DNA of 64,000 nucleotides from Candidatus Micrarchaeota archaeon (GTDB taxonomy: Archaea; B1Sed10-29; B47-G15): assembly GCA_003660975.1 (NCBI GenBank), contig QMVG01000005.1, forward strand, positions 1 to 64,000. The letters run 5' to 3'. The notes under the pieces are model-generated. The model searched no databases and was not told where the DNA came from. It was given only the letters and a program-made list of their open reading frames with translations. This document shows, in pieces, positions 1-64,000 of this stretch. Both the position numbers and the translations under genes were made by a program. Each line of letters opens with the position of its first letter. Within the stretch, counting starts at the first letter, position 1.

Positions 1-579
1 ATGTCTTTTCTTTTTCAAATCTTTAGAAATTTCAAATGAAACAATTCTCATCTGTTGCGTATATCTTTTTTTCATTTTAAAAATAATATACTTTAAAAGT
101 TCATATGCATACTTTTTTTGATTACGTGTACTTTCAATTTTTTCTTCAAGAGTGTTAAGAATTTCAAGAAATGCTTTCTTTACATCTTTTTTCTTTATAT
201 GACCTGGAAAATCCATTGTAAATGGATGTGGCTGTTCGATGCTCCTAGTCAGCCATGCACTTTCTTTCATTGCCCATCTAGGGAAACGTTTTTTCATCCA
301 GGGAGTTATATAATGTGTATCAAACGTTCTTGCAGAATATCCTTTACTATTCCATTCTGGCTTTCCAAAATCAACTTTATGAAATCTGATATCCTGGTTT
401 GAATTTAGAATTTTCTTTACTAAAGATGTTATTAATGCTGTTGCTACTGCCTTTTGTGAATCTATATTTTCAACTATTAAATTTATTCTTTTCCTATTTT
501 CTTTATTAACTTTAAAATTTTCTTCTTCAGCATTGTATATTTTTTCTAATATTTTCCAAACATTTGAGTTATTTGCCAT
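1..579 (-). CDS. probable type II restriction endonuclease, N-terminal 193 aa (runs off the window start; absent from the ORF track)
   Basis: Open frame from ATG 579 (AGGTG upstream) to position 1: MANNSNVWKILEK...GYSARTFDTHYITPW...ESAWLTRSIEQPHPF. It lies 9 nt downstream of a DNA methyltransferase and shares its AT-rich composition. The REase call rests on context and recalled similarity. Confidence 0.65.
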   Translation of the reverse strand, partial: MANNSNVWKILEKIYNAEEENFKVNKENRKRINLIVENIDSQKAVATALITSLVKKILNSNQDIRFHKVDFGKPEWNSKGYSARTFDTHYITPWMKKRFPRWAMKESAWLTRSIEQPHPFTMDFPGHIKKKDVKKAFLEILNTLEEKIESTRNQKKYAYELLKYIIFKMKKRYTQQMRIVSFEISKDLKKKRH

Positions 580-588
580 TTTAACACC

Positions 589-1629
589 TTAAACTATATA
601 CTCCAAAATAGTTTGAATAGTTTTTACTCTTTTTTTAGCATATTCAATATATTTTGGATTAATATCCATCCCAATGTAATATCTTCCAAGTTTCTTTGCT
701 ACAGCTGCAGTAGTTCCACTACCTACAAACGGATCAAGTACTATTCCCTTAGAAGGGGATAACAACTTTATCAGCTCTCCAATAATAAATTCCGGAAAAA
801 TTGCGGGGTGTTTTATACCTTTTATTGTTTCTACCGGGCTTTCAATAACATCTCTCTTTAAATCTTTACCCAAAATACGGATGATTGTGAAACCATTTTT
901 TTCTAATTGTATTTTTCTTCCGCCTTCTTGGCCACCAAAGGGTAACGCATGAATACCCTTTATTTTCATTCTAAATCCAGCAATCTTTCCTTCTTTAACT
1001 TCTCTTATAACTTTATTCAGCTCTTTAATTGCTTTCTTTTTCTGCTCTGGAGTAAGACCACTTTTTTCTATAAGTTCAAAATATCGCTCTCCAATTTTGG
1101 AGTTGTTATGATTATTCTTTTTCCTTTTTAAGAGAGAATGTATAGATAAAAAAGAATCTATATCAAAATAATAGTCTTCCGACTTTACAAAATCGAAAAA
1201 CGGTTCTGTAGCACTTACTAATCTTTTCTTATATTGTCTAGGTGTTGGATTTAATTTAACCCACGTTATAACATTAATAAGTTTTAAGTCAGAGAATCTG
1301 TTAAGTACTTCTATTGCAAATCGCCAAGGAACTAAAAGTAAAGAGCCATTTTTATATTTGTCTCCTATATTGAAGACAATATGACCATCTGGTCGTATTA
1401 TTCTTACACATTCCTTAAATACTTTAATTAGATTATCAATATACTCTTCTACTTCCTTTTCATTTCCTATAGCTTCTTTAATTCCATAGTCTCTTTGTTG
1501 AAAATACGGGGGAGAGGTTATTATCATATGTATAGAATCATTTGGAATTTCTTTCAATAATTCAGCACTATCACCTACTAATAATTTGTTCAAAAATTTA
1601 TTTTTCCAACTTATTTCTTTATCTGTCAT
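589..1629 (-). CDS. site-specific DNA methyltransferase, N4-C/N6-A, beta class
   Basis: Catalytic TSPPY precedes the SAM-binding LDPFVGSGTT (beta motif order); HPAIFP also present. Confidence 0.93.
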   Translation of the reverse strand: MTDKEISWKNKFLNKLLVGDSAELLKEIPNDSIHMIITSPPYFQQRDYGIKEAIGNEKEVEEYIDNLIKVFKECVRIIRPDGHIVFNIGDKYKNGSLLLVPWRFAIEVLNRFSDLKLINVITWVKLNPTPRQYKKRLVSATEPFFDFVKSEDYYFDIDSFLSIHSLLKRKKNNHNNSKIGERYFELIEKSGLTPEQKKKAIKELNKVIREVKEGKIAGFRMKIKGIHALPFGGQEGGRKIQLEKNGFTIIRILGKDLKRDVIESPVETIKGIKHPAIFPEFIIGELIKLLSPSKGIVLDPFVGSGTTAAVAKKLGRYYIGMDINPKYIEYAKKRVKTIQTILEYIV

Positions 1630-2039
1630 TTTCTCTCACCTTTCAATTCATCTTCTATCTCAAACTTTTCATGCAAACATTTTATTTCTCCTTTCAGTAA
1701 ACCTCTCAAAAACTCCTTAATTGTTATCTCTTGTCCAACTCTTGCCTGAGGATAAAATGTTATTGGTTTATTATTTTTATTTCCAAAAACGATAAGTTGG
1801 GGATAAAGAGATTTTGATTTTCTCGTTTGTTTAATTTTTATTCTTTTAGCAACAGAAATACCCCATAAAATCTGATATTTTAAGTCATCTTCTCCTTTTT
1901 CATCAATAACAAATTTTTTTACACTAACTTTAAGTTTTGTTTTTACTTCATTTAGTAAATCTTCTATTTCTCTTACTTCATCTGAGTCCTCTAAAGCACG
2001 GGGAATATAAAATTCAAATCTAAGCATTCTTACCACCAT
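1626..2039 (-). CDS. hypothetical protein in the R-M island
   Basis: 137-aa ORF with an ATGA overlap with the MTase start; no family recognised. Confidence 0.65.
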   Translation of the reverse strand: MVVRMLRFEFYIPRALEDSDEVREIEDLLNEVKTKLKVSVKKFVIDEKGEDDLKYQILWGISVAKRIKIKQTRKSKSLYPQLIVFGNKNNKPITFYPQARVGQEITIKEFLRGLLKGEIKCLHEKFEIEDELKGERK

Positions 2040-2205
2040 AAATAATGGTAAGAAATTAATTATTTTTAATTATTTTAAAGTTTACGGTTCTCTAGTACCC
2101 TACCCTATATCACCAACAAGTTTACAGAACTTAGTTTAGAAAGCTTTAAATACCTCTTTATAACCTAATATTTAAAGCTTTCTGTTCTAATTTTGAGGTG
2201 TTTTG

Positions 2206-3699
2206 ATGTTGAAGCATTTGAAAAAGATTTTGAGAAAGAATGGCCGTAGTGTAAAGACTAAAAAAAGCCAGGAAGGGAAGGGTATGAAGAAGAAAACTGT
2301 AAAAAAATCCGAAAAGAAGAAAACAAAAACAAAAGCTGTTAAAGCAAGAAAAAAGAGCAAAACTTCTAAGAAAACAGTTAAGAAAAAAGCTGTTAAGACT
2401 TCTACGAAGAAAACTGTAAAGAAGGTGGTAAAGCGTGCAAGAGGTCGGAAGAGTGTTAAGCGTCAGAGGAAAAAACCTAGTTCTTCTAAGAGGGACAAAA
2501 GCCCTAAAAGAAGGGACAAAACTGTACGACGACCAGCAAAATCAAGTAGGCGTGGTAAAAGAAGTTCTAGGACCCACAAGAGCACCCTACATGTTAGCAA
2601 GAGTAAAGCACCCAAAGAAGCTCTTGGGCAAAAAGTTATACCATTAGAAAGTGAGGCCAAGAAAAAAGAGGAAACTGCGATTGAGATATTGGCAAAGGAG
2701 ACAGTTGCAGAACCCCTAATATCTGAGTCTATTGAAGAATCCATGAAAGAGGAGGCTTTGCCTGTTCCAAAAAGTCCGGAAGCAAAACCCAGCAAAACAA
2801 TAAAGTGTCCTGAATGCGGGTCAACTGATGTTTCAATAGACTATGAGAGAGGAGAGGTTGTTTGCAACAGGTGTGGTTTGGTTATCGAGGAGAACCTTGT
2901 TGACTCTGGCCCTGAATGGAGGGCTTTTGATTCAGACCAAAGGGATAAGAGAGCAAGAACAGGGGCTCCTGTGAAGTTTACAAAGCCAAACAAAGGGCTT
3001 GCCACTGAAATAGACCAGTACAACAGAGACATAAGAGGTGTTAAGATAAGCTCCCAGCAGAGGAGCCATATGTACAGGTTGAGGAAATGGCATAAGCGAA
3101 CATCAATATCCTCCTCAATGGAGAGAAACTTGGCGATTGCCCTGTCAGAGCTTGACAGGATTGCCTCTTACTCAGGCCTCCCTCAGAACGTGAGAGAAGC
3201 AGCAGCCTTGCTATATAGAAAAGCGGTTGAGAAGGGGCTGATAAGGGGCAGGCTTATAGAGAGCGTTGTGGCTGCAGTGATATATACTGTTTGCAGGCAG
3301 TACGGTATTCCGAGGACCTTGGACGAGATCTCTGCTGTTAGTGGAATAAACAAGAAGGAGATAGGAAGGACTTACAGGTTTTTGAAGAGAGACTTGGGAA
3401 TAAAGATGCCTTTAACTGACCCAACGCATTATATTCCAAGGTTTGCAAGTGAGCTAGGTCTGTCAGGCCCTGTGCAGGAAAAGGCCAGAGCTTTGCTTAA
3501 GGAAGCCATAGACAAGGGTCTGATTTCTGGAAGAGGGCCAACAGGCGTGGCAGCAGCTGCAGTTTACATAGCAGGAGTTCTTATGGGTGAGAGGAGAACA
3601 CAAAAAGAAGTGGCAGATGTAGCAGGCGTAACAGAAGTTACCATAAGAAACCGCTACAGGGAGCTAAAGGACAGGTTAGGTCTGGATGTGCCTGCCTAA
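2206..3699 (+). CDS. tfb: transcription initiation factor IIB with ~190-aa basic/acidic N-terminal extension
   Basis: Zn ribbon CPECGS...CNRCG, B-reader GPEWRAF, two cyclin repeats, C-terminal [18 protein letters not shown] at 2195-2200 precedes ATG 2206. A shorter alternative start is ATG 2743. Confidence 0.95.
2435..2647 (+). CDS. gar1: H/ACA RNP subunit Gar1, nested in the +1 frame inside tfb
   Basis: [10 protein letters not shown]...[26 protein letters not shown] matches the archaeal Gar1 pattern (G-x-V-x-D/E-V-x-GP-x-x-x-PY). SD GAAGGTGG precedes the GTG. gar1-tfb is a conserved archaeal gene pair. Confidence 0.88.
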
Positions 3700-3705
3700 C
3701 CTTCA

Positions 3706-5502
3706 TTACTTCTTTTTCTCAACAGCCATTTGATAGGCATCCAAATAATTCTTTATTAAAATGCTCCAGTCACATTTTTCTGCTAACTGCCTCGCCTCTG
3801 CCTTCTTTTGCAACCTCTCGTCTCTCTCCAAGAAATAAAACCACAGCATTGTTTCATACAGCTCATTTACAACTTCGTTATATGTTTTTTTATCCCTTTT
3901 CAGCACTATTATGCCTGGTTTTTTACTCTGGTCGCTTATTTTTTTCACAAATGCCCCAAATCCTGCAAGGTCTGTTGTTACAGCTAATGCATTTTGAGCA
4001 GCTGTTTCCAATGGAGTATATCCCCATGGCTCGTAATAAGATGGGAACACGCCAAGATGCGAGCCAATGATGACTTCATTGTAGTCCATACCAAGCATGC
4101 CATCTGCTTTTGAAACATATATAGGGTAAAAGACAACCTTCACCTTGTCCTCTGGACCGTTATCAAGGCCGTTTTTTCTGCATGCGTTTAATATAGGGTC
4201 ATTTTTTTCGTTTTCCAAAATATGCGTTGACAGCGGAGCTTTTCCTTCTTTCCTAAATGCCCTGTAGTCCTGCTTGATTGACCTCAAAAAGGTAACATCA
4301 AAGAGGTTATCTGTCTTGGGCATTTTGCCTTTTACCAATGCATCCAAAATCCTTCTTTTTATGTAAGGCAGCTCCTCCACCACCATCTCTTTCATATCCT
4401 CAAAGAAGGACAAGTTTGAAAGCACCTCTATGTCCATGCTCTTAACAGCAGCAGGTATGAAAAGAAAGGCAAATACGTTCTTTTCAGCGTCCATCTCCCT
4501 CAGTTTCTGGTTTAACTTTCCCAAGGCATCGATGAAGACATCTATCCCCTTATTCCTGAATTCATATCTTCCGCTTATGAAAAATATAAGCCCCTTCTCC
4601 ACATCTATGGGATAATACGGATTGAAATAACCTCTTAAGAAGTCCCTTATCTTCTCTCTGTACTCCCTGTGTTTGTTTATCAGCTCCTCTACACTGGGAA
4701 AGGTGCTTATTTCAAGACCGTTAGGAGTTATTACATCTGGAGACTTTCCCAAGATATATTTGGCCTCTCTTGCTGTTATCTCTGAAACAGTTGTGAAGAC
4801 ATCTGCGTTATGGGCACAGGCCTTTTCTGTTAAGTGCTTTGCCTGAGCGTTATATTTTTTTGCCTTTTCATCAGGCATGCTTTCGTTTCTCATAAGACCT
4901 TCATTTACCTCTTTGTAAAGGTCCTCTCCAGACTCCGCGAGAATCCTTCCCATAACAGTGGCGTGTGTTGTGAAGACAGTTGATATGCCAAGCTCTTTCT
5001 TTTTAAGGTAAAGCAGTGCAGCTCCTGACAGCCATTCGTGGAAATGTGCTATCATTTTCTTACTGTCAAAAACAGAAATCAGTTTTTCCAGCAACATACC
5101 TGACGCTGTTGCCCACACTATTGGGTCGTCAAACCAAATGTCTGCTGTGAGGGAGTCAATCTTGTAATCTTCCCAAAGCTTTGCCTTTATCTTGTCCTTC
5201 TGCTTCATGAATCTTGAGTAGTCAACAAGAAAAGCATTTGGATTCCCCTTTACAAGCCATTTCCCATAGTGGATTATTATGCCCTTTTCCTTCATTTCAT
5301 CATATACCCATTTGCTCTTATCTGGAAACGGAAGCTCCCTGAACCATATGGCTGCTTTATTCGGCACATAAGGGCCTATGGCATAGTAACTCCTACCAAA
5401 GCGCTTTATTATTTCAGGAGTCTTTGACTCTATAACGCGGTATATGCCACCTATTTTGTTGCAAACTTCATAGGACAGTTCAAAGAGCATTTTGTCTTCC
5501 AT
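3706..5502 (-). CDS. glycogen synthase, GT3 (eukaryote-type) family
   Basis: FELSYEVCNKIGGIY, HFHEWL, SGRYEFRNKG and FPSYYEPWGYTP are GT3 signatures. Confidence 0.92.
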   Translation of the reverse strand: MEDKMLFELSYEVCNKIGGIYRVIESKTPEIIKRFGRSYYAIGPYVPNKAAIWFRELPFPDKSKWVYDEMKEKGIIIHYGKWLVKGNPNAFLVDYSRFMKQKDKIKAKLWEDYKIDSLTADIWFDDPIVWATASGMLLEKLISVFDSKKMIAHFHEWLSGAALLYLKKKELGISTVFTTHATVMGRILAESGEDLYKEVNEGLMRNESMPDEKAKKYNAQAKHLTEKACAHNADVFTTVSEITAREAKYILGKSPDVITPNGLEISTFPSVEELINKHREYREKIRDFLRGYFNPYYPIDVEKGLIFFISGRYEFRNKGIDVFIDALGKLNQKLREMDAEKNVFAFLFIPAAVKSMDIEVLSNLSFFEDMKEMVVEELPYIKRRILDALVKGKMPKTDNLFDVTFLRSIKQDYRAFRKEGKAPLSTHILENEKNDPILNACRKNGLDNGPEDKVKVVFYPIYVSKADGMLGMDYNEVIIGSHLGVFPSYYEPWGYTPLETAAQNALAVTTDLAGFGAFVKKISDQSKKPGIIVLKRDKKTYNEVVNELYETMLWFYFLERDERLQKKAEARQLAEKCDWSILIKNYLDAYQMAVEKKK

Positions 5503-5555
5503 TTTTTCCCTCCAAGCATATACTAATAAATAACACGTTTAAATAATATATTGCT

Positions 5556-6524
5556 ATGAATGAACTTAGAAAGGACTATTTGCTTGATAGGTGGGTAATT
5601 ATTGCAAAGGACAGGGCAAAAAGGCCCACTGATTTCAAAAAGCCTAAGCATAAGATACCCTCTTCAGCTTCCTGCGTTTTCTGTCCAGGCAGGGAATCTG
5701 AGACAGGCGAGGAAACCTACAGGTACGAGGTTGACGGCAAGTGGATAGTAAGGGTCTTTAAGAACATCTACCCAGCTGCCACAATGGTTGGAGACCCGAG
5801 GATAAATGATGAGGAGAAATTCTTTACTCACGGCATTGCTTATGGTTCTCACGAGGTTTTGGTTGAGACACCAGAGCACGGAAAGAGGTTCAGCGACCTT
5901 TCAGAGATGCAAATAAGGCATGTGCTGGACGCTTTCATAAACAGAATTAATGCCTTGAATGACCTGCCGGGCATAAGATATGTGTCAATCTTCAAGAATC
6001 AGGGCCAGGAAGCAGGCGCCTCCATATTCCATGCCCATTCGCAAATACTTGCGCTGAATGTGACACCGTCCTTCGTAAAGGAGAAAATGCTTATGTGCTA
6101 TGATTACATAATAAAAAACGAGAGCTGCCCTTACTGCGAGATAATTAAGATGGAGGCAGAGGGACCAAGGAAGGTCTTTGAGAACGAGTCAATAATTGCT
6201 TTCACCCCATACGCCTCAAGATTTCCGTTTGAGGTTTGGTTCTTTCCAAAGAGGCACCTGCCCAACCTCAATACCATGTCTGATAAAGAATTAAATGATT
6301 TGGCATCTGCACTGAAAAAAGTTATAGGGAAGTTAGACTCTTTGGGCTACCCCTCATATAATCTTGTTTATTTCAACGCAGAGCCAAAGGGAGAAAACTT
6401 TCACTTTCACATAGAGCTATTACCGCGGCTTTCAAAATGGGCTGGCTTTGAGATGGAGACAGGCATAATAATTAACACTGTTCCTCCTGAGGAAGCAGCC
6501 ATGTTCTACAGGGGAGAAAAGTAA
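5556..6524 (+). CDS. galT: galactose-1-phosphate uridylyltransferase / NDP-hexose nucleotidyltransferase (GalT family)
   Basis: ELRKD, RAKRP, CVFCPG, GASIFHAHSQ (HxH catalytic motif), second CPYC. Confidence 0.9.
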   Translation: MNELRKDYLLDRWVIIAKDRAKRPTDFKKPKHKIPSSASCVFCPGRESETGEETYRYEVDGKWIVRVFKNIYPAATMVGDPRINDEEKFFTHGIAYGSHEVLVETPEHGKRFSDLSEMQIRHVLDAFINRINALNDLPGIRYVSIFKNQGQEAGASIFHAHSQILALNVTPSFVKEKMLMCYDYIIKNESCPYCEIIKMEAEGPRKVFENESIIAFTPYASRFPFEVWFFPKRHLPNLNTMSDKELNDLASALKKVIGKLDSLGYPSYNLVYFNAEPKGENFHFHIELLPRLSKWAGFEMETGIIINTVPPEEAAMFYRGEK

Positions 6525-6998
6525 TTACCACCTTCCAGCTTTCTTTTCCCTCCTCCTGTTTTCTATCCACCTTTGGATTTTCTCCAACATCTCATTCTGC
6601 TTCTCAAAGAGTCTGCTGGCCTCTTCATCATACCTTTCCTTCTTTTTTATGTCTTCCCCCTCTATTGCCTTTCTTGACAGCTTTATTGCTTCTATCTCTC
6701 TCTTCTGAAACTCTATTAGCTCCTCTATCTTTCTTTTCGCGTCTGTTGTTTTTGCAGCATTGGCAAGTTGCCTTAATTTTTCTATGTTCTCTTTCCTCTT
6801 CTCTATTTCGCGTTTATCATAACCGCGTTCAAAGGCCTCCCCCCTTTCAAAAGCTCTCTTGCCCCATTTCTGAACCTCTTCAAAGCTCTTTATCGCCCTG
6901 TCCAGTAATACCCTGTCCTGTGCCGTCTCTTTAACTGCACGTTTTAACTTTTCTCCTAATGTCTTTTCTTTACTTCCTCTAACCATCCCGCGTCTCAT
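6525..6998 (-). CDS. orphan K/E/R-rich helical protein
   Basis: ATG 6998 with GTGAGG SD and an upstream TTTAAATA; highly charged coiled-coil composition. Confidence 0.65.
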   Translation of the reverse strand: MRRGMVRGSKEKTLGEKLKRAVKETAQDRVLLDRAIKSFEEVQKWGKRAFERGEAFERGYDKREIEKRKENIEKLRQLANAAKTTDAKRKIEELIEFQKREIEAIKLSRKAIEGEDIKKKERYDEEASRLFEKQNEMLEKIQRWIENRRREKKAGRW

Positions 6999-7036
6999 AA
7001 GCCTCACAGCTTTTATGTTTCCTAAGTATTTAAACT

Positions 7037-9019
7037 TTATTGCAGAAACACATCGCACCAGTGCGACCAGAGCTGAGCAGGGTTTTTCACAGGCACAGGG
7101 TTTTCAGATTCATGAGTTGGCCTTGGATTATTTCCTATTGGAAGGGAGAAAAGCTCGTGATTATATAATATGCATCCTTCTGACATCTGGTGGTCTATTG
7201 CATTTTCCAGCACTGCGTTTGCCTCATCCTCTCTCCCTATAATCCTGAAGTACTTCACGAGGTATGGAGAATCCCTTGGCCAGATGACACTGTCATGGTA
7301 TTCCCTGTCCCCGTAATATGCTTTTTTGCCCTCTTTCACCAGTACTCCAAAAGGCTGTTTCTTTCTGAACACGAGAATCCTTTTAACACTGGGCCACATC
7401 CTTTTCAAGTCATTGCTTGAGTAGACCAATTTATGCAGCATAACTGCTGAAACAAGGCCCATGCTTGTTATTGTGGGGTCTCTCTTAACATTTAACACCG
7501 CATTGTATGGAAAATTTGTGTTGATGTTATGGAATATCTTTTTATATTTTATAAGAGCACTTGCCAGCATTTTTGAAGCCACTTCTTTCAGCTCAAAGTC
7601 ACCGTATCTCTCTGCTATCTCTGAAATGCCTTTTAGTGATAGTATCCACTGGGCATTTATTTCGGGCAATAGAACATATTGTGGATTTCCCCAATGCTCT
7701 GGAACCCTAGTGCTTCTGCCATCTACAATGGAATCTGTCCATGAGGAAGCTGGATTTGCGTAGAGCAGGCCAGCATCAACATATGGAGCCCCAATCTTCC
7801 TATTTCTCTCGCTGGTGAAGGCATTTAGCAGTATGCGTGCTGACCTGAGCATCAACCTTGCCATCTCATTGCTCCATTTTTTATTTAGCCACTTTGAAAA
7901 TGCAATTAAGTAAAGCAAAACAGCGTCAGTGCTTCCATAATCATTCCCAACAGTTGGAATTAAACCAGTACTTATGTCCTGTACACTTGCGCAGTGTTTG
8001 AGAATCCTTGTGATGCTCCTTCCAGACACTCTGCTTAAAACCTCCATGTTGTTGAGCAGTGCCTCTAAGAGGTCCCTGTACCAAACCTGGTTGAACCAAA
8101 AGTCTCCTGCGTCCATAAGCTCCTCAGGATACTGAAGAAAAGAGCTCAGCGTCATTATTCTCGCAATTAGTTCAGGGCTTCCCTTAAAAGCAGTAGCTAT
8201 CCTCTGCATTCTCAGCCTTAATTTCCTCTCATTTTCCTTATAATGCCTTAAGCAGTAGTCATGGTCCTTTTTTAGCTCAGGAAGAAAACCAGAGCTAATA
8301 ATGATAGTCATGTTTTTTTCGCCCTTAACTGGAAACAGCATCTCAAAAAGAGCAGTAATTTTTCTCTGCTCATGGATAAAACGCGTGCCGTTTTCCTCCT
8401 TCCTAAAGCCGCTCCCCAGCTTGTAATCCCAGTTGATTTCCTCTGCACTGCTCAGAATTTTTACACTGCTCTCTGCATCTGATGAAAAGTATATGCCTTT
8501 ATTCCCCTGATGCACCAGCAGATTTTCTCCGTCAAGTTCAATCTCATAAGCAACGCTGCTTTCTGCGTTCAAATCTCTTATGTCTATGAAAGGCTTTACG
8601 TGGATGAATCTTTTCTTTGAGTCATCTGTTTTGATTTTCAAGTTAAGTAGTAGCGCTGCACTGTTGCTTTTGCTGTTCATCAGAGTGTATCTGCTCCGTA
8701 TTTCAATGCCCTGGCCTTTGTAGACGTAAGTAGCTGCAAACGGTTCTACTATCACATGCTTTGCCACTAGATTCTGAAAGCCTTTTCTTTCGTCAGCAAT
8801 AGCAATGCTGTCCAAAAATTTCCAATTGCTCCTGGGCAAATGTAAGCTAAACCCTTGGTGGTGATAATCCCTATTCGGGGCTATGAACTTTCCCATTTCA
8901 ACAGAAAACAAGCTCTGGCTGAATGAGGCCCTGTCTGTTCTTATCAAAAACTGCTTGTTTCTGGCGTAATCCCAATCTGGGTTTTCCTCAGGGCTGTATA
9001 CCCACACAAATGATTTCAT
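7037..9019 (-). CDS. amylo-alpha-1,6-glucosidase (glycogen debranching enzyme, GH133-like)
   Basis: AGDFWFNQVWYRD, STDAVLLY, SWTDS, EINAQW, YHDSVIWP and NPAQLWS; glycogen-cluster context. Confidence 0.8.
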   Translation of the reverse strand: MKSFVWVYSPEENPDWDYARNKQFLIRTDRASFSQSLFSVEMGKFIAPNRDYHHQGFSLHLPRSNWKFLDSIAIADERKGFQNLVAKHVIVEPFAATYVYKGQGIEIRSRYTLMNSKSNSAALLLNLKIKTDDSKKRFIHVKPFIDIRDLNAESSVAYEIELDGENLLVHQGNKGIYFSSDAESSVKILSSAEEINWDYKLGSGFRKEENGTRFIHEQRKITALFEMLFPVKGEKNMTIIISSGFLPELKKDHDYCLRHYKENERKLRLRMQRIATAFKGSPELIARIMTLSSFLQYPEELMDAGDFWFNQVWYRDLLEALLNNMEVLSRVSGRSITRILKHCASVQDISTGLIPTVGNDYGSTDAVLLYLIAFSKWLNKKWSNEMARLMLRSARILLNAFTSERNRKIGAPYVDAGLLYANPASSWTDSIVDGRSTRVPEHWGNPQYVLLPEINAQWILSLKGISEIAERYGDFELKEVASKMLASALIKYKKIFHNINTNFPYNAVLNVKRDPTITSMGLVSAVMLHKLVYSSNDLKRMWPSVKRILVFRKKQPFGVLVKEGKKAYYGDREYHDSVIWPRDSPYLVKYFRIIGREDEANAVLENAIDHQMSEGCILYNHELFSLPIGNNPRPTHESENPVPVKNPAQLWSHWCDVFLQ

Positions 9020-9055
9020 TGAGAATGATTAGATAGGCATTATTTAAGTGCTTTT

Positions 9056-10378
9056 CTAGGCACCACAGCCGCCACTGCTTGCGCCGCTTCCTTCAAAACC
9101 AAAGCCAGGACTCGGCACAGTGCTGCTCAGAGAAGCAGTGCAGGCCTCTGGCTTTTCCTCAAATGCAGAACATATGAGTCTCAGCAGTGCAGACGGGCTT
9201 CTCTCAGCGCTTATTTCCTTGCCATTTATGATGAGTGTTGGAGAGCCCCTGACAGCATATTTTTTGACATCTTCTTCATAAACCTTGTACACTGGATATC
9301 TCCCAGACAGCCATGATGAGCGATTTTCATAATTTTTATTTATATCAAATTCAGCATCTGCTTCTGCCATGCAGTCGTTGATCTCTGTTTCATTTATTCC
9401 CAATCTTGATATGCAAGCTTCACTGTCCCCTGCTTCTAAGAAGCACCTAAGGTATGGCAGGAAGTTTTCTTTTTCCTCTTTTTGTATGCAGTACTGTCTA
9501 GTGTTTTCATCAATCTCTTTCTTCCCGTGCATTGCATAATCACAGAATTTCACGCTGAAATTTACATTATCTCCAAGAGCCTCTATAACAGGTATTATGG
9601 CCTTTTCCATCTGCGTTCCATAAGGGCAGTAGCTCATAACAAACAGTTCAACAGTGGGTACCTTTCTCTTTTCAAAAGCAGTGCTCTCCTCAAAGATTTC
9701 AACATTGGAGCGCTTCTTTAAATTTGTCATATACTGCTCTAAGACCAGCTTTCTCTTCTCATCCAGCAGGTAATTCTTTATGCTCTCCTTAACAGTGTCA
9801 TAAGGCAGTGTAATATTGTTGCTGATAAAACTGCCTTTGTTTGCTTCATAATAAGCTCTTGCCTCCATTTCGCTTACAGAAACATTCGCTAAAACCACCT
9901 CGTTCAGGTACTTGTTTATCGTAAATTCTCTTGCGAAGAAATTTAGCAAATCTTCATAGCCAAAGCTTTTGTTTTCTATGCTTTTCTCAAAACTGGTCCT
10001 GTTTTTTCCCATTCTGCTGATGCTCTCTTCCATATATGTCTCTGCTTTGCTCATGTTCATTGAATAACCATGGGAAATAGCATCTTGGTAAACCAATATC
10101 CTATCTATTATGTAATCAGGCGGCACCTGTGATTTATATGACTCATCAACACCATTTACAAAGAGCAGCATATCTACCTGCTTATTGTAATCAGAGAGGC
10201 TGAGTTTATAGCCATTTATCTCTGCAAACAATTGGACAGGACTCTCATTTTCCACAGGGTTTACTGAACAGCTGTTGCCCTCACAAGGAGAAGAGGCAGG
10301 ACTCACGGACAGAGCATAGAGTAAAAAAGAAGCCCCTATTAGCATGATAGCAACTGCAATGTAGCCTTCCTTTTTCAT
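9056..10378 (-). CDS. membrane-anchored SurA-N-like plus thioredoxin/DsbA-fold protein
   Basis: N-terminal TM, SurA-like helical region (VSEMEARAYYEANK), then ELFVMSYCPYG and the cis-Pro motif GSPTLIING. Confidence 0.75.
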   Translation of the reverse strand: MKKEGYIAVAIMLIGASFLLYALSVSPASSPCEGNSCSVNPVENESPVQLFAEINGYKLSLSDYNKQVDMLLFVNGVDESYKSQVPPDYIIDRILVYQDAISHGYSMNMSKAETYMEESISRMGKNRTSFEKSIENKSFGYEDLLNFFAREFTINKYLNEVVLANVSVSEMEARAYYEANKGSFISNNITLPYDTVKESIKNYLLDEKRKLVLEQYMTNLKKRSNVEIFEESTAFEKRKVPTVELFVMSYCPYGTQMEKAIIPVIEALGDNVNFSVKFCDYAMHGKKEIDENTRQYCIQKEEKENFLPYLRCFLEAGDSEACISRLGINETEINDCMAEADAEFDINKNYENRSSWLSGRYPVYKVYEEDVKKYAVRGSPTLIINGKEISAERSPSALLRLICSAFEEKPEACTASLSSTVPSPGFGFEGSGASSGGCGA

Positions 10379-10424
10379 ACGAAAGAACTCTCAAAATTTG
10401 ATGTTATTTTTCTGTTTTTGCCTT

Positions 10425-11654
10425 TTATAAGCTTGTTGGTATCTCGCCATATTCACTCTCTCTTGGTATTATCTTTGCCATCAGCTTCCCTTCCAGGTCC
10501 TGTAAGACATTCATGAAGTTCATAAATGCGTAGTATGGCGACTCCACGTGCTCTGAGAAGTACTTGTGTATGTCACCATCAGACCACCATTTAGTGCACA
10601 TATAATAGATATGGTCACTTGTCTGCAATCTTCTCCAAGCCTCTTTTAATTTGATGTCTCTTGCCCTCTTCACATATGACTCCAGAGCTTTTAACTTATT
10701 GAAGGCTGTTTTCTGCATCTCATTGCCGAGCCAAGCAGATAAGTCCCTGTCCATATCAGCCCATGAGCTGTAATAAGGCACGTCTATCTCATCAACTGCC
10801 TTCATTTTTATGAGCTCATTTATGCCTACAAAATCAAGGTGCTCATAGGCAAGCACGTGTTCTGGCAAGTGCCTCATGAAATCAAAAATTCCCGTTTCCT
10901 TCCACTGATGCTCTCCAAACGTCTCATAGTCCATAAAGAGGTTTATCACCTCTCCAGGACTTGCTGCCAGCCACGCAGCATACTTATCTGCTGTTAGCGG
11001 AAATTCTTCCCAATACGGTGTTGAAAACCTAAATGAAATGTCATCTGAGAGCTTGTAGTTTCTCAGGAAGAGTTTTATCTTGCTGCCTTTTGCCTGGTAG
11101 ACATAGTTCGGAGAGCGCCAGCCTAGGTATGAGTGCCAGCCTTCAGCCACTATGCCTTTATAACCCAAATCCTTTACTGTTCTTGCAATGTCATTTGAAT
11201 ACATAGCCTCAGTGTTTCTGAAAACCTTTGGCTTGTAATTGAAAAGCTCCTTAAAGAGCTTCCTGTGCATCTTTACCTGCTCTTTGAACTCCTCTTCGCT
11301 TATCAAATAGGCAAGGGAATGGTAATATGTCTCGTCTAAGAGGTCTACATGCCCTGTTTTTACCAGGTCCTGGAAGCTTTGTATCAATTCTGGTTCAAAT
11401 TCCTGTGCCTGTTCTATCCAGGTGCCTGTGATACTGAACGAGACCTTAAACTTCCCCTCGTATTTCTCTATTAAGTCAAGAAGCAATCTATTGCTCGGAA
11501 AATAGCATTTTCTTGCAGCTCTCAGGAATATCTCCTTATTGAGCTTTTTGTCGAAATACTCTGTTCCATTGCCTATATCAAAGACAGAGTACTGTCTCAA
11601 CCTGTGCGGCTGATGGACGTGAAAGTACATAACTACATGTGTCATCATTATCAC
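10425..11654 (-). CDS. glycoside hydrolase family 57 (alpha-amylase-like)
   Basis: FHVHQP, ETYYHSL, FRNTE (nucleophile), MDYETFGEH, QTSDH. Confidence 0.93.
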   Translation of the reverse strand: MIMMTHVVMYFHVHQPHRLRQYSVFDIGNGTEYFDKKLNKEIFLRAARKCYFPSNRLLLDLIEKYEGKFKVSFSITGTWIEQAQEFEPELIQSFQDLVKTGHVDLLDETYYHSLAYLISEEEFKEQVKMHRKLFKELFNYKPKVFRNTEAMYSNDIARTVKDLGYKGIVAEGWHSYLGWRSPNYVYQAKGSKIKLFLRNYKLSDDISFRFSTPYWEEFPLTADKYAAWLAASPGEVINLFMDYETFGEHQWKETGIFDFMRHLPEHVLAYEHLDFVGINELIKMKAVDEIDVPYYSSWADMDRDLSAWLGNEMQKTAFNKLKALESYVKRARDIKLKEAWRRLQTSDHIYYMCTKWWSDGDIHKYFSEHVESPYYAFMNFMNVLQDLEGKLMAKIIPRESEYGEIPTSL

Positions 11655-12781
11655 CCGTAAACTGCCATTTTATAGGCCTTTATTGTCTCTTCAGCTATTT
11701 TGTCCCATGTGAGGTGTTTTATCTCTTTTTTGCCATTCCTTGACATCTCCCTCGCCATTGGTGGGTACATGAGAAGCCCAAGTATAAGCTCAGCCATCTT
11801 ATTTACATCCCAGAAATCCACCTTGAACGCACTCCTGACAACCTCTGATGCCCCTGACTCTTTGCTTATGACAACAGGGGTGCCTGCTGCCACTGCTTCA
11901 AGCACTGTTATGCCAAATGGTTCAGAGACGCTCGGAAGCACGTAAACATCACTTATCGCATAATATTTTGGCTTTTCCTCTTCAGGCACGAAGCCAAGAA
12001 ACATTACCTTGTCTGAGATGCCCAGGTCTATTGCCTGCTTTATCAACTGAGGCAGCATATCTCCTGTACCTGCTATAAGGAATTTGACATTTCTAAACCT
12101 CTCCACAACCTTCTTGGCTGCATTTAGGAAGTAATCAGGCCCTTTCTGGACGAAAAGCCTTCCGAGGTACAGGACTATCTTGCTGTTGCCTAAGCCGTGC
12201 TCTCTCCTGAATTGCTGTTCAAACCTCTCCTGGTCAACTGCGTTGTATATGACAACTATTTTGCGCGGGTCAACTCCTAATTTTTCCACTAGGTTTCTCT
12301 TCATATAATAGGAATTGGCAATTATCAGGTCAGCGTTATAATAGCCTGTTTTTTCTTTCTCCACAATGTAGCTCCATGGGTCATGCGGTGTTCTCATGTA
12401 CTCAATGGCATGCGCATGGCAGATCAGGGGCTTTCCAGTGATCTTCTTCAATCTGACCGCTGCGTCAAAGACCATCCAGTCCTGGGCATGTATCACATCA
12501 AAGCTCTCGTGCAGGCACCTTTTTACAAGCAGATTATTGTAGTCCTCTATACTGCCTTTGAACACCATTGCTTCTTTCTCATTGTATGAACCAAATTCAA
12601 ATCCAGGACCTACTTCAACAACCTTGACGAAATCAGAGCGAACCTTCTTCATCCTTTTGGGAAGTACATAGATGACATCAATACCTTTAGCACTGAGCTG
12701 TTTGGTAAGCTCGTAGCAGTAGACTCCCAAGCCTCCTGTTATATACGGTGGGAATTCCCATCCCAATATAAGAACCCTCAT
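11651..12781 (-). CDS. GT4 glycosyltransferase (alpha-glucan/glycogen synthase-like)
   Basis: GWEFPPYITGGLG, HAQDW, GRLFVQKG, PSVSEPFGITVLEA. Confidence 0.88.
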   Translation of the reverse strand: MRVLILGWEFPPYITGGLGVYCYELTKQLSAKGIDVIYVLPKRMKKVRSDFVKVVEVGPGFEFGSYNEKEAMVFKGSIEDYNNLLVKRCLHESFDVIHAQDWMVFDAAVRLKKITGKPLICHAHAIEYMRTPHDPWSYIVEKEKTGYYNADLIIANSYYMKRNLVEKLGVDPRKIVVIYNAVDQERFEQQFRREHGLGNSKIVLYLGRLFVQKGPDYFLNAAKKVVERFRNVKFLIAGTGDMLPQLIKQAIDLGISDKVMFLGFVPEEEKPKYYAISDVYVLPSVSEPFGITVLEAVAAGTPVVISKESGASEVVRSAFKVDFWDVNKMAELILGLLMYPPMAREMSRNGKKEIKHLTWDKIAEETIKAYKMAVYG

Positions 12782-12793
12782 TTCAGCTCTCTC

Positions 12794-13672
12794 TTAAAGT
12801 TTTCCTTGTAGGTATTCTGCCGCTACCCTATTAGCGTACTCTGCTGTCTCTCGGAGCTCCCAGTTGTTCACAAGGCCCTTTATGAAGGCTGCATTGAAGG
12901 CATCCCCGCTTCCAACAGGGTTCTTAACAGTTAGCTTCACAGCAGGACTCTTAAAGCTCAATTCCCTGCTGCACACATATGCGCCCTTTGCTCCTAGGTG
13001 TACCACCACCATCTTAGTGAATTTCATCAGTTTTGAGCATGCTGATGATATGCTTCTGCCACCCATCAGTGAGAGCAGTTCTCTCTTGTTCAGGAAGAGA
13101 ACATCGGCGTAGTTAAGAGCCCGGAACAACTGCTTCCTCCGTGCATCAGACCATCCCCTGTAATTCCACCCGATCCCAAGGGATGTCTGCCTATTATTCT
13201 GTTTTTCGAACTTAAATAATGTTGTGTTCCCACCATTGAGTAGTAACTTGTTATGCCAGTAACCTCCTCTAAATAGATGCTTTGAGGAAAGCAGCAGGGT
13301 TTTGTCTATGTCCTTAAGAGAGAGCAGCTCATTCACGCCGTTATCTGTGATAAATGCCCTATCTCCTTTCTTCAGCCGTATGGCCATTGTAATTGCCGTC
13401 TTGCCCCTTTTCCTCACTAGATGCCTGTCAAGGCCTAGTTTTCCAAGCTCTGTTTTAAGCCATTTGCCTGCGAAATCTCCAGCAATTGGGGCGATTAGAG
13501 CTGTTTTAAGCCCTATTTTAGTGCCTACAACAGCAGTATTTGTTGCCTCTCCTCCAATTTGAGCCCTTATCTTTGTGCTGAGCTGGGTCTCAGGACTTGG
13601 GTAATCTCCTATGTCCTCTGTAACCAAATCCAGGTTAAGGTCTCCCACGCAAAGCAAGTCATATTTGTCCAC
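12794..13672 (-). CDS. PfkB family carbohydrate kinase
   Basis: GGEATNTA, LNKREL, C-terminal NPVGSGDAFNAAF. Confidence 0.88.
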   Translation of the reverse strand: MDKYDLLCVGDLNLDLVTEDIGDYPSPETQLSTKIRAQIGGEATNTAVVGTKIGLKTALIAPIAGDFAGKWLKTELGKLGLDRHLVRKRGKTAITMAIRLKKGDRAFITDNGVNELLSLKDIDKTLLLSSKHLFRGGYWHNKLLLNGGNTTLFKFEKQNNRQTSLGIGWNYRGWSDARRKQLFRALNYADVLFLNKRELLSLMGGRSISSACSKLMKFTKMVVVHLGAKGAYVCSRELSFKSPAVKLTVKNPVGSGDAFNAAFIKGLVNNWELRETAEYANRVAAEYLQGKL

Positions 13673-13690
13673 ATTCCCACCGAGTAGTAG

Positions 13691-14350
13691 TTACAACGAT
13701 TCAAACAATTCTGCCAGGTCCTTAATTAGCTGCTTTTTGTTTTTGGACTTGGCAATCCATGAAGCCACCAGGATGCCCTTAGCACCTATCTGAAATGCCA
13801 TTTCCACATCTTTAAGGCTGCTTATCCCGGCTCCGCACCACAGTGGAATCCTCTTCCTCCTGCCAAGAGTTGCAGCTTCTTCCAATACAGAGACCTTTGC
13901 CCTTGATACAGAAATGCCTGTTGCTATGAGCTCTGGAGGTTCATAGACAAGCACGTTTGGTCTTAGGGCAGAGATCTGCTTCAGGTCTGCCATATTATTT
14001 GCACAGCAAACAGTCATAAGCCTATTTTTCTTGCACATAGCTATCAGCTGCTTCAAGCTAGCTTTATCAAGCCTGTGTTCAGAGTGATTTAGAAGAGTCC
14101 CTTTGCAAGAAGCTTGCTTGATGGAGTAGGGACTTACAAAGCCAGTATGTCTTCCTGGCTCAATCGGGTCAACGTGCTGAGAAAAAACAGCTATATTGGT
14201 ATTCATACTTATTAAGGAGATATCCACCATCTGAGGTGCTACTCCTATATGTCTATCAGCGTATTTTTCAATGATTTTTGCTAATTCAAGACCTTTTTTC
14301 CCACTTAGCTCTCTGTAAGTCTTATAATTTACAATTGCTTTTAGCTGCAT
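13691..14350 (-). CDS. tpiA: triosephosphate isomerase, archaeal type
   Basis: NYKTY, LLNHSE, YEPPELI, CGAGI, LVAS. Confidence 0.93.
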   Translation of the reverse strand: MQLKAIVNYKTYRELSGKKGLELAKIIEKYADRHIGVAPQMVDISLISMNTNIAVFSQHVDPIEPGRHTGFVSPYSIKQASCKGTLLNHSEHRLDKASLKQLIAMCKKNRLMTVCCANNMADLKQISALRPNVLVYEPPELIATGISVSRAKVSVLEEAATLGRRKRIPLWCGAGISSLKDVEMAFQIGAKGILVASWIAKSKNKKQLIKDLAELFESL

Positions 14351-14359
14351 TCCTATCCC

Positions 14360-14452
14360 TTAAGATACTACAAGAGTATATGCTGCAGCAACCACAACTA
14401 TGCCTATAATTATACCAGCCCAGAGTTTTATGTTCTTCCACATCTTCTCCAT
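14360..14452 (-). CDS. 30-aa single-TM microprotein (not in ORF track)
   Basis: MEKMWKNIKLWAGIIIGIVVVAAAYTLVVS*. SD GGTGGTGG and an upstream TTTAAAG box; fills the pgk-tpiA gap. Confidence 0.65.
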   Translation of the reverse strand: MEKMWKNIKLWAGIIIGIVVVAAAYTLVVS

Positions 14453-14496
14453 ACCACCACCCCATAATAGCAAGGATTATAACTTTAAAAAGTTTG

Positions 14497-15711
14497 CTAT
14501 CTAGCATAAAGTATTCTGAGGCCAGGCAATTCCCTTCCAGATAAGTAGTGTACCAGTGCACCTCCACCCATACAAACGTAATTAAACTGTTTTATGTTGA
14601 ATTTAAGCATTTTTAGGGCCTCTATGGTGTTTCCGCCCCCTATGAATGAATGGCCAGCAGTGTTAGCAGCTGCCTTAAGCAATTCTCTTGTTCCTACCTC
14701 AAAGCCTTTGTTTTCATATATGCCTGCTGGTCCTTTGACAACAACAGTGCCTGCATTGTTTATCTCTTTCGCATATCTCTTGTAGGTTCTTGTGCCTATA
14801 TCCATTATCATGTAATTTGTAGGAAGCTCTGTAAGGCTTATCTCCTTTCTTCTGCCTCTCACACTTATTGCCAGGTCTACAGGTGTTCTTATCTTGTCTC
14901 CAAATCTCCCATAGAGCTTTTCAGCCCTCTCAAGGTACTGCATCCAGCCGCCCTCTTCGTGCTTTTTAAACGTTTTCTTTCCGAGCTCATATCCTTGAGC
15001 CATCAGAAACAGCTCTCCTGGCACTCCGCAGCTGAGCACAGCATCCATCTCTCCCTTGGGCATCATATATTCCATTAAAGCAAAAACATCATCTGGCTTT
15101 CCTCCTCCCAGCACAAAGATATTTGGAGGCACTGCGTGCTTTTTTATCTCGTCAAGATATGTAACTGCCTTTTCCATTGCCCTGCCAGCAATGCATGGAA
15201 GTATGTGATAGAAGCCCACAACAGTAGCATGGCTTCTGTGACTTACGCTGAAGGCATCAAGAACAAAGAGGTTTCCATAATATGCCAATGTCTGAATTAA
15301 TGGGCTTTTAGCGTGTTCTTCAGGACTTTTCTCAAGCATCTCATATGGGTCTTTCCTGATATTGTCAAGCATGATGACGTCTCCCTGCCTTAACCCTTTT
15401 ATCGCCTTTATGGCTTTTTCTCCCCTTATGTCTGGAACAAATACAATCTTCTTTCCAACGTATTTAGACAGTAATCTAGCATGTTGTTTTAAGTCAATGA
15501 AGTCTTTTGCACCAGGCCTCCCCTGGTGTGATATTAAAACTATTTTGGCCTTTTTCTTGATTAGCTCCTTTATAGTTTCTGCATGGGATTCAAATCTTGG
15601 GTGCTCTCTAATTTTTCCATTAGTAGAAACAGGAACATTTACGTCTATCCTAACCAAGGTTACCTTGCCTTTGAAATCGTAATTATCCATCGTCTGTAGC
15701 ATTTTGCTCAT
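14497..15711 (-). CDS. pgk: phosphoglycerate kinase
   Basis: RIDVNVP, SHQGRPG, DAFSVSHR, LGGGK, GGGNT, MGGGAL. Confidence 0.96.
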   Translation of the reverse strand: MSKMLQTMDNYDFKGKVTLVRIDVNVPVSTNGKIREHPRFESHAETIKELIKKKAKIVLISHQGRPGAKDFIDLKQHARLLSKYVGKKIVFVPDIRGEKAIKAIKGLRQGDVIMLDNIRKDPYEMLEKSPEEHAKSPLIQTLAYYGNLFVLDAFSVSHRSHATVVGFYHILPCIAGRAMEKAVTYLDEIKKHAVPPNIFVLGGGKPDDVFALMEYMMPKGEMDAVLSCGVPGELFLMAQGYELGKKTFKKHEEGGWMQYLERAEKLYGRFGDKIRTPVDLAISVRGRRKEISLTELPTNYMIMDIGTRTYKRYAKEINNAGTVVVKGPAGIYENKGFEVGTRELLKAAANTAGHSFIGGGNTIEALKMLKFNIKQFNYVCMGGGALVHYLSGRELPGLRILYAR

Positions 15712-15714
15712 CTC

Positions 15715-16752
15715 TTAAGGTTTGCCGAAAATACCAAGAGACTCATTCGTCATTTTTATGCTCCTCATTGGGTCTTCCTCAATACCTGTTATAGCTCTTA
15801 TAGCATCTATATTTTCTGGAATAACAATTGCCTCTGAATGCACTGCATGCATCCAGTACACTGTGTCCTCTTCAACTGTTACTGATTCATCCCAAATAAC
15901 TGTCTCATACATGTCATATCTTGGTCTCAGTAAGTCTCTAAAGCGCTCTATTATAAGAGCAGTGTCTGAATAGCCGTCAGAGCCTTTTAATAACAGCACT
16001 CTAGGGGTGTTTGAGAGAATCTCCTTCACTTTTTCCTTCTCAGCATCAGCCTTTAGCTCAACTGCTACCATATGTGTATGGGCCAAAGTAGTTGGAACTT
16101 TAACTGCCATTGTTTCGACTCTCAGGTCATGGATTATCGTTTGCAAGTCTGGGCCATGGTGTGAAGGAAGAGGTAAAACAGGCACTATGGCATTTATAGG
16201 GCCTTTTCTTGCATCCCACGGGTCCACAGCTCTTCTGACCAATGAAACAATTGCTCTTCTCACATCAAAGTTCTGTTTTATAGCTCCTATAGTCCTTGCA
16301 AGAGAAGTAGTGTTACAGCTCACCACCCTTGTGCTTTTCTTATTGAAAGATTCCAAATAGTTTACATTTGCATTAAAACTGACCTCTGCTATACTCGCCT
16401 TTGCTCCACCCTCATAAACCTGTTTTACATTGTACTTTTCGTAGAGTCCTTTGTTTTTCTCTTCAATTCCTGCAGGTGTGGCATCAACTACTACATCAAT
16501 TTCCCCTGAAGCCAGCACTTCCTCCAGCGTGCCCTCAGGATTTAAACCTGCTTCTGCCAGTGTGTTCTGGGCCTCTGGCAAGCTCGCGTAAAGCTTGACT
16601 CCTTTTAATGGACCATCAAGGACAGACCTAAGCACTGCTGTTGCTGAAACATCAGATACTCCTGCTAATGTCATGTCTTTTTGAAGCCTAACTGCGTGTG
16701 CAACTCTTTTTCCTATAGCACCGACGCCGTTTACAAGGACCTTGACTGTCAT
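15715..16752 (-). CDS. gap: glyceraldehyde-3-phosphate dehydrogenase, archaeal type II
   Basis: NGVGAIGKRVA, VVSCNTT, PSHHGPD, IVIPENIDAIRA. Confidence 0.96.
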   Translation of the reverse strand: MTVKVLVNGVGAIGKRVAHAVRLQKDMTLAGVSDVSATAVLRSVLDGPLKGVKLYASLPEAQNTLAEAGLNPEGTLEEVLASGEIDVVVDATPAGIEEKNKGLYEKYNVKQVYEGGAKASIAEVSFNANVNYLESFNKKSTRVVSCNTTSLARTIGAIKQNFDVRRAIVSLVRRAVDPWDARKGPINAIVPVLPLPSHHGPDLQTIIHDLRVETMAVKVPTTLAHTHMVAVELKADAEKEKVKEILSNTPRVLLLKGSDGYSDTALIIERFRDLLRPRYDMYETVIWDESVTVEEDTVYWMHAVHSEAIVIPENIDAIRAITGIEEDPMRSIKMTNESLGIFGKP

Positions 16753-16806
16753 ATCAAAACAGAAGGAAGAAAGGATTTTTAAACATTGCTGTCATTATTC
16801 TTTTGT

Positions 16807-17019
16807 ATGGCTAAACTGGAAAGTAATCTGCGCTATATCTTAAAAGCAGATGAGATAAAGATACTCCTCTTTCTCGTGCTTGGTCTCTCTTTTGTGTCTA
16901 TATTTACTATGCTTTGCTATAATTGCAATCCATTTCTGTACAACTTTGTCACGCTTTTGCTTTTGATTTCAGCATATCTGCTGAGCTGTATAATTATCTT
17001 TTGGGAGAGACACAGCTAA
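16807..17019 (+). CDS. small 2-TM hypothetical membrane protein
   Basis: Two hydrophobic segments around CYNC; fills the gap between gap and the aldolase gene. Confidence 0.5.
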   Translation: MAKLESNLRYILKADEIKILLFLVLGLSFVSIFTMLCYNCNPFLYNFVTLLLLISAYLLSCIIIFWERHS

Positions 17020-17022
17020 AGC

Positions 17023-17736
17023 TCAGCGCTTCTTTTTGACTATCCTAACAACCTTTTTTAGAAATGAAACCGCATCATCTCTTGCCCAGACATTTCTCCC
17101 AACAGCAACACCTGCGGCCCCTGATTTCATGACTTCCTCAACTGTTTGTAAGTATACATCTCTATGTTCCAATTTTCCCCCAGAAGCGAAAACTGGCTTA
17201 AAGGCAGCTTTAACCACATTAGCAAAACCGCTGTTTTTTGGGTGATATGTCTTTATAAAGTCAAAACCGATTTCACTGCCAATCCTGGCCGCATACATTA
17301 CATCTCTCTCATTATACCTCGTCGGAGTTCTTGGATAAACAATTCCCAAGACAGGCAGCTTTCTTTTATGCGCTTCCTCTTTTATATAGGCTGCCAATCT
17401 CAGCATATGCTGCTCGTCATTTGAACCTGGATATACAGTGCACGCAAACACATCTGGTTTATATCTCATAGCATCAGCTACTGTGGTATGCATCTCCTGC
17501 ATCTCCCTTTTGCTGAGAGAGCTTTTTCCGGTTAGTTTTACAATCCTTACTAACTTTCCTGTATTTCCAACTATTTCCCAGCTGCCGCTGTTCATCATTA
17601 GAGCATCTGCTCCTCCTTTTAGAGCTATCTTTGCTATTCGCTTAGGGTCCATATCCACATCTGGATATGACTGAGGCCCATGTTCAAAACCATGGTCAAA
17701 TGCAATTATTACCGCAGGTGTTTTTAGCTTTCTCAT
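17023..17736 (-). CDS. class I fructose-bisphosphate aldolase (DhnA/FbaB family)
   Basis: AFDHGFEHGP, YPR, Schiff-base lysine in DFIKT, SGG, GVAVGRNVW. Confidence 0.88.
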   Translation of the reverse strand: MRKLKTPAVIIAFDHGFEHGPQSYPDVDMDPKRIAKIALKGGADALMMNSGSWEIVGNTGKLVRIVKLTGKSSLSKREMQEMHTTVADAMRYKPDVFACTVYPGSNDEQHMLRLAAYIKEEAHKRKLPVLGIVYPRTPTRYNERDVMYAARIGSEIGFDFIKTYHPKNSGFANVVKAAFKPVFASGGKLEHRDVYLQTVEEVMKSGAAGVAVGRNVWARDDAVSFLKKVVRIVKKKR

Positions 17737-18704
17737 ATGAACCTCGCCTTGAAACGTTTTAATTGATACAGATTTGGAATGCCTTCCTGAGCGCCTGCCT
17801 TTGTTATTACCATAGCACTTAGCTTGGCTCCCAAATCCATCGATTCCTCAATATTTTGTGAATGCAATTCACCGTAAATAAAGCCAGCTGCGTAGGCATC
17901 TCCTGCTCCTGTGGTATCTGCAACCTTTACCCTATACGCTCTGTGCTCGTAATACTTACCGTCAACATATGCGGCACTGCCTTTTGTTCCTCTAAGTACT
18001 ACAACGGTCTTAGGCCCCATCGATGCTGCTTTTTCCATGGCTTTTTTCATATTTTTTTCACCCATCAAAGCAGAAATCTCCTCTTCATTCAGTATAAGCG
18101 TATTAGAATATTTCATGAGGTTCAGCAATGTTCTAGCTTTTTCTTTTATCATTGAGATGCTTGGGGCCAATGCCAGATAATTGTTGTTTTCCCTGCATAT
18201 CCTGCCTGCTTTCAAGGCAGCATTAGCAGCTGTTAAGCTTGTCATGCTTGTTATTACAACTGCCTTTGAGTGTTTAATGAATGTGTCAGGAACATCCTGC
18301 GGATTTATGTGATTTAAGGCACCCCTGTCAATTACGAGCGTCTTTTCATTTTCATAACCTACAAGGTTTATAGAAGCAGCTGTGTTCACTCCTATTGTTC
18401 TTTTAAGATATGTGGTATCAACATTAAGTTCTTTTAAGTGATTTATTATTATGTTCCCGTAAACATCATCACCAACACGTGATATTACATATGTGTTTTC
18501 TCCTAATTTACTCAACGCTGAGGCGATGTTGCAAGCGCTACCACCAGGGTGAATTACAATGCTCTCTGCATTGTGTTTCGTTCCCTCTTCAATAGCAATA
18601 AATGTTTTTCCCTTACTTTTTATACTTCTGAATTCTTTTGACTTCACAGTCATGTCAACAGTAGCACTCCCTAAACAGACAATTCTATCCTCATTTTCTT
18701 GCAT
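17733..18704 (-). CDS. PfkB family kinase (candidate ATP-dependent phosphofructokinase or fructokinase)
   Basis: PGGSACNIA, VGDDVYG, LNEEE, DTTGAGDAYAAGF; translationally coupled to the aldolase. Confidence 0.88.
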   Translation of the reverse strand: MQENEDRIVCLGSATVDMTVKSKEFRSIKSKGKTFIAIEEGTKHNAESIVIHPGGSACNIASALSKLGENTYVISRVGDDVYGNIIINHLKELNVDTTYLKRTIGVNTAASINLVGYENEKTLVIDRGALNHINPQDVPDTFIKHSKAVVITSMTSLTAANAALKAGRICRENNNYLALAPSISMIKEKARTLLNLMKYSNTLILNEEEISALMGEKNMKKAMEKAASMGPKTVVVLRGTKGSAAYVDGKYYEHRAYRVKVADTTGAGDAYAAGFIYGELHSQNIEESMDLGAKLSAMVITKAGAQEGIPNLYQLKRFKARFI

Positions 18705-18820
18705 GTAACCACTCTCTAGTGATTTAAAATTTATGCTCCTTATAGTGATAATGAAGCAAAAGTATTTAAGTTTATTTGTTTAAATAATATTATCTACTTG
18801 GAGAGGTCGGAAGGGGTGTT

Positions 18821-19138
18821 ATGAGAAGTAAAAAAAGCAAAACTAGGAGAACTAAGAAAAAGGTCAGCAAAAAGGTCTCAAATGACAAAGCCTTCTACTT
18901 TAACACTTGGCAGGGCTTTACAGGTATAAAAGCCAAAAGTTTGGAAGAGTTTAAAAAAGCAATAAAAGTGGTTCCAATTGAATCACTATATTATCATCTC
19001 AGGGAGGATAAGAACGACTTTTCAGCTTGGTTGAGAGGGGTGCTCAACGAAAAAAAGATTGCAGACGAGATAGACAAAATCAAGTCGGAGATGCTTGAAG
19101 GAGAGCATCTTAGAAGAGCGATTTACTTCCATCTTTGA
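18821..19138 (+). CDS. DUF5752-like small protein with basic N-terminal tail
   Basis: AFYF...AKSLEEF...VPIESLYYHL...NDFSAWL pattern. Confidence 0.75.
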   Translation: MRSKKSKTRRTKKKVSKKVSNDKAFYFNTWQGFTGIKAKSLEEFKKAIKVVPIESLYYHLREDKNDFSAWLRGVLNEKKIADEIDKIKSEMLEGEHLRRAIYFHL

Positions 19139-19148
19139 GGTGAAATGT

Positions 19149-19442
19149 ATGATGACCAGTTATAAGAGATTAGGAGATAATAAAGCATTTTGGTTTTGCG
19201 ATCCAAATGGCATTAGAATAGGGGATGTAGCCAGAAGCTTTACAGAATTCAAGAGAAAGTTGCGAATAGTTCCTTTGTCCTCTATTGAATATCACATGTA
19301 CAGAGAGGAGATCAGCGACTTTGAAAAATGGCTCAGGAAGGTTTTGAGAAGGACAAAATATGCAAACAAGATAGCCAAGATAAGAGAAAGCAGAATATAT
19401 GGAGAGGACCTGAGGAAAGCATTGTTGAGGGCACTTCGTTAA
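19149..19442 (+). CDS. second DUF5752-like protein (tandem paralog)
   Basis: AFWF...ARSFTEF...VPLSSIEYHM...SDFEKWL; SD GAGGTG before ATG 19149. Confidence 0.72.
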   Translation: MMTSYKRLGDNKAFWFCDPNGIRIGDVARSFTEFKRKLRIVPLSSIEYHMYREEISDFEKWLRKVLRRTKYANKIAKIRESRIYGEDLRKALLRALR

Positions 19443-20155
19443 CTGAAATGAATTTTATTTTTCAATAACTTTTCAAAGAACTCTGGCTTTTCAAGGAATA
19501 TCTGGTCCAGCTGTTTATCTGAAAGCATTTGCTTAGGTCTTATCTTGTTTATTTCAGGAAAGAAGTCATAATTTGGATTTTTAATAAATTTCTCTCCTTT
19601 GATTAAATAATAACAAAAGCCATGCCTTTTTTTAACAGTTTCATAATCGTGTTGCATTGATTCTCTGGCATTTATATCCAGGGTTAGCAAGGCTTCCTTT
19701 CCTGTATTTACAAGAATGTGGCCGTAATTTGGAGCTATAAAAACCTTGTCTCCTTTCTTTATTTTCACAAATTTGAATATCTTCATGTTTCTGTGTTGGA
19801 GGAGAAAGGCCCCTTCGCCAGACAATACTTCATATATCTCGGGATAGCTGTCATTTGTTCCCGGGACATTTATGTGGTAATGCCCAATTGTTCTTATATA
19901 CTCTTTCCCAACAAAACCAGGGCGCAGTAATGTGAGGTTTAATGTTAGGTCGTGCTTGTCAGCAATTCTTTTTGCATCGCTATTCAGTCTCTCAATTGAG
20001 CGGTACATGAGATATAAGGGCTGCCTCTCTTTTCTTAATGCTTCATCGTCCATGTAGAAACCTATTGCATCTTCAGGCATTCTGCTGCTGTAATCTAATT
20101 CAAGGGACAACTTGAGGCCTTCAATCTCAAAACTCTTGCCGAATACTTCCATCAC
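19439..20155 (-). CDS. cupin-type glucose-6-phosphate isomerase
   Basis: EYIRTIGHYH, YPEIYEVLSGEG and PNYGHILVN are cupin-PGI metal motifs. Confidence 0.88.
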   Translation of the reverse strand: MMEVFGKSFEIEGLKLSLELDYSSRMPEDAIGFYMDDEALRKERQPLYLMYRSIERLNSDAKRIADKHDLTLNLTLLRPGFVGKEYIRTIGHYHINVPGTNDSYPEIYEVLSGEGAFLLQHRNMKIFKFVKIKKGDKVFIAPNYGHILVNTGKEALLTLDINARESMQHDYETVKKRHGFCYYLIKGEKFIKNPNYDFFPEINKIRPKQMLSDKQLDQIFLEKPEFFEKLLKNKIHFS

Positions 20156-20233
20156 AGCTCTTAATCAGAGGGATTATAAAAAGATTGGCATACCATTATA
20201 TTAACAAAAAACAGAAAAATATTGGTGATGAAG

Positions 20234-20596
20234 ATGAAAAATCTTTTGCTGGCAGCATTAATTATAGGCATTTTTATTGTAAATACGGGTTGCATTTCGT
20301 ATTTTGAAGATGTAAAAGACTATTTCTCTCCGTACATCAAGACAGTTATGTCCAAAGAGTCTAAACCAGCAGGAGGGCCTTGTGATTATGATGGAGATTG
20401 TAATTCCTGGGAATATTGTGACTCCCATATCTGCAAGCCAAGGCCTGGCTTCTGCAACAGCATCGATGATTGCGAGGAGTGGCAGAGATGTTCTGAAGAG
20501 CACCGTTGTGTCTTAAAGCCAAGCAGGTGCAATTCCGATTTAGATTGCCCATTGGCAAGACCGCACTGCGACGAGGAACATTACTGCAACAGGTGA
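20234..20596 (+). CDS. secreted Cys-rich repeat (lipo)protein
   Basis: Signal peptide ending TGC, then three repeats of C-x5-C-x5/6-C-x4/5-C. Confidence 0.72.
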   Translation: MKNLLLAALIIGIFIVNTGCISYFEDVKDYFSPYIKTVMSKESKPAGGPCDYDGDCNSWEYCDSHICKPRPGFCNSIDDCEEWQRCSEEHRCVLKPSRCNSDLDCPLARPHCDEEHYCNR

Positions 20597-20600
20597 AGCA

Positions 20601-21131
20601 ATGGCAAAGGACTACTCCTTTACTGTAAAAAAAGGGAGAAAGACTCTTCTAGTGAAGTTGCCGTCTGATGTTGATGTTAACACAAAGGAGATAATAATTA
20701 ATACAGTCAAGCAGACTGTGGATAAAAAATATCAAAGAAAAGCGCTTGAGCGCATAGAGTTCCTATTGTCAGAGATAGATGTCTTGATAGAGCACTTGAA
20801 AAAGGAGGGCATTTACGATAAGCATTTGGAGTATATCATAAGGGAGATACTTGGCCAAAACATGATGAAAGGCATAGAATTAGCAAAGAAATACGCTGGT
20901 TCTCCAGAAGACCTTCTTTCAATAATTGAAAGCGGCAACATAAATTTTGAGCCAGTTTTAGAGAACATTGGCCTTGACAAGAGAAAGGCCGCCCGTTTTA
21001 TTATTCACTCAATGGAGCTTGGCAGGCTTGCTTATGAGACTGGCTTGGCTGTGAGCGCTTTTGTAAATATGGACAAATTAAAGAGATACTTGAAAAAACT
21101 AGAGAAAGAAAGCCAATTGTATTTTCTGTAG
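20601..21131 (+). CDS. hypothetical protein
   Basis: 176-aa ORF, SD AGGTGA, co-oriented with neighbours. Confidence 0.7.
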   Translation: MAKDYSFTVKKGRKTLLVKLPSDVDVNTKEIIINTVKQTVDKKYQRKALERIEFLLSEIDVLIEHLKKEGIYDKHLEYIIREILGQNMMKGIELAKKYAGSPEDLLSIIESGNINFEPVLENIGLDKRKAARFIIHSMELGRLAYETGLAVSAFVNMDKLKRYLKKLEKESQLYFL

Positions 21132-21148
21132 TGTGGGGATTGATATAT

Positions 21149-21943
21149 GTGCAGATTGTCAGGATACATGCAAAAAGAGCGTTTACTCCCACTAAGATTC
21201 CTGGCGCGGATTATGTCATAAACCAATATATAGGTTGCCAACATGCATGCATGTACTGTTATGCTAGATTTATGTGCAAGTGGTACAATTATGGGGAGTG
21301 GGGCTCTTGGATTGTTGTTAAAGAAAATCTTCCAAAGCTAGTTAAAAAAGAGAAGGTGAAAGGAGAGGTTTATATGTCAAGCGTTAGCGACCCATATCAA
21401 CCTATTGAAAAGCAGTTAGAGCTTACAAGAGCTGTTTTGCAGAATATGGATAAAAACATAAAGCTTGGCATCTTAACCAAGTCCAGTATGGTATTGAGGG
21501 ATATTGATGTTTTTAAGCAGTTCAAAGATATTGAGATAGGCCTGACGGTTAACAATTTTAACAAGGATATAAAAAAAGAAATAGAGCCATTTTCATCAGA
21601 TAATAAGAAGAGGTTAGAAGCTTTGAAAGTGCTTCACGAAGAGGGCATTAAAAATTACGCTTTTGTATCGCCTATAATCCCTGGCTTGACAGATGTGGAA
21701 AAATTGATTAAAGAAAGCAGGAGCTTTACAGACTTTTACTGGTTTGAATTTCTTAACTTAAGAGCGAGCGGTAAGCAATTCAAGCAGTGGTTAAAGCAAA
21801 ACTGGCCAGAAAGCTATAAAAAAGTATCAGACAAAAGCAAGATTAAGGAGTATATGAATAAGGTTATAGATATAATCCGCAAGAGTAATATATCTGTTAG
21901 AGGAATTGTAACCCATTATCCAAACTTTGTGATCCTAAAATAA
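21149..21943 (+). CDS. radical SAM protein, spore photoproduct lyase-like family
   Basis: NQYIGCQHACMYCYA (CxxxCxxC), SSVSDPYQPIE, ILTKS. Confidence 0.88.
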   Translation: MQIVRIHAKRAFTPTKIPGADYVINQYIGCQHACMYCYARFMCKWYNYGEWGSWIVVKENLPKLVKKEKVKGEVYMSSVSDPYQPIEKQLELTRAVLQNMDKNIKLGILTKSSMVLRDIDVFKQFKDIEIGLTVNNFNKDIKKEIEPFSSDNKKRLEALKVLHEEGIKNYAFVSPIIPGLTDVEKLIKESRSFTDFYWFEFLNLRASGKQFKQWLKQNWPESYKKVSDKSKIKEYMNKVIDIIRKSNISVRGIVTHYPNFVILK

Positions 21944-22064
21944 AAGGCGCTGCTATGAAGGGTTTAAAGAGACTGAGGATTAAGGCCTTATACTGTTATC
22001 AGAAAATAAAATAATCTTCACGCTTCACTATAAGCTTTAAATATATTTCTAGTGTAATTCTATC

Positions 22065-24638
22065 ATGGCAAAAATTTTACCATTTTTAAGAGATGTGTTT
22101 TTGCTAACTGTGTTTATCTCTTTACTCTTCAGCACAGCTCTGGCCCAAGGAGAGCTTTTTGGCAAGGTGCTTGATGATAACGGCAGGCCATTGGCAGCTG
22201 TTGAGATAACTGCCATGTCTGTAGGTGCTTGTAGAGGCTCCACGCGCTTTTATTACGACATTACAGACTCAAGCGGAAACTATGACATAAAGTACATGTG
22301 CCTGTCGCATGACAATAAGATGCGCTATCTCGTAGTGCCTTACAAACAGGGATATTATTATGAGAAAGGAGCTGCGGATGTGGAGGTTTCGGAAACAGCA
22401 ACAGAACTAGACATAATTATGAAAAAAGAAGCCAATTCCAGCATAGGAGGTTATGTTTACTATTCAAACAGCAAGATTGCAAATGCAAGGGTTGTATTGA
22501 AAAACAAGGAAAAAGGAATTGACTTATTTAATGTCACAAGCCAGGAAGGGCTCTACAATATAAGCTCTTTGGAAGCAGGGAATTACGAAATACAGGCCAG
22601 TTATAATAATTTGTACTACGCCTCTTCTGTTGACCTGCCTGAAGACACAGACCTCAGGTTTGATATAACACTAAAAGAAGCGCTGCCAGACATAGTGCTT
22701 AAGGACTTCACAATTGAGGAGGAGCTTGAGCAGGGAGAGGCCACTGAGATTTCTTATGAAATTGCCAATGAGGGCCACGCGCGTTCGTCTTCCTTTACTG
22801 TCAAAATTTATGATGGAGACGAGTTAATTGAAGAGGAAGAGATAGGGGGCCTTGATGTCAATGAGAAAACAAAAATTTCATTTGACTATGAATTCTATGA
22901 CATTGGCAGGCACGAGATAAAGGTGGTTCTTGACGCTGACAATGATGTCGTAGAGGAGAATGAAGACAACAATGAATATGTTTTTTATGTGAATGTAAAA
23001 GAAGGACATGGAGCTTATCTAAAGCCCTACTGCGATGTAAAAACAGACAGTTACGGTTATACTGAAATAAGGGCCAGAGCAGGATACTATGAAAACGGAG
23101 GTTTTTACTGTTATGGAAGCAATGTCACAGCAAAAATAAAAGACTTCACATATGAACTTCACAGGCATTATAATTGTGATTACTCCAAGCTTGTCTTGCT
23201 GCCAATCGGCACTTATAAGGTAGAGTTTAATGCAGAGTTCCCGAATGGCAAGGAAGAGAAGGATTACTGCCATATTACTGTCGGAAACCAGAGCCAGCTA
23301 GAGCTTATGATTGACAGCCCAGCCAATAACAGCGAGATAACACCTTCCTCTAAGCTTGATTTGGTAGCACATCTTTTGCTTTTAGGGAATGTTATAAGAG
23401 AAGGCAACCTTACCGTTACTTTGAAGAGGGGTAGTGTTGAGGTAGAGAAAACAGAATTGCATCCAGACAAGCATGGTTTTTACAGGGGAAGCCTTGATAT
23501 CCCAGATAAAGAAGCTTTGTATGAACTAGTCTTTGACTATGAAAAAAAGCCGTGGACGAAGGAAAGCAAGATATACCTCAATGTTTCAGCTGCTGCTAGG
23601 AACATAAGCTTAGGCAGAGCCATGAAGATAGACATCATTTCACCAAAAGCAATGACATACGAAATTGGAGAAAACATGAGCATATCTGTAAGAGTGTATG
23701 ACAGCCGAGCATCCATAATAACTGATGCAAATCTCAGTGCTAGGATATTTAGAGGAAACGTGGAAATAGACAGAGTTTCAATTCCATATGTTAAATATGT
23801 ATACGTGAAGCCATATAACTTTACTGGAGCAGGCAATTACAAAATAATAATTGAAGCCAAGGCAGCTTCTTTGAAGGCAAGTGCTGAGAGAAGATTTACC
23901 ATCAGCAAAGCTGCATTAGAAAATATATCGCAAGAAGGGCCTTTGAGAGTTGATATTATATCACCAAAGTCTGATGTTTATCCTGAGAACTCAAGTATTA
24001 TGGTTTTGGCAAAAGTAAGCTATGAGGGAGACCCAGTGAATAACGCAAACGTGACTGCAAGCTTTGGCGGAAGGCTTATACAAATGAGGTACCATCGTTT
24101 TGGAGAATATGTTGCTGTTTTGCCACCGCGGGAGACAGGCAGGTATGAGTTATGGGTTCAGGCAGAGTATAACAATTACAGCGCGAGGGATAAGGTTGAG
24201 TTTATGTTAAGTAAAAATCTGATTAGCGTGAGGGTTAAGCATCCTGAGAACAACAGTGCACTAAACTTTACTGATGGTCAAAAGCTTTTGATAAGGGCAG
24301 ATGTCTTAGACATCAGAGGAGATGTCGTCGTAAATGCTGAAGTGATTACTCATATCAGGGAGCCAACAGGAAGAGTGCATGAAATGAGGGCTTTCCAAGA
24401 CCCGAACACTGGCGAATATATAACAATATTTTATCCAAACGACAATGGTGTCTATCATATCTCAATAACTGCTTCGAAACCAGGATATGTGAGCGGAGTG
24501 CAAGAAAGCTCTTTCACTATAACATTCAGAGAGAAATCATGGCTTGCTGCAATGACATGGAAAACCTTATTAACTTTGCTGTTGTTAATGGGAATAATAC
24601 TAATCTTGCTTGCCATTGTTAAAGGATTGTTGTTCTAA
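22065..24638 (+). CDS. large cell-surface protein (carboxypeptidase-regulatory-like, CARDB and tandem Ig-like domains; C-terminal TM anchor)
   Basis: Signal peptide; GKVLDDNGRPL; CARDB-like PDIVL...DADNDVVEENEDNN; repeated DIISPK-type domain starts; many N-x-S/T sequons; hydrophobic C-terminus. Confidence 0.8.
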   Translation: MAKILPFLRDVFLLTVFISLLFSTALAQGELFGKVLDDNGRPLAAVEITAMSVGACRGSTRFYYDITDSSGNYDIKYMCLSHDNKMRYLVVPYKQGYYYEKGAADVEVSETATELDIIMKKEANSSIGGYVYYSNSKIANARVVLKNKEKGIDLFNVTSQEGLYNISSLEAGNYEIQASYNNLYYASSVDLPEDTDLRFDITLKEALPDIVLKDFTIEEELEQGEATEISYEIANEGHARSSSFTVKIYDGDELIEEEEIGGLDVNEKTKISFDYEFYDIGRHEIKVVLDADNDVVEENEDNNEYVFYVNVKEGHGAYLKPYCDVKTDSYGYTEIRARAGYYENGGFYCYGSNVTAKIKDFTYELHRHYNCDYSKLVLLPIGTYKVEFNAEFPNGKEEKDYCHITVGNQSQLELMIDSPANNSEITPSSKLDLVAHLLLLGNVIREGNLTVTLKRGSVEVEKTELHPDKHGFYRGSLDIPDKEALYELVFDYEKKPWTKESKIYLNVSAAARNISLGRAMKIDIISPKAMTYEIGENMSISVRVYDSRASIITDANLSARIFRGNVEIDRVSIPYVKYVYVKPYNFTGAGNYKIIIEAKAASLKASAERRFTISKAALENISQEGPLRVDIISPKSDVYPENSSIMVLAKVSYEGDPVNNANVTASFGGRLIQMRYHRFGEYVAVLPPRETGRYELWVQAEYNNYSARDKVEFMLSKNLISVRVKHPENNSALNFTDGQKLLIRADVLDIRGDVVVNAEVITHIREPTGRVHEMRAFQDPNTGEYITIFYPNDNGVYHISITASKPGYVSGVQESSFTITFREKSWLAAMTWKTLLTLLLLMGIILILLAIVKGLLF

Positions 24639-25750
24639 TTTTTAGATAATTTTTGTAAGGCTTTCAAGATTACATCATATGAAGCATTTGTTTTTATCCC
24701 ATTACTATTAAAATGTGTCCTTGAAACCCTATAGCCCTCCTTTCTAAGCGCTGCCATTATGTCTGCTATTTTTGGGCAAGATACCTTATTTACTTTTGCA
24801 AGGTAGTGAAGGTTGTAATGCAAGAAAGGTAATCTGATTTCTTCTTTAAGTGTTGAAAACAACATGCTCTTGTCTTTAATCGTATCAATGACGGTGCTGT
24901 CACCAAGTTCACCAATCCACAACGGACCTATATGAATTAAATCTGCCCCGCAGTCGCAATTTTTTGCTCTTTCTTCCCATAATCCACTTACATGTCTCCT
25001 GTCACATTTGGGACACCACGAAATAAAACCCATCTTCTTTAATCCCCTATTAACTCTTTTGTTTCCTGGCATCACTCTCAAAAACACCCTATAGTAATGT
25101 ATGTTTGCGTACGACAGGATAGGTTCTATTGATAAGGAATTCTTGGCAAATTCCCTAAATATACTACCTATCAGGCCCCTCAACCCTATTTCGTGTTTCA
25201 TGCTTGTTTTATGAGATATATATGAGTACTTTCTGAAGCAGGCCCTTGGAAAACTGCCAGATAGCGCTCCTGGGTCTGTAGCAGTAGCGCAAATCAAACC
25301 ATTTTTAGCCCTTACTGCCTTGCTGGCATTAAACACAAAATTAATAGGACTACCAAAGGGGTCTATGTCTATACAATCAAAGTTTTCTGCTCTCTTTTCT
25401 AAAAGAAAGTGGTTTGCTTCATCTATTGATGTCCTTATGCTCACAGCGTTTAATTCAGCGTTTTTTTTCACGATAGCTATGGCAGTGCTTTTGACATCAT
25501 TTGCCCATACAGAAAACTGTTTCCCTTCCTTTGCATATCTAATTGCTCTTGCCCCAGTTGCGCTGAGCAAGTCCAATACCTTTGCTCCGCTGTCTAAAAC
25601 TTCGTTAAGCACTTTTACTGATAGACTTCTGTCAAATGCCATCTTCGGATTGTAGAATACAGGCGCTTTGGAGGGCTCTTTATACACCTCTAAGGAAGGG
25701 ACCAACAACCTGCTTTCTCCTTCTTTTATCTCTTCCAGTTGGATTTCCAT
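24635..25750 (-). CDS. trm1: tRNA (guanine-26-N2)-dimethyltransferase
   Basis: PVFYNPKM, LSATGARAIRY, IDIDPFGSP, ATATD, SRTHF. Confidence 0.94.
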   Translation of the reverse strand: MEIQLEEIKEGESRLLVPSLEVYKEPSKAPVFYNPKMAFDRSLSVKVLNEVLDSGAKVLDLLSATGARAIRYAKEGKQFSVWANDVKSTAIAIVKKNAELNAVSIRTSIDEANHFLLEKRAENFDCIDIDPFGSPINFVFNASKAVRAKNGLICATATDPGALSGSFPRACFRKYSYISHKTSMKHEIGLRGLIGSIFREFAKNSLSIEPILSYANIHYYRVFLRVMPGNKRVNRGLKKMGFISWCPKCDRRHVSGLWEERAKNCDCGADLIHIGPLWIGELGDSTVIDTIKDKSMLFSTLKEEIRLPFLHYNLHYLAKVNKVSCPKIADIMAALRKEGYRVSRTHFNSNGIKTNASYDVILKALQKLSKN

Positions 25751-25760
25751 AGAAATCAAC

Positions 25761-25940
25761 TCAATCAGGGTACAATTTCCTTGCTTCTATATTCAATCTT
25801 TCCTTTAATCTTATCAGTAAATTTCTTTGTTCTGGCGTGAGCTTCTTCTCCTCTAACGAGTCGTTAATTTGTTTTATGCCCTGAGCTGTCAGATGAACTG
25901 GATTCATAGAAATAAAAGGATTGTTAACTTTCTTTTTCAT
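25761..25940 (-). CDS. 59-aa hypothetical protein (not in ORF track)
   Basis: MKKKVNNPFISMNPVHLTAQG...EARKLYPD*. The ATG abuts the upstream stop and has SD GGAGG. Confidence 0.55.
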   Translation of the reverse strand: MKKKVNNPFISMNPVHLTAQGIKQINDSLEEKKLTPEQRNLLIRLKERLNIEARKLYPD

Positions 25941-26648
25941 CTACTCAACCTCCTTCACTGCTCTGTGGACCATAACTATTCTGGCGTTTGCTTTTCGCCA
26001 TTTGGTGTTTTTGAATTCTATTTCTTCAACTTCTCTCACAGTGATTATAACCTTATCGCCAACAGCAATGTCATTCAATGAAAGCTCAGCCTCTCGGCTG
26101 GCAGGGATCGTATAAAGTAGAGTATTAGAACTACATTTAAAATCTTCCTTAAAGCTTTTTGGCACTGAACAACTGCAGTTATTCTCTGACTGCGCCAGCA
26201 AGATTGCAGAGTTGACAAGCTCTGGAGCATCCTCAATTACACTTTTTCCACACACGAAGCCCCTAAAATCCTTTAAAGGACTATTTTCAGCATAGAGCAG
26301 GGTATAACCTCCAAGTTTTTGGCTACTTTGGTTTACTGTTAACCATGTCCAAGAAGGGCCTGGATTCTTCTGAAATGTTTCAACGAAGAAGGAAAGCATA
26401 GGTGGCCATAGGTAGAGGTAAAAAACGACTAAAAACAAAGCAGCAAACAGCAGATATAACAAGCGTTTTGCGCTCTTTTTCTTGCTTTCAGCTCTTCTTT
26501 TTTTGTTAAAGACCTGGGAGATTATAAATCTTATTTCCTCTTTATTGTAGCCTCTTTTCACAAGCTTTTTGCTTATGCCTGCCTGTCCTATGCCTTGCTT
26601 GAGCCAATATTCAGAAAGTTCTATTGCATTCTCTATGCGTTCTTCCAT
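25941..26648 (-). CDS. hypothetical single-pass membrane protein
   Basis: N-terminal helical domain (LVKRGYNKEEI), TM segment, Cys-containing extracellular part. Confidence 0.7.
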   Translation of the reverse strand: MEERIENAIELSEYWLKQGIGQAGISKKLVKRGYNKEEIRFIISQVFNKKRRAESKKKSAKRLLYLLFAALFLVVFYLYLWPPMLSFFVETFQKNPGPSWTWLTVNQSSQKLGGYTLLYAENSPLKDFRGFVCGKSVIEDAPELVNSAILLAQSENNCSCSVPKSFKEDFKCSSNTLLYTIPASREAELSLNDIAVGDKVIITVREVEEIEFKNTKWRKANARIVMVHRAVKEVE

Positions 26649-26696
26649 AACTAATTAATATGCTTCTGAATTAATATTATTTATCTGTGATTCGCT

Positions 26697-27338
26697 ATGA
26701 AATACATTTTAGGCATTGATGAGGCTGGAAGAGGGCCGGTTGTAGGACCCATGGTAATAGCAGGAGTACTGCTTGAAAAAGCTTCTGAAAGAAAGTTAAA
26801 ACGTCTTGGGGTTAGGGATTCAAAGATGCTCAGCCCTGCGAGAAGAAGAGAGCTTAGGAAAAAAATATTGGACGAAGCTGTTGAATTCCATTGCATAAGC
26901 ATTAGCCCTCACAGGATTGACAGTAGGAAGGTTTCTCTTAATGAATTAGAGGCCCAGGTAATTGCTGAACTATTGAAAAAGTTTAGGCACAGAATTGACC
27001 ACATCTATATTGACTTGCCAGACCCCAGCGCAGAGTCTTTTATCAACAGAATCAAGAAATACATTGACGTAAAAAGTAAAATAACAGCAGAGCACAAGGC
27101 AGACCTCAAATACCCTGTTGTGGGTGCTGCTTCTATAATTGCAAAGACAGAGAGAGATAAGAGAATAAAGGAATATGAAAAAAAGTATGGGAAGATTGGA
27201 AGTGGTTATCCTTCAGACCCGCGAACAATAAAATTTTTAAAAAAGAACATAAATTTACCCATAATAAGAAAGTCGTGGAGCACTACTCAAAGACTAAAGG
27301 AAAAAGGCAGGCAACGTAAGATAGAAGATTGGTTTTAG
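26697..27338 (+). CDS. rnhB: ribonuclease HII
   Basis: GIDEAGRGPVVGP, DSK, HKAD, AASIIAK, GSGYPSDP. Confidence 0.97.
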   Translation: MKYILGIDEAGRGPVVGPMVIAGVLLEKASERKLKRLGVRDSKMLSPARRRELRKKILDEAVEFHCISISPHRIDSRKVSLNELEAQVIAELLKKFRHRIDHIYIDLPDPSAESFINRIKKYIDVKSKITAEHKADLKYPVVGAASIIAKTERDKRIKEYEKKYGKIGSGYPSDPRTIKFLKKNINLPIIRKSWSTTQRLKEKGRQRKIEDWF

Positions 27339-27751
27339 ACACTTGGTTCTGGCGGCTCTAAGTCTGGGAATAGCTCTTCTTCCTTTTTTTCCTCTTCTTT
27401 CAGTTTTTCTGGGTGAAAGACATAATCAATAAACATATCCGCAAAATTCTTTATACCTTCCTCTGACCATTCATCACTTTCATAGAAGTACTTGAATATA
27501 TTCTTCCCAGTTTCAGCTTCTAACACTGCAAGGCCCTGGTAAAAAGCGTCTATCTTCTCTGTTTCTGACCTTTCTATTTCCGCTATCAAAATCAAGTGTT
27601 CATGTGATGAAAGTTGCTTCAAAAAAGCCAAGCAATCCAAAAGGTCAAGGGCTTTTTTCTTTACGTATGAGACATCCGCAATCTTTTCCTCGACTCTCTT
27701 TATGAAAAAATCAGACAGGTCTGCCCCATACTCTACAATGGCTATGTCCAT
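27335..27751 (-). CDS. acidic hypothetical protein, possibly a degenerate lumazine-synthase/archaeal RibC fold
   Basis: alpha/beta pattern; GLAVLEAETGKNIFKYFYESDE resembles the RibC C-terminal segment (by eye). Confidence 0.55.
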   Translation of the reverse strand: MDIAIVEYGADLSDFFIKRVEEKIADVSYVKKKALDLLDCLAFLKQLSSHEHLILIAEIERSETEKIDAFYQGLAVLEAETGKNIFKYFYESDEWSEEGIKNFADMFIDYVFHPEKLKEEEKKEEELFPDLEPPEPSV

Positions 27752-27792
27752 AAATAAAAATAGGGTTAGGGGGTTTTAAAGCTTATCCCTTC

Positions 27793-29442
27793 TCAGTACT
27801 CCATACCCATGCCGCCTTGCGGTCCGCCTGTTTCTGGTGCTGAGCTCTTCTTTGAAGCAGCAATGATGTCGTCTATCTTCAGTATCATGTTCGCTGCCTC
27901 AGCTGCTGATGAAATGGCCTGACTTTTAACTTTAGCTGGCTCTATGACATCTATCTTGGACATATCTCCTATGTCTGCTTTGTCTATGAAGACTCCTATA
28001 TTTTTGTTTCCCTTTGCGTGTTCTGAACGCAGCTTTACTAGTGTGTCTATTGGGTCCATACCTGCGCTTTCAGCAAGGGTTCTTGGTATTATCTCAAGGG
28101 ACTCAGCAAATGCCTCTATTGCAAGTTGTTCCCTGCCTCCTATTTTCTTTGCATAATCTCTTAATTTCACTGCAAGTGCTGTTTCAATAGCTCCTCCTCC
28201 ATAGACAATCTTTCCCATTTCTATTGCAGATATGGCAGCTCCTATTGCGTCATTAACTGCTCTCTCTGCTTCATCTACAACGTGCTGGGTGCCTCCTCTT
28301 ATTAATATTGTCACTGCCTTTGGGTCATTGCAGCCTTCAACAAATGTCATAGCTTCTCCTGCTATCTTCTTTTCTTCAACACTTTTCGCATAACCAAGGT
28401 CATCCTTGCTCAAATCGTTAACACTGGAGCTTATCTTTGCCCCAGTTGCCTTGGCCAACTTGTCCATATCGCTCTTCTTAACCCTACGAACAGCGAATAT
28501 GCCTGCTTTTGCTAGATAGTGCTGGGCAATGTCATCTATTCCTTTCTGGCAGAAAAGCACGTTTGCTCCGCTTTCCACTATCTTGTCAACCATTTCCTTT
28601 AGCATTTTTTCTTCCTGTTCTATAAAGAGCTGTAGTTGCTCTGGAGAGGTTATGTTTATTTCAGCATCTGTTTCTGTCTTCTTAACCTCAAGTGCTGCGT
28701 CTAGCAGCGCAATCTTTGCATTTTCCACTTTCCTCGGCATGCCTGAATGGACTCTTTCCTTGTCAATTACTATGCCTTTTATGAGCTCTGAATCCTCAAG
28801 GTTGCCTCCCTGCTTCTTTTCTATTTTTATATAGTCCTGATTTATTGTTATGCTGTCTTTGCTTTCCTCAGCGACTTGCTTAACTGCATCCACTATTATC
28901 TTTGCCAATTTTTCCTTGCTTTTGCCTATTGTCCCTTTGCTCGCCATTGTTGTCATACAGACCTTTACGAGTTTCTTTTCATCCTTTATATCTATTGGAT
29001 CAGATATTTCGTTAAGCAGGTCAATTGCCTTTTCCTGGGCCATTGTGTATCCCTTGATTATTATTGTTGGGTGAATCTCCTGGTCCAACAGGTTTTCAGC
29101 ATGCTTAAGCAACTCCCCTGCTATTACCACTGCTGTTGTTGTTCCGTCTCCTGTTTCCTCATCTTGTGTTTTTGCAACCTCTACAAGCATCTTTCCTGCT
29201 GGATGCTCTATATTCATTTCATCCAGAATGGTTGCTCCGTCATTTGTTATTGTTATGTCTCCTATCTCATCTACAAGCATTTTGTCCATGCCTTTTGGTC
29301 CCAAAGTTGACCTAACAGCATTTGCAACTGCTTTTGCAACCATTATGTTAATTCTCTGGGCATCTCTCCCAATAACACGAGAACTGCCTTCTGGAAGAAC
29401 AACTATTGGTTGTCCTGACAGCTGACCTCCTACTCCTGTCAT
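27793..29442 (-). CDS. ths: thermosome subunit (group II chaperonin)
   Basis: [28 protein letters not shown]-type tail. Confidence 0.98.
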
Positions 29443-29483
29443 TTACATCACTCTCCTTTACAGTAAACATAAAAAATAAGGTT

Positions 29484-29918
29484 TCATTCAATATTGACCT
29501 TAAAGCCAGATGGCTTTTCTCTCGGCTCTTTCTTGTAAAGCGTTATTTGAAGGACTCCATTTTTCAGCGAAGCCTTGGTTTTCTCTGGGATCACCTCTGC
29601 TGGTAGCGTCATTGCTCTCCTAAAAGCCGAGCTGCTTCTCTCCCTATGGTAATATCCCTTCTCTGACTTTTCAAATCCCTCAGACCTCTTTGCATTTATA
29701 ACAATGTAGTTTGGCTCTACCTCTATGTCTATGTCGTCCTTTTCAATGCCTGGCATGTCTGCTATTACTTTGATTGTATCTCCCTCATCTATGAGGTCCA
29801 CTGCTGGTTGCTGGAAGTTCACTGACGGCAGTGGTCCTGACAGTTCTTTTTCCATCCTCTCAAAGACCTTATCCATCTCTTTTCTTATCCTCTCAAAGTC
29901 ACTTAAGAAATCTATCAT
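29484..29918 (-). CDS. hsp20: small heat shock protein Hsp20
   Basis: Alpha-crystallin domain (ADMPGIEK, YYHRER, ASLKNGVL), IxI-like VNIE tail. Start placed at ATG 29918 after SD GGAGGTGA. Confidence 0.95.
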   Translation of the reverse strand: MIDFLSDFERIRKEMDKVFERMEKELSGPLPSVNFQQPAVDLIDEGDTIKVIADMPGIEKDDIDIEVEPNYIVINAKRSEGFEKSEKGYYHRERSSSAFRRAMTLPAEVIPEKTKASLKNGVLQITLYKKEPREKPSGFKVNIE

Positions 29919-29925
29919 AGGCATC

Positions 29926-29958
29926 ACCTCCTCCACATTTTTTCAAATGTGGGAAGGT
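29926..29958 (-). promoter_or_regulatory. 5'UTR hairpin sequestering the hsp20 Shine-Dalgarno (candidate RNA thermometer)
   Basis: mRNA ACCUUCCCACAUUU-GAAA-AAAUGUGGAGGAGGU: 14 pairs (1 G-U), 1 bulged A, GAAA tetraloop. Confidence 0.65.
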
Positions 29959-29983
29959 TTTTCATATAAAATATACAATATAT

Positions 29984-30014
29984 TAAGTGGACATCCACTT
30001 ATATAAAGCTTTCG
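29984..30014 (-). promoter_or_regulatory. hsp20-ths promoter (BRE-TATA) with overlapping palindromic operator
   Basis: Minus strand reads CGAAAGC-TTTATATA, overlapped and followed by TAAGTGGA-TG-TCCACTTA. Confidence 0.7.
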
Positions 30015-30072
30015 ATTTTGATGGGCATTCACTTAAATTGAAAGATTTTTATACTTTGCATTAGTAAGTTTA

Positions 30073-31350
30073 GTGATGATGAGAGCTATAAGCAAGAAAA
30101 GGCTCGACAGAATTGACGACCTTGTTTCTTTTTTGAACCAGCATAAAGATGGGCTTAGATACGACCTTCTCAACAACTTTGCAAGGAGGCATGGCGTTTC
30201 ATACGAAGTGGTTAAGCGAGATGCATTGTTACTTGCCTATGCCACTATACCTTCACATAGGGGATATAACCTAAAATATGTGCCAAAGGAATACAGAAAA
30301 GAGGTTAGATGGCTATGGAAGGAGATTTTTGGGATACGCGGGGGCAAAAAGAAAATGGACAGAGCAGCTGCGTGGAGAGCCTCTCATGTCTTTCTTGAGC
30401 ACACTCCTTATATGGATTTAGAGAGGGTTAAAAGGGAGTTTGACTTGAAGCAGATGCTTGGTGGCGAATTTTACCAAAAAAACATAGATTGGCTGTCCGA
30501 AGAGGAAGCGCAGATCCATGAGATGCAGAGGGAGATGGCAAGAGAGTTAAAGAAAATTTCGGAAGAGAGCAAGGCCGAACTTGAAGAGCATATGGTGAGA
30601 AAGTACAGCGATGCTTGGCTAGTAATGGGGCGCAAGATTCACAAGGAACTGGCAGAGCTTAAGAAAGCAAAGGAGAGGGGTGCTTTCAGAGATGAGATAG
30701 AGTACCTACAAGCCATAAAAGACATATGGAGAGCAAACCTATATGAGGTAAAAGCAAGCAAAGATTATGAAGCATTTAGGACTAATTTGTTAAAAGCTTT
30801 GAGAAAGGAGTTCAAGATTCAGCACAAAGCTGTTGTCAAGAAAGGGGCAAATCCAAAAAAACAGAGCACACCTCTTTCTTCCCTGTTTTTTAAAGCACTT
30901 AGAGAAACGCCTTTTCCCAAAGAAGCCAAATATGATGAAGAAGCTAGAAAAATGTGGCTTACAAAACTGAATCAAAATTTTGAGAAACTTAAAAGGCAGT
31001 CATTAAAGGAAATTGTGCTAAAGGGAAAAAGCAAGATTGACAGCAGGGAGAGGTTATTTAAGGATATGAAGTTTATGATGAGAAGGTATAGACCAGGAAA
31101 GAAAGGGAACATACCTGTCCACATGTCAGACCAAATAAGAGTGTTGGCTGAAGCGTATGCTGAAAATCCAAAGAAATTGCTGTCTTCTCTTTCCTCTGTG
31201 CCAAAAGACAATTTCTTCAAGCTGATAGTCAAGGAAGGGATGAAAATAAGCGAAGCAGATTATTATTATAACAGAGCGATGAGAGTCAGGAGCAGAATTC
31301 CTGTAAAGACATTGTTGCCTCGTTCAATAAGAAAAGGTAGAAGGCATTAG
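30073..31350 (+). CDS. orphan K/E/R-rich helical protein
   Basis: 425-aa ORF with basic N- and C-termini; no family recognised. Confidence 0.75.
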   Translation: MMMRAISKKRLDRIDDLVSFLNQHKDGLRYDLLNNFARRHGVSYEVVKRDALLLAYATIPSHRGYNLKYVPKEYRKEVRWLWKEIFGIRGGKKKMDRAAAWRASHVFLEHTPYMDLERVKREFDLKQMLGGEFYQKNIDWLSEEEAQIHEMQREMARELKKISEESKAELEEHMVRKYSDAWLVMGRKIHKELAELKKAKERGAFRDEIEYLQAIKDIWRANLYEVKASKDYEAFRTNLLKALRKEFKIQHKAVVKKGANPKKQSTPLSSLFFKALRETPFPKEAKYDEEARKMWLTKLNQNFEKLKRQSLKEIVLKGKSKIDSRERLFKDMKFMMRRYRPGKKGNIPVHMSDQIRVLAEAYAENPKKLLSSLSSVPKDNFFKLIVKEGMKISEADYYYNRAMRVRSRIPVKTLLPRSIRKGRRH

Positions 31351-31976
31351 AATTTTCTAATATGCCTGTAAAACTCTTCAAGATTTGGGTAGTAGTAATC
31401 TGCATCATCATGATATCTGCCTATAGCAATTGCAGTGAGGCCTGAATTGTGGGCAAATTCTATATCCACCTCAGAATCGCCAAGCATTAGAATATTTTTG
31501 TTTGGTCTTATCCCAAGGGCATTACAAACCTTTTCTGCTACAATCCTCTTTGGTTTGTGTTCATCTTCATTGTAAAAGTCCCTTTCGTATATGTAATCAA
31601 AGTATTTCTCAATTTTGAAAAACCTCAAAACATTATGAACGCTTTCTGCGAGAGAGTTGCTTACCAATGCCTTTGGTTTCTTAACCCTTCTCAAAAGCTT
31701 CAGGGCGCCTGGTGCCAGATATGCATATTTTGGCATTAATTCCTTCTTGGTTTTTACTATCACCTCAAAAAGCACAGGTCGCCACACTGTTAAGTAATCT
31801 TCGGCAGTTATGGCAAGTTTCTCCAGTCTTTCTTCAACATCATGCCAGTAATTTTGATAGAAGTGCTCTGGATTTTCCACACCCATCACTTTTAAAAAAC
31901 GTGTAACTATCTCTTGGTGTATTGGAATCCTCCAAAGCACCAACGTATTGTCCAAATCAAAAAATATAGCGTCCAT
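31347..31976 (-). CDS. HAD-superfamily phosphatase (Gph-like)
   Basis: FFDLDNTL (DxD), LVSN, KP, LGDSEVD. Confidence 0.88.
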   Translation of the reverse strand: MDAIFFDLDNTLVLWRIPIHQEIVTRFLKVMGVENPEHFYQNYWHDVEERLEKLAITAEDYLTVWRPVLFEVIVKTKKELMPKYAYLAPGALKLLRRVKKPKALVSNSLAESVHNVLRFFKIEKYFDYIYERDFYNEDEHKPKRIVAEKVCNALGIRPNKNILMLGDSEVDIEFAHNSGLTAIAIGRYHDDADYYYPNLEEFYRHIRKF

Positions 31977-31980
31977 ATAA

Positions 31981-32364
31981 TCACCTTTTAGCCTTCTGAT
32001 GCACTGTTTTGAACAAAAGCCATGCTTTTTCTCCTCCCTTGTCAAATTTCAGAAGAGTATACCTTCCTTTCATTCGTTTTCCGTGGAGAATGAAAACAAT
32101 TTTGTTGCTCTTCTTAGACTCAAGCTCATAACTTCCCTTGTCCCATATCCTAACCTCACCAGCGCCATAGTGTCCTTCCTCAATACTTCCTTCAAAGTCT
32201 GCATAGTCAAGAGAGTGGTCCTCAACCTCTATTGCCAGCCGTTTTATTCCCGGCTCAAGAGGAGGTTCTTTAGGTATTGCCCATGACTTCAAAACACCTT
32301 CCATCTCTAACCTAAAATCCCAGTGCAGATGGCTAGCATGATGTTCTTGAACCACAAATATCAT
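31981..32364 (-). CDS. stand-alone LigD-type 3'-phosphoesterase domain
   Basis: FVVQEHHASHLHWDFRLE, LKSWAIPK, RLAIEVEDH, YGAGEVRIWDKG. Confidence 0.93.
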   Translation of the reverse strand: MIFVVQEHHASHLHWDFRLEMEGVLKSWAIPKEPPLEPGIKRLAIEVEDHSLDYADFEGSIEEGHYGAGEVRIWDKGSYELESKKSNKIVFILHGKRMKGRYTLLKFDKGGEKAWLLFKTVHQKAKR

Positions 32365-32366
32365 AT

Positions 32367-32876
32367 TCAGGCTCCCAAAAGCTCTGCTATCTTTCTCCCG
32401 AAATCCCTGGCAGCGTCAGGACCATTTCCTGTGATTATTTTGCCATCTACCTCAACACCCTTTCCAGTGTACACAGCACCTAACTCTTCAAGCTTAGACC
32501 TAACTGAAGGCCAAGCCGTGACCTTTCTTCCAGAAAGCAGGCCAGCATTTCCCAGTATTACAGGAGCTATGCAGATAGCTGCAAGCACTTTGCCTGTTTC
32601 GTGGGCCTTTCTGGCAATCTCCAGGGCTTCTTTGTCTGTAAAGTACTGGGCAGCTCCTGGACCTCCCACAAAAACAACTGCATCATAATCATCTACCTGC
32701 AGTTCTGAAAGTTCAAATTCCGCCTCTGCCTTTGCCCCTAATTTACCTGTTCTTATGCCTCTTTGCTTTGAGGCTATTTTGACAGAAAAGCCGGCCTTTT
32801 CCAGTTCCTCTTTTGTGTGGAAAAGCTCTTCGTCCCTAAAGTTTTCAGGAGCTATAATCATCAGCACAGTTTTCAT
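32367..32876 (-). CDS. DJ-1/PfpI family protein
   Basis: FRDEE, VFVGGPGA, AAICIAP (catalytic Cys), IITGNGP. Confidence 0.92.
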   Translation of the reverse strand: MKTVLMIIAPENFRDEELFHTKEELEKAGFSVKIASKQRGIRTGKLGAKAEAEFELSELQVDDYDAVVFVGGPGAAQYFTDKEALEIARKAHETGKVLAAICIAPVILGNAGLLSGRKVTAWPSVRSKLEELGAVYTGKGVEVDGKIITGNGPDAARDFGRKIAELLGA

Positions 32877-33589
32877 TTCATCACCCCTAACAGTTCAGAA
32901 AACTTTTTGGCATTGCTCGTAGCGTGTGCATAAGCATCATTATTGAAATAAACATATACATCTCCGTTGAAATATTTTATCTTCTTTGCCCAAGCTTTTA
33001 ACTCCTCATCGCTGTAGTGGTAGTCATACCATCTAGTCCTGCCATGAAATCTTATATATGCAAAGCTTGCAGTTGTCCTAAAGCTCTCTGGGAGTTTAGG
33101 TGCACTCACATTGCAAAAGGCAATGTTCCTTTTAGATAAGCTTGAATATGTCTTTTCATTGAACCAAGAGGAATGCCTGAACTCAATTACATTTTTAAAT
33201 TTGTTATCCATTTGCCTTAGAATGTGCTTTAATTTTTCCTCATCAAATTTCATTGACGGAGGCAATTGGAATAAAACACAGCCAAGTTTTTCCTCTAGTT
33301 TGGATGCAAGCTGATAAAACTGGGAGATATCATCATCAGTGTTATTGAATCTCTTCCTATGCGTTATCAATCTCGGTACCTTCAAGCTTATCTTAAATCC
33401 AATGGGCGTTCTGTTATGCCAAGATGCAATCGTTTTCTCCGATGGCCAGTGGTAGAATGTTGAATTTATCTCAACAGTGTTAAAATGCTTGGCATAATAT
33501 TCAAGCCACAGCTTTTTTGGAATCTCTCTCGGATAGAATAGCTCGCTCCAATGCTCATACTGCCAACCAGAACAGCCCACATAAAACAT
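32873..33589 (-). CDS. DUF72 family protein
   Basis: VGCSGW, TVEINSTFY, LFQLPPS, IEFRH, YIRFHG, YVYFNND. Confidence 0.93.
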   Translation of the reverse strand: MFYVGCSGWQYEHWSELFYPREIPKKLWLEYYAKHFNTVEINSTFYHWPSEKTIASWHNRTPIGFKISLKVPRLITHRKRFNNTDDDISQFYQLASKLEEKLGCVLFQLPPSMKFDEEKLKHILRQMDNKFKNVIEFRHSSWFNEKTYSSLSKRNIAFCNVSAPKLPESFRTTASFAYIRFHGRTRWYDYHYSDEELKAWAKKIKYFNGDVYVYFNNDAYAHATSNAKKFSELLGVMK

Positions 33590-33625
33590 GTGTAAAATTA
33601 GCACATTTTTATTTAATAACGATTT

Positions 33626-33958
33626 TTATTTATTTTTGATTCTATCTCTCTTTTCAATTTCCCTTACTAAAAGTTCTATCTCCCTCTTCCTGAGATTTAT
33701 AGCAAAAGCCCTATCCATAGGATTTTTAACCTTTTTTGCTTCTTCAAGAAGTTCTTGGGCTATTTTCAAGCGCTCTATTATTACCTCTGTTGGAACGCCT
33801 TTCCACCTCTTAGGAAACTCTTTCTCCAGGTTTTTCATTTGCTTTTCAAAAAGAGCTCTTTTTATCTCCATGGGATGATCCAATCTCTCCTCTTTTGCTT
33901 TCTCTTCCTTTCTCTTTTTTCTTTCTTCCAAAATTCTCTGTAGCGCTTTTTTTACCAT
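33626..33958 (-). CDS. orphan K/E/R-rich protein
   Basis: 110-aa highly charged ORF with its own upstream TTTAAA box. Confidence 0.65.
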   Translation of the reverse strand: MVKKALQRILEERKKRKEEKAKEERLDHPMEIKRALFEKQMKNLEKEFPKRWKGVPTEVIIERLKIAQELLEEAKKVKNPMDRAFAINLRKREIELLVREIEKRDRIKNK

Positions 33959-34056
33959 AAGGTAAATGAAGCAGGGTTTCTTTAAAAACTTTGCCTATAT
34001 CAAAAGATTTATTAAAAGGCTCGACTAAAAATATTTGGAGGTGCTGGAGATGAAAG

Positions 34057-34347
34057 GTGCTTCACTTTGCCTCAAAGATTCTAAGGTTTATTGATGACTC
34101 AGGAAGCGCTAGCACTTCAGAAATAGCTCGTTCTATAAATGCCTCTGAGCGCAGTGTTAGGTATCACCTCAGTAAAATGAGGAAAAAAGGGCTGCTTGTT
34201 GAAGATATTAATTTAAATGACATGAGAATCAAAAGATATAAACGGTGTAATGCTCTAAAATATCTGTTTGTCGGGTTGGCAGAGTGGTTATGCATCCGGC
34301 TGCAGACCGGAAGACGCGGGTTCGAATCCCGCGCCCGACTTAATTGA
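34057..34347 (+). CDS. winged-helix HTH regulator whose 3' end reads through tRNA-Cys
   Basis: STSEIARSINASERSVRYHLSKMRKKGLL...DMRIKRY is a wHTH pattern; no stop until after the tRNA. Confidence 0.7.
   Translation: MLHFASKILRFIDDSGSASTSEIARSINASERSVRYHLSKMRKKGLLVEDINLNDMRIKRYKRCNALKYLFVGLAEWLCIRLQTGRRGFESRARLN
34270..34340 (+). tRNA. tRNA-Cys(GCA), no intron, CCA not encoded
   Basis: Acceptor GTCGGGT/GCCCGAC, discriminator U73, anticodon arm TCCGG-CTGCAGA-CCGGA, T arm GCGGG-TTCGAAT-CCCGC. Confidence 0.96.
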
Positions 34348-34357
34348 GGGTGAGTTA

Positions 34358-35761
34358 ATGTCAATAAAGGTTTTTAACACGCTAGGAAAAAAACTAGAGA
34401 GCTTTAAGCCTCTAAACGATAAAAAAGTTAAACTATTTGTATGTGGTCCAACAGTTTATGACTATTCCCATATAGGCCATGCCAAAACATATATTGCATT
34501 TGATGTCATTGTAAGATATCTCAGATACAGGGGCTATGAAGTAGAGTACATCCAAAATATAACAGACATAGATGACAAAATCATAAAAAGAGCTCAAGAA
34601 GAGGGAGAGAACTCATTAGAGCTATCTGAAAGGTTCACAAAAGAGTACTTTAAAGACATGGAAGCTATTTATGTTGACAGTGTCAGCAAGTATGTTAAGG
34701 CCACTGAAGTTATTGATGAGATAATTAAACAGGCAAAAGCACTCGTAGACAAAGGCATAGCGTATGTTTCAAATGGAAGCGTTTATTTTAGCATATCTAA
34801 GTTCCCTGATTATGGGAAATTATCAGGAAGAAAGCCAGACAAGGAAAAAGCAAAATCAAGGTTGGAGGAAGACCCAAATAAAAAAGACCCTCTTGATTTC
34901 GTGATATGGAAAGCAGCCAAGGAAGGAGAGCCCTCCTGGAAGTCACCATGGGGGGAGGGAAGACCTGGTTGGCACATTGAAGATACTGCCATAAGCATAT
35001 CAAATTTTGGGGAGCAATATGACGTTCACGGCGGCGGAGAGGATTTAATATTTCCTCATCATGAGGCAGAGATTGCAATAGCAGAATCATACACAGGGAA
35101 AAAACCTTTTGTAAAATACTGGCTACACAGCTCCTTTTTAAGAGTTGAAGGAAGAAAGATGTCAAAATCTCTGGGAAATTTTATAACCATAAGGGACGCT
35201 GTTAAAAAGCACGGGGGCAGGGTTCTCAAATTTTATTTCGCCTCTGTTCCTTATTACAGGCCTATCGATTACTCTGACAAGCACATAGAAGCTGCAAAAA
35301 AATCTCTGGAAAAAATTGACAACCTGGTTGAAAACCTTATGTTCATTCACGAGAAAGGCAACATCGATAATGACAGCTTTGAGCTTGACTTAGCAGCTTA
35401 CAGAGAAGCTTTTGTGAAATGCATGGACAACAATTTCAACACGGCAGAAGCAGTTGCTGTATTATTTGACTTGGTGAGGACAGTTAACCAGGCAGTTACT
35501 GACAAAAAGCTTAGGAATAAGGAAAAGGCAAAAGCAATTCTAGATTTGTTAAAGGAATGGGAAAAGGTTTTAGGCTTTCCTATTGTGATCAAGAAAAAGG
35601 AGAAAGTGCCAGATGAAGTAATGAAGCTCATTAAGGAAAGAGAGGAAGCGAGAAGGAAAAAAGATTGGGAGAAGGCAGACAGGATAAGGGAAAAAATCAA
35701 GTCAATGGGTTGGTATGTAGAGGACACAGTAGAAGGGCCAAAACCAAGGAGGATAAAGTGA
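34358..35761 (+). CDS. cysS: cysteinyl-tRNA synthetase
   Basis: CGPTVYDYSHIGH, GRPGWHIED, FPHHEAE, KMSKS. Start is ATG 34358 (SD GGGTGAG). Confidence 0.97.
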   Translation: MSIKVFNTLGKKLESFKPLNDKKVKLFVCGPTVYDYSHIGHAKTYIAFDVIVRYLRYRGYEVEYIQNITDIDDKIIKRAQEEGENSLELSERFTKEYFKDMEAIYVDSVSKYVKATEVIDEIIKQAKALVDKGIAYVSNGSVYFSISKFPDYGKLSGRKPDKEKAKSRLEEDPNKKDPLDFVIWKAAKEGEPSWKSPWGEGRPGWHIEDTAISISNFGEQYDVHGGGEDLIFPHHEAEIAIAESYTGKKPFVKYWLHSSFLRVEGRKMSKSLGNFITIRDAVKKHGGRVLKFYFASVPYYRPIDYSDKHIEAAKKSLEKIDNLVENLMFIHEKGNIDNDSFELDLAAYREAFVKCMDNNFNTAEAVAVLFDLVRTVNQAVTDKKLRNKEKAKAILDLLKEWEKVLGFPIVIKKKEKVPDEVMKLIKEREEARRKKDWEKADRIREKIKSMGWYVEDTVEGPKPRRIK

Positions 35762-36357
35762 TGGATATACACTTCATTCCGGGCAATCTAAATTCCTCAA
35801 ATTCAATTCTTGTTGGCAATGTCCTAATAGACCCGGGCATAGAAGAAGATAGAAGCATTGTTGAGGCATTGAAAAGGCTTGGATATGAGAAAAGAGATAT
35901 TGAAAGAATAATACTCACGCATGCACATTATGACCACAGCTCAGCAGCAAGGCTCTTTGATTGTCCAACATATGCTTTTGGTGCAGACGCCACAGCTCTT
36001 AAAAAAGGAGATGATGATTATACTCTTTCCAAGTTTTTTGGAGATTCACTGCGCATTGAAAACATAAGAACTCTTAAGGATGACCAGCTTTTTAACGGGC
36101 TGAAAATAATATCAACACCAGGCCATACAGATGGAAGTATATGCTTACACTATGAGGATTATCTCATAAGTGGAGACACTGTCTTTGCTTACGGCATTGG
36201 CAGGTATGACCTGCCTGGTGGTTCTCTGGAGAACTTGACCCTATCTCTGAAAAAACTCAGCCAGCTAAATTTTGAGGTCCTACTTCCTGGCCATGGTCCT
36301 ATTGGAAACAAAGACAGCGTAATGGATGCTTTAAGGCAGATAGATGCATTTTACTGA
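35761..36357 (+). CDS. MBL-fold metallo-hydrolase
   Basis: THAHYDH, TPGHTDGS, ISGDT, LPGHG. Confidence 0.92.
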   Translation: MDIHFIPGNLNSSNSILVGNVLIDPGIEEDRSIVEALKRLGYEKRDIERIILTHAHYDHSSAARLFDCPTYAFGADATALKKGDDDYTLSKFFGDSLRIENIRTLKDDQLFNGLKIISTPGHTDGSICLHYEDYLISGDTVFAYGIGRYDLPGGSLENLTLSLKKLSQLNFEVLLPGHGPIGNKDSVMDALRQIDAFY

Positions 36358-39251
36358 TTTTGTATCTTTTCTATTTCAATGCTAATCTCTTCTCCTCCTA
36401 TCTGCCATTTTTTGCCTTTATTCTTTTCAAAGCGAATTTCTTTAGAGTTGCTAACTCTTTTAATTTGTTCAATATCTAATACCTTCTTGAAATCCTCACT
36501 ACAGTCAATAAATGTTATTATCTCATCTTTTTCAATCAAACCTGCCTCCTTCCGCAGCTGCTGTATTCTTCTGAGCAGCTCCCTGTTTATGCCCATCTTC
36601 CTTAATTCCTCATCTATCTCTACATTGAGGTACAGAGAAAAATCATTGCTTTCAACCCTGATATAATTGTCACCAAGAGGAGGGCTATCAACAAAAGACA
36701 AGGATAAGACATTAAGCTGTTTTGCTATCAAATCAGAAAAAACACTCGGCTCTTCTTTCATTACTACAATTGCCTCTCTGAGGGCCTGTCTTAGATTGAT
36801 GCCTGCCAAATTCCTGGCACTCAAACCAGCCTCTATTATATTCAAGGCCTTTTGCATTGACTCTTCAATTTCATTGTCTATCTTCTTTTCATCAGCTATT
36901 GGCCAATTTTCTAAATGGACGCTTTTCTTAGAACCATCAACATGCAAGTATATCTCTTCACTAACAAAAGGGCATATTGGAGCCATAAGTTTTGATATTT
37001 CAGACAGCACATAAAACAAAGTGTTGAACACTGCAGTATCATTATCCTTGTTCCTTATCCTGTCCCTTATGAATTTTATATAATTTCTTGACAAGTCGTT
37101 TACTATAAAATCTCTCAACAACCTGGCTGGCTCATTTACATCTAAATTCTCGTAAGCCTGGCTAATCTTTTTCTTCATGTTTTCTAATTTAGAGATTATC
37201 CACTTATCTTCTGAATAAAGCTTTCTGGCTTTTTCTCCAGTGTACCCATTCACCAAAGAGAATCTCATAGCATAGGAGTATGAATTCCACAAGGTGTTCA
37301 GCGCAGCCTTTGTTGTTTTTAGAGCCTCTGGGTCAAAGCGAGTGTCCTCCCATGGATTGGTAGACCAGAGCAAATACCATCTGAAGACATCGGCACCAAA
37401 TTGCTTTATTACATCCATTGGATGAATTACATTCCCTTTGCTCTTGCTCATTTTTTCTCCTTTTGGGTCAAGAATCAATCCATTTACCAACACGTTCAGA
37501 TAAGGCGTCCGTTCAAAAACAGTAACAGATTCCACCATTAATGTATAGAACCATCCTCTTGTCTGATCTACTGCTTCTGTAATAAAGTCAATGGGGAACC
37601 ACCTTTCAAACTCTTTGTTCTCAGGGTAGCCAAATGAAGCCCAGGTGGCAGCTCCCGAGTCAAACCAAACATCCGTTACGTCTTTTACCCTGTGCATTGT
37701 TTTTCCACATTTTGGGCATTTCATCGTTATCCTGTCAATATACGGCCTGTGAAGGTCCATTCCTTCCTCATAACCATCGGCTTTTTCTTTAAGTTCTTCT
37801 ATGGAACTTATAACCTCAAAGTGACCACATTCGCACTCCCATATAGGTAAAGGAATCCCCCAGTATTTTTGGTGGGATATGCACCAATCTCTTGCATTTT
37901 CCAGCCACTCTTTAAACCTCTTATGTCCAGCCCAGTCAGGCACCCACCTGACTTTTTCGTTTTCTTTTAACATTTTTTCTTTTATTGGTGCTATCCTTAT
38001 GAACCACTGCGGACTTGCCCTAAATATAAGCTTGCTCTTACATCGCCAGCAGTGGGGGTACCTATGAACTACTTTTTCCGTATGGATTAAAGAGCCTTCC
38101 TTTTTTAAGTCCTCGATTATTATCTCATTAGCGTCAAAGACATAAAGACCTTTGTATTTTCCTGCTTCCTCTGTAAAAATTCCCTCTTCATCAACAGGGC
38201 AGAGAATCTCCAGACCGTACTTCAAACCTGTTTCATAGTCTTCAGGCCCATGCCCGGGAGCAGTGTGCACTAAGCCAGTGCCCTCCTCTGTAGTTATATA
38301 ATCATCCAACACTATTGGATAGAGTTTTCCTTTGTGGTACGGGCATGACTTCTCCATTATATGAATATATTTCATTCCTTCCATTTCCTTTCCAGACAGG
38401 ACCTTAGTTACCAGATAATCATCAATATGGAATTTTGCCATAAGCTTGTCTACGAGAGGCTCTGCTATTATCCATGTTTCTTCTTTTCCTTGCCATTTCA
38501 GTTCAACCCATGAGTAATTGAACTTTGGATGAACAGTTATCGCCACATTCCCGGGCAAGGTCCAGGGGGTTGTGGTCCACACAAGGAAGAAAGTGTTTTC
38601 TTCATCTGCTTTTTTGAATTTCAAATAAATGCTCGTGTCTTCGACTTCTCTGTATTCTTGACTAGCCTCATGGGCGCTTAAACTCGTCCCACACTTTGGA
38701 CACCAAGGCACACTCTTTTTGCCTTTGTAAATCATATTCTTTTCCTTGGCGTGCTTAAAAAACAGCCATGACGATGAGATATATTCATTTTTGTAGGTCA
38801 GGTATGGATTGTCAAGGCTCCACGTAGCCATGCTCCCAAAAGCTTCATAAAAGCTTTTCCAATCTTCAAAAGATGAGAGAGCATGTTCCCTACAGGCTTT
38901 GTTGAATTTGTCTATGCCATATCTCTCGATATCTTCGTTGCTTTTCAAACCTAATTTTTGCTGTACAATGACTTCAACAGGGAGGCCATGCGTGTCAAAA
39001 CCTGGCTGGGCCCAAACATCAAATCCATTCATTTGCTTATATTTAAGAAATACTTCCCTCAATGTCCTTGTCAGAGCATGACCTATGTGGGGAGGAGCGT
39101 TGGCATAAGGCGGACCGTCAAGATAGTAGAACTTTTGCTTGCCTCTGTTTTTTTGTTTTATCCTCTCTACTAGCTTTATCCCTTTCCAATATTCATTTAG
39201 CTCTTTCTCTAATTTCTCGTGGTCAAAACTCTTTGGCATCTCGATTTGCAT
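36351..39251 (-). CDS. ileS: isoleucyl-tRNA synthetase
   Basis: LDGPPYANAPPHIGH, WTTTPWTLP, GTGLVHTAPGHG, DQTRGWF, KMSKS. Confidence 0.97.
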   Translation of the reverse strand: MQIEMPKSFDHEKLEKELNEYWKGIKLVERIKQKNRGKQKFYYLDGPPYANAPPHIGHALTRTLREVFLKYKQMNGFDVWAQPGFDTHGLPVEVIVQQKLGLKSNEDIERYGIDKFNKACREHALSSFEDWKSFYEAFGSMATWSLDNPYLTYKNEYISSSWLFFKHAKEKNMIYKGKKSVPWCPKCGTSLSAHEASQEYREVEDTSIYLKFKKADEENTFFLVWTTTPWTLPGNVAITVHPKFNYSWVELKWQGKEETWIIAEPLVDKLMAKFHIDDYLVTKVLSGKEMEGMKYIHIMEKSCPYHKGKLYPIVLDDYITTEEGTGLVHTAPGHGPEDYETGLKYGLEILCPVDEEGIFTEEAGKYKGLYVFDANEIIIEDLKKEGSLIHTEKVVHRYPHCWRCKSKLIFRASPQWFIRIAPIKEKMLKENEKVRWVPDWAGHKRFKEWLENARDWCISHQKYWGIPLPIWECECGHFEVISSIEELKEKADGYEEGMDLHRPYIDRITMKCPKCGKTMHRVKDVTDVWFDSGAATWASFGYPENKEFERWFPIDFITEAVDQTRGWFYTLMVESVTVFERTPYLNVLVNGLILDPKGEKMSKSKGNVIHPMDVIKQFGADVFRWYLLWSTNPWEDTRFDPEALKTTKAALNTLWNSYSYAMRFSLVNGYTGEKARKLYSEDKWIISKLENMKKKISQAYENLDVNEPARLLRDFIVNDLSRNYIKFIRDRIRNKDNDTAVFNTLFYVLSEISKLMAPICPFVSEEIYLHVDGSKKSVHLENWPIADEKKIDNEIEESMQKALNIIEAGLSARNLAGINLRQALREAIVVMKEEPSVFSDLIAKQLNVLSLSFVDSPPLGDNYIRVESNDFSLYLNVEIDEELRKMGINRELLRRIQQLRKEAGLIEKDEIITFIDCSEDFKKVLDIEQIKRVSNSKEIRFEKNKGKKWQIGGEEISIEIEKIQNQ

Positions 39252-39255
39252 AGCA

Positions 39256-41550
39256 TCACTTTAAGTTATGCATGAGTATTAAATCTTCCTTAAAAGGCAA
39301 TAGCTCATTTGGTATTTCAATACCTCTTATTTCGGACTTCAGAGATATGTTCATTTCCTTTTTCTTTTTCCAAACCATGGAATTAAAGTTGCAGAGTGCT
39401 TCTGTTAGCTCCGAGTACCCTTTTTCTCCAAACTTTTCAGGGAAAGCTCCCTTGTGAATGTTTCCGCCGTATATCTTTTTGTAAGCTTCATACGTAATAA
39501 AAGGTATTATGGGGGCCAAAAGCTTAAGAATCTTTTTGAAGCTTTCATGAATTGTATAAAGAGCAGAATCATCGCCTTCATATGCTCTTGACTTTACCAT
39601 CTCCAGATAATGGGGAGCATATATATTCCAGATAAATGTCCTTACCTGATTAGCAGGGATGTAAAAATTGTAATCGTCATAACCCTCCATACATTTTTCA
39701 ATTAAAACATCTACTTCTCCCATAATCCACCTGTCTGTGGCCTTGATCTCAGGCATTTCTTTTTTGATAGGCAATTTAGACACAAACCTAGCAACATTCC
39801 ACAGCTTAGTCAGAAATTTGCCTGCTCCAGCAATTCTCTCCGCACTTATCCTAAAGTCACCACCTATGCTGGTTTCAGATGCAGCCCAAAACCTAAAAGC
39901 ATCAGCACCGTACTTTTCAATTACCGGCTTTGGCTCTATGATATTTCCCTTACTCTTTGACATTTTCTTTCCGTGTTCATCAAGCCCCATGCCAGTTATC
40001 CAAACGTGCTTAAAAGCAGGTTTCCTGGTAAGCTGGAAATTCCTAAGCAATGTGTAATATAACCAGGTCCTGACAATGTCTCTTCCTTGAGGTCTCATAT
40101 GTGTAGGGTATGCCTTTTTGAATAGTGCATCATCCCTTAGATAACCAGAAACATAGAGGTTGCTTATACTTGAGTCCATCCATGTGTCAAAAACCTTTTT
40201 CTCCCCTGTGAAATCTTTATCATTACCACAGTGCGGGCAAGTTCCTGGGAAGTCTTCTTTCCACGGCTGATAGTACTTTCCAGGTTCTGGCACAAGCCAC
40301 GCTCCGCATTTATTGCATTTCCACAAGGGAATCTCAGTAGCAAAATACCTTGCTCGGCTTATAGGCCAATCCATCGTTATTGAATCAATCCAATCCAACA
40401 GTATTCTCTTATGCTCCTTCGGGTGGAATTCAATGTTATCTGCTATTTTTCTTATATCGTCCAGGAAATCCAGTTGCTTTACATACCATTCTTTCATTGG
40501 AAGAAATTCTATCCTTGACCCACACCTGCTACATCGCGGCACCCTTTGCTGGACCCTCTCTTCTTTTACTTTGTAAGGCTCAAGGTCTTTCAGTATTGCT
40601 TGCCGTGCTTCCTCAACAGTCATACCTTTGTATTTTCCAACAGCTGCAGTCATCCTACCAAATTCGTCAATGCACTGCAATGGCTCTAGCTTTAATCCCT
40701 TGAATAGTTCTATATCACCGAAGTCTCCATAGGAACATATCATGACCAGGCCAGAACCATATTCTATTTTTGCGTATTTGTGTGGAATAATAGGAATTTT
40801 ATTGTTATACAAAGGCACTATGGCTTTCTTTCCTTTAAGGTGCTTGTACCTTTCGTCTTTTGGGTTATAGATAACAGCTTTACACGCTGCTAAAAGCTCG
40901 GGTCTTGTGGTTGCAACTATCAACTCTTCTTCTGAGTCCTCTACCTTAAAGATTAAGTAATGCAGTGTTGTACTCCCTTCCACGTATTCTAGTTCAGCAT
41001 CTGCCAATGTCGTTCTGCAGCCAGTGCACCAGTTTATAGGTCTTGTATCCTCATAAACCAAACCCTTCTTCCACAATTCAATGAACGTGGCCTGTGTTAT
41101 CTTTCTGTATTCAGGTGAATCAGTCATGTACGTATTCTCATAATCTGCACTCATGCCTGTCCTATAGTAAAGTTCCAATATCTCCTTGGAGTATTTATCT
41201 ATTTCCTCTTTACACAGTTTTATGAACTCCTCCCTCTGGTACTCATGAAGTTTTTTGCCATACTTTTTCTCAACAACTCTCTCAACAGGTAGGCCGTTCC
41301 TGTCCAAGCAAAATGGAAAGATTACCTCCTTACCTTTCATTCTCTCGCTTCTTGCTATAGCGTCAATCAAAGTATAATGAGCAACGGCTCCTATATGCCA
41401 CGAGCCAGAAGGATAAACAGGGGGATTGTCAATTACAAAAAATTCTTTGTCTGAGTCGAAATTAGCTTTAAAATCATTGTTCTTCAACCACTCTCTAAAG
41501 ATTTCTTTCTCTTTTTTTACATCCCATCTCTTCTCTTCTATTTCAGCCAT
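39256..41550 (-). CDS. valS: valyl-tRNA synthetase
   Basis: HIGA, DRNGLP, ATTRPELL, DTWMDSS, PQGRDIVRTW, KMSKS. Start placed at ATG 41550 (SD GAGGT). Confidence 0.95.
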   Translation of the reverse strand: MAEIEEKRWDVKKEKEIFREWLKNNDFKANFDSDKEFFVIDNPPVYPSGSWHIGAVAHYTLIDAIARSERMKGKEVIFPFCLDRNGLPVERVVEKKYGKKLHEYQREEFIKLCKEEIDKYSKEILELYYRTGMSADYENTYMTDSPEYRKITQATFIELWKKGLVYEDTRPINWCTGCRTTLADAELEYVEGSTTLHYLIFKVEDSEEELIVATTRPELLAACKAVIYNPKDERYKHLKGKKAIVPLYNNKIPIIPHKYAKIEYGSGLVMICSYGDFGDIELFKGLKLEPLQCIDEFGRMTAAVGKYKGMTVEEARQAILKDLEPYKVKEERVQQRVPRCSRCGSRIEFLPMKEWYVKQLDFLDDIRKIADNIEFHPKEHKRILLDWIDSITMDWPISRARYFATEIPLWKCNKCGAWLVPEPGKYYQPWKEDFPGTCPHCGNDKDFTGEKKVFDTWMDSSISNLYVSGYLRDDALFKKAYPTHMRPQGRDIVRTWLYYTLLRNFQLTRKPAFKHVWITGMGLDEHGKKMSKSKGNIIEPKPVIEKYGADAFRFWAASETSIGGDFRISAERIAGAGKFLTKLWNVARFVSKLPIKKEMPEIKATDRWIMGEVDVLIEKCMEGYDDYNFYIPANQVRTFIWNIYAPHYLEMVKSRAYEGDDSALYTIHESFKKILKLLAPIIPFITYEAYKKIYGGNIHKGAFPEKFGEKGYSELTEALCNFNSMVWKKKKEMNISLKSEIRGIEIPNELLPFKEDLILMHNLK

Positions 41551-41689
41551 TAAACAACCTCTGTTTCCTTTAGCCGCTTGACAAAGAGCCAAACGGCTAA
41601 GAAATCGTTACTATAACAGTAATTTGTTTTATAGAGATAAAGGCCATAACTCTCCCGCATTAGTAATTTCTCATAGATATTATATAAAT

Positions 41690-42637
41690 TTACTGTTCTT
41701 TTGTCTCATCATCAGGACCTATCAGTACTGTGCCTCCAATCTCTTTTCTACCTGTAAATGTTTTCTCTTCAACCTCTTCCTCTATCTCTTTTTCAGCTCT
41801 TTTTATTCTCATTATAGCAATGAAACCAAAAAATATGATAAACACCACAGTAACAGCAAAACCTACAAGCCTTCCAGTCGCTGACATAAGAAAGTCTATG
41901 AAATCATCAAGCGGCGTTCTTTTGTTTTCTATAATAACCTGTTTTGCTGGCAGAATCGGAGCAATGCTTTGGTTTTCTTTCTTTCTTGGTTCTATCCTCT
42001 CTTCTCCAACAACTATATTTGAAATTTCCCAGTACACATCCTTTTTTGCAGGGGCCAGAAGCTTGGAATGAAAGAGAATCGTTAGATTCTTACTATCCCC
42101 ACAATCAACAGTGAAACTCTTTACATAAGTTTGGTTTAAGGCAATAGGTGGGTTTTCTGATGAATAATCGCCACTAAAATGCTCACAGCTACCATTGTAT
42201 TCTCCTTTTGAGCTATCGTATGAATAGCAATTCGCCTTGCCCCAAAGCTCAAAAAAACCTCTTATTTCGTTTAAGCTATTGCCATTCCTCACTGAATAAA
42301 CATAGCACGCTTCGTCTGCAAAGCCGTGTTTCACAAAGTCTGGATTTGAAAGATTGACATCTCTGTCGTAGAAATACACGTCAAGCCGAGGTATAAATGA
42401 AGTTCCAACATCTATCCTAAAACTAAAGGAGAAGTCAAATCTATCTCCTCTCTTTCCCGTATTAATTTTCAAAAACCACTCTCCAAACGTTTTTTTCGGA
42501 GCACTTACCATAAAAGAGCTTTCAGTTTCATTTAGAGTGAAACCAGAAGCATTTAGGCCCGATGTTGTCAATTCTACATCTATTGCTATTGAAGGTATCA
42601 GAAATGCCAAAACAAAAAATATCACTTTTGCCCTCAT
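41690..42637 (-). CDS. secreted protein with C-terminal TM anchor, hypothetical
   Basis: Signal peptide MRAKVIFFVLAFLIPSIA, beta-rich domain with sequons, TM segment and acidic tail. Confidence 0.72.
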   Translation of the reverse strand: MRAKVIFFVLAFLIPSIAIDVELTTSGLNASGFTLNETESSFMVSAPKKTFGEWFLKINTGKRGDRFDFSFSFRIDVGTSFIPRLDVYFYDRDVNLSNPDFVKHGFADEACYVYSVRNGNSLNEIRGFFELWGKANCYSYDSSKGEYNGSCEHFSGDYSSENPPIALNQTYVKSFTVDCGDSKNLTILFHSKLLAPAKKDVYWEISNIVVGEERIEPRKKENQSIAPILPAKQVIIENKRTPLDDFIDFLMSATGRLVGFAVTVVFIIFFGFIAIMRIKRAEKEIEEEVEEKTFTGRKEIGGTVLIGPDDETKEQ

Positions 42638-42660
42638 CAAAAATGAGAACACATTTGCAT

Positions 42661-44127
42661 TTAATAAGATTTTGCTAAGTAAACCATCAATTTGGCTTCT
42701 CTTCCACAGATAATACATTTACCTTTTGCTGCTTCCTCTCTACCATGTAGGACGCCTCTAACCTCCAAGCCAGTTTCTTCTTTTATCACGTCAGCGCAAG
42801 GCTTGCCATCACTATCAATTGAGCAGAAGGGCACTTTGATAAAGCCCCCTTTATCAGCTAACTTTTTCAATTCTTCTTTCGTTTTTGCCTCAAAGAGTCG
42901 TGAATTGAAGTCTTTATCTGCCTTTTCTTTCAGATTTTTGAGAATTTCTTTTCCTACATTCTTTAGATACTTGTCAAGCTCTTTTTCATCTATCATCTCT
43001 CTTTTTCCTGTATCCCTCCTTACGATAGTAAGTTTGGCTTCATGTAACTCTTTCTCTCCTACCTCGATTCTGATTGGAACGCCTCTAAGCTCCCAATAAT
43101 AAAATTTAGCTCCAGGTTGCTTATCACTCTCATCAAATTCAACCCTGTATTCTTTTTTTAGTTTCTCGTGTAGCATCAAGCACTTGGTGTTTATTGCATC
43201 AATATCTACTCCTGTCTTGAATATTGGCACAATAACAATCTGAATAGGAGCTATTTCAAATGGAAAGACGCAGCCTTTATTGTCACCGTGAACTGCAATC
43301 ACAGCTGCCAGGATTCTACCTACAGCAGGCCCATAGCATGTCTGCCACGGGTGCCTTTCATTTCCGTCTTTATCAATAAAGCTTATGCCAAATGTCTTTG
43401 AAAAGTTCTGGCCTAAAAAGTGAGTGGAAGGCAGCTGTAAAACCCTCCCACTTGCAATCAAAGCATCAGCCCCAAAAGTATATTCAGCACCTGCAAACTT
43501 GTCCCATGAGGGTCTTCTAAAATATAAAAAAGGAATGCCCAATTTATTGTGGATTATCTCCTCTGTGATTTCCATATCTTCAATAACCTGTCTCTCAGCC
43601 TCTCTTTTGCTCTCAAAAACATCATGCGCCTCTATCCAGTAAAACTCTCTGTCCCTCAATAGAGGTCTAGTATGCTTGGTCTCATAGCGCCAAACTTGGC
43701 AGCGCTGGTAAGCTTTAAATGGAAGGTCTCTATATGAGCGAATCCATTGGGCATACATTATATACATTGCTGTTTCGCTTGTTGGTCTCAATGCTAGCTT
43801 TTTTTCCAACTTAGTACTACCACCATGAGTTATCCAAAACACATTTGGTGAGAAGCCCTCAACATGTTCTGCCTCTTTCTCAAAGTTCTCCTCTGGAATC
43901 ACAGCTGGAAAGCGCATTGGTTTATGCCCTCTCCTTTGCAATTCCTTTTCAAACATCTCTTCAATCAGGTTTTCAGCAATTGTGGCATTCGGTCTGTGAA
44001 CTAGAAAACCCTTTACATTATACCTTTGATCTATTAGCTCTGCCCTCCACAGTAGTTCATTATACCACTCGCTGAAATGCTTTTCTTTGTCTATATTGAA
44101 CTCTTTGTCAGCAACCTCTTCAGGCAT
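42661..44127 (-). CDS. proS: prolyl-tRNA synthetase, archaeal/eukaryotic type
   Basis: FSEWY, RPTSET, WRYETK, REFYWIEAH, C-terminal AKSY. Confidence 0.97.
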   Translation of the reverse strand: MPEEVADKEFNIDKEKHFSEWYNELLWRAELIDQRYNVKGFLVHRPNATIAENLIEEMFEKELQRRGHKPMRFPAVIPEENFEKEAEHVEGFSPNVFWITHGGSTKLEKKLALRPTSETAMYIMYAQWIRSYRDLPFKAYQRCQVWRYETKHTRPLLRDREFYWIEAHDVFESKREAERQVIEDMEITEEIIHNKLGIPFLYFRRPSWDKFAGAEYTFGADALIASGRVLQLPSTHFLGQNFSKTFGISFIDKDGNERHPWQTCYGPAVGRILAAVIAVHGDNKGCVFPFEIAPIQIVIVPIFKTGVDIDAINTKCLMLHEKLKKEYRVEFDESDKQPGAKFYYWELRGVPIRIEVGEKELHEAKLTIVRRDTGKREMIDEKELDKYLKNVGKEILKNLKEKADKDFNSRLFEAKTKEELKKLADKGGFIKVPFCSIDSDGKPCADVIKEETGLEVRGVLHGREEAAKGKCIICGREAKLMVYLAKSY

Positions 44128-44134
44128 TATACTA

Positions 44135-44524
44135 TCACCTTACCCTGCTTATTAGCCTCCTGCCAAGAATTTCCCAGACTTCTACCTCCTGCCCTGCTTC
44201 TAGTTTTCCTTTCATGTCCTCTGGGATGTCCTCTTCATAGGTCTCATAGCTTTCCATGTCCATTAACTGCGCCCTATCGCCCATAAGGGCTATGACCTGG
44301 GCAGTTTTCCTAATTAATATAGGAACATCAACCCTCATATCACCAGGTCCCAAAATATTTTTCTTTTTTCCTGAAAATAGCGAAACAGCAGAAACCCTTG
44401 CTTTTGCTTCACCATGCTTTCCTGGTTTGCTTATACTTATGTCAACAACCCTGCACGGCTCACCATCAATAACAACTAGTTTTCCTGGTTTTAATTCCTT
44501 AAGCTCCTTTCTCTCAACTTCCAT
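44135..44524 (-). CDS. eif5a: translation factor aIF5A
   Basis: SKPGKHGEAKA hypusine loop, QLMDMESYET. Confidence 0.96.
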   Translation of the reverse strand: MEVERKELKELKPGKLVVIDGEPCRVVDISISKPGKHGEAKARVSAVSLFSGKKKNILGPGDMRVDVPILIRKTAQVIALMGDRAQLMDMESYETYEEDIPEDMKGKLEAGQEVEVWEILGRRLISRVR

Positions 44525-44534
44525 TCCGCACACC

Positions 44535-45557
44535 TCATTTGATATCTATGTCAAATTTTTTCTTGCGCTTCAGGCCCAAACGATAAGCGCAGAAAAGACC
44601 TGTGAAAGTGACAAGCCAGTATGATATAAACCTGTCCAATATAGTCTGCGCTCCGGCCAAAGCAGTGTTCATGCCTGATAGCACATAAATAATTATCATA
44701 GAACTCTCTATTAAAGCTAACCCTCCAGGTATTAATGGAAGAAAACCTACAAGAGCAGTTATCACCAAGACAGTAAATATGACATAAAGAGAAACATTGG
44801 CTCCCAAAGCTCTGAAAACAAAGAACATCCTGAAAGAATCTGCGAGCCACACCATAAATGAAAGCACAAGAGCGTACAGCCATAGTCTTTTCTCCCTAAG
44901 CAGGTATCTAGCATTGTATATATAGTCTTCAACGCCTGATAATATCTGCTTCTGAACTGATTTTTTTCTAAGCCTTCTCGAAAAACGAGAAAAGAAGCTT
45001 ATAAGCTTGTTCACAAGACCCATTCCTGCCTTCTTTTCTAGAGAGAGATAGAGCATCACAAACAAAAAAAAGGCATTAAAGGCAAAAGCAATGAAAAGCA
45101 ATGAAGATATCCATAACGGCAATACAACCATAGCACTGCCAAGAACCACGAGAGAAATCATTGCAAATGTTGCTGCATCAAATATCCTTTCAATTACAAC
45201 AGTTGACAAGCTCTTTCCAGTTCTGCAATTTCCGTGTTTGTTTAACAGATAGGCCCTAAGTGGCTCTCCTCCTACACGAGCTGAAGGTGTTATGTTGCTT
45301 ATTGAAATACCAGCAAGCATGATTTGATATATTTTAAAAAAAGAAATCTTAACACCAGCCTTGTCTGTAAATATCTTCCACCTCTCTGTTAGAAAGGCAA
45401 TACCTAGAAACTGGAGCAGGACAGCCAAAGCAAGATATAGCAAATTCGCTTTATTGAGCAGGGCAATTATCTCATCCACCCCTAAGATAAAGCTTATTGT
45501 TACAGCTACAAGAACACCTGTCAGCACCAAAACAAATAAGAGCCTCTTAATTTCCAT
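44535..45557 (-). CDS. UPF0104 / LPG-synthase TM-domain flippase-like protein
   Basis: NITPSARVGGEP, IERIFD, PGGLALIE, DRFISY; multi-TM. Confidence 0.88.
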   Translation of the reverse strand: MEIKRLLFVLVLTGVLVAVTISFILGVDEIIALLNKANLLYLALAVLLQFLGIAFLTERWKIFTDKAGVKISFFKIYQIMLAGISISNITPSARVGGEPLRAYLLNKHGNCRTGKSLSTVVIERIFDAATFAMISLVVLGSAMVVLPLWISSLLFIAFAFNAFFLFVMLYLSLEKKAGMGLVNKLISFFSRFSRRLRKKSVQKQILSGVEDYIYNARYLLREKRLWLYALVLSFMVWLADSFRMFFVFRALGANVSLYVIFTVLVITALVGFLPLIPGGLALIESSMIIIYVLSGMNTALAGAQTILDRFISYWLVTFTGLFCAYRLGLKRKKKFDIDIK

Positions 45558-45619
45558 AACTAACATTACTCTATACTTTTATAAATAATATTGCTGTGAC
45601 TGATGCATTAGGTGGTGTT

Positions 45620-46366
45620 GTGATAGACAACCATGCGCACTTAGATGATAAGCGATTCAAGAAGGATATTGACGAAGTGGTCAAAAGGGCCAAAGAAAAG
45701 CTTGATGCAGTTTTTCTGCCTGCCTCAAGCTTTAGAAGCAACAGGCGAGTATTACAACTCCACAGGGCCTATCCTGAATTCCTGTATCCCATGGCAGGGA
45801 TGGACCCAATGGCCTGCCTAAAAAAGCCAGAAAAGATAGATGATGTTGAAATATGGGCAAAAGAGGAAAAAGATATAATTGCAATAGGAGAGGTTGGTTT
45901 AGAGTATTACCATGCAGCAGAGGAAAAGGAGCGTCAGAAAATAAATCTTGGGAGGTTTATAGCACTGGCAAATGAGATTCACAAGCCATTAGTAATTCAT
46001 TGCAGAGAAGCGTGGTCAGATATATTCAAAGAGCTTGAAAGGGCAGAAGTTAACGTAATACTCCATGCTTTCTCAGGAGGGCTGGAAGAAATCAAGAGAG
46101 CGATTGACAGCTCTTTTTATATCTCTCTCGCTACCAATATTTGTTATCCAGAAAACATAAGGTTAATTAAACACATTCCCTTAGATATTATGTTGCTTGA
46201 GACAGATTCACCGTATTTACACCCTTACAGACAGGGAAGAAATGAACCTGCAAATGTCTGGGAAAGCGCACGAAAGATATCTGAGATAAAAGGCATAGAA
46301 TTAAAGGAATTAAACAATATAATTAATAAAAACACATGGAAAGCCTTTAAGGTAAGAGGTGCTTAG
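45620..46366 (+). CDS. tatD: TatD family nuclease
   Basis: IDNHAH, IGEVGL, VIHCRE, LHAF, LETDSPY, RNEP. Confidence 0.92.
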   Translation: MIDNHAHLDDKRFKKDIDEVVKRAKEKLDAVFLPASSFRSNRRVLQLHRAYPEFLYPMAGMDPMACLKKPEKIDDVEIWAKEEKDIIAIGEVGLEYYHAAEEKERQKINLGRFIALANEIHKPLVIHCREAWSDIFKELERAEVNVILHAFSGGLEEIKRAIDSSFYISLATNICYPENIRLIKHIPLDIMLLETDSPYLHPYRQGRNEPANVWESARKISEIKGIELKELNNIINKNTWKAFKVRGA

Positions 46367-46834
46367 ATGCCGAGAATACTGGAAGAAGTTAAAACAAAAT
46401 TTGGTATGGGAAAGAAAAAGAAAGCAATAGCTTTCTTTGTTGATGGTCCGAATATGCTTAGAAAAGAATTTGATTTTGACTTGAACAAAGTCAAACAGCA
46501 ACTGGAGAAATTTGGAAGTATAAAGATTGGCAAGGTTTTCTTAAACCAATATGCTCCTGAAAAACTGATAGAAGCAATAGTGAATCAAGGTTTTGAAGTT
46601 GTTATAGTCACAAGCGATGATATTGATGCTCCAATGGCAGCAGAAGCCATGGAGGCAATTTTCAATGGTCACATAGATGTAATTGCTGTAATGACAAGAG
46701 ATGGAGATTTCCAATCCATTTTATTGAAAGCTAAAAAATACGGAAAAGACACTATTGTTATAGGAAGCGAGCCACTTTCGGCCTCATTAAGAAACACGGC
46801 AGATTATGTTATTAAAATCAATGAGAGGCGCTGA
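46367..46834 (+). CDS. NYN (PIN-like) domain protein, TIGR00288-type
   Basis: FVDGPNMLRKEF, DDID, TRDGDF, LRNTADY. Confidence 0.88.
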   Translation: MPRILEEVKTKFGMGKKKKAIAFFVDGPNMLRKEFDFDLNKVKQQLEKFGSIKIGKVFLNQYAPEKLIEAIVNQGFEVVIVTSDDIDAPMAAEAMEAIFNGHIDVIAVMTRDGDFQSILLKAKKYGKDTIVIGSEPLSASLRNTADYVIKINERR

Positions 46835-46835
46835 T

Positions 46836-47366
46836 ATGAGGATAAGTGCTGGGAAGGTAATTGACAAGGGAAAAGCCACTGAAGAAATTAATGCAAAGGA
46901 ATATATTCTAAACCTAATGAATGCCTCTTTCAATGGATATATAACAGTTACCGCAGAAGGCAATTACGGTTTAGAGGAGGGAATAATTGTCTTCAGCGAA
47001 GGCAAAATTGTTGCTTCTTCATATAATTATTTCACATTCGAAAAAGAATTCAGAGCAGAGGAAGCATTAAAGAGAAGCCTCAATGCTTTTTTAAATCCAA
47101 GAGCCATCATTGACTCATATGCTCTGGAGAGCTATCAAGTACAGCTTTTTATGACTCTAAATGATGATTACCTTTTAAAAGAGGGGGTGGGTCCAGAAAA
47201 TTTAACAGTTCCCAACAGTTTCTCCCGTGATTTTGAAAATGAGGTTCTTCACAGTAGCAAAGAGGCTTCTGGTCTTTCAAGAGAGGCATTGTTAAAGAAG
47301 TATAATCTTGTAATGCTGTCAAGCCCACCATCTTTATCAAAGGGAGATAAAAATGAAAGCAGTTGA
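46836..47366 (+). CDS. DUF2226-like (PATAN-related) protein
   Basis: FNGYITV...EEGIIVFSEGKIVASSY pattern; C-terminal LSREALLKKY. Confidence 0.65.
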   Translation: MRISAGKVIDKGKATEEINAKEYILNLMNASFNGYITVTAEGNYGLEEGIIVFSEGKIVASSYNYFTFEKEFRAEEALKRSLNAFLNPRAIIDSYALESYQVQLFMTLNDDYLLKEGVGPENLTVPNSFSRDFENEVLHSSKEASGLSREALLKKYNLVMLSSPPSLSKGDKNESS

Positions 47367-47805
47367 GTTAATTTATAATATACTTGGGAAGAAAACTTCT
47401 AAGCAATTAGAAGAGGAAAAAATGAGAATACTCAAAGAGCTCATAACTGAGCATAAGAGGAAAGAAGCAGAGAAACTAGATGAATATGCCAAACAATTAG
47501 CGAGTGATTACGATGTTAAGCATATTGTTGTTTCAAATGTAAATGGAGAGATGGTGCTGAGCACTGATGAAAAAGCATACTCAAATGCAATAAAAGGGTC
47601 AAGCATATTTGAATACATTCAGTCTGAGTTTCCAAAAGCTAAAATGGTAGTAGTAAAAGATGACGAAGGATACAAAAACATCTATAAATTCAAAAATAAA
47701 ATTTACAGCATAAGAGCAGATGGTGAGATGAGTTCAATTGAATTAAGAAGAATCGCTCAGATGCTTGAAGAGGGGAGCAAAAGGTTTAAGGAGGAGGAAG
47801 AGTGA
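47353..47805 (+). CDS. Roadblock/LC7-like domain protein with N-terminal coil
   Basis: Helix-beta-beta (VKHIVVSNVNGEMVLST)-helix-beta x3-helix pattern. Confidence 0.6.
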   Translation: MKAVELIYNILGKKTSKQLEEEKMRILKELITEHKRKEAEKLDEYAKQLASDYDVKHIVVSNVNGEMVLSTDEKAYSNAIKGSSIFEYIQSEFPKAKMVVVKDDEGYKNIYKFKNKIYSIRADGEMSSIELRRIAQMLEEGSKRFKEEEE

Positions 47806-48617
47806 CAAGAACAATAGCCATTGCCTCTGGCAAGGGAGGTGTTGGGAAAACAACCATTGCAGCTAATTTAGGTATCGCTATTGCGGCTACTGGAAAAAAG
47901 GTAATTATATTGGATGCAGACATTGATATGGCAAATCTAGAGCTGGCTTTGGGAATGGAAGGCAGACCATTAACGCTGCAGGATGTAGTTTCTGGTGAAG
48001 CCAACATTGAAGATGCATTGTACGAAACATATAATAAAGCACTATTCATGCCAGCAGGCATAAGCCCTGCACAGCAGAGAAGAATAGACCCTGAGAAGCT
48101 CCCAGAGCTTGTGGAGAAGTTGGCTGAGATGGCTGATTTTGTGATATTGGACTGTCCTGCTGGCACTGGAAAGGACACTCTTGCCTGCTTTAATGCCTGT
48201 AAAGAGACCTTACTTGTTGTGATTCCAGAAAAGATGAGTGTGGCAGACGCATATAAGACAGCACAAGCTGCTCAAAGGATGGGCAGTTCAGTCACGGGTG
48301 TAATAATAAACATGATAACAGGAGAGAGAGGAGAGATAAAAGACAAGGAGATAGCCGCGCTTCTAAATGCCCCCATACTGGCAAGAATAAAGCTTGACCC
48401 CGCTATCAAAAAATCTGTTGCTTCAGGCAAACCAATAGTGATATCTGATCCTGAAAATGAGAATGTTGAAGAGATACACAAATTGGTCGCTTCTCTGACA
48501 GGTGCTGCTTATATACCAGAACTTCCTAAAAAATCATGGTTGAAAAAAATCATTAGTTTTTTAAAATTTAAAAGAGGTGACACAAAACATGGCAGAGGAG
48601 ATAAGCAGGCCTTTTGA
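47802..48617 (+). CDS. minD: MinD family ATPase, archaeal type
   Basis: ASGKGGVGKTT, DADIDMANL, LDCPAG; amphipathic C-terminal SWLKKIISFLK. Confidence 0.92.
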   Translation: MTRTIAIASGKGGVGKTTIAANLGIAIAATGKKVIILDADIDMANLELALGMEGRPLTLQDVVSGEANIEDALYETYNKALFMPAGISPAQQRRIDPEKLPELVEKLAEMADFVILDCPAGTGKDTLACFNACKETLLVVIPEKMSVADAYKTAQAAQRMGSSVTGVIINMITGERGEIKDKEIAALLNAPILARIKLDPAIKKSVASGKPIVISDPENENVEEIHKLVASLTGAAYIPELPKKSWLKKIISFLKFKRGDTKHGRGDKQAF

Positions 48618-48816
48618 CCTTTTGAACAGCATCGTTGGAAAAAGCGCAATGGTAAAGCTGAAGGGCAATATGCAGCTGCGCGGCATATTGAGAGCTTTTG
48701 ACCAGCATATGAATCTCGTGTTAGAAGATGCTGACGAGCTGAAAGATGACCAAAAGGTGGCCAGGATAGGAACTGTAATTGTAAGGGGAGACAACATTCT
48801 ATATGTGTCACCTTAG
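48589..48816 (+). CDS. Sm-like archaeal protein (Lsm/SmAP)
   Basis: RPFDLL, GILRAFDQHMNLVL, IVRGDNILYVSP. Confidence 0.95.
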   Translation: MAEEISRPFDLLNSIVGKSAMVKLKGNMQLRGILRAFDQHMNLVLEDADELKDDQKVARIGTVIVRGDNILYVSP

Positions 48817-48871
48817 AAAGAGTTAATAAGTTTTTATTTCAAAAATTTCTTAGTTTTACTTATATGCAAAA

Positions 48872-48943
48872 GGGCCCGTAGATCAGTGGTAGATCGTCCG
48901 CCTTGCACGCGGAAGGTCGGGGGTTCAAATCCCTCCGGGTCCA
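48872..48943 (+). tRNA. tRNA-Ala(TGC)
   Basis: Acceptor GGGCCCG/CGGGTCC with G3-U70, anticodon arm TCCGC-CTTGCAC-GCGGA, T loop TTCAAAT. Confidence 0.96.
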
Positions 48944-49037
48944 TTTATGGTCGAAGACCATAAGCTTGGGGCTTTATTTCGCTTAAGCCTTTAACATCGC
49001 AATAACAGAAAAGGCTTAAATCCCTCCGGGTCCATTT
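48927..49037 (+). repeat. 20-bp direct repeat of the tRNA-Ala 3' end (att-like)
   Basis: AAATCCCTCCGGGTCCATTT at 48927-48946 and again at 49018-49037. Confidence 0.85.
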
Positions 49038-49130
49038 TTGCTTAAGCTTTTTCTGTAGGTTTAGTAGAAAAAAGCTTATTTTTGCTTTTTTGCTTAAGCT
49101 TTTTCCATAGATTTGATAGAAAAAAGCTTA
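49035..49130. repeat. two tandem ~44-bp palindromic units
   Basis: TTTTTGCTTAAGCTTTTTC-nn-TAG...TAGAAAAAAGCTTA occurs twice; each copy is an inverted repeat. Confidence 0.75.
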
Positions 49131-49164
49131 AAGCCTTTAACACAGCAATAACAGAAGAAATAAG

Positions 49165-49608
49165 TTAGTGGCTTTCTTTTGTTAGCAGGCGGTCCAGGTA
49201 ATCTATTAGGATGTTAAGGGTTTTCAGCAATTTCTCCTTCTCCTTGAATTCTTTTTCCTCCTTTTCAAGTTGCCTTTTTAATATTTCCTCACTGTTATAA
49301 AATGAAGGCACCAAGCTTTCCTTTGCTCTTTCAAGTTCTGCTTCCACAGGGCTTAACTTTCCTGCTCTCCTTCTTGCTTTTTTTAATTTTTCTATATCTC
49401 CTGCCATCCTGGTCAAATCCCTTGACTCTGGGAGCAATACTCCCAAGTCTATCAGCTCCCTGACCAATTCTTCCCTTCTTTTCAGCAATGAGTCTCTGAG
49501 CCTCTTTAAGTCTTTGAAGTGCTTTATCTCTGCTTCCCTATCTGCTTTTATTCTGATTCCTTTTTCTGTGACCTCTACCACTGCCTTCTGTTTTCCCCTC
49601 TTTTTCAT
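49165..49608 (-). CDS. orphan coiled-coil protein
   Basis: 147 aa, K/E/R/L-rich; start overlaps the upstream stop. Confidence 0.7.
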   Translation of the reverse strand: MKKRGKQKAVVEVTEKGIRIKADREAEIKHFKDLKRLRDSLLKRREELVRELIDLGVLLPESRDLTRMAGDIEKLKKARRRAGKLSPVEAELERAKESLVPSFYNSEEILKRQLEKEEKEFKEKEKLLKTLNILIDYLDRLLTKESH

Positions 49609-50123
49609 TTAACCATTTCCTCTATTTTCTTTAATTTCTTCATTGCCTCCTGTATGCGGGCTAACTTTAGCAGTATCTCCTTCTGCTTTGAAGGGGAAGA
49701 CATATACCTACTTTCCAATCTCCTACGCTCATTATCCAATTCATTCTTGAGATTTTCCAGCTCGGGCAAGGTTTTGCGCTTTATTTCTTCTAGCTCTCTG
49801 TCTAATTTACGCAGTCTTCTTTCATCAAAGTTTATCGCTTCTTTAAGCATTTCCACTTTGCTTTTCTGTTGTTCTACAATATCAGGCACCAAGCCTGAAT
49901 CTCTTATCTTTGGAGGAATGGCTTCATCAACTTTGCTTTCTTTCAGCATTAAACGCAGCTTCTCTGCTTCCCATATCTCTTGAATCTCCTCGCCCTCCTC
50001 AATTATCTCTCTTTGTTTTTTCTTTAATTCTTCAACCTTTCTCGCCGCCTCTTCTATTTTGTTTATTTTGAAAAGCCATTCAGGCATAGCTTTCCTGGAG
50101 GCAGTTTTCCTTTTAACTCCCAT
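49605..50123 (-). CDS. orphan coiled-coil protein
   Basis: ATG 50123 with GGTGAG SD and an upstream TTTATATA; heptad-rich. Confidence 0.7.
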   Translation of the reverse strand: MGVKRKTASRKAMPEWLFKINKIEEAARKVEELKKKQREIIEEGEEIQEIWEAEKLRLMLKESKVDEAIPPKIRDSGLVPDIVEQQKSKVEMLKEAINFDERRLRKLDRELEEIKRKTLPELENLKNELDNERRRLESRYMSSPSKQKEILLKLARIQEAMKKLKKIEEMVK

Positions 50124-50185
50124 ACAGCTCACCGCTCAGCACAACAATAAGAAGAGCGCATTTACTATATAAAAATTTGCAAAAA

Positions 50186-50755
50186 TTAGGCAGATGCCTT
50201 AGCTGCTTCCTTGCCTGCCTCTTCTTTCCTTATTGCCTCAACCTTTACTTTCGGTGTCCCAGGCATCCTGCTACCTGCTTTTCTTAATGCCTCTCTTGCT
50301 TCCTTTTCAAATTGCTTCGTGGTGTAAATGCTCATTATCTTCTGTCCTTTCTTAACAACAGCAGCTCTTCCAACAGGCTTGCCAAAAGCTTTTCTCATAC
50401 CAGAAGAAAGCCTGTCAGCTCCTGCTCCTGAAAGCATTGCATGTTCTCTCAGAACCTGATGTGGGAAAACACGCACTTTGAAATAGTAATTTTCCTTTCC
50501 AACATGCTTCTCCATATGCCTATTGCATGCAATTCTTGCAGCCTCTAAGGCATTATGTCTTATTTGGCATGAAAAGCTTGGTATTAGATACACCTCAACA
50601 TCTCCCTCTTTCTGCCATTTTGGGCTTCCCATGTCAAAGCTTCTTATTCTTGAATCAGGAACGCCTTTAACAAAAGCCTTGTTTACTTTTCTTCTAGCAG
50701 TTCTGGTCCAAGCCCTTTGAATTGCCCTGTATATTCTTGCAGGTCTAAGTCCCAT
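50186..50755 (-). CDS. rpl10e: ribosomal protein uL16 (L10e)
   Basis: QIRHNALEAARI, FPHQVLREH, GAGADRLSSGMRKAFGKPVG. Confidence 0.97.
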   Translation of the reverse strand: MGLRPARIYRAIQRAWTRTARRKVNKAFVKGVPDSRIRSFDMGSPKWQKEGDVEVYLIPSFSCQIRHNALEAARIACNRHMEKHVGKENYYFKVRVFPHQVLREHAMLSGAGADRLSSGMRKAFGKPVGRAAVVKKGQKIMSIYTTKQFEKEAREALRKAGSRMPGTPKVKVEAIRKEEAGKEAAKASA

Positions 50756-50822
50756 AGAAACACCTTTTCAATGCTCAGAAAACGCAGTAAGATTATAAAT
50801 GCAGGGGTTTAAAAAGCTTTTG

Positions 50823-51449
50823 TCAAAACCTTATTTGCTCAGCCTTCTTAACGGCAGCCCTCACCAGGTCATTAGCATTGTCAACGCGCGACTCTGCCTC
50901 TTTTATATCTTCCAAAGAAGCATGCGTTTCTGGGTGCTTTGCTATCATAAATGAACAGCAATCAGTATAAGGCAATATAGATATATTATACGTCCCAATG
51001 CGCTTTGCTATGTCAATCACCTCTTGCTTGTTCATAGAGATAAGGGGGGAAACAACAGGCAGCTTGGATGCTTCATAAATGCACTTCAAGTTTGCCAACG
51101 TCTGAGAGGCGACCTGCCCCAAACTATCTCCGGTTATGACTGCGTCTGCATTCCCTATTTCATTGCATATCCTAAACATAAAGCGCCTGTAAATAATCAT
51201 CCTGAACCTTGGCTTTATACATTTGATTATTTCCTTCTGGATATCTCCAAATGGAAGCAGATAAAGAAGAAATGGCTTCTGATATTCAGATAGCTTCTTT
51301 CCCAACACCTTTATTTTACTCAACATTTGTTTACTTTGAGAGGTTAGATTAAATGCGTGAACGGCTCTAATCTCATGTCCTCTTCTCATCATTAAATAAG
51401 CTGCTACAGGACTGTCAATGCCTCCTGAGATAAGAGACAGCATTTTCAT
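50823..51449 (-). CDS. ThiI-like PP-loop catalytic domain (lacks NFLD/THUMP)
   Basis: LISGGIDSPVA, TGDSLGQVASQT, PYTDCC; only 208 aa. Confidence 0.85.
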   Translation of the reverse strand: MKMLSLISGGIDSPVAAYLMMRRGHEIRAVHAFNLTSQSKQMLSKIKVLGKKLSEYQKPFLLYLLPFGDIQKEIIKCIKPRFRMIIYRRFMFRICNEIGNADAVITGDSLGQVASQTLANLKCIYEASKLPVVSPLISMNKQEVIDIAKRIGTYNISILPYTDCCSFMIAKHPETHASLEDIKEAESRVDNANDLVRAAVKKAEQIRF

Positions 51450-52291
51450 AAGATTCCCTCCATTAGCTTACACATTTTACATATTTCTGTTCTGCTGGGC
51501 TCTCCACACAACCTACACCGCTTAAGTTCACCACCTGGGTCACAGTAATCTCTAAGTCGTGGGAGCAGCTCTAAGAAATGTTTAACGATTTTAACCTTTA
51601 TCTCATTATCATATCTTTCTAATTCTCCCAGGTGCTTCCTCATAAGAAGTCTAGAACCAGAAACAAGAAAAGGACATGGTTCGTAAATAATATTAAAACC
51701 AATGCCTTCAGCATATCTTTTTATCTCCTCATTACTGAGAAAGTAAAGTGGTTTTATTCTCTGCACGAAAGCTTCGTCTCTGAGCACGCCTGTCATTGGT
51801 CCTTCATTAATACCTAAGCAGGGGTTCCCGCTGAATAAATTCATTAATATGGTCTCAGCCGCATCATCCAGATTGTGGCCTGTGGCTATCTTCCTAAATC
51901 CCAACTCTTTCGCTTTTTTGTTCATCAACCACTTTTTCACTATGCCACAAACCATACAATTGTTCAGCTTTTTATCTTTCAACTTCTTCCAAAGCTCCAG
52001 CATGGTAAAGCCTATCTCTTTTTTCAGATAGAATATATGAAGTTTAATGCCAAGGCTTTCAGCAATGTTCTTTGCATTGACCATATTTTTCTCAATGTAA
52101 TCTCCTGTTTGGATGTCGATAAAGATTCCCTCTACTTTAAATCCAAATTTGTTCAAGAGATGCATAACTACTGCAGAGTCCTTTCCTCCTGAAACTGCCA
52201 CCAGAACTTTTTCACCAGGAGAAAGAAGGCCATAGCTATTTATTGTCTCTCTGACCTTGCTTTCAAAACGTTTCGTAAACTGAGTGTCCAT
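51446..52291 (-). CDS. TtuA/Ncs6-family tRNA 2-thiolation protein (TIGR00269-like)
   Basis: AVSGGKDS, CMVCG, TGHNLDD, EPCP, C-terminal CRLC...CKMC. Confidence 0.88.
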   Translation of the reverse strand: MDTQFTKRFESKVRETINSYGLLSPGEKVLVAVSGGKDSAVVMHLLNKFGFKVEGIFIDIQTGDYIEKNMVNAKNIAESLGIKLHIFYLKKEIGFTMLELWKKLKDKKLNNCMVCGIVKKWLMNKKAKELGFRKIATGHNLDDAAETILMNLFSGNPCLGINEGPMTGVLRDEAFVQRIKPLYFLSNEEIKRYAEGIGFNIIYEPCPFLVSGSRLLMRKHLGELERYDNEIKVKIVKHFLELLPRLRDYCDPGGELKRCRLCGEPSRTEICKMCKLMEGIL

Positions 52292-52354
52292 GTTAATATA
52301 GATTGGCCGGCAAGTTTATAAATTTAGACTATGTATCAGAGATAGGGTGCTTGA

Positions 52355-52927
52355 ATGAGAAGGGTTAAGATAAAGTCCGCCAAGGGCCTTAAAGGACCGG
52401 TATTGGAAATTGAGAAAGCTAAATACAAAGAGGTAATGCGTAGGCTTCAAGAAAAAGAGGAGAGAGAAAGCAATGCCAGACTAGTAGAGCAGATAATGGA
52501 CATAGGAAAGCAGTCTTTTAAGGAACTAAAGGGATGGATGAAGGTTGAAGAAAAAAGAGCGGCAAGTGATCCAGAGATTGTAGAGAGAATGAAAAGAATT
52601 AACGAAAGCTTAAGCAAGAAAAAGCTTCCAGAATTTGCATTTGAGGTAAAGGAACTCATTGATGTGTTAAGAAAGAAAGGGGTCGCATTACCAAGGAATG
52701 CAAAGTTCACTTTGAATATGGAGCAAGTTGTTGAAATTGCAGAGAATGAGGCTGCATTAAGGAAAGCAAAAGACGTTGTTGGACTAATGAAAAAAGCAGA
52801 GAAAAAAGGCACTGTAAAGAAAATACGTGGCTGGAGTGATTGGGAAAGGTTGATAAAAGCATATGGGGGAAAGCTTCCTAAAAAGCAGGAAGCAAAAAGG
52901 GCAAAAGACATGAGAGACATTGTCTGA
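52355..52927 (+). CDS. orphan K/E/R-rich protein
   Basis: 190 aa, own TTTATAAA box and GGGTG SD. Confidence 0.7.
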   Translation: MRRVKIKSAKGLKGPVLEIEKAKYKEVMRRLQEKEERESNARLVEQIMDIGKQSFKELKGWMKVEEKRAASDPEIVERMKRINESLSKKKLPEFAFEVKELIDVLRKKGVALPRNAKFTLNMEQVVEIAENEAALRKAKDVVGLMKKAEKKGTVKKIRGWSDWERLIKAYGGKLPKKQEAKRAKDMRDIV

Positions 52928-53027
52928 AGGAAATATTTATAAATAAACCCGAACAAAATATTGCAGAGCTTTTTAATTATCCTCAATGTTGGCTAAAAAG
53001 CCAGAAGAGGAGCAAGGAGTGAGTTGA

Positions 53028-53519
53028 ATGGGAGCAAGTAAACTAATATCTGAAACATTTAAGAGAGAGTATTCTGGAAAGGACAAAGAACTAAAAGAAC
53101 TGTACAGGCAAAAGCTGATTGAGTGGAGAAAACAACCTGCCCAGGTAAGGGTGGAAAAGCCAACAAACCCAGTAAGAGCAAGAAGGTTAGGGTACAAAGC
53201 AAAGCAGGGGATAATAGTTGTCAGAGTTAGAGTTAAAAAAGGCTCTGGCCACATCACAAGGCCAAATGCCAAAAGAAGACCACACAGAATGGGAGTAAAT
53301 AAAAGAAAGAGGGCAAAATCATTGCAGAGAATCGCAGAGGAAAGAGTTCAGAGAAAGCATATGAATATGGAAGTAATAAACTCCTACTGGGTTGGTGAGG
53401 ATGGACAGCACAAATGGTACGAAGTGATCCTCGTAGACCCAAATCACCCCCAAATAAAAAATGATAAGGATTTGAATAAAATCGCTAACAGAAAGCATGC
53501 GGTTTTCAGGAAGCGGTAA
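53028..53519 (+). CDS. rpl15e: ribosomal protein eL15 (short C-terminus)
   Basis: [39 protein letters not shown]. Confidence 0.97.
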
Positions 53520-53520
53520 T

Positions 53521-53943
53521 GTGAAGAACATTTCAGAGGTGGAAATGGAGCTATTCATATACCCCACTGAAGATGAGAAGAAAGTGCTGGAATCAGTGAA
53601 GACGCTAACTGAGATAAAGCCTACAAAAGAATCCATAGAATCATACTATGGGCCAAAGATAAAGAAAATCACATACAAGATAAAGAAAAGCAGGGACATC
53701 AAGAGCTTTATAAATAAATTAAAATCCTTGCTTTCTGAAACAGATAGGAATGAAATCTTAGAATCACTTGGGGATAGGATAGATAGCGAAGGCAAGTTAT
53801 ATATACGCTTTTCAAAACAGGATTTATTAAAGGGAAAATTAAAGAAACAATACAGCGGAGATATAATCTTGGTTAAAATACATTTGATTTCATACCAAAA
53901 AGCAGATGAACACAAAAAGATTGCAAAGGAGATATTGGCATGA
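53521..53943 (+). CDS. DUF54/COG1325 RNA-binding protein
   Basis: PTEDEKKV, YYGPKI, LYIRFSKQ; expected position in the superoperon. Confidence 0.82.
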   Translation: MKNISEVEMELFIYPTEDEKKVLESVKTLTEIKPTKESIESYYGPKIKKITYKIKKSRDIKSFINKLKSLLSETDRNEILESLGDRIDSEGKLYIRFSKQDLLKGKLKKQYSGDIILVKIHLISYQKADEHKKIAKEILA

Positions 53944-54248
53944 TTAAGATTATAAGAAGCCATGAAATGAAGTTTAAAAAGAAGGATGGTTTAGAACTTG
54001 CAGACTTAATTCCAGAAATAGAAGAGCCAAAAATTGAGAAATTAAAGGCCATCAATTGCAAGGAGAGAAAAACAAGCGGTGAATATAATATTCTATATTA
54101 TGTATTAGCAGGGGGTTTAATAGTAAAATTCGGCAAAGAGCCTATGACAGCTGGGCCTGATGATGTCGTTTTTATAGGGCCTGGTGAGTACTATGATATC
54201 GAAGGCAGCTTTACAGCGATAAGAATAAGATGGAAGGGAAGTAAATGA
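53940..54248 (+). CDS. small cupin-fold protein
   Basis: YYVLAGGLIV...AGPDDVVFIGPG cupin strands; no metal-binding His. Confidence 0.65.
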   Translation: MIKIIRSHEMKFKKKDGLELADLIPEIEEPKIEKLKAINCKERKTSGEYNILYYVLAGGLIVKFGKEPMTAGPDDVVFIGPGEYYDIEGSFTAIRIRWKGSK

Positions 54249-54769
54249 AAGCCTTTATTGATTTTGTAGCTTCAGAGGACTGTGTCTCATTTGGAAAAAA
54301 GCTTGGCTTTTCTAGACTGCTTTTTAATGAGCTCAGCCGTGATAAGATTTCAAAGACAAAGATAAATATTATATCGCCTAAAAGCCCTGAAGAAAGCAAA
54401 AGACAGCTGAGAAATAAAATGATTGACATAATATTGGACCCATTCGACAAGAGAGGACTTTTTATTGATTCTGCCTTTCTGAACATAGCAAAGCAAAAGC
54501 AAATATCAATAGGCATCTCCTTCAGCAAATTCCTCCGGGCTGATGAGAACAGTAGAATAAGATTATTGCACAACATGAGGCGTTTGACTGCGCTTGTTAG
54601 CAAATTAAAAGGGGATTTGGTGTTGATGAGCTTGGCTGCTGAGATTTACGAAATGCGGAGCCCTGAGCAGTTAATCCTTTTTGGTGAAATGCTTGGCCTT
54701 AGCAGAGCTCAAGCCACATGGTGCATCACAGAGTCTCCAAAAGGGATAATAAGAAGGAAAAGCTTATGA
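54245..54769 (+). CDS. rnp3: RNase P protein component 3 (Rpp30)
   Basis: SLAAEIYEMRSP motif; upstream of Pop5 in the superoperon. Confidence 0.82.
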   Translation: MKAFIDFVASEDCVSFGKKLGFSRLLFNELSRDKISKTKINIISPKSPEESKRQLRNKMIDIILDPFDKRGLFIDSAFLNIAKQKQISIGISFSKFLRADENSRIRLLHNMRRLTALVSKLKGDLVLMSLAAEIYEMRSPEQLILFGEMLGLSRAQATWCITESPKGIIRRKSL

Positions 54770-55107
54770 AACCCTTTCCTGCTGTGCTGAAAGAAAAAAA
54801 GAGGTATGTCATATTTGAAATAATCTCAGAAAAAAGAGTAAAGGAAGACGCTGTTAAAAAAGCCTTTTTCAGGGAAATCAAGTCATTTATAGGCATCAAT
54901 GGCATGGCAGATGCAGCGCCAACGGTAGTATATTTTGATGAAAAAAGCAAAAAGGGCGTGTTAAAAGTGGACAACAGGGCCTTAAAGCAGGTAGAACAGG
55001 CATTGAGCCTAATAAGAGAAATAAGCTTTAATAAGTGCTTTGTTCATATTATAAAGACTACAGGAACTGTTAAAAAAGCTAAAGAATTGGTTAAAAGAGG
55101 TGATTAA
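54766..55107 (+). CDS. rnp2: RNase P protein component 2 (Pop5)
   Basis: LKEKKRYVIF, TTGTVKKAK. Confidence 0.9.
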   Translation: MKPFPAVLKEKKRYVIFEIISEKRVKEDAVKKAFFREIKSFIGINGMADAAPTVVYFDEKSKKGVLKVDNRALKQVEQALSLIREISFNKCFVHIIKTTGTVKKAKELVKRGD

Positions 55108-55851
55108 TTGCTTCCGGTTTCTTCCACACAAGCCTATGACAGGGCAATAACAGTATTCAGCCCTGATGGGAGACTATTCCAAGTAGAATATGCAAGAGAA
55201 GCTGTCAAGCGTGGTTCAACTGCACTCGGCATGATATTCAGAGATGGGGTGCTGCTTGCCATAGACAAAAATGTGGAGTCAAGACTGCTAAAAGGTGAAA
55301 GCATAGAAAAGATATTCAAGGTTGATGAACACATTGCAGTTGCAACATCTGGCCTTGTTGCAGACGCAAGAAGGCTCATAGACCATGCAAGGGTTGTGGC
55401 TCAGCAAGAGAGGTATGTCTATGACGAGCCAATAGATGTTGAAACACTTACAAGAGACATCTGTGACCTAAAACAAACATATACGCAGTTTGGAGGAGCG
55501 AGGCCTTTTGGAGCAGCTCTTCTCATAATGGGAATTGACAAAAGTGGTAAACATTTATTTGAAACTGACCCTTCTGGAGCATTTAGAGAGCTCTACGCTT
55601 CATCTATAGGTTCTGGAAAACCACAGGTAGATGAAATTTTAGAGAAGGAATATGACGAAAACATATCAATGGATGATGCTGTTTCATTGGCCTTGAGAAT
55701 ACTGACAAAAGTAGGGGACAAAAAAATATCTGAAAATACTGTTGACATATTCTACATAATGGACAGGGATAGAAAAGTAATAAAGATGTCCAGAGACGAA
55801 ATAAAGGCAGCAATTGAGAAGGTAGTGAAGAAAAAGGGACAAAAGAAGTGA
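55108..55851 (+). CDS. psmA: proteasome alpha subunit
   Basis: YDRAITVFSPDGRLFQVEYA, SGLVADAR, RPFG, TDPSG. Confidence 0.98.
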   Translation: MLPVSSTQAYDRAITVFSPDGRLFQVEYAREAVKRGSTALGMIFRDGVLLAIDKNVESRLLKGESIEKIFKVDEHIAVATSGLVADARRLIDHARVVAQQERYVYDEPIDVETLTRDICDLKQTYTQFGGARPFGAALLIMGIDKSGKHLFETDPSGAFRELYASSIGSGKPQVDEILEKEYDENISMDDAVSLALRILTKVGDKKISENTVDIFYIMDRDRKVIKMSRDEIKAAIEKVVKKKGQKK

Positions 55852-55856
55852 GGTAA

Positions 55857-56555
55857 ATGATTAGTGTAGATAAGGCAGTTATTGCCAGATATGAGCATAA
55901 AGGCAAGAACTTTGAGGTACTTGTTGAGCCTGAAAGGGCGCAGGAAGTCAGGAAAGGGAATAAGGTCCCACTTGACGAGCTCGTGGCAGACATGGAAGTG
56001 TTTTCAGATGTCAACAAAGGAGAGAGGGCAAAGAGAGAGGACATAATAGAAGCATTCGGGACAGACGATTTTGAAACTATCTTGTATTATATTTTGAGGC
56101 ACGGAAACATTCAGATAACAACAGAGCAGAGGAGAAAAATGCAGGAAGCGAAGAGGAAGAAAATCATAAATATGATTGCTAAGAACGCTGTTGACCCTAA
56201 TACTCATATGCCACACCCAATGCAGAGAATTGAAAACGCAATGAAGGAGGCCAATATCCACATTGACCCATTTAAGAGCCCTGAAGAGCAATTGGATGCA
56301 GTGATATCTGCTCTGAGGAGAATACTCCCACTGAAAATCGAAACAGATGTAATTGAAATAATAATTCCAGCAACTTATGCTGCAAGGGTTTACGGAACTC
56401 TCAAAAAATACAAAATGACAAAAGAAAGATGGTTGGATGACGGTTCGCTTTATGCCCTATTTGAGCTGCCAACTGCTGTCGAATCAGAGTTCCTGGACTT
56501 TGTCAACAAGATAACTGCTGGAAATGTTGAAACAAAGATCATTGAAAGAAAATAA
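55857..56555 (+). CDS. ribosome maturation factor SBDS/Sdo1
   Basis: AVIARY, FEVLV, FGTDD, ITTEQRR, PHP. Confidence 0.95.
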   Translation: MISVDKAVIARYEHKGKNFEVLVEPERAQEVRKGNKVPLDELVADMEVFSDVNKGERAKREDIIEAFGTDDFETILYYILRHGNIQITTEQRRKMQEAKRKKIINMIAKNAVDPNTHMPHPMQRIENAMKEANIHIDPFKSPEEQLDAVISALRRILPLKIETDVIEIIIPATYAARVYGTLKKYKMTKERWLDDGSLYALFELPTAVESEFLDFVNKITAGNVETKIIERK

Positions 56556-56564
56556 GGAGATTAT

Positions 56565-57161
56565 ATGAAAAGATTTGTAATACCTGGAGAAAAATTGGAA
56601 GGAAGACCAAACGCCCACTATTATAGGGAAGGAAATAACTACTACTCACAAGTGTTTGGCATATTGGAAAAGAAAGACAACTTCCTCAAGATAGTGCCAC
56701 TTAAAGGAAAATACATGCCACACAAAGGAGATTATGTAATAGGAATCGTTATTGATGTTAAATACGGCGGTGTTATTGTTGACATAAACAGCTCCCATTT
56801 TGCATTCCTGCCAACCAAGAACTCCCTCAACTACAAAGACATTGTATCAGCAGAAGTAATAGACATTGATGAAGTAAGAAATGCAACACTGGGTAATGAA
56901 AGGAAACTTTTCGGTGGTGAGATAATAGAGATAAACCCTGTTAGGATACCTAGGGTAATAGGAAAGAACAACTCAATGCTCAAATTACTAAAAGATAAAA
57001 CTGGCTGTTCGTTCTTCGTTGGAAGGAATGGCCGCATATGGATAAAAGGAAAGAATTCTCCGATTTTAGCGGATGCAATCTTTAAAATAGAAAGAGAGGC
57101 CCATACATCCGGCCTTACTGAAAGAATAGAAAAGTATTTAGATGAAATGTTGAAAGGGTGA
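56565..57161 (+). CDS. rrp4: exosome RNA-binding subunit Rrp4
   Basis: VIPGE, YMPHKGDYVIG (S1), IPRVIGK and VGRNGRIW (KH). Confidence 0.93.
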   Translation: MKRFVIPGEKLEGRPNAHYYREGNNYYSQVFGILEKKDNFLKIVPLKGKYMPHKGDYVIGIVIDVKYGGVIVDINSSHFAFLPTKNSLNYKDIVSAEVIDIDEVRNATLGNERKLFGGEIIEINPVRIPRVIGKNNSMLKLLKDKTGCSFFVGRNGRIWIKGKNSPILADAIFKIEREAHTSGLTERIEKYLDEMLKG

Positions 57162-57166
57162 ATTAA

Positions 57167-57901
57167 ATGGGAATGAAAAAAGAAGGTTTAAAACTGTTTG
57201 AGAATGGAAAAAGAATTGACGGAAGGGCATATGATGAACTGAGACCGATAAAGATGGAGGTAGGTGTCTTAAAAAGAGCAGATGGTTCCTGCTACCTTGA
57301 GTGGGGAGGAAACAAGGTTTTAGCAGCTGTGTACGGACCCAGAGAATGTTTGCCTAGGCACACACAAGACCCTTTGAAAGCAAGAATAAATTACAGGTAT
57401 AATATGGCTCCTTTCAGCACAGATGAGAGAGTGAGGCCAGGACCCAGTAGGCGAAGCATTGAAATATCAAAGCTCAGCAAAGAAGCCCTAGAACATGTGA
57501 TTTTTACGGAATACTTTCCAAAAACCAGTATAGATATATTCGTTGAGATATTGCAAGCAGATGCAGGAACTCGCTGTGCTGGTCTAACGGCAGCTAGCCT
57601 TGCGCTTGCTGATGCAGGCATACCTATGAAAAGCTTGATAACTGCCTGTGCTGCTGGGAAGATAGATGGGAAAGTCGTATTGGACTTAGGAAAGCTAGAG
57701 GATAACTTTGGGGAAGCAGATTTGCCAATTGCATACATGCCAAGGACAAAGGAACTTGTCTATCTTCAGATGGATGGTGACTTAACAAAAGATGAGTTTA
57801 AGGAAGCACTAAGATTGGCGCTGAAAGGTTGCGATGAGATATATAGAATTCAGAGAGATGCTTTGAAAAAAGCTTATGAAGGTGAAGTAAATGGTAGATG
57901 A
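57167..57901 (+). CDS. rrp41: exosome catalytic subunit Rrp41
   Basis: RIDGR, ADGSCY, YNMAPFS, ADAGTRCA, EDNFGEAD. Confidence 0.97.
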   Translation: MGMKKEGLKLFENGKRIDGRAYDELRPIKMEVGVLKRADGSCYLEWGGNKVLAAVYGPRECLPRHTQDPLKARINYRYNMAPFSTDERVRPGPSRRSIEISKLSKEALEHVIFTEYFPKTSIDIFVEILQADAGTRCAGLTAASLALADAGIPMKSLITACAAGKIDGKVVLDLGKLEDNFGEADLPIAYMPRTKELVYLQMDGDLTKDEFKEALRLALKGCDEIYRIQRDALKKAYEGEVNGR

Positions 57902-58685
57902 AAATGAAATTGTGTGGTTAGTAAAAAAGGACGCTGTAGCAGATATGATAAAAAATGGAAAGAGAAGTGATGGAAGAAAAGCATATGAATACAGGCCTAT
58001 TGAGATAATTACAGATTATGTGAAAAGAGCAGAAGGCAGTGCATATATAAAACTTGGAAACACACAAATCTTGGTGGGCGTGAAAATGGATGTGGGCCAG
58101 CCATACTCCGATTCTCCAAATATGGGAACATTGATAACTAACGCTGAGCTTGTTCCTCTGGCTTCTCCTGTTTTTCAGCCAGGCCCTCCTAACGAAAACG
58201 CAATAGAACTGGCAAGAGTTGTTGATAGAGGCATAAGAGAGAGCAAGATGATTGACTTTGAAAAACTGTGCATCACAGAAGGCGAAGAGGTCTGGAATGT
58301 GCTAATAGACATCCACGTCCTTGATTTTGACGGAAACTTAATAGATGCAGCAACTTTGGCGGCTGTTAAAGCTTTGTGGACTGCAAAGATGCCAAGATAT
58401 GAGGATGGAAAGGTGATATACGAGGACAAAAAGGATAGTCTTCCTGTCAGCAAAAAGCCAGTGGCTTGCACCTTTGCAAGATTTGGCAATGTAAGTATTT
58501 TAGACCCTTCTTTAGAAGAAGAAAAAAGCATGGACGGCAAAATAACCATTACCACAACTGACGATGGGAAGATATGCGCTGTACAGAAAAGCGGGATAAC
58601 TAAAATTAGCGTTCCTGAGCTTGAAAATTTGATAGACGTTGCCCTTGAGAAGGGAAATGAAATTAGAAAGACTTACTTAGGGTGA
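57891..58685 (+). CDS. rrp42: exosome subunit Rrp42
   Basis: AEGSA, GPPNENAIELARVVDRGIRES, DGNLIDA. Confidence 0.97.
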   Translation: MVDENEIVWLVKKDAVADMIKNGKRSDGRKAYEYRPIEIITDYVKRAEGSAYIKLGNTQILVGVKMDVGQPYSDSPNMGTLITNAELVPLASPVFQPGPPNENAIELARVVDRGIRESKMIDFEKLCITEGEEVWNVLIDIHVLDFDGNLIDAATLAAVKALWTAKMPRYEDGKVIYEDKKDSLPVSKKPVACTFARFGNVSILDPSLEEEKSMDGKITITTTDDGKICAVQKSGITKISVPELENLIDVALEKGNEIRKTYLG

Positions 58686-58689
58686 TAAG

Positions 58690-59013
58690 ATGAAAAAGAA
58701 GAAAGGAAAACTGGGAAGCGCTGCCAGATACGGAGCAAGATACAGTTCTGTCTTGAAACAAAAAGTAAACAAAATCGAGAAGATTCAAAAAAGACCTCAA
58801 ATATGTCCACAGTGTGGCAGAAAGTCATTGAAAAGAGTGAGCTTTGCCATATGGGAGTGCAGCAAATGCGGTCTAATAATGGCTGGCGGGGCATACAGCC
58901 CGCGAACTAGAATAGGGCTGGCTGCTGAAAAGATAGTTAGTGGGAAGGGAAGCAAAGAAGAGGTGCTATCTCTTCTGGAAGAAGAGAATAAAGAAGAGAA
59001 GGTGGAGGCATGA
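58690..59013 (+). CDS. rpl37ae: ribosomal protein eL43 (L37ae)
   Basis: RYGARY, CPQC...WECSKC, AGGAYSP. Confidence 0.95.
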   Translation: MKKKKGKLGSAARYGARYSSVLKQKVNKIEKIQKRPQICPQCGRKSLKRVSFAIWECSKCGLIMAGGAYSPRTRIGLAAEKIVSGKGSKEEVLSLLEEENKEEKVEA

Positions 59014-59138
59014 CTTGGAAGTGTTTTAGGTGTGGAAAGAAAATTGATGACATAAATGCAGTAAAATGCCCTTACTGTGGATATAGGATTCTCATTAAAG
59101 AAAGACCTCCCATTGCAAAGAAACTGAGAACTGACTGA
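59010..59138 (+). CDS. rpoP: RNA polymerase subunit P (Rpo12); not in ORF track
   Basis: MTWKCFRCGKKIDDINAVKCPYCGYRILIKERPPIAKKLRTD*; expected position after rpl37ae. Confidence 0.95.
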   Translation: MTWKCFRCGKKIDDINAVKCPYCGYRILIKERPPIAKKLRTD

Positions 59139-59143
59139 GTTTT

Positions 59144-59611
59144 ATGTTGTTGATAAGCAGTTCCAGAAAACCTTCAAGGAAGACAAGGACTTTAGCCAGG
59201 CAGTTAGCAAAAGCAGTGCCTCACTCGCGTTATATCACAAGGGGAAAGAAAAATATTGATGCCTTATGTTCAGAAGCACGGCGCTTGGGTTATTCAAGAA
59301 TTGCTATCATATATGAAAAACACGGCAATCCAAGTCAGATCCACTTTATAGAGAACCACGTAGATTCGTGGGAATGGCTTCCTGAAATAATCCAGATAGA
59401 GCACAGTAGTATCAATGAAAAAATAAAAAAGGCGTTTGAGGAAATTAAAGTACTGGGTGAAAACAAGGATAAGATAACAAAGCTGTTTAACACAGAAACA
59501 TCAGATGAAACAGAAAATGTCATAGAGGCTGAAAAAAATACCATCAAGGTTAAAAAGCATAAAAAGGAATTTGTGTTCATAAAGTATAGGATAATAAAAA
59601 AGGAGGTTTAA
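59144..59611 (+). CDS. Brix/Imp4-domain ribosome biogenesis protein
   Basis: ISSSRKPSRKTRTLA, TRGKK, EKHGNP. Confidence 0.9.
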   Translation: MLLISSSRKPSRKTRTLARQLAKAVPHSRYITRGKKNIDALCSEARRLGYSRIAIIYEKHGNPSQIHFIENHVDSWEWLPEIIQIEHSSINEKIKKAFEEIKVLGENKDKITKLFNTETSDETENVIEAEKNTIKVKKHKKEFVFIKYRIIKKEV

Positions 59612-59613
59612 GG

Positions 59614-59955
59614 ATGGCAGAAGAAGATTTGCAAAAGCAGTTGGTCTTTGCAGATAGCCTGCAGAGGCAATTGCAGAACATATTAGGACAAAAACAGTTC
59701 TTGGAATTGGAAAATGTTCAGATAAACAACAGCTTGGCTGAGCTTGAGAAAGCCAAAGGCAAGGTATTTAAGGCAGTTGGAAATGTCCTTATTGAAAAAG
59801 ACGTGAAAAAACTTATAGATGAGCTCAATGAAAAGAAAAAACAAAACGACGAGAAAATAGAAAAGCTTAAAAAGCAGGAAGAAATGATTAACTCAAAATT
59901 AACCGAGGTGCAGAAGGGCATTGAGGAGAAGCTGAAAAATAAGAAGAATGAATAA
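59614..59955 (+). CDS. pfdB: prefoldin beta subunit
   Basis: Coiled coil with central KVFKAVGNVLIE hairpin. Confidence 0.93.
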   Translation: MAEEDLQKQLVFADSLQRQLQNILGQKQFLELENVQINNSLAELEKAKGKVFKAVGNVLIEKDVKKLIDELNEKKKQNDEKIEKLKKQEEMINSKLTEVQKGIEEKLKNKKNE

Positions 59956-60002
59956 GCTTTAAATATGAATACTGGTTTATAGAATAGAGAGGCTGATTTG
60001 CT

Positions 60003-60242
60003 ATGTATAAGCTAAGCGATGTTTATGGAAAGAGGATATTTGACCAGCATAGTAATTTCATAGGCACTGCGCGAGATGTGCTTATAGACCCTGCAGAGAA
60101 AAGGATAAAGTTTTTGCTCAAAGAAGACCCTATGAGCATTCTTGGAAGGGATAGAGTAGAAGCCAAGAAATTCATAAAAGAAAACTTCATTCCTTTTGAA
60201 AAAGTAATTGCCATAGGTGACATAATCATATTAAAGGAGTAA
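60003..60242 (+). CDS. PRC-barrel protein (CdpB-like)
   Basis: LSDVYGKRIF...IGTARDVLID...IPFEKVIAIGDIII. Confidence 0.85.
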   Translation: MYKLSDVYGKRIFDQHSNFIGTARDVLIDPAEKRIKFLLKEDPMSILGRDRVEAKKFIKENFIPFEKVIAIGDIIILKE

Positions 60243-60248
60243 GGTATT

Positions 60249-60491
60249 ATGAAGCCAGTAATAGGAAAAAAATTAAAAGGAAGGGCCGTGGTAAGCACAG
60301 CAGGTTTGAGATTGGGAGAGGTTCTGGACGTGTATTTTGAGCGCGGCGGAGAGCTTCTTAGCCTGGTGGTGAAACCAGAGAAAATAACAAAAGACATAGA
60401 AGAGTACATAAATCCAAACAATCTCATTGAGGTGCCTTTTGAAAAAGTACAGGCAATAGGCAGGTATGTTATCGTTGATTTTCCGTTCTGA
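60249..60491 (+). CDS. PRC-barrel protein (CdpB-like)
   Basis: LKGRAVVSTAGLRLGEVLDV...VPFEKVQAIGRYVIV. Confidence 0.85.
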   Translation: MKPVIGKKLKGRAVVSTAGLRLGEVLDVYFERGGELLSLVVKPEKITKDIEEYINPNNLIEVPFEKVQAIGRYVIVDFPF

Positions 60492-60542
60492 ACTTCTTTT
60501 TTATTAATTTTTATAATGAATGCCCTTAGCTGCTTTTCTTTT

Positions 60543-60686
60543 AAAAAGAGAAAAAGGCAAATGTGGTTGTGGAGAGGCAGGGAAACCACACAAATGACCC
60601 CTTTGGCTGGGTGAGCCTTCTCCCATGCCTCTCCTAATTATTAACAACCGTTTCCTTCCTGCCTCTTAAGCCAACTCACCTCCAAT
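60543..60686 (-). ncRNA. candidate structured small RNA
   Basis: CGATAG-TTTTATATA promoter at 60706-60720, GC-richer ~140 nt with several complementary segments, oligo-T end, no credible ORF. Confidence 0.4.
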
Positions 60687-60927
60687 AGTTATAATGAACA
60701 AGTGATATATAAAACTATCGTTTATGTAAAAAATTGGCACAGAAATCCATATAAATAGTATACAATTGTTCAATTATTTAAGTATAAGTTGGATAAATGT
60801 CTATATGTATATAAATAGGTTAAAATCAACACGAAGAATTAGGGCCATCATTGGCAGTTTCTTAAGGGCGCGCAGATATATAAAGATTTTGTCAAAGCTT
60901 AATAAAGTGCTCTTTCTTACTTTATTT

Positions 60928-61951
60928 ATGGGAGTAGATTACCGTAAGCATTTAAGAAACGTTAAGAAAACTTTGGAGATGCGAGCGCTTCTCTTTGGCG
61001 CTGACCTTACATATGTAAGCGGCTGGCCTTCTTCTTACTCAGAAAGCTATGATTGCCTGCTTACTGGAAGGCAAAATTACCTATTTACTTGGGATTATGA
61101 AGTTTTTAAAAGGGTGAGTAAAAAGATAGCTGTAAGGCACGGAAAAAATCTAAAAACTTTTTTGGAAAGCAAACGCATAAAAGAGCTTGGAATCAGGAAG
61201 GATAAGATAAGCTATAAGCTCTACCAAAAATTAAGCAGAAAAACACGTTTGATAGATATATCAGAGGAACTGAAAAAAATAAGGAGCGTGAAGGATACTG
61301 AAGAAATAAAAGCGATAAAAAAAGCATGCAGCTATGCAGACAAAGCAATGGGAGTAGCTATGGAAGTAGTTAGAGAAGGTGTTAGTGAAAGAAAGGTTAG
61401 AAATGAGATTTTGCATGCTGTGATGGATGAATGTGAAAGCATTGCTTTTGAGCCGATAGTGGCAAGCGGAAGGAATTCATTATATATTCACATACTGCCA
61501 GAAAAAAAGAAGATAAAAAAGGCAGAAACAGTAATCGTAGACATCGGCTTTAAAGTAAACAATTACTGCTCTGATTTAAGCAGGACTTTTATAGTAAAGC
61601 CAAGCAAAAAGCAGAAGGAATTGTATGAGAAGGTGCTTGAAGCCCAAAATGTGGCAATGGACTTAGCTTACCCTGGCGTGAAGGCCTCTGAAATATCAAA
61701 AGCCGTTGATGATTTTTTTCAAAAGCAAAGGCCTTGATAAATATGTCAAATATGCTCTTGGTCATGGTGTGGGAATAGAGGTTCACGAAAGCCCTTTGAT
61801 AAGCTCAAAAAGCAAAGACCTGCTGCATGAGAACACAGTATTCACGCTGGAACCTGGCCTGCACATTCCAAAGCTAGGAGGCATACGCATAGAAGACACC
61901 TTTGTCATGACAAAAAAAGGCCCGAAAGCATTAACAAAGGTTGAAAAATAA
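60928..61951 (+). pseudogene. Xaa-Pro aminopeptidase/prolidase (M24) split by a frameshift in a T7 run
   Basis: First frame carries VDIG and YCSDLSRT and stops at 61737. GHGVGIEVHE, TLEPG and GIRIED continue in the +1 frame. Deleting one T at 61713-61719 restores DDFFKSKGLDKY. Confidence 0.85.
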
Positions 61952-61996
61952 GGTTAAAAGCAAAAGATTGGGCTTTTATTCCTATTGGAATAAACG

Positions 61997-62272
61997 TCAA
62001 AGCCCTATGTCTTCCTCAGCTTCCTCTACTTCTGGCATTGCCTTGCCGACTGGTATCACAATGTTTCTGGTTTGGTTCTTGTCTACTGAATAAACTATCC
62101 TTATGTTGCCGAAGGCAGACCTTTCATTGGAAAGCCTTTCTATTCTATCTAGAATATCTTTTGCCTTGACGCTCATCGCTCCTTCAAATATAATATCCTC
62201 TACCTTAAAGCCAGCCTCTTTGAGCATTTTATAAGACTTTACAACTTCATCTTTCATTCCCATATAAACCAC
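61997..62272 (-). CDS. hypothetical protein
   Basis: 91-aa ORF with acidic tail; fills the gap. Confidence 0.6.
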   Translation of the reverse strand: MVYMGMKDEVVKSYKMLKEAGFKVEDIIFEGAMSVKAKDILDRIERLSNERSAFGNIRIVYSVDKNQTRNIVIPVGKAMPEVEEAEEDIGL

Positions 62273-62360
62273 TAAAAATAGGCAGTGCAGATTTATTAAG
62301 CTTGCTCTCAGCTGTGATATTTATTAATGATTAATAGTCTAATAATTCAAACAAATTTCA

Positions 62361-62906
62361 GTGATTAAAATGAATGTAGAGATAATCCGAATTTGCAACT
62401 TTGAGCTCTTTAAGTTCATAAATGGCATGGCAGGAAAAAACACAATTTTAGATACTTTTATGATCCTATCAGCCAAGTACATCATATATATAATACCCAT
62501 ACTGGTCGCTTTAATGCTTATTAAGAAAAGAGATAGGGTGAATGGCATATTGGTAGGCATAAGCACTGTACTGGCCTATGCATTAGTAGAGTTGATAAAC
62601 AGCATATATTATCATGCAAGACCTTTTGCGCTTGGCGTTGGGACAAAACTAATTCCCTATCCTTTGGAAAGCTCATTTCCCAGCGGCCATACTACTTTGA
62701 TGTTTACTGCAGCATTTTCCCTTCTCTTGCTGGGCAAAAAAAAGCTTGCGAAAGTCATGCTGTTTTTGGCTTCAATAGTTGCTTTTTCCAGAATTTACGT
62801 TGGAGTGCACTTTCCAATAGATATATTTGCAGGCGTTGCTTTAGCTTTTTTTGTGTCTGTCTTGGCAATTGAGAGTAAAAACAAAATTATGAGATGGTCA
62901 AAATGA
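62361..62906 (+). CDS. PAP2 family polyprenyl-diphosphate phosphatase (BcrC-like)
   Basis: HARPF, SFPSGH, SRIYVGVHFPIDI. Confidence 0.9.
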   Translation: MIKMNVEIIRICNFELFKFINGMAGKNTILDTFMILSAKYIIYIIPILVALMLIKKRDRVNGILVGISTVLAYALVELINSIYYHARPFALGVGTKLIPYPLESSFPSGHTTLMFTAAFSLLLLGKKKLAKVMLFLASIVAFSRIYVGVHFPIDIFAGVALAFFVSVLAIESKNKIMRWSK

Positions 62907-63517
62907 TAGAGATATTGGGAGAATTGGCCTCATTGATTGTGAATGCAGTTGGAGATATGGGTTATATAGGAATAGTAATTCTCATGTTTTTAGAGAGCTC
63001 CTTCTTTCCATTCCCTTCGGAGATAGTAATGATACCTGCTGGTTATCTTGCCTTCCTGGGAAAAATGGATTTACTGCTGGTTGTTTTTTTCGGTATCCTC
63101 GGCAGCGTTCTCGGAGCTGCCTTTAACTATTGGCTGGGACGGTATTTAGGAAGGCCTATGCTCATTAAATACGGAAAATATTTCTTCTTGAGCAAGGAGA
63201 GATTTGAATTTGTTGAGAGCAAATTTAATGAAAATGGGGAGATGATAACATTTATAGGCAGGTTAATTCCTGGCTTGAGGCAGTACATCTCATTTCCTCC
63301 AGGCATAACTAGAATGAACTTTGCTAAGTTCATGGCGTTTACAGCTATGGGAGCAGGTATATGGGTAAGCATTTTAGCAATACTTGGCTTTTACCTCGGA
63401 AAAAAACAACATTTAATAAATGAATACTTAAGGCAGATAACAATAGTTATCCTTGCACTATGCATTGCTTTGATAATCATATATTTTGTGTGGAAGAAAA
63501 AACAGCGATCACATTGA
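62903..63517 (+). CDS. DedA family membrane protein
   Basis: ESSFFPFPSE, GSVLGAAFNYWLG, GRLIPGLR. Confidence 0.93.
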   Translation: MIEILGELASLIVNAVGDMGYIGIVILMFLESSFFPFPSEIVMIPAGYLAFLGKMDLLLVVFFGILGSVLGAAFNYWLGRYLGRPMLIKYGKYFFLSKERFEFVESKFNENGEMITFIGRLIPGLRQYISFPPGITRMNFAKFMAFTAMGAGIWVSILAILGFYLGKKQHLINEYLRQITIVILALCIALIIIYFVWKKKQRSH

Positions 63518-64000
63518 ACCTTGGGCAGCAATCTCCAGCAACTTGTTTATCTCTATTCGATATTGGAAGGGCAGATGCTTCAGAACGGGTTCAACAAATC
63601 CCTTTATCAAAACTGCTCTTGCAGTTTCCTCATCTAAACCCCTGCTCATCAGGTAAAAGAGTGCCTCCTCATTTAACCTTCCTATGGACGCTTCGTGGGA
63701 AAGCTCAGCGTCTTTATGTTTAGTAAATAATGCAGGCACACTTTCTATTTCGCTCTTATCATCAAGCAATATGCCATCACAGGAGATATGGCCTTTGCAT
63801 TTGCTGAAAGCTTTTATTTCGTCCTCAATAAGGATACTGGAAGCTTCAGAAGCAATTGCCTTGCTTGGCAACACAACAGAGGACTGTTTGCCTCTCACAT
63901 AAACGGTTGCTCCAAGCTTTACTTTGCTGCTTTTGGTGAAAACAATGCTCTCCACAGATACCTTTGAATTATCTCCTCTGATTTCTATCTCAGGATACTC
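63509..64000 (-). CDS. SufB/SufD family Fe-S assembly protein, C-terminal part
   Basis: GHISCDGILL, LSHEASIG, FYLMSRGLDE; frame is open to the window end. Confidence 0.9.
   Translation of the reverse strand, partial: EYPEIEIRGDNSKVSVESIVFTKSSKVKLGATVYVRGKQSSVVLPSKAIASEASSILIEDEIKAFSKCKGHISCDGILLDDKSEIESVPALFTKHKDAELSHEASIGRLNEEALFYLMSRGLDEETARAVLIKGFVEPVLKHLPFQYRIEINKLLEIAAQGSM

Follow-up and report, generated by a model that had tools for sequence, protein, structure and literature searches.

We have found that, in a Candidatus Micrarchaeota archaeon, the complete gene for Gar1, a subunit of the H/ACA pseudouridylation complex, lies wholly inside the reading frame of the basal transcription factor TFB, and that gar1 and tfb are probably a nested, dual-coding gene pair. 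The stretch of DNA that we analysed, referred to here as the window, is 64,000 nucleotides long. In the list of its open reading frames (ORFs) the long tfb frame is free of stops on the plus strand from ATG 2206 to 3699 (497 aa plus stop); the open stretch begins at 2203/2206, and a ribosome entering at 2206 encounters no stop before 3699. The gar1 gene extends from GTG 2435 to a TAG that ends at 2647 (70 aa), in the +1 frame relative to tfb (2435 minus 2206 is 229), and in its own frame a TAA at 2429-2431 lies immediately ahead of the GTG. Because gar1 is read in the +1 frame inside tfb, its 213 nt also encode TFB residues 77-147. Two intact ORFs, each with a start signal of its own, are found in different frames of the same DNA. 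The features of the locus, in window positions, are as follows.

2141-2183, plus strand: putative promoter region, with TTTAAA at 2145-2150, TTTATA at 2157-2162 and TTTAAA at 2171-2176
Within 2141-2183, plus strand: 14-nt inverted repeat, AGAAAGCTTTAAAT / ATTTAAAGCTTTCT, enclosing the TATA-like boxes
2195-2200, plus strand: Shine-Dalgarno (SD) sequence GAGGTG, 5 nt ahead of ATG 2206
2206-3699, plus strand: long tfb reading frame, 497 aa plus stop
2206-2434, plus strand: Lys-rich head of the TFB extension, 76 aa, 47% K+R, with repeats
2423-2427, plus strand: SD sequence AGGTG, 7 nt ahead of GTG 2435 and inside tfb codons
2435-2647, plus strand: gar1, 70 aa plus TAG, with TFB residues 77-147 (R/K/S-rich) on the same bases
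2648-2742, plus strand: acidic part of the TFB extension, from behind the gar1 stop up to ATG 2743
2743-2745, plus strand: in-frame ATG, possible start of a short TFB of 318 aa, 21 aa ahead of the zinc ribbon
2803-2928, plus strand: TFB zinc ribbon, residues 200-241 (PF08271, E 1.1e-19)
2929-3696, plus strand: TFB linker and two cyclin-like repeats (PF00382, E 2.7e-46, two stretches)

The original prediction had described a tfb frame open from an ATG with the SD GAGGTG to 3699, a complete 70-codon Gar1 ORF with its own SD and GTG in the +1 frame inside it, and a stop-free, R/K/S-rich reading of the shared 213 nt in the tfb frame between a Lys-rich head and an acidic stretch, all of which hold. 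We propose that a single plus-strand transcript, begun at the TATA-like boxes at about 2145-2176, would carry two overlapping cistrons. Initiation at ATG 2206 behind GAGGTG would give the 497-aa TFB, that is, a disordered extension of about 195 aa followed by a canonical core, and initiation at the internal AGGTG and GTG 2435 would give, in the +1 frame, the 70-aa Gar1 for the H/ACA complex. We put the probability of this reading, in which one transcript with two starts would make both the long TFB and the nested Gar1 from 213 dual-coding nucleotides, at roughly two in three. The genes that flank the gar1/tfb unit on either side are on the minus strand, and 2141-2183 is therefore the only place for its promoter; on the plus strand TTTAWA occurs at 2074, 2145, 2157 and 2171 only, with no such box within 2206-2800, and the boxes at about 2145-2176 presumably act as the promoter of the unit. 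As for the starts, SD matches of at least 6 nt precede 91 of 948 proxy gene starts (9.6%) versus 42 of 5000 random positions (0.84%), and matches of at least 5 nt precede 27% of proxy starts versus 4.6% of background positions; from these signals we infer that both 2206 and 2435 are used. ATG 2743, which lies where the short TFBs of relatives begin, could also yield a short TFB. No SD-like word lies ahead of ATG 2743 or of TTG 2690. Given the position of ATG 2743 and the fact that about half of the proxy starts in the genome (488/948) lack an SD, the short TFB could be the main or only functional form. We also considered whether the head might be an RNA element and rejected this: an Rfam search gave two matches, both under their gathering scores (mir-3047, 26.4 against 53; CRISPR-DR31, 20.8 against 35), the former sits on the promoter palindrome, and both read as chance.

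The nested 70-codon ORF is a bona fide Gar1. Its product exceeds the cut-off of Pfam PF04410 (33.8 bits against 29.3), and all NCBIfam Gar1 equivalogs score below theirs (best 33.6 against 114). The AF2 model (pLDDT 94.9) has the six-stranded beta-barrel fold of archaeal Gar1, and Foldseek superposes it on Pyrococcus furiosus Gar1 (2ey4_D and 2hvy_B) with a TM score of 0.89-0.90 and an rmsd of 1.4-1.5 Å over 71 columns. In a 20-sequence alignment the protein retains the invariant residues M1, G5, G39, G46 and P51 together with P47, G65 and L68, which occupy columns conserved to at least 90%. The nested copy is the sole Gar1 match in an assembly that is 89.7% complete, and the H/ACA partners Cbf5 (286 aa) and Nop10 are both encoded in the genome. 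A model of the complex of Cbf5 and Gar1 reaches an ipSAE of 0.71, compared with 0.19 for the best of three controls, a mark that 58 of 80 solved complexes attain, as do 2 of 110 mismatched pairs; the model runs have at least 92% of contacts in common, the partners have a pLDDT of at least 88, and the interface is formed by Gar1 residues 44-52. The model supports a putative binding of Gar1 to Cbf5; because like complexes have already been solved (2EY4, 2HVY), this result may reflect memory. Gar1 is 35% identical (30-41) to nine relatives of the same order, which are 62% identical (44-94) among themselves, whereas the controls are level (82.0 versus 81.5 for the TFB core and 45.5 versus 51.1 for Cbf5). 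The divergence of the nested Gar1 is about double what these controls would predict, and relaxed selection could be an alternative reading of its faster divergence. The codon score of gar1 in its own frame stands at the 14th percentile of gene windows.

The last 300 or so residues of the 497-aa frame are a canonical TFB. Residues 194-496 match NF001658 with 462 bits (cut-off 384), the zinc ribbon and two cyclin-like repeats of archaeal TFBs are both present (PF08271 and PF00382), and the core is 77-87% identical to the TFBs of the same order. The extension of about 195 aa that precedes it begins with a Lys-rich head, continues with an Arg/Lys/Ser-rich middle and ends in an acidic tail; it is not covered by any Pfam family, and a search of 5.8 billion proteins with residues 70-200 yielded no homologue (332 candidates, none scored). 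On either side of gar1 the sequence looks coding in the tfb frame only. Across the head (2206-2434) the gar1 frame has many stops and the tfb frame is open, the log-likelihood of the codons averages -3.75 per codon for the tfb frame and -4.82 and -4.50 for the remaining frames, the tfb value being equalled by just 19 of 4316 non-coding-like windows of 228 nt, and direct repeats are spaced 27, 54 and 39 nt apart, all multiples of 3. For the acidic stretch (2648-2742) the corresponding values are -3.78 against -4.32 and -5.11, and the score is equalled by 71 of 6496 non-coding-like windows of 96 nt (1.1%). Public collections hold the exact 497-aa TFB (on two contigs, from several sources) and also the 318-aa form, one annotation being precisely gar1 plus the 318-aa form. 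A given record carries the long TFB on its own or else gar1 and the short TFB, never both readings at once, and hence one of two essential-looking products is missing under either model.

Within the overlap itself the codon scores of the tfb and gar1 frames are nearly the same (-4.08 and -4.11, with -5.20 for the third frame), and among 6951 gene windows just 0.2% have a -1 frame that scores as high as -4.08. The tfb-frame reading of gar1 contains 40.3% K+R, a value reached by none of 50,000 synonymous resamples (mean 18.8%, sd 3.8) and by none of the 275 stop-free ones. Third positions of gar1 are 50% A and 7% T (A3 and T3 of 0.50 and 0.07), compared with 0.28 and 0.24 in the adjacent tfb core, and an A3 of at least 35 together with a T3 of at most 5 occurs in 3 of 9071 windows. 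We suggest that the tfb frame across gar1 need only be stop-free, basic and unstructured, and that the synonymous sites of gar1 would supply such a reading. An open frame of this length is uncommon: a -1 frame is open over 72 codons in 566 of 24,250 gene windows of the genome (2.3%), and synonymous resamples of gar1 have an open frame in 0.48% of 100,000 cases (mean 4.3 stops). Openness taken alone can still be due to chance, and when gar1's own codons are shuffled the tfb frame remains open in 31% of trials. The original prediction had looked to stop-codon avoidance as a check. We see no position-specific avoidance in gar1, where the depletion of T3 is general (0/16 versus 5/36); given this and the 31% of permutations that stay open, we discarded the argument in favour of the composition test. 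We also note that the non-nested gar1 of a genome of the same order, G011, is similarly skewed (A3 0.63, T3 0.07), with a -1 frame of 0.39 K+R and three stops, so that skew by itself does not prove overprinting. Possible signatures of selection are homology in the gar1 frame and, in the tfb frame, the codon score, the K+R content and the coding-like flanks; against them stand the skew in G011 and the single variant listed inside the overlap.

Among relatives, gar1 was found in 20 of 29 loci; four of the nine loci in which it was not found (L019, L020, L022 and L028) end at a contig edge close upstream of tfb. In 19 of these 20 loci tfb follows it immediately, in line with the expectation that gar1 is usually a separate gene just upstream of tfb, and a gar1-tfb2 operon and a "conserved syntenic association" in Sulfolobus and Thermoproteota are described in bioRxiv 10.64898/2026.09.06.749720. 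In all 20 the frame that corresponds to the tfb frame contains 1-10 stops; in L032 gar1 and tfb overlap by 28 nt or more. In the four genomes of a sister family (f10) the TFB frames are 475-540 aa long, with a Lys-rich and then acidic N-terminal extension of about 170-240 aa and gar1 un-nested upstream. G011 has a TFB with a Lys-rich extension of 45 aa, and basic extensions of 60-100 aa precede the TFBs of ten more loci from other families (L056-L062 and L064-L066). When the 95 residues ahead of the zinc ribbon were aligned with MAFFT L-INS-i, no motif common to the present extension and those of f10 emerged, and the likeness is limited to composition, the basic-then-acidic order and overall length. 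No separate Lys-rich gene lies ahead of gar1 in relatives, where Lys-rich segments are TFB N-termini only. A wider survey compared the short TFB with 401 archaeal genomes; among the best 150 of 519 matches, open frames of at least 450 aa belong to this genome, the four f10 genomes and a GC-rich relative, G111. G111 likewise has a tfb frame that stays open across gar1, but no start codon precedes gar1 there, and this is chance. Of the 11 loci inspected, whose open frames measure 357-460 aa, G111 alone has gar1 inside the open frame. A tblastn search with Gar1 gave no relatives in metagenome contigs (593 pattern matches) or genome contigs (470 pattern matches), and no second member of the source organism's family is present in its order (18 genomes) or class (here equivalent to the phylum, 31 genomes).

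The most serious rival, which we nevertheless regard as unlikely, is that only Gar1 and a short 318-aa TFB from ATG 2743 or nearby are functional, with the 2206 frame either not initiated or a tolerated by-product in which residues 1-179 have no selected role, and with the open frame arising from an A-rich, T-poor codon bias. The position of ATG 2743, 21 aa before the zinc ribbon and at the relatives' TFB start, is what this would lead one to expect, as is the one public annotation of gar1 plus the 318-aa form, and the skewed, basic -1 frame of the non-nested gar1 in G011, the chance opening in G111 and the 31% of codon permutations that stay open indicate how such a frame might come about. 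It leaves unexplained, however, the 229 nt from promoter to gar1 and the 95 nt that follow gar1, both coding-like in the tfb frame only, and it is the head that carries a 6-nt SD, an ATG and in-frame repeats, whereas ATG 2743 is SD-less. The same basic-plus-acidic architecture in the TFBs of relatives and the absence of 40% K+R from 50,000 resamples of the overlap also speak against it. The converse, that only the long TFB matters and its extension is overwriting a gar1 that is a relic in decay, is in our view improbable. Divergence at about twice the expectation from TFB and Cbf5 and the 14th-percentile codon score would suit a relic; an intact ORF with SD and GTG, five invariant and three near-invariant columns kept, a confident model (pLDDT 94.9, TM 0.9 to solved Gar1) and a complex with its own Cbf5 at 0.71 against 0.19 for the control (which may be memory of solved complexes) would not. 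This gar1 is moreover the sole one found, while Cbf5 and Nop10 are retained, and the one variant listed within it is synonymous in the gar1 frame.

It is also conceivable, if very improbable, that a programmed +1 frameshift near 2430 joins the Lys-rich head to Gar1, producing a basic-tailed Gar1 loosely like the eukaryotic Gar1 with its GAR domains, with TFB made from 2743. The head does stop exactly where gar1 begins, and the Gar1 proteins of some relatives (L026, L031 and L032) have basic C-terminal tails. Against this, gar1 has its own SD and start, the TAA at 2429-2431 blocks its frame 3 nt ahead of the GTG, RNA structure at 2395-2475 is not significant (folding z -0.14), and the acidic stretch still scores as coding-like in the tfb frame. 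Lastly, an assembly or sequencing indel might have joined two separate ORFs artificially, and both the many indel-prone A-runs in the region and the origin of the genome in a 130-contig metagenome assembly invite this suspicion. We consider its probability negligible: two sequencing runs contain 100% of sampled words, a 27.9-kb contig (depth 40) of run X2, a run that may be the assembly's own source, is identical over 1600-3800, and contigs from three other studies, covering 2141-2510, 2283-2530, 2535-2715, 2585-2822 and 2686-2845 (together spanning 2141-2530 and 2535-2845), have 0 gaps, with 1-4 differences in each; runs X3-X5 contain the locus in pieces of 83-370 nt. As to the indels that the original prediction had asked to be checked, none separates the locus from the contigs of four other runs, and the 497-aa protein is recorded on two contigs from several sources; the arrangement is not an assembly error. 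Five variants are listed in 2206-2742, of which three are synonymous in tfb (among them 2716 C>T, at a first codon position), one is K>R, and one, the sole variant inside gar1, is synonymous in gar1 and P>S in tfb; their number is small, and the contigs that supply them have a depth of 2-4, at which a difference may be an error.

Several independent in-silico signals back the reading in which the long TFB and the nested Gar1 would both be made, namely the flanks, the start signals, the single promoter region, the architecture of the f10 TFBs, the codon skew, the divergence of Gar1 and the absence of indels. The original prediction also held that TFB was extended upstream by overprinting gar1; its dual coding gains support from these signals, whereas its route is one of two that are possible, the other being a move of gar1 into an extension that tfb already had. 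The extension would probably serve in non-specific DNA or RNA contact or as a regulatory tail, like the basic extensions at the N-termini of relatives' TFBs. We think it reasonably probable that the single full-length TFB, in part, and the only detected Gar1, in whole, share 213 nt in two frames of one mRNA with two initiation sites, to which ATG 2743 might add a short TFB, and that overprinting by a basic low-complexity tail has visibly reshaped the codons and protein of an ancient structured gene, the older gene being the nested one in a natural cellular case.

Complete small cistrons nested out of frame on the same strand are known in Rz1 within Rz of bacteriophage λ, E within D of phiX174 and comS within srfA of Bacillus subtilis, and gar1 resembles them in having its own start signal in another frame of the same mRNA. 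In those cases, however, the nested gene is the novelty, whereas here the nested gene is ancient and universal in archaea and eukarya and the younger layer is a low-complexity extension of a universal gene. In cellular genomes, long overlaps on one strand are usually written off as mistakes of annotation, and gene callers do not permit them. With the archaeal gar1-tfb operon the locus has in common both genes, their order, their strand and a single transcription unit, but in the operon the two genes stand apart or have no more than a short overlap of a few bases (28 nt or more in L032), and here all of gar1 is inside tfb with 229 nt of tfb coding sequence upstream. With the basic-extension TFBs (f10, G011, L056-L062 and L064-L066) it has in common a Lys/Ser/Thr-rich and then acidic segment ahead of the zinc ribbon; in those loci gar1, where found, is outside the extension, and no alignable motif is in common with this TFB. 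Overlapping prokaryotic genes are the subject of PMC2542354, PMC2174442 and PMC8850804, and we found no report, supplements aside, of gar1 nested in tfb or of Lys-rich TFB extensions.

If both frames are translated, the locus would be a rare cellular case of two universal information-processing genes on shared DNA, and one with an unusual direction, in that a disordered tail would have overprinted an old folded protein. The cost of this would be measurable, as a Gar1 diverging about twice as fast as expected and as an extreme choice of codons. The locus represents the archaea-wide coupling of gar1 and tfb in its tightest possible form, and it points to basic N-terminal tails on the TFBs of small-genome archaea.

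We find that gar1 lies complete within the reading frame of tfb and that each frame begins behind its own Shine-Dalgarno (SD) sequence. The original prediction described this anatomy (a 70-codon gar1 wholly inside the tfb frame, offset +1) accurately, and its coordinates, frames and SDs all hold.

Features of the gar1/tfb locus and its neighbours
589-1629, minus strand: N6/N4 DNA methylase (PF01555, E 8.4e-48)
1626-2039, minus strand: 137-aa ORF, no Pfam family
2203/2206-3699, plus strand: long tfb frame, open, 497 aa from ATG 2206, with GAGGTG 5 nt before the ATG
2435-2647, plus strand: gar1, 70 codons from GTG 2435 to TAG 2647, wholly within the tfb frame and one base out of phase
2463-2795, minus strand: 110-aa open antisense ORF facing the overlap and acidic stretch
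3706-5502, minus strand: glycogen synthase, 598 aa (PF05693 type, E 6.9e-152)

The window (contig C5) belongs to a 1.33-Mb genome (130 contigs, 89.7% complete, 43.5% GC), and gar1/tfb is a lone plus-strand unit, with minus-strand genes to its left and right. The methylase and the 137-aa ORF overlap by 4 nt and may form a restriction-modification pair. The glycogen synthase, notable in a 1.3-Mb genome, is convergent with tfb, its stop codon starting 6 nt past the end of the tfb stop codon. The antisense ORF is probably a side effect of purine richness on the sense strand.

Both TFB and Gar1 are real proteins. TFB is canonical over residues 194-496 (NF001658, 462 bits; cut-off 384), its core holding a Zn ribbon (PF08271) along with two TFIIB repeats. 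The 70-aa ORF exceeds the Pfam Gar1 threshold (33.8 versus 29.3 bits), aligns end to end with Gar1 from 19 relatives while retaining 5/5 invariant and 3/3 near-invariant columns, and has a predicted fold (mean pLDDT 94.9) that superposes on Pyrococcus furiosus Gar1 (2ey4_D, 2hvy_B) with TM 0.89-0.90 and rmsd 1.4-1.5 Å. It is the sole Gar1 match in the genome, which also encodes the partners Nop10 and a 286-aa Cbf5. The modelled Cbf5-Gar1 complex reaches an ipSAE of 0.71 (best of three controls, 0.19), a value that may reflect memory of solved Cbf5-Gar1 complexes; runs share at least 92% of contacts, with partner pLDDT of at least 88. Of 80 solved complexes 58 attain this ipSAE mark, as do 2 of 110 mismatched pairs; we read the pass as likeness, not binding. 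We note a second TFB-like fragment at the start of a short contig (G000:C114; TFIIB repeat, E 2.3e-7), with 39% identity to TFB residues 359-456 at 140-439 (L002) and, in another frame, 60% identity to residues 464-493 at 444-533 (L003); the fragment may be a paralogue or else a broken copy.

Support for translation of the long frame is indirect but draws on several independent lines: the sequence flanking gar1, the start signals, the relatives, the gar1 codons and Gar1 divergence. The stretches on either side of gar1 (229 nt upstream, 95 nt downstream) are coding-like in the tfb frame only, with log-likelihoods per codon of -3.75 for the Lys-rich head (other frames -4.82 and -4.50) and -3.78 for the acidic part (-4.32 and -5.11), the references being -3.94 for the tfb core and -3.97 for the gene mean. 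Among genome segments lacking long ORFs, 19 of 4316 windows (228 nt) hold an open frame that scores as well as the head, and 71 of 6496 windows (96 nt) hold one that scores as well as the acidic part. The head holds a 10-letter in-frame protein repeat in four copies, with DNA repeats spaced 27, 39 and 54 nt. A 6-nt SD like that at ATG 2206 precedes 9.6% of proxy gene starts and 0.84% of random positions; for a 5-nt SD like that at GTG 2435 the figures are 27% and 4.6%. TTTAWA boxes on the plus strand occur only at 2074, 2145, 2157 and 2171; because none falls within 2206-2800, gar1 and tfb must be transcribed from one promoter lying upstream of 2206. A ribosome that initiates at 2206 meets no stop until 3699. 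A 14-nt inverted repeat (AGAAAGCTTTAAAT / ATTTAAAGCTTTCT, 2141-2183) upstream of ATG 2206 bears two TATA-like boxes and may function as a regulator site or as a bidirectional promoter element; its Rfam hairpin match is sub-threshold (mir-3047, 26.4 versus 53 bits).

Third positions of gar1 are 50% A and 7% T, against 28% and 27% in the genome's genes and 28% and 24% in the adjacent tfb core, and this A-rich, T-poor codon choice, equalled in only 3 of 9071 gene windows, is what leaves the tfb-frame reading stop-free. Synonymous resampling of gar1 kept the tfb frame open in 0.48% of 100,000 trials (mean 4.3 stops), and the tfb-frame codon score over gar1 is attained by only 0.2% of gene windows' -1 frames. 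The reading is 40.3% Lys plus Arg, resembling the head (47%); the mean is 18.8% (s.d. 3.8) over all resamples and 22.2% over the 275 stop-free ones, with 0 of 50,000 and 0 of 275 attaining 40.3%. The T depletion is general, not aimed at stop-creating contexts, and permuting gar1's own codons leaves the tfb frame open in 31% of trials. The non-nested gar1 of G011, a genome of the same order, has third positions of 0.63 A and 0.07 T and a basic -1 frame (Lys plus Arg 0.39) with three stops; such skew is therefore possible without overlap, or may have pre-adapted gar1 to overprinting.

Among the 31 genomes sampled for the phylum, all four of the sister family f10 have a tfb frame that is open for 475-540 aa, with an extension of about 170-240 aa, Lys-rich then acidic, ahead of the Zn ribbon, and gar1 stops right where the extended tfb starts at 3/3 loci with upstream sequence (L022 ends at the contig end). 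The window shares this architecture and total length but differs in having gar1 inside the basic part; no motif aligns between its extension and those of f10, the likeness being one of composition only. TFB of G011 carries a 45-aa Lys-rich extension, its gene (L007, G011:C3, 1399-2457) separated from gar1 (402-614) by ~800 nt that contain two small ORFs and a stretch that, judged by eye, resembles a tRNA. At ten loci from other archaeal families (L056-L062, L064-L066), TFBs begin with an extension of 60-100 aa that is rich in Lys and Ser, and in many cases an acidic part comes next. Judged from these sequences, basic extensions look like a recurrent feature; we found no description of Lys/Ser-rich ones in the literature searched. 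In a distant archaeon (L032, G037:C36) the basic C-terminal tail of Gar1 (gene 1245-1529) overlaps the TFB match (from 1501) by 28 nt. At L063 (G111:C15, 62% GC) the tfb frame (763-2142) is open across all of gar1 (929-1201). It has no start codon before 1153, and the real start and SD lie at the gar1 stop; we therefore rejected this locus as a second nested case, a chance look-alike.

True dual coding of gar1 and a long TFB is, we estimate, about 65% probable: several independent sequence signals favour the claim, although the skew of the non-nested G011 gar1 and the chance open frame in G111 weaken it. ATG 2743 is placed where short TFBs start, so a 318-aa form may coexist or dominate, and public records contain the 497-aa, the 318-aa and the 70-aa proteins; to our knowledge, no single gene-caller annotation can carry both readings. 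That Gar1 and short TFB are the only products is unlikely, though it deserves some weight; the flanks are coding-like in the tfb frame, and no SD was found at ATG 2743 or TTG 2690. Distinctly less probable is a long TFB with a dying gar1. Gar1 of the window is 35% (30-41) identical to nine same-order relatives, versus 62% (44-94) among themselves, without a comparable lineage effect in the TFB core (82.0 versus 81.5) or Cbf5 (45.5 versus 51.1); this extra divergence may be a price paid, and relaxed selection fits it as well as dual constraint does, while the conserved Gar1 columns are kept.

Fusion of the head to Gar1 by frameshift, for which the head is at least adjacent, is very improbable; upstream of GTG 2435 lie AGGTG at 7 nt and, directly before it, a TAA in the gar1 frame. 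We give next to no credence to an artefact. Sampled words of 2100-3000 are 100% present in two sequencing runs, and contigs of four runs were compared over 1600-3800. That of X2 (27.9 kb, depth 40), possibly the assembly's source, is identical throughout. Contigs from three other studies show no gaps, with one difference over 2141-2510 (X3), four over 2283-2530 and three over 2585-2822 (X5), and two over 2535-2715 and one over 2686-2845 (X4); at a depth of only 2-4, any one difference may be an error. To the extent that contigs can reveal one, an indel joining two ORFs, a concern raised with the original prediction, is nevertheless excluded. Among the variants listed, five fall within 2206-2742 (30 further differences lie over 1600-3800): those at 2340 and 2406 (third positions) and 2716 (first position, CTA>TTA) are synonymous in tfb, 2360 is K>R in tfb, and 2476 is synonymous in gar1 and P>S in tfb. 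They are compatible with dual coding and too few for a test.

Under dual coding, one mRNA would bear two initiation sites, frame 0 giving a long TFB read through gar1 and frame +1 giving Gar1 by internal initiation, and the extension would serve TFB as a disordered tail with basic and acidic parts. Such a locus may have arisen when the tfb start moved upstream past gar1 and a Lys-repeat then grew, or through rearrangement of a layout like that of f10. Phages and a few bacteria offer examples of nested out-of-frame cistrons. A gar1-tfb operon is already known (bioRxiv 10.64898/2026.09.06.749720), and we found no report of gar1 nested in tfb in the literature searched. What appears to be new is a cellular genome in which a complete, ancient, folded gene would sit nested inside another universal gene's low-complexity extension.

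Follow-up and report, generated by a model that had tools for sequence, protein, structure and literature searches.

Small heat-shock protein (sHSP) genes of bacteria carry the RNA thermometers that most resemble the element described here. [quoted passage not shown] Functional bacterial sHSP thermometers are listed in the same source with predicted free energies of -5.5 to -25.1 kcal/mol, and cyanobacterial examples that respond at 30-42 °C have predicted energies of -11.4 and -25.1 kcal/mol (PMC4152365). In the version found in a thermophile, the ribosome site is reported to be blocked below 55 °C (PMC4152365, PMC3074152). Heat-shock control in Archaea has been described along a different line: Phr of Pyrococcus and Thermococcus and HSR1 of Archaeoglobus are presented as the only characterised regulators, and both repress an sHSP gene through a palindrome in its promoter (PMC10746257, PMC10653856). 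An RNA thermometer has been designed for Methanosarcina mazei, with an SD-masking leader hairpin through which translation responds to a shift from 30 to 40 °C, and the 2024 paper that reports it states that no thermometer had been employed in archaea before (PMC11549558). That element is synthetic and was built for a mesophilic methanogen, whereas the hairpin that we describe is a natural candidate. The preliminary description of this locus knew of no characterised archaeal equivalent, and our full-text search of a limited literature collection likewise turned up no natural RNA thermometer from Archaea.

The hairpin precedes an hsp20 gene in a 64,000-nt stretch of contig QMVG01000005.1 (GCA_003660975.1) from a Candidatus Micrarchaeota archaeon. 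This stretch is our window; coordinates are positions in it, and features lie on the minus strand unless stated otherwise. The coding sequence occupies 29484..29918 and encodes 144 residues from AUG 29918, or 146 from the in-frame AUG 29924, at which the protein database entry begins. The N-termini of homologues (M-x-D-P-F/L-x-D-F-E-E) align with AUG 29918, and in one relative, L012, the matching upstream AUG, within GGAGGUGAUG, is out of frame. The product is an Hsp20/alpha-crystallin protein (PF00011, E 2.4e-22), and a thermosome gene (27793..29442) lies 41 nt downstream, so that Pfam and gene order both bear out the proposed sHSP host adjoining a thermosome gene. A second sHSP-like gene in the genome is without such a hairpin.

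At 29926..29958, the leader forms a 14-pair hairpin with a GAAA loop, a bulged A29932 and a U29954-G29930 wobble. As RNA it reads, from 29958 to 29926, ACCUUC-CCACAUUU-GAAA-AAAUGUGG-A-GGAGGU. Six pairs make up the lower helix (29958-29953 with 29926-29931, the wobble among them) and eight the upper one (29952-29945 with 29933-29940), which a repeat scan also picks out as an exact inverted repeat of 8 bp, CCACAUUU/AAAUGUGG, enclosing the loop at 29944-29941 (29933..29952). The 5′ arm of the lower helix, ACCUUC at 29953..29958, differs from the 16S anti-SD ACCUCC by a single C-to-U change, which creates the wobble pair. ViennaRNA gives the 33-nt hairpin -17.9 kcal/mol at 37 °C and returns exactly the structure drawn in the preliminary description, with GGAGGU paired in both the MFE and the centroid fold, as had been claimed for the SD region with its G-U pair and bulge. 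Seven nucleotides (29925-29919) separate the stem end at 29926 from AUG 29918, again as described. Within a 76-nt context the MFE is -21.0 kcal/mol, against a mean of -10.2 (sd 2.5) for 200 dinucleotide shuffles, none of which folds as well (z = -4.29). The same prediction adds a weak outer A-U helix, 29969-29963 with 29921-29915 (spanning 29915..29969), that also pairs the hsp20 AUG, weakly, with a probability of 0.85 at 37 °C. The palindrome of the upper helix has no other copy in the genome, even with up to three mismatches at specified positions.

In architecture, this element is closest to the hsp17-type thermometers. Both are single hairpins with near-perfect SD pairing and a weakening internal bulge, a likeness for which no homology is claimed. 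The cyanobacterial sHSP thermometers (Synechocystis hsp17, avashort, avalong and T. elongatus hspA) also share its kind of host, and its stability falls within the -5.5 to -25.1 kcal/mol range of functional sHSP thermometers. Compared with these elements, likened by architecture only, the hsp20 hairpin is archaeal, longer at 14 pairs, and predicted to be half melted only at about 87 °C. With the ROSE and fourU families it shares imperfect 5′ UTR pairing over a heat-shock SD and non-canonical features in the SD helix. ROSE elements are marked by U(U/C)GCU and a bulged G, fourU elements by a run of four U. Neither motif occurs here: the anti-SD arm reads ACCUUC, and the bulged base, an A, belongs to the SD strand. 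Rfam cmscan at E <= 10 returned no ROSE or fourU row, and all eight rows scored far below their gathering scores. The sole thermometer row was Lig_thermometer, on the opposite strand, with 17.1 bits against a gathering score of 51.5.

The sequence that the hairpin locks is an unusually strong ribosome-binding site. With GAUCACCUCCU as the 3′ end of the genome's 16S rRNA, GGAGGUGAU at 29923..29931 is a perfect 9-nt SD; among 883 candidate starts in the assembly, 6 have a match of this length. The hairpin takes up six of the nine SD bases (GGAGGU) and leaves GAU unpaired. Whichever of AUG 29918 and AUG 29924 is used, the GGAGG that serves it is inside the 3′ arm.

We compared this lock with the rest of the genome through the SD opening energy, the free energy needed to unpair the SD within a segment from -60 to +15 at 37 °C. 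The 883 candidate starts, from the whole assembly, combine an SD-like match of at least 5 nt with an ORF of at least 80 codons. Opening the hsp20 SD (GGAGGU) costs 10.1 kcal/mol, compared with a median of 2.9, which places it 14th of 883 in the assembly, 6th of 592 on the low-GC contigs, and first among 190 leaders with a GC content of 0.36 or less. The next two AT-rich leaders reach 8.4 kcal/mol (a doubtful 89-aa TTG start) and 7.1 kcal/mol. When six higher- or near-ranked candidates were searched against Pfam, three (GH57, Topo VI-B and SPP) matched only from mid-profile onward and look like internal false starts, a KH-domain candidate is possibly a true start, and the remaining two matched nothing in Pfam. 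Further top-ranked entries lie on GC-rich contigs, which may come from another organism. The other strong-lock candidates comprise GH57, KH-domain, Topo VI-B, SPP, DUF2070, Rpb7-like, radical SAM and TFB proteins, several of them internal false starts, and no enrichment of stress genes appears among those identified. The hsp20 hairpin is thus a real structure, rare in its genome and well placed on the ribosome-binding site.

A leader hairpin can act on translation only if it is transcribed, and here the genome supplies its own guide. We learned a promoter model from it, an EM-refined 16-nt matrix of 196 sites in 757 upstream regions from which hsp20 was excluded; the matrix was seeded with AAA-NN-TTTATATA and is therefore partly dependent on the hsp20 promoter. 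TATA-like boxes with an AAA-type BRE peak 28-30 nt before SD-less start codons (50 of 361 sites), a signature of leaderless mRNA that fixes the distance from box to transcription start. The tRNA genes show the same arrangement, AAAGC/AAACG-TTTWWAWA. Upstream of hsp20, the element GAAAGC TTTATATA AG at 29998..30013, with its W-box at 30007..30000, scores 15.06 bits (GAAAGCTTTATATAAG, read from 30013 to 29998), while the 95th percentile of best-per-gene scores is 11.3. A score this high is reached at just 4 of the 1,940,470 positions on the low-GC contigs, and by this model the hsp20 promoter is among the strongest of the genome.

Counting 28-30 nt from the start of the W-box, the model predicts transcription to begin at 29977..29979, within the 29975-29980 interval that the preliminary description had expected; A29979 in this region is preceded by a T. 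The whole hairpin would then lie inside a leader of about 60 nt, beginning some 20 nt into it, and we think it probable, on the strength of the promoter model, that the hairpin is transcribed. A weak alternative TATA-like box without a BRE, TTTTATATG at 29963..29971, scores 1.9 bits, a value reached by 32,534 of the 1,940,470 positions, or about 1 in 60. It would place the start near 29940, in the hairpin loop, and leave a leader of about 22 nt, which is more typical of SD-led genes in this genome than one of about 60 nt.

The hsp20 promoter holds another palindrome, one that the preliminary description did not mention and that offers a possible transcriptional route to heat control. This perfect repeat, TAAGTGGA-TG-TCCACTTA at 29984..30001 (8+8 with a 2-nt spacer), sits between the TATA box and the predicted start, at about -23 to -6, and the repeat scan found a degenerate second copy (82%) 34 bp upstream, at 30022..30038. 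Elsewhere in the genome it has no copy, either exact or with up to three mismatches. The operators of Phr and HSR1 have the same layout at an sHSP promoter, a likeness of layout that concerns this DNA palindrome (30001..29984) and not the RNA hairpin. By analogy with them, the palindrome is a probable repressor operator. Because it lies between the TATA box and the predicted start, heat control by transcription is at least as likely as an RNA thermometer, and such control could be sufficient alone for heat induction.

The neighbouring genes bear on how hsp20 is transcribed. A T6 run at 29471..29476, 8 nt past the hsp20 stop codon, resembles an archaeal terminator. The thermosome gene has its own SD-like sequence, GGAGAGUGAU; upstream of it no promoter scores above 2.1 bits, compared with 15.06 for hsp20. 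Co-transcription of the two genes is possible. On the plus strand, an orphan gene of 424 aa (30076..31350) diverges from hsp20. It has a BRE/TATA element at 30040-30055 (11.3 bits) that puts the predicted start on its ATG, as in a leaderless gene, and searches of Pfam (E <= 5), the protein database, the ESM Atlas (TM <= 0.27) and PDB sequences gave no usable relatives or domains for it. We also considered a plus-strand terminator, as the stem is followed by TTTTT on that strand, and rejected it: the nearest upstream plus-strand gene ends at 27338, and archaeal termination needs no hairpin.

To relate the fold to the life of its host, we estimated the optimum growth temperature from protein composition with the relation Topt = 937F - 335, which has an rms error of 8.9 °C (PMC1769408). 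An IVYWREL fraction of 0.409-0.412 in the long ORFs of the low-GC contigs yields 48-51 °C, with that same error. No reverse gyrase above the cut-off was found in the 89.7%-complete assembly, the best match reaching 188 bits against 471.7 and covering the topoisomerase part only. The 16S GC content is 56-57% and the mean tRNA GC is 0.64. A search for sequencing runs that contain the stretch listed eight and no RNA run among them, which carries no weight either way. The DNA runs come under the labels of sediment, seawater and hydrothermal vent metagenomes. The host is a reduced archaeon of vent and sediment samples that is probably a moderate thermophile.

Folding across temperatures gave a divided answer. 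As a thermometer would have it, the SD helix is predicted to melt before the upper one: mean pairing of the lower helix falls from 0.93 at 70 °C to 0.75 at 80 °C and 0.57 at 85 °C, with a midpoint near 87 °C, and the upper helix, still at 0.75 at 85 °C, follows about 5 °C later. The outer A-U helix that pairs the hsp20 AUG is predicted to open earlier, between 50 and 65 °C. On the other side, an SD helix more than 90% paired up to 70 °C, set against an optimum of about 50 °C, means that outright melting is not expected at the host's likely growth temperatures. Even so, the SD is computed to be open in a fraction of 4.9e-6 at 50 °C and 1.5e-3 at 70 °C, an increase of about 300-fold. When the 9 bp of SD:anti-SD pairing are weighed against the opening cost, the net energy is -5.9 kcal/mol at 37 °C and -3.2 at 70 °C, within a computed range of -5.9 to -0.9. 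Because this balance is favourable at all computed temperatures, the lock would throttle initiation and not abolish it. Both imperfections weaken the lock, since their repair in silico raises the temperature at which SD pairing drops below 0.5: from 94 °C in the wild type to 102 °C without the bulge (+8), 103 °C with G-U changed to G-C (+9), and 110 °C with both (+16). The energy parameters assume 1 M salt, and functional thermometers reach predicted energies as low as -25.1 kcal/mol, which together soften the objection that the hairpin is too stable.

Conservation of the pairing in orthologous leaders, which the preliminary description had named as a check, was not seen. Among the species genomes the host alone represents its family; the order comprises 18 genomes and the class 31, and the best hsp20 relative is 49% identical in protein sequence. 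A metagenome scan contributed 14 hsp20 loci at 24-41% identity, and a search of 5.8 billion proteins at E <= 1e-20 returned, from 13 candidates, only the hsp20 protein itself. We took 32 homologue loci at 24-49% protein identity (19 in genomes and 13 on metagenome contigs), having dropped L018 and L041, whose matches begin at the contig start with no upstream sequence, and the weak matches L022-L030. One of the 32 lacks an SD-led start, and in the 31 leaders scored there is no comparable lock; their opening energies, 0.3-5.4 kcal/mol, lie near the genome median of 2.9. Conservation is thus not seen among relatives that are at most 49% identical, and given this distance it may still exist in closer ones. 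Three of the scored relatives (L011, L012 and L014) have the same 9-nt SD GGAGGUGAU and no comparable lock, so a need to offset the hairpin does not explain the strong SD. L011, from the same order, shows a 5-pair CCUUC/GGAGG pairing that is probably upstream of its transcription start.

For natural variation, we compared contigs of four other DNA runs over 29480-30120. Two pieces cover the hairpin and are identical there: one spans 29926-30120 with no other letters and the other 29701-29972 with two, the one listed difference, at 29769, being outside the hairpin. A wider class of anti-SD/SD locks was also sought in the 31 genomes of the class and rejected, as the pattern ACCTYC-N8-30-GGAGGTGA gave 7 matches against 9 for the reversed control. 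Of the six matches outside hsp20, none is followed within 12 nt by an ORF of 50 aa or more, and one of them runs off the end of its contig.

These results suggest an order of events that, as a whole, we hold tentatively and at somewhat less than an even chance. Transcription would begin about 20 nt upstream of the hairpin, from a very strong promoter. The nascent leader would then fold so that the anti-SD mimic ACCUUC pairs with the GGAGGU of the ribosome-binding site, and the paired SD would hold hsp20 translation down, presumably by occluding the 30S subunit. Because the SD helix is the weaker one, with its G-U pair, the flanking bulged A and a single-stranded GAU, the block would ease progressively with temperature, in the gradual manner of a zipper-type thermosensor and unlike an on/off switch. 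This throttle would form a translational layer on top of the probable repressor operator at the promoter. The stronger statement, that the locus is a natural archaeal RNA thermometer in which a one-base-altered copy of the anti-SD locks the hsp20 ribosome-binding site in series with a repressor operator, is more doubtful still. The thermometer reading of the preliminary description therefore survives in part. The structure, the sequestered SD, the sHSP host and the predicted transcription start speak for it; the unconserved pairing in 31 scored leaders and the stability of the model fold up to 70 °C speak against it.

The same hairpin might instead act as a constitutive damper of translation, or uncouple the two cistrons, while heat induction comes from the promoter operator alone and temperature is not sensed by the RNA. 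The strong promoter could in this way drive the thermosome cistron high while Hsp20 is kept low, and a further role of the structure might be to protect the mRNA at its 5′ end. An SD helix with a predicted pairing above 92% up to 70 °C, in an organism with an estimated optimum near 50 °C, fits this proposal, as do the favourable net SD:anti-SD energy despite the lock and a thermosome gene that has its own SD-like sequence GGAGAGUGAU and only a poor promoter. However, the T6 run after the hsp20 stop codon argues for separate transcripts, every SD hairpin is thermodynamically temperature-dependent, and the bulge and the G-U pair fall exactly in the SD helix, as in known thermometers. We consider a damper of this kind fairly unlikely. 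Chance, with no selected role for the structure, is appreciably less probable. The element is a single locus, none of 31 homologue leaders has a comparable lock, and about 1.6% of the assembly's candidate starts have an equal or larger SD opening energy; yet no shuffle of 200 folds as well (z = -4.3), and the lock that ranks first of 190 AT-rich leaders is found on the one gene class with known locks of this kind.

Two further explanations would take the hairpin out of direct SD control. If transcription began inside or after it, for example near 29940 from the weak TATA-like box, the leader would be about 22 nt long and the 8-bp palindrome would be a protein-binding site in the DNA, perhaps recognised by one factor together with the upstream palindrome, or would have no role. 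The W-box of SD-led genes commonly lies 49-60 nt before the start codon, and the weak box lies at 52-53 nt; in relatives from the same order whose hsp20 has its own promoter, the leader is about 8-13 nt; and the 3′ arm with its bulge, AATGTGGA, matches the operator half-site TAAGTGGA at 6 of 8 positions. Against this, the weak box is outscored by an upstream BRE/TATA element that is among the four best in the genome, the half-sites are everted and not inverted, and neither palindrome has a second genome copy, even with up to three mismatches. The 6-pair extension onto the SD needs a G-U pair and so fits RNA alone. This ACCUUC/GGAGGU extension pairs better in the sense RNA than in DNA or antisense RNA, and the GAAA tetraloop is an RNA feature as well. 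We regard a DNA-level element, or a hairpin outside the transcript, as improbable. Coupling to a leader peptide is the least probable of all and strikes us as very remote. A 13-codon upstream frame, MKNLPTFEKMWRR* at 29924..29965, runs from AUG 29965 to UGA 29926-29924 and spans the whole hairpin; ribosomes translating it would unwind the hairpin and reinitiate at AUG 29924, which the UGA overlaps as UGAUG, so that hsp20 output would track translation of the upstream frame and not direct access to the SD. The overlapping AUG is in frame with hsp20 and begins the 146-aa form in the protein database. But AUG 29965, some 13 nt from the predicted 5′ end, has no SD before it; the SD GGAGGUGAU itself supplies the UGA; the N-termini of homologues align with AUG 29918; and by a rough estimate such a frame occurs by chance about 1 time in 10. 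The frame is probably fortuitous.

At present, the SD-occluding hairpin of hsp20 is a well-defined candidate at a single locus of an uncultured lineage and not a demonstrated mechanism. Heat-shock control in Archaea is so far known at the level of transcription only, through Phr and HSR1, and crenarchaeal studies are reported to indicate an unexplained post-transcriptional control of sHSPs (PMC10653856). If hsp20 and the thermosome gene share a transcript, the hairpin would let the two chaperones be translated at different rates. A natural SD-masking thermosensor, if this is one, would mean that the simplest bacterial temperature sensor operates on archaeal ribosomes as well, and the hairpin would then be a compact part for thermophile genetics.

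The hsp20 leader holds a 13-codon upstream reading frame (MKNLPTFEKMWRR, followed by a stop codon; 29924-29965, minus strand) that traverses the entire hairpin formed by the SD-pairing stem. Its UGA overlaps the AUG at 29924, an alternative hsp20 start that lies in frame with the gene. Downstream, the spacer between hsp20 and the thermosome gene (29443-29483, minus strand) contains a T6 run at 29476-29471 and an SD-like GGAGAGUGAU, and its promoter match reaches only 2.1 bits. The assembly carries a second anti-SD/SD lock (L067) at positions 10-40 of contig C25, on the minus strand, where ACCUCC faces GGAGGUGA; an ATG follows 6 nt beyond GGAGGUGA, and the gene runs past the contig end.

The assembly itself may represent a mixed bin, despite its low contamination score. 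GC content is at least 0.46 in 77 of the 130 contigs (363 kb), and the amino-acid make-up of these contigs differs (IVYWREL of 0.428 versus 0.41). Two of them, C108 and C109, bear bacterial-looking tRNA clusters, and the 16S gene is broken across the ends of contigs C5 and C3. Elsewhere in the window, a TFB-like ORF of 497 aa (2206-3696, plus strand) has a TFIIB zinc ribbon that starts only at residue 200, reflecting either a long N-terminal extension or a start called too far upstream.

The hsp20 promoter has a perfect 8+8 palindrome, TAAGTGGA-TG-TCCACTTA (29984-30001), downstream of its TATA box and ahead of the predicted TSS; this palindrome is unique in the genome and resembles a repressor operator. 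An 82% copy (30022-30038) sits 34 bp upstream, adjoining the divergent promoter. In other archaea, three loci with distant hsp20 homologues (L013, L037 and L039) share a palindrome of the form AGTTACTACTGGTAAC, placed after the TATA box and before the SD of hsp20, that may be a Phr-type operator.

The divergent promoter, a good BRE/TATA at 30040-30055, precedes a 424-aa gene (30076-31350, plus strand) predicted to be leaderless. No Pfam domain was found in its product, a search of 5.8 billion proteins returned zero homologues, and Atlas and PDB comparisons gave no usable match. We consider this protein a candidate partner of the palindromes at 29984-30001 and 30022-30038.
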